Of a stretch of DNA of 64,000 nucleotides, positions 1-64,000 are shown in pieces. The position numbers were made by a program, and so were the translations under genes. The notes beneath the pieces were generated by a model. It searched no databases, was not told the origin of the DNA, and saw nothing but the letters and a program-made list of their open reading frames with translations. Where the stretch lies: assembly GCF_003704095.1 (NCBI RefSeq), contig NW_020846901.1, positions 248,001 to 312,000 of the forward strand, written 5' to 3'. This DNA is from Pocillopora damicornis. Lineage: Eukaryota. How positions within the stretch are numbered: the first letter of the stretch is position 1; each line of letters starts with the position of its first letter.

Positions 1-3000
1 CTTATGAAGCTTATGGAGTACTTCGAACGGAGTCAAGGAGCAGCTCTTGTAAATCTCAACCTAAAATGATGAGAAATTTGAACGCAAGGACGAAAAGTTT
101 ACTGTCTCAAAGCATAACTTCAAAATAGCAAGTGATTAGTGCCCTCTTATTTTGCGTGAAAGATAGGCATCAGTGTCCTCAATTTTCTCTGCTTGTTTTT
201 TCTACAGGGTTAAATTTTTTAAGTATATTAGGTTTCTTTGCGAAGCCAATATGTCAAGAACCCCTCAAAACTTTTTTAATTAGGAAATCTATCTTGTGAG
301 CTAAGTCTGTGATTGACCGTTTGTCAGCGTTTGGTCAAGAGTAAGGATGAAACACCGTGCGTTGATATCACAGTGTTTTGAGACATTTCCTTCGCAAGAT
401 AGGAATTTGATAAAGTCAAATGGTTGCTTGTCAAAACTCTTTTATAAAGCCATTTGCAGACATTATGACTGTAATCTCAGTTCCTGAGTAAGTCTGTGTT
501 GATGGCTGGTATGTAGAGCTTTTAAAGGTGCTTTTATTGCGTTTTAAGGTTGGCAGCTCAGAGAAAAGTAACACGGGTTTTCAGTGAGACGTTCACAAAA
601 CAGTAAAAGCAACAAAACTGACAACGACTACTGGAAAAAGCGAAGTAATATATTAGCGTTAACGTTTTCAGCTTCGTGCAATTCATACGGGAATTTAATC
701 TGTCCGGTTTGAAGCCTTTTCATGTAATCTCTGGCTGGTTAACTAAATTTCCTCTTATCCAATTGCAAAAACAAACTCTCTTTTGTAGTTTATGCCCGAC
801 CATTGTCTGTTGAATCCTATCTTTGATATCGACCACAACGCACGACAAACCCATGCAGGCACGCGAACATTGAATAACAATTCATAATTAGTTTGCATAT
901 CTAATTAATTATCGCAGCAGCTAGCTATTGGAAACATGTGTTGCTGTTGTTTTTACATAAAGAAAGAATTGTAGGTCAATTAGAACCAAGATCAAAGCTC
1001 AAATCAGGAAGACATTAAATGAAAAATATTCACGTAGCATAAGTTTTTGTACAACGAGTTTCTACAAGGTCTTGTTCTGCGGCTTATTAATATTACTCAG
1101 TGTTACCTCTCAGCCTGAGAGATTATGGGTCAGTATTTTCAAGTGAACTGAAAATATAATCAGCAGTTTATTGGTTCTGTGCAACACCGTAAGCGCTGAC
1201 AAAGTTAAGCGCTTGTTATCAGAAACAAAACCGAAATACTTAAAGAACAGAAATTGAGTCACTTGCTCAGTGAAAAGCTAGCAAATGCCATTAAATACCT
1301 GTCGACCTCAAAATTTCGTTGGATGCCGTCTTATGAATTAAACGTCGACGTCTTAAGGCTTTTACAGCTTTGTAATGTTACTCGTTAAACAAAAGGTTTA
1401 CGTAGTTGACTCTTGTTGGAATTGACTATATATCAAGTGCTCCATTAAAGTAGGGTCAGTACGCCCTTATTTCACAAGAGTTATCAAAGATCAGAGCATC
1501 ATTCTCTTGTGAGATGAATGTGCGTGATTTTGAAGAATCAGTTTTACTCAGCCTGGAATGTGTGCAATTTAAAAAACATGGAACAGCGAGTGAGTTTCTA
1601 GCCAATTTCTCTCTGCAGCACACAATCCTAGATTTCCTTTGTTCACGTTGGTGAGAAGGTATCCTTCTCTGGCGAACCTCAAGGGTGGCTGTAGTGGTGA
1701 CATTAGACTTGTCAGACCGTTGCCAGTAAGTTCTAAAAAACTACAGTACGATTACAGTCGATTCACATCAAGTATTTCAGCCGGATTCAAATCGATTACA
1801 GTTTGGGTTCAATTCAATTAAATTTTGCAACAGTTTGCTTGGTTCACCCATTACATAATTCCGTATGCAACTTTTCACTTATAGTTCGTTTTTTTTTGTC
1901 CTTTTCCTCCTAACCCATCCCTTTGCTGATGGCGGACTCCATCACACCATCTCAGCTATGTAGTTTCACTGTTCAGATTGACACTAGCCTCACTTAATTA
2001 AGGATCAAGAGAATGCGATCCTCTTGTTCAAAGCTACCGAGAGGGTACAAGTTTCCTTAATAATCTTATCAAATTTAAAAGTTAGCCCGACGCAATGAAG
2101 ACCTGACTAGTGAACGAGAATTTTCTCCAGGCTTCATATCTTCGATTCATCTAGTGGCTTTTATTGATACACCAATAAGGTTATATTTCCCAATGTATCT
2201 CGTTAACCGACAGAAACTTGAAAAAATTGCAGGATCTCACGGAAGACTCCTGTTTTCTCAGCGGCTTTTATTCTTTGTAATTGACGGGAATTAAATTTCA
2301 AATAGCAATGAATCAAACTGAGCCACCTCGTCAAATACGCTAGGCCTTGTCTTACAAAAGTCCCTCAAAGTGATCACTGTTGCCAATATCTCCTCAGACG
2401 GTGATTAGTGGGTAAAACACCCGCTGCGCACCGGAGACATTATTCTAAAGGTTAAGCTAGAGAGTTGTTGCACACAAAAATACTGCTAAAGACAACACGG
2501 CTTCAGTTACAGTTGCTGAGTGGCGTTAGAGCGGATTAAAAACCCCCATATCGTGTCGGCGACAGAAGTTTTAACCAAATAACCTGTTTTGAACAAAAAA
2601 ACGTTCTTGTATCGTGCACTGAGAACCCAGCTTAGTGCATATTGACATCGTTGTTTTTCTTTCTTCTTTGAACGAGCTGGCCAAAGCAAAGTCCAACGAA
2701 TGGAAAAGCTACGGAACCGTCTAAGGCTTTTCAAAAGGTTTTTTTTTTGTCGCTGTTGGGTGATGTGAACAAAGATCCAGGGAAGGAGAAGAGATGAATT
2801 TATCAAGTGGAAAATACCCCACGCAAAGGTGGTGTTAGTTAGGGGTCAAAAGATTGGAAAATACTGTTATCGACGTTTTATAATTACAATATGTGCGAAT
2901 TCTGCGGTTGTACACAAAGGTCTTGCGATGAGAGATTATTCGTAGCGATATTTGCCATTGTGTCAAGTAAAAATAAGATTAGTAGACAAGAATAACATAA

Positions 3001-6000
3001 AGTATTACGTCATGTTGTGTTTTCGTTGTTTGTTTTTCCCAATATCCTTGGCTTTCAAGAAAAAAAATGAGGGATTAATCGCCAAACTATGGAACAAAAT
3101 AATCACTAAAAATTCTATTATTATCAGTGTTAGAAGTTTTGTCATCGTTACCTCTAATATTATTATTATCATTAATGTTATCATTTTTATTGTAAATGAA
3201 GCAAACTAGTTCATAGCTAGTCTCGCAGAAAATAATATAAGCTTCTAGATCATTTACTATTGCAATCAAATGGTAGTCTGTTTGATACTATGTAAATAAA
3301 GGAGCTTGTATAAAAGTTTGCATCAACGCGGTCAGCGGCTCGATGCAAGGGATATGACTTATAGCTATAATTGAATTTTAAGCCACTAATGAATGAAACT
3401 TAACTTAGGATTTTCATAAGTATCTAAAATGCTACTTTGTTTGCTTAATCTTTGATTCAGTATAAATACCCAATTTAGCAACCATACCATAGAATATTTA
3501 GTTTCATCTTATAATATTTCAGACTGATCGGTGGTAATACACCGATTGAGGGGGACTTTCGATTTCCAATAGCACTCAATCAGATCTGCAAAGATTGTGC
3601 AACAAGTATGTTTTTGACCGGAAAATCTATCTTACCGGTGAAAACCCGAGAAGCACGAGCGGTGATTGTGATGAAAAGTCGGGCTTATTTGGGAGGAGTT
3701 GTTCGTGATAAATCCCATGTGCTTTCAGTTTGAATTGTGCGGCAATGACTGGTTTTAACGGTGTATTTCAAACGTTTTTCGAAGGAAGAAAGGACTGTCG
3801 ATGACTTTTTCAAATGCATTCACTTACAAAATCGTTGGAGTGGTGTTTGAACTCAATCTGCGAGTCACAAGGACATCCTGAGCCTGAATAGATGACACTA
3901 AATTTACAAACTACTAAACCAATTAAAGCAGTGAAAGCCCAACAAAGCCTTGCGCCAAATATTCAATACGCATAGTGAACATGTACAAACCGGTGGCTAG
4001 AAAAAGGGTTTCAAATATCCGGTGTTTTGCTTCCAGTTAAGCTGTAAATCCTATTTAAACTCAGTACATTACTGATATGCTTTTTATCAAAGGAAACAGA
4101 ACTTGAAAGCTAACCTTTCTTGATCTAATTTCAAACAAAGTAGACATGAAGAGAATCTACCGACCGGAGATAATTAAAGGATTTTTCACAACTTTATCGA
4201 TGGTCTTAATCCACTAAGTTTAAGTAGCACCTGCTTTTATTCCCAGGTGGAGAAAGAAGATGAACTCCCTTAAATAAGCAATGTAGGCCTTAGCCCCGAC
4301 ATTTGAGTTTTTTTTAGCTATTTGTGTCTGTGATTTTGGCCATCATGGTCTTAAATAAATCGGGTATGATTTTCGAGGGAACGATTAAAAGTGCTTGTCT
4401 TTTAAGATCCCAATGATTTAAGGGAAAAGAGCATTAATCTAAACATGGCATTTAAGCTGAATTTTAGTATTTTAGTTTTTATAAGAAGGGAGATGGACTT
4501 AAGAGGCCAGAGGTTTATTTCTCGAAAGTTCCAATACCTGCCTGTCCCAGAAAGGTGTTTCTCTTTTGCCGTGTCTTAAATTACGATCACGATTTTAATA
4601 GGACTAAAATTCAAACAAAAACAGTTTTCACTGAGCCTAGGAAAGGATAACAACCCCCTTATTTTGTAGGTTGAAAAAGGGAAGCCAATTACTTACTCTA
4701 AAATGCCTTTCTTCCCCCCCCCCCCCTCACTAAAAGCAATGAACACAATTTTGATTAATATTTTAAATACCTATCTAGGTATTTTGCCCAAGAATAACGG
4801 CCGACTTCCTCGGAAATTATTTTACTTTAAGGGATTATTTTTATCATGCGGTAGTATCTACCGCTTCTGATATGAGCCCCTCTCGGCTCTCTCTGTACAT
4901 TTCTACACCCTATTTAAAAATTTCATCGACCTCACTTCTGCTGCAGAAGGTTCTGGAGTTTATTACAGGAAGATACTAGATACAAGTACGGAATGGTGAC
5001 CTATTTCTTTCGTTTCCCTATGATATTTAAAAAAACACTATGAGATACGATTTATACCAACACACATTTGATCAGTCTTACACAAACACAAACTACTTTG
5101 TGAAATCTATATGAACAAGTTCATAAATCGATTATGTCTATTTCTAGAAAAATAACATTTAAGGGTGTACAAGTTTGTTCCACAAAAGAATCTTAATGGA
5201 TTCGGCGTAAGTTTTTGTTTTTGAAAAACACCCACATTAGTATTGTCCAAACAAGTTTATCAAGCGCTTGTAGCTACGGAACCAAAAATAGAAACCACAA
5301 TGTTTTTAATTAGGTACAAGTATGTTTTTGAAGGTATCATTTTAATGCCGCTCTTCCGATGCAGGGAAATTTTGAGCATGCGCATGACATTTCAACTCAG
5401 TAGAAGGAAATCAACACTAATACATACATTACAAGAGCACGGCAATTCTTATAAACCCCGAGAGTTTCCTAGATTACAGTTTTCCTTTCGGTTAGTGAGC
5501 GATCAGACACTTATCAACGCAACAGATTATAACATCTACGGCACCCAGGCATTTTTCAACGAGAGATGACGTAAATACCCATCGACTTACGTCAGAAATC
5601 TATGTTTAACTGGCAAAGCCGGAAAAGTAGAATTGTTTGCAAGACTCCGTCACACCCTCAGCCGGACATTACCCCTTCTGTTACGTTTACAATAGCGGCG
5701 GAAAAGCCCAGGTGATGTTATCAAAATTAGTGATAAGCAGCCAAGCACAGGAGATAAGTTAGAGCAGGAATAATATTGTGGGAAGGGGTTCGAAATTACT
5801 TCATAACAAATGATGTCCTACGTTGGATTGCTCCAGCATCGTCAGCTAATTCTAATTATAAGTCATAGCTTCAATAAATAATATCTAGTAGCAATATAAC
5901 TTGCTCTCTTTAAAAGTGCAGTTTGGTCATGTTAAACCTACAAGTGCCTAGAATTGCTTCTTCTTACAAATTTTCCCTTTGTTTTCGAGTTAGCAGTTTA

Positions 6001-6485
6001 GCCACACATAATCGAGTGAAATATAGCCGCACAATTCTGTGAAACATAAAGATGACCACTCTCGCCATAAAAAAAAACATTACATCAGTTCAAAAATATT
6101 CAAACAACAGCCGTTTTTCAACAAAGGAAGCAAACATGGAGACCATTATCGCTTGCTTTCTCTTTGAATTTCCCCTTGTGGTTTTTGGGCGTGTCGCCAT
6201 CGCGACCGGAAATTGCTTCCTAACAACCGCTCTTCGTTTGGTTTCTAATCTGATGATAGTCTTTTCCTCTTTCCCAATCGTCGCGCGAATTCCTCTCTCA
6301 CAAACACTCGTAAAACCTATTCCCCTCAGTGTGTGCCAACCAGATTTGTTATGTCTCTCTCAGGAAGTATGAACGCTATCAGTTATGATCTCCCCTCGAG
6401 AAAAACTGTAGATAAGCACCAGCAGTTATACGGGCTCTTGGTCTGTACTACTCAATCTAACAAGTTTAGAAAATTCGTCAAACTC

Positions 6486-9400
6486 TTAGTAAACATCCTT
6501 GTAAAGCTTGTGCCATTTTTCGACATGCCTACTTGGAGATTCGATCATTGATTTCCACTGCTCCTGCCCAGACCCAAAGGAATCAAATCCAAGAATAGCC
6601 GTACCCAAACTCCCGCCGCCAGTGTTGATCTCCGAATGATTCACTATCTTGAGCATTACAGTTGTAAGGGATATCTGGTCAGCGGAAATGTTGAAATTAA
6701 ACTTCTCGTTGTACACGGGATTGAGGCTTCGTCTCTTCACGCGCGTGTTGGCCTTAGATAAGCGGACACCGTCACAGTATAGCGCAAGCTTCACGTACGG
6801 GTCTGTAGACAAAGAAACGTAGAAGTTAGGTGGCTCCGTTTTATTGCAAACACGGCAACTCGAAGTTCATGTTGTATGCACCGTTTCTTTGTGATATGAA
6901 TGCAACAGGTGAATTCAATACTTCAAGCACTAAATCATTTTAGTACAGTTAAAAATATGAGAAGCAAAATGCTTATCGACCATTTCTTTATTTTGTTTAT
7001 TTGTTTTGTTGAAGATTAAAGTTTGGTTTAAGGTTGTGTTTAAGGTTGAACATCTTAACGCCATTAAATGAGCCTGCAATAACTCACCTGTGCGGTCTGC
7101 AATTGCCTTTGGTAATCCACGGATCTTGGTGACAGTAACGATAAGTCGACCGCTGATCGGTCGGAAACACAGCGATACACACAGTTCTCCGATGTCAGCC
7201 GCTTCCATCTGACGAATGATGGACAAACGAAAGAAACTATTGTTTAGGCACAGAGTTTTAATTCATAACTGCAGAAAAAAAGGCGAAAAAATTCAACAAA
7301 ATTGGAAGCTATTGGGTGTTATTTTTATATAGCACCAAACTCTCTTCACTAAATTACAAAGAAATGTATGACAGCTAAAAAGGAGAATTACAACTCAGAT
7401 CATGAACGTTAAAGAGTTGGGAGAAAATACATGAAAAAGAGCTCATTTACAAACACAGCTGGTTGTTCGAGGGGGGTTTATCATCCTTTAATAGAAGCAG
7501 GCCGGTGACAAAAGAATCCGGGTATGTTAAAAGTATCCAGTGATTTCTTGGTTTTTTGGGTGATTGTTAGGAACAAACAGGATTTGGGAATGATTCTGAA
7601 GTGAAATTGTTCTATGAAGTAAAGGATTCGACTACTTTGTATGCTTTATAAGTTTGTAAGTTTTTGGGTGTCTCAATCACTTACTTTTACAATTTTCTAT
7701 TTCAGTTAGATCAGGAGGAATACTGCGCGCCTTCGATTTAATTCAAGCGCTAGCCAGCATACAAAACGTGCACGCCATTCTCTTTCTTAAAGAGGTGCTG
7801 AGGTTCCACTCAAAGATTGTAGAAATATTCTCGTACATTTAGTGGGTTTTGAAAATGTCTTAAGGAAAGAAAGATTTTTTCTTAGCATATTCTAGGATTT
7901 TGGTATGTAAGGATTATATAGAGGAAAACTAGGCCGCCCTAGTTTGTCTGTTTAACCTACCCCGAATGGAGGTGGAGGTGATAAGTACAGCCACTTGGTG
8001 ATCGAAAACGAGGGTCTGTTCTCCATCAACTTTAACTCCGACAAAGGAAAAAGTATTTCTCCTATGACATCATCAGCATATCGGTCTTTGAACTTGTCGT
8101 GAAAGTTCACTACTCTGAACTTCAACTCGTATTCTTTGATTCTATCCTTTGAAAAACCTGAAATAACAAAAGTCTCGTTGAAAACGGGATCTGGGGTTCC
8201 TTCGATGATTTTTGTTCTTTGCCAACAGAACTGCTGTGGTAGTAGAGATATCTTGACCAGTGGGTTAATTCCTTCCTTATTATCAGTTATGGGAAGGCCG
8301 ACCGCCTTTATTATGTTTACTTGAAGCTCTGTTTTAGCAACATTGTAGTGAAGGGCAAACCGAACTTTTCCAAGTTTTCCATCCGGGTTATCAGGCGATG
8401 GTGTTTGATCTTCTCCTATGAGACCTATCTCTTTCAAGTTCATCTCATTCGTTTTATTTTCTGGCAAATCCAAGTGCCTCTTTTGCGGTGTGGATGTGGG
8501 ATTCGAATTACATCTCTTTCTCTTCCCAGGACTGTTTTCCTCCCCAGAAAAACCCGAGTCCTTGTCCTGTTTAAAACTGATGTCTTCTCTTACCACCTCT
8601 TCTTCAGTCTTATCCAAGTTATCTTCTAGTGACGCATGCGTACTAGAGTCCGACTCTTGAACATCCGGGGTAAGTAGCGTCACTTTTTCTCGTGACCTGT
8701 GATCTGTCTCGTCTCCAGAGACTGAGCTTTCGTCATTGAATGTGGTCGAATTGCCATTAACAATTTCATTGGAATAGTTACACAGCCGATGGTAGTAATA
8801 CCTTGTAGGAGGACAAGGAAAACTACGATTTTTTGTCTCTTGAACATTTAAAGATACAGTTTTAGGGAAAGAAGAGTCCACTATCTTGTCTCCCATGACA
8901 AGTTGTATCTTCTGCGAGGCTTCTTTTGCGGCATGCGCGCGTGACTTTTCCCCTGTTATCTTTTTGTAGGCGCTGACGCCTAAAACAACTAAAAGGTAGC
9001 CGATAGCAAAGCCTAAGAGGATTGGCAAGACGAGAATGCCAAAGAGACATAATAATCCCGTGTTGTTGGATGCAAAGCGTGTCATAAAATTGGCTGAGTG
9101 TGGTTTACTGCGAGGATCAAAGTCTGAAAGAAAAAAAATATAAATATATAAATAACATGCATGCATTTATGCACCCCTCAGGGAAATTATTGCGTGTAGA
9201 AAATGCAAATTTTTTAGGTGGCGTTGAAAGCCAATTTCCCTCGCACATAAATATTTCGAAAAAAAATGACAAAGCAACTTAAATAGCCGCGACGGAATAA
9301 TTAAATACACCGTTAATTTTATTGGGAATATCGAAATGTGATAATATTTCCAGAAACAATTGCGTATAATCATTGTTAACACCAAATTATAATTGATAAT

Positions 9401-10309
9401 TTTTTTATTATTCGTCAGTAAAACGGCAAAATGCAAATTCAAGAGAGGGAGAAAGAAAAAGGAAAGAAAACATCGCAGAATTTTAATATGTCAAAAGGCT
9501 TTCCTGTGGCCCCTCAGGTTAAATTGCCGGGGTTAATTTATCAGATTACAGTTTTGATACATTTCTAACGTTTTAAAGCCCCAAATTTTTCACGTAAAGA
9601 TTATTTCAAATTGTGTTCAAAATGGTAGCAGGCCAGGCTGATGTCAAATTAATTTTTTCTGGCCCATGACTAGCACGATTTTTTCTTTTTAAGCGGCGAT
9701 AAGACGCGCAAATTCTCGCAAGGGGTTCAAGTTTTTTTCAACAAGGCCCAAACAAGACATGGTATTGAAATGCAGACTAAAAGATGACACTGAATTGGTG
9801 TTCACACTGATCTGCTATGGGAGGGTAATATTGCAATAAATTTCTCACAATATAAATTTTCTGCCATGGTTATCAACAACTACTGTTGCACTGGGTAAAT
9901 AACGAAAATTTATCTTACATGTATTTGGTGTTTGAAAGGATGGAATAATAGATAGATCCTCAGCAAGCTTCATATGCAAAGATTTGTCAAAAATGCAAGA
10001 ATCTATACTGATAAAAGAACAGACTTAATGAAGAATCCTCCTAGACTATAATTGTGTAAACGCTCACAATTCTTGGACGAACATTTTGCCCGTGTCAAGT
10101 TCATTTTGATCTGAAGTATCATAAAAAATAAAACCATTGACGATGAGTTGATATCGCAACTACTATGAGAAATCTATCGACAGGTAAATAGAAACGTTAT
10201 CCGTCGATATATTTATTAAAAAAAGCGTCTTACCACGTTTGATGTTCTTACTGTCTCTAGTTAGAGACGACTTGTTATGTCGATGCGGGGTAGGAACAAG
10301 TGGCGCCAT
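6486..10309 (-). CDS. Synaptotagmin-like protein A (TM + C2A + C2B, about 558 aa), probably Ca2+-independent
   Basis: Exons 10309-10234 (MAPLVPTPHR..., phase 1), 9123-7961, 7208-7088 and 6802-6486; all GT-AG and in phase. TM segment LLCLFGILVLPILLGFAIGYLLVVLGV. C2A: LGKVRFALHY...NPLVKISLLP...PVFNETF. C2B: IGELCVSLCF...DPYVKL...NPVYNEKFNF...QWKSMIESPSRHVEKWHKL (typical synaptotagmin C-terminus). Most Ca2+-liganding Asp positions are substituted. Confidence 0.88.
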
Positions 10310-11802
10310 AATCTACTTCTCTTGTCCAATTTACACTAAACCGGTCAAGATTTAACACAAGTTTCACCTCCACCATCGCCGTGAATTTACTCTCTCTCTC
10401 TCTTAAATCCACCTCTTGTTTAGCAACTCGGAGATAAATAGCCTCCCTTGTATCAATTCACCAATTTTTCACAGGGTGCGTTATAATTGTACAAAATTCA
10501 CTCGAGCGCATTTTGAATGCATCATCATCGTGCATTTGCATATGAAAGGGGCGACGTGTCTGTTTTTATTATGTTTTGGCCAAGCAAGCGGCTCAGAAGT
10601 TTATACAGGTGGAATTTAGTTGTTAAGGGCTACCCTGGTATAAAAGACAATATAACAGATCTGAAAAAAACGAGCAAATCGTTCACTTCTCTTGCATTAC
10701 ATGGTTTCAAAGTCTCGCAGAAAATGGTCGCGTTTCATGAATGCAATTTTTTTTAGGGAGAAAAAGTGTGCCAGAAACACTGAAGTTCGCTAATGTAGTT
10801 CAATTCTTCCTCAAAGACCCCTCATTTTCTCTTTGTTTCAGTTCATAAAGATCAACTTAACTCTAAACTGGGACAAATATAAAAGTTGCCATGCATGCCT
10901 ACGTATCAAAAGAGCAAAACAACAGAACACATTTCCTTCTTTCACCAGATTTTCCTTATGTGTGAATCTGAATTGATTCAAGCTTGAAAGTGATATCAAG
11001 TGCATCCTATGGACAAGAATGCACCATTTGTATGTAAACGCGGTACGACCCAACAACAAATTCATTACGGCGCCAAAATAAAGCAGTGATCATTGATTGG
11101 TCAGTTACTGGTGAAATGTTTCTCAATTGGCACCAGGTGTGACGATTTGGTCTTTCATCTCTTTTCCTGATTTTGTCTAAATATAAGTCATAGCTGATTT
11201 CGAGCAACGAATCATAAAAAATATCAATAAATCCATCCACCATTCAGCACCCAGCGTTCTAAGTCAAAGCACCTTTATCTTACACAAAGCACATTCTAAC
11301 AACATCATAGTGCTCTTTGCAACTCAATATCCAGTACTCAAAAAATTTGAAGTGTTTGCACACTCAGCGCAGGTGAAATTCAAAACGAGAAGCATCTCTT
11401 TTTTCTGTAAGAATACAATTAATTGTTACACTTCAAGGCTGTAGCAAATTCATCAAACTTGATCAAACTGACAAACGACATCCATACAAATAATTATCAA
11501 GACGAGAATCCAATTCCGGAGCCTACCTTTTTCAAGTAACCTCTGGCTCGAATTAAAAAACAGATAATTATACTTTTATAGTATGGATTAAAAAATTCGT
11601 TTTGACTGAAGAACAGGATTGGTCAGGAGCATGCAAGCTATTATGTTTTAAAATAGCAATTCCGTTGCGGTAAACCGAGTTTCTTCGTGTAGAAATTGGC
11701 CGCCGCTGCAGTGATCTTTTCAAAATATCCAGAAAAATAATCTTCATAATTCAATAAGTATTCCAACAATATTTTTCATGTGTTAAATCAAGCATTCCTT
11801 AC

Positions 11803-11860
11803 CTTTGAAGGTCGGAAGCGTCATGCCAGGCGAATCCTCCGATGGCCGCCATTTCATCAT
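11803..11860 (-). CDS. Probable alternative first coding exon of synaptotagmin-like gene A
   Basis: gccATG start, encodes MMKWRPSEDSPGMTLPTFK, and ends at a strong AAG|gtaagg donor in phase 1, which matches the phase-1 acceptor at 9123. Confidence 0.55.
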
Positions 11861-12599
11861 GGCGATAAAACAAAGACTTCTTTCCAGCCTTCCACAAGTC
11901 GTGACGTCATCATGGCCACCGGCTCTGATCGACGGGTCCTGCAGTTTTACTCTTAAGCGCGGATATTCAGCGAAAATTTTGTTTATTGAGTGTGTTAGTT
12001 ATTTTCGGGATACCACGGAAATGTGAAAAGTAACATTGAAAAAGCTATCTTAATAAATTGCTCGTCGAAGTATAATAAGTTTTCATTTTCAATTTTTGGC
12101 TTCCGTTACGCTACGCACTGACTACATCTTTACAGTTTCATTGGGATATTCGTGATTCAGGAGTCTGGAGGATTAAATAAATGCTTAAGTTTATGGATCC
12201 CTATTTCTCTAAACCTAAGATCAATTTACAAAGCTGTTGGAACATTTCTTGCGCAGTAACGCGCTTGATTTTTACCAGCTTTTTTCTGGGAAAAATTTTG
12301 AAAGGTTTAGCTTGTATGGTTAAAATTCCTGGGATCAAATTATATGCTAGCCATTTATACAAAGAGATGATGGAATATCTGATAATTTTGTCTAACCTGG
12401 TGTCCCTGTGATCTGGTGTTCGTTTCATGCGGAGTAAAGCGATGTTCGTAGAATCTAGGGTTTTGACGTCACTGTTGTCATGACTGCGCTTGAGTTCACG
12501 CCATATGCGACGTCAACACGTGACCAGCAGAGGTGAAGTTCAAGTGGAAGATGCTGGAGGTGTTGATGGAAATTTCGACGGGATTGTTCCCTTAGATTA
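11860..12599. promoter_or_regulatory. Putative divergent promoter region between synaptotagmin-like genes A and B, with CRE palindromes
   Basis: Head-to-head ATGs about 740 bp apart. Perfect TGACGTCA at 11902-11909 and 12464-12471; CACGTG E-box near 12517. Confidence 0.4.
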
Positions 12600-15500
12600 T
12601 GGAAATACCGTCAAATGGAAGAACACAGTATGCGTTGAGTAAGTAAAACCAAAACATGCTTTTGTCGTAAACACTGATCCGAAATTGGATAAATTGATTG
12701 TTACGAGCGGTGTTTGGGCTTATGTGTTTATGTACAGCATGGACATTTCGCAGGTCACAGGTGCATGTTTGCAAGCAATTTTTGTCTGTTAAATTTGATA
12801 TTTTTTATAAAGTAAACTTTGCCAGGTAACAACTAAAATCCTTAAGCTTTAGTTTTGCAAGTCTATGCTATAAAACGGAACAAGGATACAGCGATAGGTT
12901 TTCTTGATAGCTCAAGGTACTGACGTTTTAATAACAACCGGCATTAGCAATATTTCAATCTCACGCTCTGACGGTTTTCTCTTAACACTGATAAAGAGCA
13001 CTGCCTGTGTAGACAGAGGAGCAAGGGACATACCTGCAAATAAAAACAAGAGTTCATAGACATTCGATATATCGTATTTTGGACGTCAGAACTTAAAAAA
13101 TATGACTTTTCTTGTGTTCGTGAAAGAGTTTTTTGGCTAGCTACGCCCAGTCCGAAGAGTAGTCATTCCCAAAGGGCGTGAACGTAGTTCATTGCATGGG
13201 ACATCAAGAGAGCATACCATGAACTAATAACTATTAGGCGATATATAACTAAAAAGATCATTTAGTTTTTGCATTGGAATTGAAGCTTCATTTGTGATCG
13301 TTTCTAATCTGGTAAAGAAAAAGGAAAGTTCTTGGAAACAATTTCTTTTCCCGCCTGGCGCGACGGGTGGACTGACAGGTGGCAAAAATCATTATTTGTT
13401 TTAGAGGAGTGTCACCTTAATTTATAACTCTGTTTTTCTATGTTTCTATTTGTGATTTTGTTTTCGTTGGTAAAGAACAAAACCGGAATATATTAGAAAT
13501 GATAAATAAATCTGATGCAAGAAAGTCATCGTTATAAATCTGGTTTCTTCCACTTAGACTCCAGATAGAATGACAAATTTTGTACCAAAAATTGTAACAC
13601 ATAATGCTAGTTACCGACGTGAAGTTTTAAGTATTATGACAGCTTTTACAATAACTCGACATTAATTGTTTTCCTGGAACAATTACAAGGTAGGGGAGCC
13701 TCGTAATTAACGGTCAATCGGATAATTTGAGGGTAACCAATATTTATGAGCTGTTGTGAATTAAGAGATAAGAAATCCTTTGGGAAAATTTTCACAGCAT
13801 TCCTTACTGGTTACCTTCTTCGTATTTTGGGTCTCATGGACAGAACTGAGATGATTCAGGATTCAATGATTTTTAAAAGCCTGCTTCATCTCAAGGCGGG
13901 ACTTATTATTTCAATCTGAATATGCTTTTTTATAAAAAGAGCGGAATAAATTTTAGCCAACCTCTCTACAAAGAGTGAACTTCCATAAAACTTATTTTGC
14001 AGTGTATAATTCTAAATTTTGTTCAGAGGTTTATAAAATAGAAAACAAAAACTATCCTACTGAAATCGATAGATTCTGAATTTTTTCAAGTAACATATCT
14101 ACTTTATTTCAGACCTTTCTGACCAGACCTCTGAGGAAACTGACGTCATACCTCAAGATAACTCAGCTGATATCAGCGCTTTCCTTCTCCCTGCCATTGG
14201 CGCGTTACTTATGCTCATTTTCGGCGGTATACTTTTTTCAAGCGGAACCGTCCCATGCAAAACCAAAAAAATGTCGGAGGATAAGTTTAAAAGAAAATTT
14301 GAACAAAAATATGGGCGACGGACGATTTGTTTTCATAACATACCGGAGAAAATCGCAAAAGAACCGTCCTCTGTGCTGCAGCAAGAAAACAACGACGTTG
14401 TGGATGCTGTAAGGAAAGAATATCAAGATTTACCGCAGTTCCAGCCAGTCAGCGGATTAGTTGGCAACATCGGGGGATTACTTGGGCAGACATGCGTAGT
14501 AAATATATCTAAGGCGGAAGTCAGAGATACAGGTGTAAGTCCAATTCATTTCAACACAAAAGATTGCAAAAAGACTTCGTATCAAGACAGGGATTGCGTG
14601 ATGGAATGTTTTAGCAGAGACGACCATGCACAAAGAAATCCCGCTGCATCCAGCGGAATTGGTACTGATTCTCCGGATAGTTACGAAGTCGATAGTTTAG
14701 AAAAGTATCCGATCAGTGAACATCATTCTTTAAGTTTCCACGAAGGAGAAATAAATGAGATACCCGGCAGGCATAAGACACCTCAGTTTGACTATGGAGT
14801 TTATGGTGGAGGACGAGCAAGTGTGCTCCAGTTAGAAAGTGCTCCTAGCACTTTATGTGTTAAAGGCTGCAATTGTTCCATACATGGGGCAGATGCTGAA
14901 AAAATGAGAACCAGTGCAGAGAAGCCTCGAGTTAACAAAACACAACTTACTTGGGGTGATATTGCACAAAGCTCAAATAAAACTCAGAATCATGGGAGCG
15001 AATGTGACGCATATACAGCGCACAGTGATATGATAAAGCCTCAAACTCCAGGTGCGCAGATATCTGGATCTTTAACGTCAGAGAATATGAGAGAAATTAA
15101 TAAAAGTCCACTGAGACGCATGGATTTGGAAAAATGGCTAAACGATGTGGAAGAGTCCCGCAATGAAGGAGGGAAGATCAGCCCTTCGGCTATTGACTCT
15201 CCTGACGAGGAAATTGGAAGGCCTTGGTGCGCAACTCATGAGAGGGACTGTCAATCGAGCCGGAGAAAAATGCGTGCACCGCTTCAGGAAAGTTTACAGC
15301 TGTTGGCAAAACTGCAGGTAATTTCAGAAGATGATTTGCCTCTGGCTCAGAACTCAGTCCATCGTGGAGGTCGCCTAAGCTGCTTGCAAACGGTAAGGGC
15401 ACCAGGCTCACTGTGTTTGGATCCAGGTAGTTGCAAAGGGCATGGTGAGTTTCAGATGACCTCCAGCCAATCAGATAAGACAAATACGACAACTGCTGAA

Positions 15501-16802
15501 AATAGTTCTGAGTTTCTGAATGACGATCGTCAGCTTGTTACATCAAGAACTGAGCGCCTCGCGAAAGGTGGAAGACAGAGTACTTTAAATCTCCTTAGAG
15601 CGTCAAGTGCGATGTGTATTCATGGACCTTCGTGTAGAGTTCATTGCCAGAAAACGGTAGAAAAGTTTCCCTGCATACCTGAGAAAGGTTTTAAAGCGGC
15701 GTTACACTCTGAACAAACAGAACTAAGAGGTGCCAGCATTTTGGGTGCTGTCCAAAGTGAAGAAGAAGATAGAGCGATCATTGAAACCACTGCAAGACAA
15801 AGTGAATTTGTGAACACGGATATCAGAGAGAATGAACTTCGAGGGGCGAGTATCTTTGGTGATTTCTGCTCTGTGAGAGATATGAACTTGAGAGGAGCGA
15901 GCAGCTTTGCTGAGCAACCTAAAAGAAAGTTTCATAGTGGTCGCAGTTGTGGCGATGAAGCAAACAATTTTCAAATAAACTTGGAAGAAAATAGGGGTGC
16001 AAGTTGCTTTGCACTGATCGATGAAAGTGTAGCGGATACATCAAGCGTGACACTAAGCTTCGCTGTGGAATCTGACACAGACAGTTTTTTTCCCGATAAA
16101 AACTCGAGGCAGAAGAATAAGGTGGTTCTAAGTAACACTCTACATGACAACTTAGAAGTTAAAGATGCAAAGAAATACCAGACTGTGGATGGTAGAATCT
16201 CAACTACTAATGCCTCAGAAAAAAAGGATGTTGGTCTTGTCCAAAGAGAACATTCAAAAAATTTTGATCAGCGAATTTTAAAAGTGGGTAAAGACACTCA
16301 AATAATGTCTACTCTTTTAAATGCACTTCGACGAGATGGTGAAAAGCGCAAAGAGCAGCAAAATATCGACCAAGGATCCAATCATCTTACGAGCGACAAA
16401 GAAGCTTTAGTAGGAAATCTAAAAGTGTCTGTTTTGTACAAGAACGGTAATTCTGTCACCTCTTTGCTTTACGTCTCTATTTTGGGTCTTGAAGTTACTC
16501 TAAACGAAAATGTAATGCCAGAATGCGATGTTTACGTGAAAGTTTGCCTTTTACCAAAATTTTCAACATGGCAGCGTACAAGGACGGTAAACATCACGGA
16601 CAGCTTTGTTTTGAAAGACCATTTTGTCATGTCTGGAGTAAAAGCAATGGATTTAGAAGAAGCTATCCTCAGATTTATGGTTGTGCGTTTGGGAGAGGAC
16701 GACAAACCCTTTGCTCAGGTGGACGTGTCATTAGAGGAACTTAAGTCATGTGATAAATTCAAAAGGACTTATGTGCTGCGTGCGCCTACCGACAACGCAT
16801 AG
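12599..16802 (+). CDS. Synaptotagmin-like protein B (TM + about 700-aa repeat-containing linker + single degenerate C2, about 909 aa)
   Basis: Exon 12599-12638 (MEIPSNGRTQYAL, A|gtaagt, phase 1) and exon 14113-16802 after a tttcag acceptor. TM segment AFLLPAIGALLMLIFGGILF. C-terminal C2: VGNLKVSVLY...VYVKVCLLPKFSTWQRTR...FVMSGV...LRFMVV, similar to the C2A of gene A. Confidence 0.8.
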
Positions 16803-18329
16803 GATGATGGGACTTCTTAAAATGAATGGGAATTAATCGAGAAACTACTCTGTATATGACTAAAGGAAAAGAAAACCCATGATAACTCTCACTTTTAATC
16901 AAAAAGTGGAATACATTTTTTGTACCGGAAAAAGATCGATATTATTGTGACTTTTCTTATATTGGAAAGATATAATTAGATAGATCTCGGTTCGCATGAA
17001 CACTTTGAAAGATTTAACCTCCATTTTTCAAATTTAAAAAAAAAAAACTGAAAATCGTCCCCAATTCTAGTCATCTTGGCGACTTTTCTACCAAAATTTT
17101 CGTCACTTTGAAGCTTGTATTTCCTGGGAACTATTGATTTAAGATTTCCTGCCAATATACGTCTTACTATTTTTAACGACCTAAATAAATCCAATATGTC
17201 TTGACTGACCTACCTCCATTGAAGAAAAAACAGGTGCTTTATTTATGTGTTTCTTGCGTGCCCAACAGAAGAGTGTTTACACTAGATAAAAACCTCCGCT
17301 TTCGGGAAACTTGGAAATAGGAATCTTTCAAACTGTTCTCATAATAGATGGTTAATTAGCTTTGACAAAATTTAAATGCATTGGGTTCATTCGAAAAGAG
17401 ATCGATTAATTACCCCCCTAACATCACCTAAATAAATTTATTTCAGTTCTCTTAATTTGCGCCACAACGAAACCGAAAAAAATTCTCAAGGCTTTCCTAT
17501 TTTCGGCCTTTCAACAAACAAGCAGTTTAGTCCAGTGTAGCTCAAACATTTGCATAATCATAATATCTTTGTTTCCTAGAAGAATGTACCATTCACTCGA
17601 CCCTGTGAAGTGACATAACCTCTATTATCTATTTCTCGCCTTAGAGAGAAAGCGTTCAAAAATCTTATTTCGGCAGATGCTTTGGAATGATAATTGCCAT
17701 TTTGGATGGAATTTTGTTTTCAAAGGTTGAAAATAAAATCAATCAAGGAATTCACTGCAAGACGTCAAAAATCAATGAAAATCAACCCGAAAGATATCAA
17801 ATCAACAAAAAGTGAGTAATGGTAGAGAGATGTTTACATGACATCGACCTTTAGAGCTCTGCATTAATGTATTGTGGTAGAATCTGGAACGCAAGAAGGG
17901 GAGAAAAAACAGATTGGCGGTCCAAAATACATAATTTAACATTGATCGAATAGTGGTTCATTATTCGAAGAGTAATCTAATTCATTTCAGCGTAAATATC
18001 GTTACTTGTGTGACGCAAAGAGAGCTGAGTGGCTTTGCAGTATTTTGCATGACAACAAACCCACGGCCAAATGGAACAAAATGTTACGCACGAGTGAATG
18101 CGGAACTTTGAAAGACGTGTATGATGGACAGATACAAATGCTTTTAATAAGCCTTATTTATATTCACAACTAATTTGCAAACGGTAATCGAACTACTCGA
18201 CCCCGCGAAAAGTCCAAGTAAGCAGAGCCTTCGACACGTTTATGCATTAATAAGTTCCCGTTTGGTTGTGACTCGAGAAAGCAACGTTTTTTACTGCGGA
18301 AAAAGGAAGCATGACTTAAGAACGTTCAA

Positions 18330-19363
18330 ATGACGGTACGTAGACACGGTATAGTTTAAAAGACTTTCAAACTTTGGCGTCCTTTTAAATCGCGGCAAGT
18401 TTTGAAGAATTTCTTATTTGGCTGCCACTCATAATTTTTTTTTTCGGACAGGATCCCAACGTTCTTGGCGTTATTTTGGGGTCAGTTCTTGGTTTTCTGG
18501 CGGGAGCCATCGTAGTCTGTGTTGGATATTTTGTTTATACAAAAAGATCGGGGACTTATAGTCCACTTTCACGGGATGTACGTGCGAAGATCGATTACTA
18601 TTCCGCCTCAAATCCCGATGGCGCATTCCTCGCCGCCCAAACTCGACCAGTTCAAGTCCAACCAAATGTATATACGCTAGCAAAGTCTTCCGCAGAATCT
18701 TACCCGGAAATAACCGAACTAAACGATGGTGATCATCGGAGAATTCGCGTAACGAGGCCTTACGAAGCTGGTGCAATTGCTACCATCCCGGAGGACAGTG
18801 AGGACGTTGAAGACGGGAGCCCGCGAAGTCTTGAGAGAAACGGGTCGACCGGCTCAGACAAGCCAAAACTATCAAAACGAATGAGTTTACCCACCACCCT
18901 TAAATCTGATGGATTATTCAATCCTAACCCAGAAGAATTCTTAAAAAAGAAATTTTCATCAGAGGAGGAGGAATGTCGGCTTGAGTTCTCGTGCTTTTAC
19001 GACACGGCCAGTCGTGAGTTACACATTACCGTAATTCAAGTTGTTGGGATTTCTACGCCAAACGAAAGTTTCTTACGCCCGCCTAGTTGCAGCGTTAAAA
19101 TGCGTATATTACCCGAGATGTTGTCGTGGCAGTGGACACGCAGAATTTCACGTACTTCGAATCCTGCTTTCAACGAAACTTTCATCGTTCCTGGTTTTGT
19201 TCACAACAAATTACGAGAGTGCACTGTACACTTTGTGGTGTTGGATTTTGATCATGTGCAGGACACTGTTTATGTGATTGGGGAAGTAATCATGCCCTTG
19301 TCAGAACTACGAGCTAACAGACTAGAGAAGATTATCAAAAGAGTGAACCCGCTTGCTTTCTAA
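18330..19363 (+). CDS. Synaptotagmin-like protein C (TM + single C2A-like domain, about 305 aa)
   Basis: Main exon 18452-19363 follows a poly-T...cag acceptor in phase 0. The likely first micro-exon is ATGACG|gtacgt at 18330-18335 (tentative). TM segment VLGVILGSVLGFLAGAIVVCVGYFVY. C2: RLEFSCFYD...VKMRILPEMLSWQWTRR...PAFNETFIVPGF...VLDFDH...VIGEV. Confidence 0.82.
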
Positions 19364-22050
19364 GTTTATTGAATAAATTTTTTTGCAATGAATTCTCTGA
19401 CAATAACATGACGATCGGGGCAAAATGGAAATTAAACACAAACAGGAAAAAATTCCTTGTAAATTAAGCCCCTTTATTCATACGCATTTAAGCGAAGCGT
19501 TTGAGGAAAGCTATCGGACTCATTTAAAAATTAAGTTTACAAACGAATCACAGCTGACTTACTAATTTAAAAGAGAGTGACGCATTGTTAAGATATATAT
19601 TTGGAATATTGCGATCTTGACCTAGGTGGTATTTCGTAAATTCGTGAGAGATAGTAACTATTATTTACACGTCATTGTCATTATAATTTTTTCTCGTCAC
19701 CATACGCATCCAACTGAAACGATTTGCCCCTTGTTATTAAGCAGGTTTACCATTTCATCCTCAAATACAGCAAGAAAAATTTTTGACCAGTGTTGGAATT
19801 GTTCGTAATATATTTAACACAATTTGTTTCGTTTTCAATACTGGTTTCTATAATTGTTTAAAAAGAATATCGTTCTAACTTGCATATATTAATTATTGGC
19901 GCTTTTTGTTTATTGGGTGGCAGCAAATAAAGTCGTGTTAAGTAATCTCTGACTTAGTGTGATTTTATGAAACCTTAATCCTGTATTTCATCGCTAATAA
20001 TCCTCCAGGTATGATAATTATGGTATTTTCACAATGAAAATGAAATAAGATGGGAAATCCGTGAAAATTGAGGGAGACATACAATCTTCGACTATTCACT
20101 ATGAGCTGCTAATACAGCGATGTATTTCACTTGTGTTACGTGAGTGGAAACCGGAGTTTTTATGGCGGTTTGTGAGAATCCAGACAGACAACTGATTGAC
20201 CAATTATGATATAGTGTATACTGCTGTGATAAAAAAATCGACCCGAGTTCCATTAAAAAATCCGAGATTCGGTCTCGCTTATCAGTCTAGTTAGACAGTC
20301 CTTCTCTTCTGAGAAAATCTGATATGAACCGCACAGGGTTTAATATTTGTGTGGGGGAATCTGGGGAGAGAACAAATCTACTCTTGGTGCAAGGTTGGGA
20401 CATCATGGAGCAGCCACTAATTGGCGCAAAAAGGCATATAGAGCGACTTTTCAAGGTCAAATTAAACGGTTAAAAAGTTTTGTTTGATATCATTCATTTT
20501 TTCCTTGTTTTGAAACTACTATGGCGATATGTGATTTGTAACAGGTCATCGGGCTGAAACAGACACATATTTGTCCAGAGCCGGCAAGGTCAGCTGTGGT
20601 TTACATAATTCCTCGAGCAATTATAAATAGAAAGTCATTATCAGAAGATGGAGAGCTTAACTGCAATCATGTTTCAAAATATTCAGGTTCAATGGATAAA
20701 TTAATCCATTGCGGAAGAAATCACACAATTGCTCTAAATTGAGTCTATATTTGGCTGCAAAAACAAATCAATCGGTCACGCAGGCACGCAATCATCAAAA
20801 ACCTGCTCAACTCCTATAAGACTTATGTACAAAATAATCATCCCTTGAGTTTAAAGGGGAAACTTTTCATTTATCTATAAACCCGTCAATTACTTAAAAC
20901 TCTACACTGCATCTCCGAAAACATGTCAGATGAAATAGTGAAGGGAAACACACATAGTGATACAAGATGCGAGGATAAGGGGAAAGAGAAGGAATGGCGC
21001 TGAGTAAACACATGAAGAATATATTTGAACCAAACAGAAATTTATATTACTAGAAAATTCACCCCGATAACTCAGCTGTTCCATTAAAATAATTTCCCTT
21101 CTTAAGCTATGCATGACTAACATAGACAGGGAGAGGAGGAAAGTGAACCGGGAGGGCTCAAGAAGCCGCTCATGCAGACATTACTTCATACCCCCACCGA
21201 TCACTAAGATTAGTACCGAGAGAAGCATTTTCCCTCTTATGGAATCAATATGCTGACGAGGAAACATTCGTGACAAGAATATGTTACCTCTTGAGTGGAA
21301 GCTGGGAAGTTTATCCATAATAGATATATGCGCAATCATCCCGCGAGAGCATAAACAAAAGAATTTTGTTTGTTCAAACATTAACGTCACCGGAAAGCTG
21401 TTTGGGTGCTTCGTACATTTTCATTCTTTTCAGTTCCTACGTAGTCCTAAAAGCCCGCGTAACTTCACGATTTCGCCACCATCTCGCGCTAATTTGTGAA
21501 CTCCAAATTAAATTATGTGAAATTTGAGACAGCTGGTATTTCCCAGTATTACCCTGTGTCTTTGACTCACGCAATAATCATAATCTCAACAAAATCAGAA
21601 ATACCCCTATTTTCTCTTGTTTTAAGGGAATATAACTGTCAGTAAAAAAATTAAAAGCTTTTTCATTCGCTATTTCCAAAGGAAGTGAAAATTCGAAAGC
21701 GAAATGTATTCCTTACAAGGGATAATCTCGAGTATGTTCTCACCCGCAGACTTCCGGTTACTCCTTGCGTGACAGAAAGCATTGTGCTTTGAGAGATCCC
21801 ATTGGTCTATCCCAAACCGGAAGCAAGGTAGCTCATAGAACACGTAAAAACGAGAACATAATTTATTTTTGACTTGGTGACTTAGCGCGCGCCAATATTG
21901 CTTTCGAAAATATGACCGACTACAATAATTTCGAGACAAATATACTCACTTCAATCATGAAATATTTCTGTAGGTAAATTCCATGGAGCAGTGCTCGAGT
22001 AAAATTTGGGTTTCGATTCACCAATGGACAGCCGTGTAGAAGTTTCCTAG

Positions 22051-25000
22051 ATGGTTAATCAAGGTAAACTACTTCAATCTAACGTTTTGTTTCCAGTATC
22101 AGTGACAATATATTCGACTGCTTTTAATAGTGTTTTAACCTTTCTGTTTTCCTTCTTTATTGTAGTTGTTTTGGCTGTTGGTTTGGGTTTAGTTGCCGGA
22201 TTGGTTGTGGTCGTTGTTTATTTGCTGATACAGTATTTTCATCAACGTTCTTCAACAAATAATTATAAATACACCCAGCTGACATCTGATCCTACACTTC
22301 GCTCGCGGACAATAATCAACCAGGACATTCCACCATTCTATATTCCCCAGGCCGTCTCTGTTCCACAACAACAACCGGCTATCGGAGAACTTCAACGAAC
22401 TTGTAGTATTTCTAAAGAGGAGTATCGGCATGGCCATGCTCATCTGTCAGCGACAGTTCACAGTGTCAACGTGCGGCGCAAAGCGGAAGATGGAGGAGGC
22501 ATACAGCTAGATGCAATCAACACTGGAACAATCTCGCCTCCGTCCATAACACCCAAATTGCCAAGAACCCCGAGGACACCGCGAAAAATTTCGCACCCAC
22601 AAAAGCAATCCTCGAAAGAAAATCTCTCTATTCCGCAGCAAAGGAAAGTTGCGGTTCACAAGAAAAACCCAGAGATAAACTTGGGAAAACTTGAGTTTTC
22701 CCTATATTACGATCAGTCTTTTCGTTTGCTGCAAATTTACGCAACCCGTGGGATTAAGATAGTGATTCTGGGAAGCGTACATCCACCTGATATACATGTC
22801 GCTGCATCGATAGTTTTAAATGGCAAACAAATTTGGGAACAGAAAACTCGTGTGGTTAAGAAAACGAACGATCCGCAGTTTAATGAAAAATTGGAGGCGT
22901 ACGGAATAACTCAAGGAAAACTTTCAGAGGGTATGTTACGCTTTCAGCTGGTGAATACTCAAACGAACACAATTATCGGAGAAGTGGAGTACATTTTAAA
23001 AGATCTTCCGCCGAACAAGTTAACAACGAAAACTCTTCCCCTGATTCCAGTTGAAATAGATGAAACAGAATGCCCCATCGAGGTATGTGTTTTGAAACTT
23101 CTTGAGCGCAGCTAATTACACAATATTGACTTATATTGCGTGACTATTTAATGTCAGTTTTTTATATCACAGATTTAAAAAAAATTCACAAAACTCAAAA
23201 TTTTTGACGAGTTCGACAAAATCTACAGAAGACCCAAGAAACATTCACTGTTGATCAAGATATCAGAAACAGACGGTAAAAATTAAGTTTATTTAAATGA
23301 ACGGATGCTTATATCATGTAAAATACCAGAAAGTTCCTCATTCCAATCTATTGAAATTTTTCAAAAGATTCCGTCAGTGTCACAGTTTGACGCGATGCTC
23401 TTTTGTTTTGCTCCTCAATTTTGCTGTGTAATTAAAAAAAAAAAAAAAAAAAAACTAATATTGGTTTTTGTAAAAATCTCAGATTTTGGTTTTTTTCTAA
23501 TGAATTGGAAAAATATACTTTAACTATGCTCCGGATCAAAAGAGCCGGAACCCAAACAATCGAGGGAGAAGATGACATTACGTCAGAGAGGCGACAAACT
23601 TGACGCCGCGACGTAGATGATAAATTTTCCTTCTTCGTATAGCTTAGAAACATCTGAGACTTTTCCCCATGTGCCAAAATTAAATAATTCCACACTTCCT
23701 TATTTTTTATTTTTTTTCCTCTCAGTTCTCAGGCAGGGATTCATACTTCTATGTTAAAATTTTTCCACACGGTTCATGATCGATATCGCCGTTATGCTGA
23801 CGCAAACTGGTCGCTAAATTTGGGTTGTTAGGAGTTGATTTAAGCGATATAGGTCTGGAGCACGTTGAGAGACTTGTGCTAATTGCAAAGTTTGTCGACG
23901 GTAGGGATGCTGACGCAATGCATTAAAAAAAATAGAAATTTCATCAACAAAATATTTTACAATGGGGGGGTTGTTCACCAGCGTCTGAATGAAATTTAGG
24001 AAGATATTAGGGATTATATAAAATACACATTTTAAACTCCCCCCCTCCACTCTTGTTAAGTCCTTGCACGAATGCAGCAGCTGTTTTATTCACAGCAGCG
24101 ACAAAAAAAAGAGAACTTAGCAGAAAATTTTTGATACGAGGACAGCAACTGAAAAAGGATAAAATTAATTCTTACGCGCTTGACGCTGATGGTTACGAGC
24201 GACTGTGAAAGGGTCGTCTTAAACTAAATTGGGAGGACCATAAAGGTGGAGAAAGAAGTTTTGTCTTCTGGTTGCGGTCTGAAGAACATTTTCCTTTACG
24301 GAAACCTCATGACCTACAATTGAGCGCTTTTTTGGGCTCGCTTTTATTTCGGGAACATAACTGGGAGAAGCAAAAACCATCGAGTCCAAGCCACTTAGGT
24401 AGCCGCTTTTGACAGTCAAGTGTTCGCTTCCGTTGAGTCTAACAAGCTCACTTTTTACATCGGATTGATAAATGTCTCGGCTGGTTTTTAGTTAATCTCA
24501 TCCGTCAATATTTCAGGCAGAGACGCACTCCGATGTTTTGAGTTAATGATGTCAGGCAGAAACAGATTTCACCATTGCAATCACATCTTAGTTATCGAAA
24601 ACGGACAGCTATACAGCTATAGTCTGTGCATGCGTGGCCATAGTAGAAGGGGAAGCGAAAGAAGAGAATGAGCTTCGCCCTTAAAGCAATTTTGCCCTCT
24701 CCATCCTCTCCCCCCTCTCTACATCACCTTTTCTACGTTGGCCGTGTAGGCATGGAAAGCAACGACTAAGCATTTGTATCGACCCCCCCCCCCCCCCCCC
24801 CCCCCCCCTTTGACAAGAAAACGGCCCCTCAGGCAAAAGTTTAAAGCTAAGTAAACCATGGAGAAACTCGAGAGGGTCGTCCATCATTGACCTTTGCTAT
24901 AACCTTCCCGGCTTATCTTTTTCTGACTTTGTTTGTTTTCAGGAAGAAGTTGAAGATTTATCCTCTGAGCTTGGCGAGCTATCGATTTCTTTGTGTCACA

Positions 25001-25785
25001 ACCCGACGGATCAAAAACTAATGGTGAAGGTAAACTGTGCCAGGGGCTTACAACAGATTACAAAGGACGGGAGACTAAGTGAGTAGCCCTTCCAGATAAC
25101 AACAACAATAACAAAGTGTATAAATAAATAAGAGAAAGAAAGATAATAAAACAAGATAATTTTTTTACAAACTCTCTCTACCATAACGAATGATTAATAA
25201 CTTCTTAGATTATTTTCATGGATGATATATCGGAGTTTTCTCATATGTTGAAGCACAAAGTATCAAGAAAAATGCTCGATTAAGACACTCAATTGTACAT
25301 TAAATGAAAATGGTTGAATTTTTTAGATACCTTATTTAATTGCAGTGAAATATCTTTGTGCAGTTCGATCGACATGTCCTTTCGGCTCGCCAAACACTGT
25401 TCAAAAACTCTTGGAAAAGGTTTGGTAATAGCGTACAGTTAACGTCGACTGTCGGTATCTTTTTTCAGATCCATTTGTGAAACTAGATCTCACCTTCTGT
25501 GGACGGAAGCTTAGCACTCGGACGACAAAAACTGCTCATAACACCAAAACACCAAACTTCAGCGAAATGTATGTGTTCGATGTGGACTCAGACAAACTGC
25601 CTCAGATCACGCTGTTCTTCAAGGTTAAGCATCGTGGTAGAGTGCGTGACGTTCCCTTGGGCACGGTGCATCTTGGGTATTGCGTGAATGTCGAGAGCGA
25701 ATACAAACACTGGGAACAAGCCATGGAAAAGCCTCACCTTGAAATAGAGCAATGGCACACTCTCCAAGAGTATTTTATTGAATGA
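22051..25785 (+). CDS. Synaptotagmin-like protein D (TM + C2A + C2B, about 460 aa), probably Ca2+-independent
   Basis: Exons 22051-22063 (MVNQ, tentative), 22166-23082, 24943-25078 and 25469-25785; phases 1, 0, 1. TM segment VVLAVGLGLVAGLVVVVVYLLIQYF. C2A: LGKLEFSLYYD...DPQFNE. C2B: LGELSISLCHNP...NPFVKL...PNFSEMYVFDV...HWEQAMEKPHLEIEQWHTL. Confidence 0.87.
24783..24807. repeat. Poly-C tract
   Basis: About 25 consecutive C in intron 2 of synaptotagmin-like gene D. Confidence 0.9.
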
Positions 25786-26989
25786 TTGAATTTCTTCGTC
25801 CTTCGACAGTGAGATGAATTACACTGAAACTTGTAAAATAGACTTAATTGAATTTATTTGGGTGAAATATGTATGGCCTGTGGGAGAGCTGGGTAGAATC
25901 TAGATACCATAGGGAAAATTTTTAATAATGAAATAATCAGGTGGCAAAGCTTACAAAATGCCATGTGCCTTGTTTATATTTTGCTCTGAAAGAGAAAATT
26001 TCGTATCATTATCATAATTTAAGGTTCTCAGAGCACACGCGCACGAACGAACATGAAGCGTGCGTGTCATCAATTTTCTTCCAGCCTGAACGGAAAAGTC
26101 GCTTGTAACGTGAATGAAAAGGACTATCTGGCTCCTTTGAGCCCTTTGGGAAGAGGTTAAATCAGCGTGACCCTTTTAAATTATACAGAGTGTATTTGCA
26201 AGGAGGAGAATGCTAATATGTGGTTTAATCTCTTTTTGGAAAATCATCCGTGAAAAGAGATCTATTTTGGTATGTATGGGAGTTACTCGGTTGAGTGAAG
26301 TATTTTATGCAAAATGATTGACCTATTTTTACTTTGTTCATTAAAAAAAAAAACAGAAAGAAGGAAAAAAAAACTTCGTAGATATGACGCGATCCTTTCG
26401 CTCCTTGCCATTAAAAGAGGCTCATAATATAGTGGCGAGTTTTTATCTAATTTACAGTCATTAGTACAAACGATGACAATTCGTAACACTGTTATGACCA
26501 ATAAAGTTTATCAGCACTGTGATAAACTGCGTCCCTCTTTTGGTTCAATGAGTAAATCCCTCTGGTGACGGGATTACATTTTCATTTATTTACAGTAACA
26601 GGAAAGTGCACCGGGAATCCTTCTGTGACGCATAAGATGAACGATTTGTGACAAACATTTCCATGAAATATTAATTGACCTTTCTCATGTAACAGACCAT
26701 TTAAATACAGATGAAATTTCTACCCTTACTTTCTGGCGTAAATTACCAAAATCTTGCAAAAGCTACTGAGAGATATATTACTAAAACAATAAATAAAAAC
26801 CACTTGTCCTCGTTTTTTAGAAAGGACATCTTGAACTTGGACTGTAAGTCTATATGAGTGGTAAACTGCAACACCGCAACACCGCTTTTTTCTCGCTTTC
26901 ACGCTGCCTCCTAATCAATGTGCTGCACGTTTATTTATAAGCTTTTTTTTTACGGTTACTAATACTGTCCCTTAATACATCTCGCTTAG

Positions 26990-29927
26990 CTACTGGTGAT
27001 AAACTGATGTTATGGTATTGTCTTTCCCCGCAGTCTCATCGCCTTCAGGTCCTTGATAGAACTTCTCTTTTCCAAGGATTCGCAAGCCAATGGGACGCAA
27101 GACTTGTTTAAGGTACCCATGAACGTTCAAGCCTCTTGCTCCTAGCGTTTGAGGGGCCATGTTGTAAAAGCTCTTCAGTGGGGACATGAGAGAATCAGCC
27201 AAATCATGATCCACAATGTCAGCGTAACACGATACCCAAACACCGTCCACGATCATGGTCCCTTCTTGGGTAACTGGTGCAAAGGCACCAAATCTTTCAG
27301 CCGTCGAGACTGACATAACCTTCCTTGCAATAGGAGCATGGTACGTTGGAACGTGAACGAGGATGTAGTCACCTGGTTTGATTTGGGATGCATGCACCGA
27401 GCGAAAGGTATTCCCTCCCAACTTAGCACTCAGAGGTCGGAACTCGAACACAAGATGAGCCTCACTGAGTGTGAGCTTGATGTAGTCTTCAGTAGTGATG
27501 GTGTAATAATGACCTGTGTAGGGAAGAAAATTTGAGCTGTATCTGTATCTTAAATGTTTTGTCCTTGAGAGTCTTTTCAAATACAAGTCTCCCAGGACTT
27601 TTATTAGTACCAAAATAATATTGGTTCTGTAGCAAAAGAGAAAAAAAAAACAGAATGCAATTGGTGATTAAATCTGAAATATGAGAATTTGGAAGCCAAT
27701 CAGATTACAAGGATAACCAGTCATTTCCAAGTAAATGTAATAACGGCAAACACCCTGTCAAGGAGAACTTAAAAATAAATAAAAAGTTTAGGAGACAAAT
27801 ACAAAGATGTAGGAATAAATTATTCAAGTGTACCACCTACCCTTGTGGTCAGGCGCTTGATCCAAGAAGGTAACCACATGACTAAAGACAACTTCGCCAC
27901 CCTTAGAAAAGGTCTTGACTGTGTCTCCAATGGCGAGCTCACTGATGGGAATCTTCTTCCCAGATCTGACCTCTACTTTAGCTTTCGAAGGGAAGCATGT
28001 TCCCCCGCCTGATTGCTTAACGTTGACGTCGATTACACAGCCATCTGATACAAAGGGGAAAGATTCATTAGCTAATTTACTTAGGTGTTTGACAAGCTAT
28101 AAGCCTTGAACCGTAATTTGCTTGATGAGGAAATTTCGACGGAATCAACTTAGATGGACGGGTTAGGGGACAGACTTTTCCTTAAGCTTTGTTCACTGAT
28201 ATGGGTAGCTATTTAAATGATTAGAATTGATACCAAATATGTTTTCGATAGCAGGGGTCGAAACCACCAATACTTAAAGAACATTTCTGCGTCAGCTTTG
28301 CTCCCGATATTTTTTTCCCAAACTGTAAATGCCCATCTAATTATCTCGTACCCAGACCACGTACGGCCAACCGAGGCAAGCTTTCAAATTGGAGGGCTCC
28401 TCGGCTAGGGTCAGGTCAGCAAGGATAGTCTACATGATAAAATCATTCAGCTCAGGCACTCTAATTGATTAAATCCCTAAACCCAAATGTTACTCCGACG
28501 TGCATCTTCCACTTACCTGTGGGAGCAGGCCACAGCTGAGCAGATATGAAATTTTTGTGTTTTAGGACACCTTTTGCTTGATGAAATCCATTCCCGTCCC
28601 ATAACAGAACGCTACAATCTTTGCTGTCATCTCCATCTTTGATGTCAACGAACATTATTCCCACTTGCCCTCGGAAAACTGCGGTATTGTTAGATACAAT
28701 AGGCTTACCAAATTCTTCCTTGAGGTACTCTAACAGAGGTGCTCGTTCATAGAAATAATGGTAGCCTTTCAGACCTTCCTTGCTTCCGTTCCTTTCTGTT
28801 GTGACGTTTAACACGGCGCTCATGCGCAATATGCATGTGGCGTTTGGATAGAATTTGAGCTCACGACTGTCTTCTGGGAAAAGGTACTCTTCAACATTCA
28901 AGCGGTTGTAAATTCCTCCATAATTTTTATCGCCAAGATACATTTTTTGAAGGATGGAGAAAGATGGCAGCATTTCTGTAGATGCAATGAAAGTGTTAAT
29001 GTCTTGAGACCGTAAAACTTTACACTTCTTACACACATATGTTTACATATTCATCGTGTAATAGAATTCACTTTGCTGCGGCCATAACCTCGGTTCGAAA
29101 TAAAGAGAGCACAGCGGGGCTCCTGGTCAAAGAACTTAAAAATTTTCCCGCGCAGATCTCCTCATTTCAAAGGGATGTGGGATTTAATTAGCGTTCGTTG
29201 AAAGAAATGAAACAGGCACTTCTCCGAAAAAAACCGATTAAGTTTCCATCGGCCGGCTGCTTTTTTCGCATCTAATACGTCTCATTGATTTCAGTAAACG
29301 ACGGCAGATTGGTATACGGAACCAGGCAGTGTATATTCATACAAAGTATTGGTATCACGAGACAATGAACATAAAAACTTGTCTTTATATCATGGTGCGG
29401 ATACCGAATTACGAGATCGCCAGAAAGTCCTCCCGTACCATTAGCCCTCAATGAAAATGGAACCACCACGAAAGTAACTAAATTGCGCATAAAGAAAAAT
29501 GAAAAAAAGCAATGCAGTAAGGTACAGTTAAAAGCATGTGAAAAACGTTTCCTGAGCAAAAGACTGTAGATGCAGCACGGAAGAGCAAAAATTCTAGTTA
29601 GCTTCAAAACTTAAGTTGGTGTATCGTATAAGGCTTCTGAGCCTAACTTATTTCTCATGAATAGTAGGTGGTGTCCTTATTTTAAAAACTAAACCCTCGA
29701 GGTCACAGTGGTGAATGGCAGGATTACAAGATCCCACGAAAGGCTTAATCGGGCTTAGTGATGTTTACATAAACCCCGCTGTGTATTACTAACTATGCGG
29801 CTGCCAACATCCACACTTAAGGGAGCCGATCAAACCGCCACAAATAGAGCATACAAGGACACTAATACTTACTGGTAAAGGCCACCGGAATATTAAGCAC
29901 AAGGAGTATCGCCACCATCACCTTCAT
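26990..29927 (-). CDS. Secreted Tae4-like (amidase-fold) domain fused to a Hedgehog-type Hint/Hog autoprocessing domain, 413 aa
   Basis: Exons 29927-29873 (signal peptide MKVMVAILLVLNIPVAFT), 28975-28517, 28044-27841 and 27513-26990. All introns are GT-AG in phase 1; 1242 nt open in total. Hint: GGGT|CFPSKAKV...ISELAIGDTV...VVTFLD...LTLSEAHLVF...ASQIKPGDYI...GAFAPVTQEGTMIVDGVWVSCYA, then an SRR-like HDLADSLMSPLK...VHGY. N-domain: LPSF...NATCILRMSAVLN...YFY...LLEYLKEEFGKP...FRGQVGIMFV...SVLLWDG...QLW. Confidence 0.9.
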
Positions 29928-31196
29928 GTTAGCCTCTTTTGTTTTTTCCTTCCTAAGCGGAGAAACGAACGAACTGCAAACAAACTCCTACAAATGCTGA
30001 AATGAGCTTTGAACATTGGCAGCGCTGTGTCATACTTGGAAACGTTCATAAATTATTAAGGAAGAATGGTCTGTTTTCGTGCGGTTCCCCATAGCATCGC
30101 AGGTGGCTTTATTTATCTTTCGGGCAAACGAAAAATACGTTTTGCATTTCGTGAATGTTTCCCTTGGAATAGAGGTTGATGGGAGTTGTCCGTTTTCAAA
30201 TATTCTGCCAGGGACAACAAATGTTTCGTCATTAACACCTAAATTGTGCTTTATTTATGGAAAAAAAGAGCTCGAGGTCGCAAAAAAATTGAATTGTTGA
30301 ACTAGAGAGAACTGGCAGGCAAAGTTGGGTCAACAACTAGATGGTGTGAAACAGTGGCAGATTGTTCAACTCCACATAAATTATTCACACATCAATGTTA
30401 CTCAGGGCGTTTTTCTGGCTGAGAGCCATACCACAACCTCAATGTTTTACACAATGCACGCAGCTCGGCTCCACGACAAAATTCTCTGACAAGCCTCGCC
30501 TTTACGGTCTCTCTCCTCAAACTTAAGGTACAGACACCAAACATATCTAATAAACTTTTGAAGAAAATGGATTGGTATGGATTTAGAAAATGGATACCGA
30601 AAAAACATCAATTTCCAAGAATGAAATATACAATAAGCAGGACATTTTATTTCATATAGGTTTTACAATTAAGTGTCTGGTATCTGGGGCAGTTAAATTC
30701 AGGACCTTAGTCTGTACTTATCGTTTTTCGAAAAACAAATACAAGGTTCTTTTCAGTAAAGAAGGATATTTCATACACTGCTCATAAAAAAATTCCGCAA
30801 AAGCTGCATACTTAAAGTCTGTTTTATGGAAGCAGAAGCGCCTCGCAAAAGATGGACATTCTGAAGTCAACCCTGAAAAAAATGATTACAAAAATAACGA
30901 TAAAGTAATAAAAAAGGTCAACAGCCGTCGAAACAAAGTAAAACACTGCTTGACGAAAAACTGAAATTCACCGGATAAACTGCGGACATAAATTTGATAC
31001 AACAAATAGCAACAGTACAAATTTCCATTGATCACCATTTCGTACACTGAAAAAATAAAAACTTGAAAAATATGACCAAAAATAATTTAACTTACCAAAT
31101 ATAAGTTACCTATGTATCAAGGCAATTTTCCCGAAGCCTTCGTTACATTACAATATTTACAAAGTGAATTCTATGACACGATGAATATATATATAT

Positions 31197-31475
31197 ATAT
31201 GCGTGTAAGAAGTGTAAAGTTTTTTGGAAGTGTAAACGGACAATACGAACATACAGAGAGAAAAAATAATAAGAAGCCAATTAAAAACCAAATAAAAATT
31301 AAAAACCTAATTAAAAACCTTTGCACGAATTGAGTCCGACTGCACATCGAGAGTGGGTCTCAGTTCTTGGATAAAAAATATTTCATAAATTAGGCAGTCA
31401 ATATATATTCATCATGACATTTTTACTATTCACTTGAAAATGACCGAAGTTTGGTCGAAACGTCGTGTTTTATCG
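31197..31475 (+). repeat. Interspersed repeat, possibly a Penelope-like pLTR remnant with a degenerate hammerhead-like motif
   Basis: Starts with a 27-bp block also present inverted at 29014-29040. Ends with CTTGAAAATGACC-gaagttt-GGTCGAAACG, a stem-loop flanked by hammerhead-like core words. Confidence 0.4.
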
Positions 31476-31558
31476 TTCATACAAATCCTACGTGTGTAGC
31501 CCGAGGAGCGACAATCAGATTACTTCTGCTGATTAAGACTGACTTGAGATTGTTCGGT

Positions 31559-34500
31559 TCATCTCTCAAAGATTGCAGCCATAAATCGAATGTCGGCGGG
31601 TTCCCATTTACCAGGCGCGTCTTCCTCGTGAACAAACATCAGCGATTCCTCCTTTAAAGTCCAAGGCGAACATTCGCCTGTCTGACGGCGACAAAAACTG
31701 TAATACCTCGCACTCTGTCGGATCCGTGTTACAACCACATAATGGTGCTGGCCATGTTTACTGTTGTCTTTACTCACAATAACTGGGTATCCTTTTTTCA
31801 GAAGATCGATGATCAAGTTTTTCCACGAGCCTGCCTTGCCTCCATGGTATCCTCGATGAATAACTTTAAGCTCTCGTCCCGGGACTTTCTCAAAGGCTTT
31901 CTTGATTCGCCCCATGTGAGCAGGGGAGGTTACTCCTCCACCATGGTGTGAACAATGCGATCCAAGCACGGAAAATATCCGTTGCGTCATGTTTTCTACC
32001 GATGTGTCCATTGTTAGAGGTAAATGAGCGGGCCAATCCAACATATTGTTCAGTGGTCTGTAAATGTAAGAAAAATTAGAGAGGATTAACCTAAACATCC
32101 TTTATTCATTTCCACACTTTGAAAATTCATGGTGTCACTTTCGTATGTAGAAAGAAAAACACCTTTGGATAGACTGTATATTGGAATAATGAGGACCTGG
32201 GATTGATTTAGTGATAAGAACAATTTTTTTCTGGGGGTGGGAGGAAGGTTTTAGCTCTTTGAAAATTAACAAAACTCCGACTACTCGAACAAACAACATC
32301 ATTCGCAACACGTCTTCACGTTTTTTCCTGTTTCTTTTCCCCCCCTGAAACCCACTATACTGATTCGCAAGCCAACGTGACTATGTAACATGCTGTCTCT
32401 GTTTGCTACGCTAAATCACTTCAACTACTCACGGATAACTTGAATTGTAAGTTCTAGCCGCCATATTATTGAAGTAACCGAGTATCTTTGCCCACGCCAC
32501 TGGACCCGAACCTGTCGTACACTGGCCATGATGATGCTGACGATACTTTGGGAGCAACTCTTCATGTGGTATTCCAAAGTGCTTGTTGGAGAAAGCACGC
32601 CGATGCCTTCTATTCTTCAAAATAATTCCATAGTTGATAACCATGGTCTGAGTCCCACGGGTCCGCAGTTCTACTTTAAAACGTATTTCCCTTCCACCGA
32701 GGTTTCTCCGAACAAAATTTTCGTCTGCGTCAACTTTAACTTTGATAAAACGATCGCCCGTCTTCGTCAGTTTGAAGAAACGTTTGCTAACCATACTGAT
32801 ATCTACATTTCCGTCACTATCACACAAATCACTTAAAACGCGACAAAGTCGTTTCTGCCAACGTTTCTTGCCGCTCTTTGCTTTTATCCAATCACCATCC
32901 CGAAGGCCGACGAACTTGACACGAACATCACGAAAGCCCTCGCCGAGAGGAATCCGAACCGAGTCGCCCGGTTGCAGTCCCAGCTCTGCTTTGAAACCAT
33001 CTTCAGTTTCTTCCACTTCGAAGTTATACTCCGTTTCTAGGTTAACAGATGATTCATGTGTTGGCGAGGTTGTGATTGGTTCAACTAGAGTTGTAGGCTT
33101 TGTGCTAACGTCTGAAAGCAAAAAAAATACATTCAAACGGCAGGCAATCACGTCCTAAACACTAAGAATAAGTCTTAGCATAAATAAACATTAATGGCGA
33201 CCATTAAGACTAAAAGATCCCGTACACAACATACATGTTACTGTAAAAGAATGGCCTAGCGACAACCAACCGACAATCGGTAAACAGTCGGTTGATTGTC
33301 GGTCGACTATCAGCCGACATTTCTTTTCCGTGTTGAGCTGTCTATCACACCGCCCATTAACCCAACTCTTAAACAGCATACGTGATGAGTCCTTTTTTTT
33401 GAAAGAGAGTTCCAAAGATCGGCAGAGGGAGAGGGAAAGGGGAGACAAACCTGAGGTTTTCCTTTTGTATACAGAGACTCGATTTCCTCCAAAAGTTTCA
33501 TAAGCCACTAACAAAAAGTGTAGAATAAAGCAGTGGGTGGGGGTACACGGTCACATCATTCATTACTTACCCCCTACCGCCATGGACAGCCACTCGAACC
33601 TGTTCCACTCTGGCGTCTTTTTCAAACGCTCTGCTTGTTCTTTCCATTCTCTCTCCATGTTGGGTAACTTCCTCGTTACTTGTTTGTCCAGGTGTCTCCA
33701 ATCAATATCCTATGTAACAAGAACGCATGAGAGCGAGCACACGCAATGGGTACAGTTTCCCACTATTTTCCATTGCGAATTTTGATTCATATCAAACGGA
33801 ATCGTTTATCTGATACTTTTCTTCTATTTTCTACATGACGATGAATTGATATTGCGGGGAGATGTTACTTATCAGTCACATTAGAAGTGAGATGGTCCAG
33901 GCACCTCCTCAGTTAGCCTCACACAGGTTATAGTGCGATGGAACTATCATTTTCTTTAATTCTCTTAAATTCGCCGCAAACATACCAAATAATCGTTTAT
34001 GCCTCTAATGCGGTTGCAACGAACACAAAGAAGGAACAAATTGTTTCCGGGGTTGTTTACAAATACTTTGCACACCGAAGATCTCTCGAGCCGTTAATGA
34101 CTTCTTTTGCTTTAACTTTTTGAAATTGTTTTTCCGCAGAGAAAAAAAAAAGATTTTTAATATGGCTATCACAATTACTGGTGGACCCAGTAGTTTACAT
34201 TGTGGGCCAGACAACATGAAAGAGAGAGTAACAAATACACCAAATAAACATAGAGTGCTTGAAAATCCCGGCTGACGGGAGGCAAACCAGTAGGCTTTCT
34301 ACACAGCACAGCTAAGGAGTCGACCTCGGGGCGATCGAGAACAATCCAGTGAGTGGCAGGGTGGAGGACTTGAACCTAGGACCACCAGATTACAAGTCCA
34401 GCGCCCTAACCACTCAGCCACGCCGCCCTATTATATGTGACATCCATTACCTTAATCCCGACTTCTAAATATCTGTAACTGATCTGTTTTTCTTATGGAG

Positions 34501-37500
34501 AACCGTCAGCCTTTAAGTTGGTAAAAGTGTTTGAACTATAGAGTTGGTGATCTTAATCACTAAAATCCTATGTTAATCCTTAAAACCATACTTACATATT
34601 ATACGTAATCTTCGTTAATCATTGTAAGTATGCCAAAAAGTGTTATCGCGTTACTTAAGCCGTCGGCAAAAAATGACTTCCATTATCTCGAACTGTGCTA
34701 AACTCTTATGATTACCATCTCCCATTATTCTCCTCTCGCTTAGCCTGTTCATTGTCGACCACGTCCTCGATTACGATTTTCTTTTAAGACCTATTTGACA
34801 GCTTAGGAAAGCTATGGCTCTTCCTTGAAAAATGCTTTCATGCGGCCTTGATGTCTTCATCTTCCAAAATGTTTTATTATTGGCCTTATCTGGGGGGCCT
34901 ACAAGAGTTGCTCGGCTCGGTGGGACTTCTCTCTCTCGCGCATGTGCTGGTCTGTTTTGCCCAACGGCTAGAGTTGCGTATGGTTTTAATTCAAGTCATG
35001 GTTTTAGCTTATAAAGGCTCAGAAAAAGGTAAAAAAATGGTACATACGGTAGAATCTGTATCAATGTTCCTTGTGATGGCGACCATTTTGTTTACATCAG
35101 TATCTTCACATGCCATGAGACCATCAGGTCTTAGGCGATAGACTCTGTGACAGCCATATCCATGACTGTTGGCTTGGGCTGTAAGTAGGTCTGAAGGACT
35201 TGGTAAAGATCCTTCTTCAGCAAGACGATGATCTCCCGTCTGTCTAGCTGTACAAATAACAAAACTTCATTCATCATTCACACAGCTCTTCACTGTTAAG
35301 CCACTGCTACCAACAGCCAATAGTTTCATTTTGGTTCAAGCTATTCAATCCTATTCCAGCTGTTTTGTTTAACCATAGCATACTAGGCCCTTATAAAAAC
35401 TGTAGTTGATAAGTACCAAGTCACATCTCGCTTGTAAACTTAACTCTAAGCCCTATTTTTCAGCATATAAATGTGTGATAACTGGGTCCTCTCATCACAC
35501 AGCAGGCACAAGAGCCTATTAACCACACATTCAGCTGTTCTGTTTATTAATTTACCCAGAAAACCACAAACAGTTTAGCTTCATGAAATAAAGCCACTTT
35601 GGGACGAAATTAGAAGCTTTATACCTGGCCAATTACTAGTATATGCTCTCTCGTTCAGTTTATTCATGTAAATTTACACCCATTAAAACAGCTTTTGGTG
35701 TAACAATATCACCACTTCAAATTCAAATTTGGTTAAAGTGTTCTTTATCTAAGCAGTGTTTGCTTTTTTTTTTAAGTCAGAGATTAGCTCTTCAACTCAG
35801 CTAAAATAACCAGAGTTGGTGCCCACATTATTGAGGTGTTGCCTGATTAGAGGTGCCTAAATGCAGTGTCATTCTAAACAGGATGTTATACACTCTATGA
35901 ACACAAACCGGCTGAGATGATCACATATTTTTCTCCAGTTTTTCCATTGATTTTCGCTTCCCAGTATGCAACATAATTATGTGGGAGATCCTTCCTGAAA
36001 ATTGGCCTTAAACCCATGATGTCATCTTGGCTGATAGCATCTGACAAAGTGTAAAATTCCTCCTGAGTTTCCCAAGAAACATCGTCTGTGCCGCACCAAA
36101 ATGTACTGGAGGATTCTGAATTATTTAATACCCTTGGAGGATCTGTAATCTTGATGCCATCTTCACCATATTTCCATTGCATGGATCTGTTTTTGTCCCT
36201 GTGAATATGAAATAAAATTAAATAACCATGTTCAAGAAAATTGACAGTCGCTCCAAATAGATTTATAAATCGATTGCTCTTTGTAACTTTTTTTTAATCT
36301 TGTTCTTAGTGTCTGAATCACCACTGATTTCATTAATAACATGTGTCAGGCTCTTAGAATCAAAGCAAATTTGCCAGAAATTTCCACAATTCTAAATTAA
36401 AAGGTCATGTTCATGCATCACTTTATAAACAAAGATGGCATGCAATGAGTCAAATGAAATATTGATTTGCCATCTGTCTAGAACAGTATCTTTCTCCCTT
36501 TAAATATTGCCTTTTTTCTTTCTTTTCTCTTTTGGCTATGCACTGTATTTCTGCATCAAGGAATACAAAACAAGTGAAATCTCTCAAGACCCTCTTACAA
36601 TTGTGGAATTTGTTCAAGAACAAAAGGAAATACTCATACTCAAAGCTAATCCATGAAGGGGAAACATCTGATAACACTTAATATGCTCATATCTAAATTT
36701 TTTCTAATAAATCCTCCTTAACTTTCTGGTTTTACCATCTGAAGACCTCTTCATATAGTCTAGTCAGACTGGTGGGTCAAAATTTAAAGACTGCCCCCTT
36801 CTAATCTTTCTTTGCTGAAATCTCTGAGTGTTTACAGCAGAGGTTGGCTAACCCTGTTGCCAAGAGGCTAGTTTTTACAGAGGCCACAACCTTCACAAGG
36901 CAGGAAAATTCCCCATATATGCACAATAAACTAGTTACCAGGATGACATGTAAAATATTGCAAATTGTTCATGCAAAAAATTAAGTGAGTCAAGTTCTCA
37001 TTTTAACAGGACTATGTCTCCATTCAGTAGCTAAGGTGGATCCATTCAGTAGCTGAGGTGGATATGAATCAAATACAAAGACTTCTCATTAACCAAGCTT
37101 GCCCTACTGCCCAGCTCTGATGACGGGGCTCTTCATTGGTTCCATTCATCCTTTGATATTCCTGCTATTGTAACATAAACTGGCATGTGCCTCACTATTG
37201 AATTATAACCTTATCTTTTGACAAGCCACTGAGTAGATCCATTCATAGATAATATTAATCCATAATGAAACCCTATGAAACAATGTCTGACAGGTTTTTT
37301 CATTAAATTGTGTTGATTTCATCTTGGGCAGAATCAAAATGCCTCTGATCTGACTTACAAGAGGCTTAATCCACAGAGACAAATTACTTTAAAAGCTAGG
37401 TTTGCTCTTTTATCTGGTTATGCTTAGCTTTAATTAGAAAGGTAAATAGTATACTTGATTGGGTATGCGAAGCATTTCCCATTGGTGCATTACTCTTGTT

Positions 37501-64000: not shown

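Follow-up and report, generated by a model that had tools for sequence, protein, structure and literature searches.

A four-exon gene joins a Tae4-like domain to a Hog domain

We analyzed a window of 64,000 nucleotides from the Pocillopora damicornis genome (contig NW_020846901.1). Splice consensus sequences and RNA evidence define a gene of four exons on the minus strand (29927-26990) that encodes 413 residues. The protein consists, in order, of a hydrophobic leader, a Tae4-like domain, a linker, a Hint domain (Pfam Hint cut-off, 29.7 bits), and a tail. Its features are listed below.

29873..29927, minus strand: coding portion of exon 1; N-terminal hydrophobic stretch that is likely a signal peptide (residues 1-18), phase-1 donor
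28517..28975, minus strand: exon 2; Tae4/Dae4-fold domain, residues 19-171; 459 nt, symmetric phase 1-1
28833..28835, minus strand: Cys66, equivalent of the StTae4 nucleophile Cys44; codon TGC (28835-28833)
28614..28616, minus strand: Cys139, at the position of the Gly that canonical Tae4 has before its catalytic His; likely forms a disulfide with Cys66
28611..28613, minus strand: Ser140, where StTae4 has its catalytic His126; codon AGC (28613-28611)
28578..28583, minus strand: His150-Gln151, conserved pair replacing the canonical CxxxC/triad-Asp loop; likely not catalytic
27841..28044, minus strand: exon 3; linker with a third Cys (Cys174), predicted cleavage site, and start of Hint; Pfam Hint 50.2 bits
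27997-27995, minus strand: codon of Cys188 at the predicted cleavage site Thr187-Cys188, exon 3
27862-27860, minus strand: Asp233, exon 3, Hint domain; maps to Drosophila D303
26990..27513, minus strand: exon 4; remainder of Hint, sterol-recognition-like region, and stop codon; Pfam Hint 87.8 bits
within exon 4 (26990..27513), minus strand: Ser256-x-x-His259 and the SCYA Cys335, Hint domain

The codons of Cys66 and Ser140 lie in the following sequence context: CSVLLWDGNGFHQ.

The gene model was examined in four RNA runs, each from a different study, among 23 listed. All three GT-AG introns were spliced out in every run, and the joint between exons 1 and 2 (28975/29873) was present in all four. 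Exon 2, whose ends carry AG/GT splice sites, was likewise spliced to the Hint exons in 4/4 runs, and single RNA contigs spanned all four exons in two of them. The fusion of a Tae4-like domain to a Hog domain is real. A sequence-only reading of this locus had placed a Tae4-like domain at 28517..28975. That interval is exactly one exon, and the domain it encodes is part of the Tae4-Hog fusion and does not stand alone. We rejected a stand-alone Tae4 gene because the open reading frame runs into an intron and the exon is spliced to the Hint exons.

The same arrangement was found in other species. Tae4-like and Hint domains occur in this order in the full-length Oculina proteins P0001 and P0003, in the full-length proteins P0049 and P0061, and at four intron-less loci (L007, L009, L011, and L012). 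Another genomic locus (L010) has an exon layout equal to that of the Pocillopora gene, and a partial fusion protein is present in Actinostola (P0014). By sequence inspection, the hydrophobic 18-mer that forms the candidate signal peptide sits alone on exon 1, and P0003, P0049, and P0061 have the same N-terminus. We consider secretion of the precursor highly probable on this evidence.

We also looked for related genes in the same genome. Three other Hog genes are present: two true hedgehogs and one gene with a WSC-like front end. By splice consensus, which we checked against RNA for the Tae4-Hog gene alone, all four Hog exons of the genome begin in phase 1. Together with the symmetric 1-1 phase of the Tae4 exon, this is compatible with exon shuffling, without proving it. 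A Tae4-like domain likely joined a Hog exon by this route. Searching the genome with exon 2 recovered the window copy and no paralog, and searching it with P0023 gave no match. A PF14113 search of the genome also gave no match; it missed exon 2 itself and its controls were silent. Neither of these two negative searches demonstrates that a canonical Dae4 is absent.

Exon 2 encodes a Tae4-type fold

We compared the exon 2 product with known Tae4 enzymes. A phmmer comparison with StTae4 from Salmonella (PDB 4J30) gave an E value of 0.005 and placed Cys66 on Cys44 and Ser140 on His126, and a family profile built from 18 relatives matched Tae4 at E 2.7e-15. Tae4 (PF14113) was the sole Pfam match of exon 2 at E<=1. 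Its score of 18 bits lies under the gathering score of 27 bits; three orthologs scored 19.4, 26.2, and 27.1 bits, one of them above the gathering score. The N-domain had no Pfam match to Hedge (HH_signal), and exon 2 had none to Amidase_2 (PGRP) at E<=1.

Structure prediction agreed with the profile match. The AF2 model of the N-domain had a pLDDT of 88, and in a Foldseek search with this model every match at E<=0.001 was a Tae4 or Ssp1 chain. There were 11 of these, the best with E 4e-8 and TM 0.77. VIA gave Z of 15-16 against nine Tae4/Ssp1 chains, with a best Z of 16.1 (rmsd 2.5 over 140 residues) and a next best Z of 4.9. According to this modeling, the exon 2 domain has a Tae4-type NlpC/P60 fold.

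The gene is conserved from corals to Nematostella, and its closest named relative, at 60% identity, is from Oculina. Of 21 pairs compared over exon 2, nine had dS of 0.19-0.47, and for these dN/dS was 0.28-0.44; the nine pairs represent three lineages. Values of 0.11-0.20 for the window sequence against the others were set aside because dS was saturated. Exon 2 is under purifying selection. A low Pfam score is what one would expect if the locus were a decaying pseudogene, a sequencing error, or a chance likeness to Tae4. These explanations are refuted by the profile match, the fold match at Z 16, an open frame that is spliced, conservation from coral to Nematostella, and dN/dS well below 1; we regard them as extremely improbable.

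The catalytic His and the triad loop have been lost

The Tae4 triad has been described as Cys44-His126-Asp137 in StTae4 numbering (PMC3759425). The sequence-only reading had proposed that the catalytic Cys is kept and that Ser occupies the position of the catalytic His, and both assignments hold in the alignment to StTae4. It had also judged a sequencing error unlikely, and three observations agree. The motif is identical in the 15 listed members of the 63 in the window protein's 90% cluster, it recurs in the Oculina proteins, and none of the 40 RNA-contig variants listed among 59 touches the Cys66 or Ser140 codons.

We next asked how the active-site positions vary among relatives. Among 38 aligned rows, 24 have Cys139, and in these the His slot is occupied by Ser in 14, Asn in three, Gly, Asp, and Arg in two each, and His in one; by our count a base is absent from the slot in 23 of the 24. 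We rejected the idea that Ser140 is a selected replacement, since the occupant varies so widely. All six canonical domains (four bacterial genes and the two repeats of P0023) have the Cys, the Gly-His pair, and the CxxxC loop, while neither the catalytic His nor the CxxxC loop is found in any of 13 Hog-type rows. The region of this loop can be aligned in two ways. CxxxC is absent in both, and Gln151 or a gap falls at the triad Asp137. The drift of the His slot over six residues, along with loss of the triad Asp and the CxxxC loop, supports the earlier suggestion of a non-catalytic domain. Judged by these substitutions, the released domain very probably lacks amidase activity.

One relative complicates this picture. 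L014 has Cys66, Cys139, and His140 together, and the clade may thus include a functional dyad. It branches deep within the Hog-type group (87/91), where its position is not fixed.

It had also been proposed that the site is rewired, with the His of the GFHQ motif (His150) standing in for the lost His. This residue is present in 36 of 38 rows, and one of the two loop alignments sets it on StTae4 Ser136, beside the triad Asp on a loop that lines the cleft. In the other alignment it falls at a site of aromatic packing (F/Y/L in 6/6 canonical domains), and neither alignment puts it in the catalytic slot. Moreover, among the 12 rows in which the nucleophile Cys is missing, 11 keep His150, and the Nematostella protein NvHint3, which retains both Cys66 and Cys139, has Phe in its place. 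The claim does not fit these patterns, and we consider a rewired dyad very unlikely.

Two conserved cysteines may close the cleft

Cys66 and Cys139 are invariant in 20/20 rows that cover both sites, while position 140 drifts; P0015 was left out of this set because it is misaligned at the site. NvHint3 carries the equivalents of both residues. In 33 rows covering the two positions, both Cys are present in 21, neither in 12, and one alone in none. We treat this both-or-neither pattern as weak covariation because it traces to one clade split (100/99) and canonical enzymes have Cys66 alone. The third Cys, Cys174, is also conserved, such that three Cys are found in 9/9 full-length rows, and it could serve as an alternative disulfide partner. 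By the published Tae4 topology (PMC3852654), Cys139 would lie where the His strand reaches the cleft and Cys174 would come after the last strand, at the opposite end, which makes Cys66-Cys139 the likelier pair. The conservation pattern makes a Cys66-Cys139 disulfide reasonably probable. Cys66 was likely retained as half of this structural disulfide and not as a nucleophile. The earlier idea of a redox or disulfide lock formed by the adjacent Cys is plausible and is favored by this conservation, with the pairing itself a prediction.

The cleft may be modified in a second way. An N-x-T sequon at Asn63, just before Cys66, is present in 19 of 21 rows, and a glycan attached there would sit at the cleft. 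With both the disulfide and the glycan in place, peptidoglycan could be shut out of the cleft.

The same observations raise the possibility that the domain is a redox-gated or residual enzyme. Cys139 would cap Cys66 reversibly, and either the reduced thiol would act without a His or an ancestral Cys-Cys-His arrangement, as in L014, would form a switchable amidase. The invariance of Cys66 and the position of L014 among deep branches are consistent with this model. However, nearly every row with Cys139 lacks a base in the His slot, where Arg, Gly, and Asp are tolerated, the triad Asp is lost, and the L014 contig ends where a fusion to Hog would have to be read. We consider such an enzyme improbable.

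Conservation extends beyond the cysteines. The 20 rows are identical at 34 positions, including Tyr31, Gly33, Gly38, Gly39, Arg69, His150, and Gln151. The first four of these lie in the alpha1-alpha2 link. For Ssp1, the walls of the substrate cleft have been assigned to this link and to the stretch that follows the His strand (PMC3852654), and all seven residues map to these loops.

Predicted self-cleavage by the Hog domain

We mapped the Hog domain onto Drosophila Hh (6TD6) through the ortholog P0003. Cys188 corresponds to C258, Asp233 to D303, Ser256 to T326, His259 to H329, and Cys335 to C400. The catalytic set of Cys1, T/SxxH, Asp46, and SCYA is present, with Ser replacing the Thr of TxxH. 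Given these residues, self-cleavage at Thr187-Cys188 is strongly expected.

Sterol transfer appears somewhat less secure. D303 was reported to be required for sterol transfer in Hh, and D303H works too (PMC9163320). The sterol-activating Asp site is Asp in three, Glu in five, and His in one of nine full-length rows, and Gln in NvHint3. Because this site varies among orthologs, transfer is likely in the Pocillopora protein and less sure across the family. The first helix of the putative sterol-recognition region (motifs K and L) aligns to Hh, the region is 70-74% identical among orthologs, and its HWY motif reads HGY. In the full-length AF2 model the Hog half had pLDDT <50, and the N-domain alone was usable.

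The gene is likely the ortholog of Nematostella Hint3

A protein of this family has been described before. According to the available text of Burglin 2008 (PMC2362128), Nematostella 120428 and Acropora DY579185 are Hog proteins ('Y hog') with a novel N-domain, at least three conserved Cys, and nothing similar outside Cnidaria. A table in that paper predicts signal-peptide cleavage for NvHint3, and its author prefers divergence over domain acquisition as the origin of the N-domain. A later paper identifies Nematostella 120428 as NvHint3 and reports that activating Wnt in embryos raises its expression (PMC3531958). We inspected the printed sequences of both proteins by eye, as far as they are shown, and found the N-domain motifs of the window protein together with the Hog signature. 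Acropora DY579185 also matches the P0011-type rows of our tree. The Pocillopora gene is likely the ortholog of Nematostella Hint3, as judged from these sequences. The gene family and both of its domains are known already. Among the papers listed on Tae4, dae4, and domesticated amidase effectors, cnidarian Hint/Hog genes, and NvHint, we found no earlier account that equates this N-domain with a degenerate Tae4; Chou 2015 and Matus 2008 may mention it. One ortholog scores above both Pfam cut-offs, and automatic databases may therefore already show the Tae4 and Hint pair.

Nematostella also has canonical relatives. The available text of Margolis 2021 counts two tae4 homologs in this species, one of which, nvDae4, is an active peptidoglycan hydrolase, and summarizes Chou 2015 on the bacterial origin of dae genes (PMC8713801). 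The probes printed there for the two listed genes, translated by eye, read as canonical-type motifs. Hint3 thus seems to be missing from the count of Nematostella tae4 homologs, to which, by its sequence, this Hog-fused gene would apparently add a third.

Degenerate Tae4 relatives without Hog were found outside Cnidaria. A mussel protein (P0017) keeps the His and has lost the Cys, two tubeworm proteins (P0083 and P0084) have lost both, and none of the three has a Hog domain. Much of the conserved cleft pattern persists in these mollusc and annelid relatives, which lack the dyad. Using P0017 as a query in the Atlas identified a Tae4 cluster composed mostly of mollusc sequences. The degenerate animal rows split from the bacterial and canonical rows, including P0023, in both of two trees (93/85 and 99/96). 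These trees contained three to four bacterial rows and long branches, and eight rows were dropped and four added between the two. With so few bacterial rows and such long branches, we do not assign a donor or say which way the transfer went. No relative emerged from two scans of bacterial genome contigs or from a search of plasmids with P0017.

Discussion

We propose that the precursor would enter the secretory path and that the Hog domain would cut before Cys188, probably adding a sterol to Thr187. The freed Tae4-fold domain, catalytically dead and likely closed by a disulfide, would stay on the cell surface, where it may bind peptidoglycan fragments. We give the complete model, a dead Tae4 domain freed and likely sterol-tethered by Hog as a surface binding module, most plausibly for peptidoglycan fragments, an even chance of being correct. 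Peptidoglycan, also named by the sequence-only reading when it proposed a sensor or decoy, would be the likeliest ligand, at a little below even odds.

With the same processing, the dead Tae4 fold could instead be a Hedgehog-like, lipid-tethered signal or adhesion module directed at a host receptor. The Hedgehog-type architecture and the likely disulfide and sequon at the cleft are compatible with such a ligand. The rise of NvHint3 on Wnt activation in embryos (PMC3531958, available part) fits a developmental ligand, and no gene tied to NvHint3 was found among the cGAMP-induced Nematostella rows we searched. Against this, we have no receptor evidence, and the cleft residues recur in the mollusc and annelid relatives that lack Hog, which points to an older ligand shared by the whole set. 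We regard a host-directed ligand as possible but unlikely. As a separate observation, Nematostella gene 5501378 ('desert hedgehog protein B') is cGAMP-induced and NF-kB-dependent. We found no tie between it and Hint3 and do not count it as support.

A broader scenario can be drawn. Anthozoans may have taken a bacterial type VI weapon domain, sealed its active site with a disulfide, and joined it to Hog to produce a sterol-anchored peptidoglycan sensor at the coral surface. A cell-wall hydrolase fold would then have been recruited twice, independently, to serve as the ligand part of Hog proteins. We offer this scenario as speculation that is probably wrong in some part. If the sensor does exist, it would link microbe detection to Hedgehog-type processing.

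Our analysis supplies an identity for the N-terminus of this hedgehog-related gene of cnidarians, which had stood as novel since 2008. It favors acquisition of a domain over the divergence proposed at that time. It also adds a degenerate animal Tae4 branch, found in corals, anemones, a mussel, and a tubeworm, beside the active Dae4 enzymes. Because the gene is often named 'hedgehog-like' automatically, coral expression studies may miscount it as Hedgehog. Nematostella has an ortholog and an established Dae4 assay, so the function is directly testable.

Comparison with known systems

The closest described system is NvHint3 (JGI 120428, ABX89901.1) with Acropora DY579185, which share with the window protein the predicted signal peptide, the three-Cys N-domain of about 165 residues, and the Hog domain. 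NvHint3 differs at three sites: the His slot holds Gly, His150 is replaced by Phe, and the Hog Asp by Gln. In contrast to the account in Burglin 2008, we find the N-domain to have the Tae4 fold, and its relatives extend to molluscs, annelids, and bacteria. nvDae4, as described in Margolis 2021, resembles the window protein in being an anthozoan Tae4 homolog with a secretion signal, which is likely for the window protein, but differs in being active.

Tae4/Ssp1 type VI effectors (PF14113; 4J30, 4HFF, 4JUR, 4BI3) have in common with the window domain the fold, the Cys at the start of a helix, the RMS motif, and the GI and LW strands. Unlike these effectors, the window domain lacks His126, Asp137, and the Cys135-Cys139 loop, and the Gly before the His is replaced by Cys. 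The window protein is also eukaryotic, spliced, likely secreted, and fused to Hog, with no partner gene for immunity.

Hedgehog and other Hog proteins combine a secreted N-domain with Hint and a sterol-recognition-like tail, as the window protein is predicted to do, and they have the catalytic residues in common with it. True Hedgehog carries a Hedge domain, which the window protein lacks. The N-domain of Hedgehog itself has a fold like that of cell-wall peptidases.

Two systems provide a precedent for a cell-wall hydrolase fold turned into a binder, and neither is known to be fused to Hog. RipD (Rv1566c) contains a non-catalytic, peptidoglycan-binding NlpC/P60 domain in which both the Cys and the His are reported to be lost. 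Non-catalytic PGRPs have a zinc-amidase fold unlike that of Tae4; the window domain lacks Amidase_2 and resembles them in its proposed function alone.

Around the Tae4-Hog gene

Two other features were annotated in the window.

33154-32432 and 32101-31562, minus strand: papain-type peptidase-like gene, upstream neighbour of the Tae4-Hog gene, weak Peptidase_C10
6489-9166, minus strand, and 14094-25782, plus strand: synaptotagmin-like gene cluster with C2 domains

Pfam C2 was found in four ORFs of the synaptotagmin-like cluster. The Peptidase_C10 match of the upstream neighbour is weak (Pfam, E 0.023). The Cys of the G-C-G-P motif, present in a paralog elsewhere in the same genome (L021), is replaced by Ser in this neighbour, and the His motif is retained. 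The papain-type gene is possibly a second pseudo-enzyme adjoining the Tae4-Hog gene.

At the other end of the Tae4-Hog gene, RNA contigs from three of the four runs carry an insertion of 25-29 bases at the stop codon (window 26992), which indicates that the extreme C-terminus varies among strains or species.

Related genes and altered active sites

We identified two related loci outside the window.

L004:2015-2545 and L004:1494-2174, minus strand: fourth Hog gene of the P. damicornis genome, WSC-like N-domain (Pfam WSC)
L014:1210-1377 and 2299-2592: Tae4-like relative with Cys66, Cys139 and His140 together

The WSC match at L004 is below the cut-off (E 2e-5); this gene is a further case of an exchanged front end. 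L014 has an additional intron within its Tae4 domain; it is the leading candidate for a form that is active or redox-gated.

P0017 from Dreissena polymorpha, in a cluster of 57 mostly mollusc members, mirrors the window protein: its nucleophile Cys is Ser and its His is retained. Both residues are missing from P0083 and P0084 of Lamellibrachia satsuma (~1000 aa), in which two N-terminal repeats precede the Tae4 domain and a weak stanniocalcin-like part follows; the repeats may resemble the PGLYRP2 N-terminal domain. P0023 (448 aa) contains three canonical Tae4 domains in tandem, with acidic linkers between them.

Comparison with Nematostella

According to supplement 3 of PMC8713801, cGAMP induces Nematostella gene 5501378, which bears the name 'desert hedgehog protein B', in an NF-kB-dependent manner (log2 3.3 in polyps). 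Going by its name, this would place a Hog-type gene within the Nematostella antibacterial response.

Follow-up and report, generated by a model that had tools for sequence, protein, structure and literature searches.

A cnidarian Y-hog precursor in Pocillopora damicornis places a Tae4-family domain before a Hedgehog-type Hog module

Among Hedgehog-related genes, the cnidarian 'Y hog' family was described by Bürglin (2008) from Nematostella Nv 120428 and the Acropora millepora EST DY579185. Its N-terminus was regarded as novel, with similarity confined to Cnidaria, and divergence was preferred over domain acquisition as the explanation (PMC2362128). In the same survey, the N-terminal cargo of Hoglet was a cellulose-binding-like domain (PMC2362128). 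Tae4 enzymes of bacteria form a second point of reference. In Salmonella Tae4 the substitutions C44A, H126A and D137A each abolish toxicity; Tae4 and Tse1 both require the His of their Cys-His dyad, and the third active-site residue varies among NlpC/P60 enzymes (PMC3695027). A Tae4 homolog of Nematostella, nvDae4, is an active, bactericidal peptidoglycan hydrolase that depends on Cys63 and is induced by cGAMP and by bacterial infection (Margolis 2021, PMC8713801). Here we describe a coral gene in which these two lines meet.

The gene lies on the minus strand, at 29927-26990, of a 64,000-nucleotide stretch of the Pocillopora damicornis genome (the window; assembly GCF_003704095.1, contig NW_020846901.1, positions 248,001 to 312,000). 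A first-pass annotation, made from the sequence alone, had predicted an intact spliced ORF of 413 residues with three junctions. Indeed, the four coding exons (55+459+204+524 = 1242 nt, that is, 413 codons and a stop; Table 1) are backed by RNA: Logan contigs from four different studies, in runs labelled coral or marine metagenome, contain exactly the splice joints 28975|29873, 28044|28517 and 27513|27841, and a single 2450-nt RNA contig covers all four exons. Each of the three introns is GT..AG and in phase 1; the phase-1/phase-1 nature of exon 2, also predicted, agrees with both the exon model and the RNA joints. The 5' UTR reaches approximately 29994 in RNA contigs, and the 3' UTR runs downwards past 26700. 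Intron 3 is retained in low-depth RNA contigs, where read-through would lead to a stop after five codons. Protein and alignment searches of the source genome found no Tae4-like locus other than this one.

Table 1. Features of the Tae4-Hog gene, in window coordinates.
Feature	Position	Strand	Description
Exon 1, coding part	29873..29927	-	Start codon, 18-residue signal peptide, opening base of a split Lys codon
Exon 2, phase 1/1	28517..28975	-	Entire 152-residue Tae4-family (Dae4-lineage) domain, precursor residues 20-171; both joints RNA-confirmed
Cys66 codon (exon 2 Cys47)	28833..28835	-	Aligns with the Tae4 nucleophile Cys44
Cys139-Ser140 codons (exon 2 Cys120-Ser121)	28611..28616	-	Ser140 occupies the position of Tae4 catalytic His126
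His150-Gln151 codons (exon 2 His131-Gln132)	28578..28583	-	Nearly invariant HQ motif
Exon 3	27841..28044	-	Linker of 15 residues containing conserved Cys number three (GC.ID.N.KQS), followed by Hint residues 1-52
Cys188 codon (Hint Cys1, CFP motif)	27995..27997	-	Predicted autocleavage Thr187|Cys188
Intron 3	27514..27840	-	Within the Hint domain, Pfam Hint positions 66-68
Exon 4, coding part	26990..27513	-	Remainder of Hint (SxxH at Hint 69-72, SCYA Cys), SRR-like tail, stop codon 26990-26992

An architecture of this kind could be an artefact of bacterial contamination, of mis-assembly or of wrongly joining two neighbouring genes, as the family of the N-terminal domain is of bacterial origin and the old Nematostella gene models of Nv 120428 spanned the Hog half only (PMC2362128). 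However, GT..AG spliceosomal introns stand on both sides of the domain exon, in four studies the exons are joined within single RNA contigs, and natural full-length orthologs occur in several species. The RNA contigs joining all exons rule out contamination or a mis-join, and the chance that the architecture is artefactual is vanishingly small.

The N-terminal domain is a member of the Tae4 family. Exon 2 of the window copy, searched alone, matched Pfam Tae4 (PF14113) only weakly (E 0.0033; 18 bits, under the 27-bit cut-off) and the Tae4 structures 4j30, 4hff and 4jur at E 0.005. A profile built from 14 relatives, in contrast, matched the solved Tae4 structures at E 3.3e-16, and 21 of the 25 relatives matched Pfam Tae4 at E<=0.01 (best 6.9e-12). 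Tae4 was the sole match in the Pfam search of the N-terminal exon, which returned no HH_signal (Hedge) domain. The clusters nearest to the N-domain in the ESM Atlas were likewise Tae4 (score 0.96). An AF2 model of the domain, made without templates and from an alignment without bacterial rows, had a pLDDT of 88.9. When this model was used in Foldseek, the 11 best matches were all Tae4/Ssp chains (prob 1.0, TM 0.62-0.78), after which the list dropped abruptly to E>0.6. The match lies far beyond chance. The motif series from which the family had originally been recognized, running from LPSF to a terminal LW, is present in the order listed, and the overall layout of signal peptide, Tae4-like domain and Hog is confirmed by profiles, fold and transcript.

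The C-terminal half is a Hog module, as the annotation had read from GGGT|CFP and an SRR-like tail. The window exons were analysed separately, and both scored above the cut-off of Pfam Hint (PF01079, 29.7 bits): 50.2 bits for exon 3 (profile 10-62) and 87.8 bits for exon 4 (66-183). The SRR-like segment aligns with three other Hog genes of the same genome, and the conserved tail of the Hog half can be aligned with the first part of the Hh SRR. As full-length stand-ins we used the natural orthologs P0043, P0055 and P0065. P0043 comes from an unbroken reading frame on a 2120-nt contig (public run), and its one chain matches both Drosophila Hh (6td6, 1.8e-20; 1at0, 5e-18) and Tae4 (7e-5); its full-length AF2 model, with a pLDDT of 49.9, is of low confidence and gives no guide to the SRR fold.

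The Hog catalytic set is present in the window copy: Cys188 (Cys1), Asp233 (Hint 46), Ser256-x-x-His259 (Hint 69-72) and Cys335 (SCYA). The catalytic roles of Hog residues have been described, and Drosophila Hh carrying the D303H swap is still active (PMC9163320); among the orthologs, Hint position 46 is D, E or H. As the Hint catalytic residues are intact, self-cleavage of the precursor at Thr187|Cys188 is likely, judging from the sequence. Two features argue against processing exactly as in Hedgehog: just before the cleavage site (-1), where Hedgehog has Gly, the window copy has Thr and the orthologs have T, S or L, and Hint Thr69 is changed to Ser, a change shared with one other Hog gene of the source genome. 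Ligation of a sterol to the N-fragment, and its location at the cell surface or in mucus, are what we would expect by analogy with Hedgehog. We know of no non-Hedgehog animal Hog protein in which a sterol adduct has been demonstrated.

Sequence comparison identified the coral gene as an ortholog of Y hog. Like Nv 120428 and DY579185, it encodes a signal peptide (whose end, ...IPVAF(T/A), is common to the orthologs), an N-domain with three Cys, an ...S/T/L|CFPS junction and an ...HDLA..LM.PL... tail, and DY579185, taken from the supplement of the 2008 paper, reads the same as the recovered proteins P0005/P0054/P0082. The same Tae4-Hog fusion was found in Oculina, Acropora (including DY579185), Montipora, Actinostola and Nematostella (Nv 120428), so that the search for this architecture in other cnidarians, which had been proposed, yielded both Scleractinia and Actiniaria. 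Judging from these sequences, the combination arose no later than the divergence of stony corals from sea anemones. A search for homologous proteins with the Actinostola fragment matched only the fragment itself and recovered no Nematostella protein. Precomputed Pfam hits place PF14113 and PF01079 together on one ortholog. NCBI labels the orthologs 'hedgehog protein-like' or 'tiggy-winkle/desert hedgehog protein-like', names that are misleading. The first-pass annotation had taken the fusion to be undescribed. The gene family has in fact been known since 2008, and what is new is the identity of its N-domain only: our literature search found no paper joining Tae4/Dae4 to Hint, or Y hog to Tae4/Dae4.

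In phylogenetic trees the Y-hog N-domains are monophyletic (support 98/98), and the window sequence groups with Acropora sequences inside that clade, whose stem branch is long (1.5-1.6 changes/site). Y hog, a group of Cys-less Tae4-like sequences and mollusc sequences together form one clade (99/98) apart from bacteria and amphioxus, in a tree that is unrooted and samples a single narrow bacterial subfamily. For a bacterial origin of the Tae4-type N-domain we rely on the Dae literature. The Cys-less exons, a sister group, have the same deletion and the same exon phase as Y hog; no Hint exons were found within ~3-6 kb downstream of two of them (L003 and L004). A symmetric 1-1 exon carrying the Tae4-family domain is compatible with exon shuffling.

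We then compared the active centre of the N-domain with that of bacterial Tae4. The catalytic Cys is retained: Cys66 is invariant in all Y-hog sequences covering the site, and a conserved N-x-T sequon precedes it. The His126 position is occupied by S, G, N, D or R in orthologs and by H once, in the actiniarian-like fragment P0009. Cys139, next to it, is specific to Y hog; bacterial Tae4, amphioxus, Dreissena and all group-2 rows but one have Gly. Every bacterial Tae4 covering the region (54 bacterial Tae4) contains C(S/A)D.CH. In the coral protein a 4-residue deletion directly before His150 removes the loop with Cys135 and Asp137, and both the Cys135/Cys139 pair of Tae4 and its third residue are absent. 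His150 itself aligns with His140, a conserved neighbour of the true triad in bacterial Tae4. The Cys-less sister proteins (group 2 and Dreissena P0011) keep the HQ motif just as well, so this motif is not tied to thiol chemistry; Nv 120428 has Phe at the position of His150.

The replacement of His126 and the deletion of the Asp137 loop favour a non-catalytic module over an active amidase. Of the earlier suggestion that the N-fragment binds or cuts bacterial cell wall, the cutting half is doubtful. The explanation we prefer, although it could equally prove right or wrong, is that this Y hog yields a Hog-released, sterol-tethered and most likely non-hydrolytic Tae4-fold binding module. The secreted precursor would be cut at Thr187|Cys188 by its Hog module (Hint and SRR-like tail), and the N-fragment (approximately residues 20-187) would, as in Hedgehog, be left esterified to a sterol that may hold it on membranes or lipid carriers. 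The fragment would present a Tae4 fold of a metazoan Dae4-like lineage that has kept the old nucleophile Cys and lost His126 and the Asp137/Cys135 loop. It has most likely moved past Tae4-type peptidoglycan hydrolysis and may serve as a tethered binder of peptidoglycan, muropeptide or another ligand, or in signalling.

Rather unlikely, in our estimation, is that the N-fragment has kept peptidoglycan amidase activity through a rewired centre (Cys66 together with His150 or another base) and acts as a sterol-anchored antibacterial effector on the epithelium or in mucus. Cys66 is invariant across a very deep split, and a dead site would not obviously keep its Cys. His150, in a nearly invariant His-Gln pair and nearby in sequence, could serve as a substitute base, P0009 carries the canonical His, and NlpC/P60 enzymes accept differing third residues (PMC3695027). 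The cnidarian homolog nvDae4 is, moreover, bactericidal, Cys-dependent and inducible (PMC8713801). However, the position of the essential dyad His is unconstrained in Y hogs, the HQ motif is as well conserved in sisters that have no Cys, and His150 corresponds to a His that in bacterial Tae4 is already conserved alongside the true triad and is Phe in Nv 120428. Cys139, new and specific to the clade, stands next to where the His was lost and suggests that the site has been remodelled, perhaps with a Cys66-Cys139 disulfide.

A further alternative is that the Tae4 fold has been wholly repurposed, the sterol-modified N-fragment acting over short range as a signal between cells or in development, as the cargo of Hedgehog or of nematode Hog proteins does, with no bacterial role. 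Its delivery chemistry would be that of Hedgehog, neither the catalytic His nor the catalytic Asp remains, the long stem branch of Y hog fits a change of function, and the three conserved Cys and the conserved N-glycosylation sequons are features typically seen in extracellular ligands. On the other hand, the Tae4 core motifs around the substrate cleft have remained recognisable over a very long time, and the nearest cnidarian relative to have been characterised is a gene of immunity. We regard this alternative as unlikely, slightly more so than the active amidase.

The assignment provides a first structural and evolutionary identity for the N-terminal cargo of this cnidarian relative of Hedgehog, which had counted as novel since 2008. 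Where divergence had been preferred in print, it speaks instead for domain acquisition: a domain of bacterial-toxin ancestry, on a symmetric exon, stands before the Hog module. For the Dae field it adds a new route by which animals have incorporated a transferred antibacterial gene, here as a lipid-tethered derivative that is probably catalytically silent. Hedgehog biochemists gain a natural Hog with Thr at -1 and Ser at 69, whose general-base position holds Asp, Glu or His depending on the ortholog. In coral transcriptomics, genes bearing 'tiggy-winkle/desert hedgehog protein-like' names may not be Hedgehog ligands. The boldest reading, that hexacorals deploy an active, toxin-derived peptidoglycan hydrolase with a rewired Cys/His pair through Hedgehog-type cholesterolysis, lipid-anchored on epithelial membranes or vesicles, is improbable in our view. 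If true, Dae proteins would gain their first lipid-anchored member and animal Hog domains their first enzymatic cargo, and sterol supply would be linked to antibacterial defence in animals that, to our knowledge, are unable to synthesise sterols.

The coral protein can be set beside several known systems. With bacterial Tae4 (Salmonella/Enterobacter; PDB 4j30, 4hff, 4hfk) the N-domain shares its fold (TM 0.7-0.78) and the motifs N.C.(I/L)RMS..LN, Y.Y, YL...G.P, G(I)(I/M), LW(N/D)G and terminal LW at an identity of ~22-24%. Unlike bacterial Tae4, it is eukaryotic, intron-flanked, secreted by a signal peptide and probably glycosylated, and the Tai4 immunity partner does not apply to it. Dae4 proteins such as nvDae4 are closer, being eukaryotic secreted Tae4 descendants and, in this instance, cnidarian; the nucleophile Cys lies at a near-equal distance from the N-terminus (Cys63 in nvDae4, Cys66 in the coral protein). 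nvDae4 is, however, described as a stand-alone active hydrolase, whereas the coral protein is fused to Hog and has no equivalents of His126 and Asp137. Nv 120428 has its Cys at 64 in Bürglin's sequence, and it and nvDae4 may be one gene or two. Compared with Bürglin's account of Y hog, the N-domain is now assigned to the Tae4 family and placed on a shuffling-competent exon.

Hedgehog precursors (Drosophila Hh, Shh; PDB 1at0, 6td6) share with the coral protein the Hint Cys1, Asp46, His72 and SCYA Cys, the SRR-like tail and secretion, and by analogy the same mechanism would be expected, an N-to-S acyl shift followed by attack of the sterol hydroxyl. The coral protein differs from them in having neither a Hedge (HH_signal) domain nor an N-terminal Cys for palmitoylation, in Thr for Gly at -1, in Ser for Thr69 and in an intron within Hint. 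Nematode Warthog, Groundhog and Quahog, choanoflagellate Hoglet and Lophohog resemble it more in principle, as in each of them Hog delivers an unrelated secreted N-domain; those N-domains are unrelated to Tae4, and none is known as a cargo derived from a bacterial toxin. Some PGRPs have lost the amidase residues, kept the fold and act as innate-immune sensors or binders. The N-fragment may be likened to such non-catalytic PGRPs purely by analogy, as an amidase fold kept without its catalytic residues, although PGRPs have a T7-lysozyme-like zinc amidase fold and are without an autoprocessing lipid tether.

The Y hog gene in the window is real, intact and transcribed. Its exons, translated one by one, total 1242 coding bases (413 codons plus stop), bearing out the spliced 413-aa frame of the first-pass annotation; the introns are GT..AG and phase 1 throughout, and exon 1 encodes a hydrophobic leader of 18 residues. 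Of the words sampled from the 2938-base stretch, public RNA runs contained a fraction of 0.34-0.49, consistent with a spliced message. Contigs from 4 RNA runs of 4 studies matched all three predicted splice joints exactly, including that of exon 2 to exon 3, and a single contig of 2450 nt crossed all four exons. Intron 3 was kept in low-depth contigs of three runs, where read-through adds five codons before a stop and cuts Hint to its first 52 residues; these contigs are probably unspliced pre-mRNA, and a Hog-less isoform is conceivable. Two runs, probably from sister lineages of the coral (contigs 95-99% identical), carried 27-29 additional bases at the stop codon, which changes the final few amino acids encoded. 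RNA contigs over the 3′ end extend >2 kb beyond 26700, downward. The convergent neighbour on that side has C2 domains in its large open frames (E 3e-10, 1e-6 and 5e-8), and the open frames upstream of Y hog gave no Pfam match at E<=0.01.

Coordinates of the Y hog gene, its neighbours and related exons
Feature	Sequence	Position	Strand
Exon 1	window	29927-29873	minus
Exon 2	window	28975-28517	minus
Exon 3	window	28044-27841	minus
Exon 4	window	27513-26990	minus
Intron 3	window	27514-27840	minus
Stop codon	window	26990-26992	minus
Sequon N-A-T, directly before the old catalytic Cys	window	28836-28844	minus
Multi-C2-domain gene	window	~14211-25785	plus
Upstream open frames	window	31559-38795	minus
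Cys-less Tae4-like exon	L003, ENA assembly ERZ21939214	5908-6576	
Cys-less Tae4-like exon	L004, ENA assembly ERZ21939214	5929-6441	

Exon 2 alone provided a lead rather than proof of a Tae4 domain: it matched Pfam Tae4 at E 0.0033 and 18 bits, under the 27-bit cut-off, and three Salmonella Tae4 entries in the PDB at E 0.005. Since this single-exon match was weak, we collected relatives. HMMER, run exhaustively against 1.84 billion representative proteins, found only 17, the majority being open frames of exon size in assemblies of eukaryotes. A profile from 14 of them gave E 3.3e-16 with the solved Tae4 chains 4j30, 4hff and 4jur and 1.2e-12 with 4hfk, and Pfam Tae4 was found at E<=0.01 in 21 of 25 members (top E 6.9e-12). 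AlphaFold2, given an alignment without bacterial rows and without templates, modelled the window's exon 2 at pLDDT 88.9. When this model was compared with the PDB by Foldseek, each of the top 11 matches was a Tae4 or Ssp effector (TM 0.62-0.78, probability 1.0), and E leapt to >0.6 past the 11th. The ESM Atlas neighbours of the N-domain are likewise Tae4 clusters. The Tae4 assignment, made at first from the motif layout, is thus secure.

The N-domain had been proposed to bind or cut bacterial cell wall. Compared with one bacterial Tae4 from an E. coli record and 54 from GTDB genomes, it retains the nucleophile, Tae4 Cys44 corresponding to the invariant precursor Cys66, but not the remainder of the catalytic centre. 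His126 is replaced by Ser140, a position freely variable among orthologs, and the bacterial C135-S-D137-x-C139-H140 segment is four residues shorter, so that Asp137 and Cys135 are absent. The segment's sole survivor is a His within a nearly invariant HQ motif, which is conserved just as strongly in relatives without the Cys; Nematostella Nv 120428 has Phe-Gln instead. In Salmonella Tae4, toxicity is lost in C44A, H126A and D137A, each, and also when Cys135 or Cys139 is mutated singly (PMC3695027). Catalysis has probably been lost. Most likely, the secreted Hog precursor would free a sterol-tethered Tae4-fold fragment that is not a canonical amidase and would act as a binder, its target being peptidoglycan, by descent, or another. 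In the main rival reading, the fragment is still enzymatically active through a rewired catalytic centre; the absolute conservation of Cys66 speaks for this, as does the possibility that nvDae4 is the Nematostella member of the Y hog family. Two tae4 homologs are reported in Nematostella, of which nvDae4 hydrolyses peptidoglycan in a Cys63-dependent manner and is induced by 2′3′-cGAMP (PMC8713801). In a second rival reading, the fragment acts purely as a signal between cells.

A cysteine specific to the Y hog clade lies directly N-terminal to the lost His position and may pair with the old nucleophile. An N-x-T glycosylation sequon, kept in nearly all orthologs, immediately precedes the old catalytic Cys, and a second, S-N-x-T at ~residue 95 of the N-domain, is widely retained. 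A glycan at the former active-site mouth would fit a non-enzymatic role.

In the Hog half, exons 3 and 4 scored 50.2 and 87.8 bits against Hint (Pfam cut-off 29.7). Hint Cys1 is kept as precursor Cys188, and Asp46 as Asp233, where orthologs have Asp, Glu or His; Drosophila Hh with a D303H swap is active (PMC9163320). SxxH stands in place of the TxxH motif, His72 being retained, the SCYA cysteine is kept, and the conserved tail aligns to the start of the Hedgehog SRR. In contrast to Hedgehog, where Gly precedes the cleavage site, the window protein has Thr, and its orthologs Thr, Ser or Leu. Judged from these residues, self-cleavage of the precursor is likely; sterol transfer is plausible, if unproven. 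The coral genome holds four Hint loci, and Hint is uninterrupted in the other three (L006, L007 and L008), whose junctions read ...SYN|CFP, ...WGG|CFS and ...RRL|CFP, respectively. The second is probably a true Hedgehog, because its junction is the only Gly-Cys among the three. Like Y hog, L008 carries SxxH, and its general-base residue is His.

The same architecture is present in other cnidarians: Oculina patagonica, Acropora millepora and Montipora capricornis have full-length proteins, 397-474 residues long. Two of the three are named 'tiggy-winkle hedgehog protein-like' and 'desert hedgehog protein-like' by NCBI, and the remaining one 'uncharacterized'. The bearers of the hedgehog-like names (P0065, P0082) yet have no Hedge domain; a gene under such a name is listed in a coral gastrulation study (PMC12360431). 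Further full-length copies are P0043 and P0055; natural proteins of this kind served for all whole-chain comparisons. The P0043 frame runs unbroken through a 2120-nt contig from a public run, and its single chain matched PDB entries of Drosophila Hedgehog (1.8e-20) as well as of Tae4 (7e-5). The sea anemone Actinostola has a fragment whose Tae4-like domain continues into ...GGL|CFPS.

In trees, the Y hog N-domains were monophyletic (98/98). Together with the Cys-less Tae4-like exons of another assembly, a Dreissena protein and P0015 they formed a 99/98 clade, outside which fell 19 Tae4 sequences of bacteria and a lectin-Tae4 fusion of amphioxus; the bacterial rows are one narrow subfamily, a sample that does not fix the number or direction of transfers. 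The Cys-less exons have D/S where the nucleophile stands, and share with Y hog the four-residue deletion, the HQ motif, phase 1/1 and the terminal boundary G|GTAAGTGG; the shared phases and end are consistent with a mobile exon cassette. The available flanks downstream of them contained no Hint exon, and in the coral genome Y hog is the only Tae4-like locus. The Branchiostoma homologs P0063, P0017 and P0061 retain both Cys and His. Amphioxus layouts comprise a signal peptide, a Cys-rich domain (C-type-lectin-like as read by eye) and Tae4, as well as tandem Tae4 repeats, and these fusions are a further example of Tae4 shuffled into a multidomain animal protein.

The gene family is already known, since Bürglin 2008 listed Nematostella Nv 120428 and Acropora EST DY579185 as 'Y hog', with N-termini lacking similarity outside Cnidaria and an origin by divergence preferred to domain acquisition (PMC2362128). 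What is new is the identity of the N-domain, which we did not find in the searchable literature; for one ortholog, a protein database already marks PF14113 and PF01079 among precomputed Pfam hits. Of the first-pass interpretation, the fusion of a Tae4 domain to Hog stands, whereas the novelty of the family does not, nor, probably, does the enzyme activity. Y hog joins the Dae4 lineage with the Hog family, a finding relevant to how Hedgehog evolved, to horizontal gene transfer into animals and to immunity in corals. DY579185 reads identically to proteins recovered here, and the 2008 pair has its motifs and three conserved cysteines in common with the window protein (PMC2362128).
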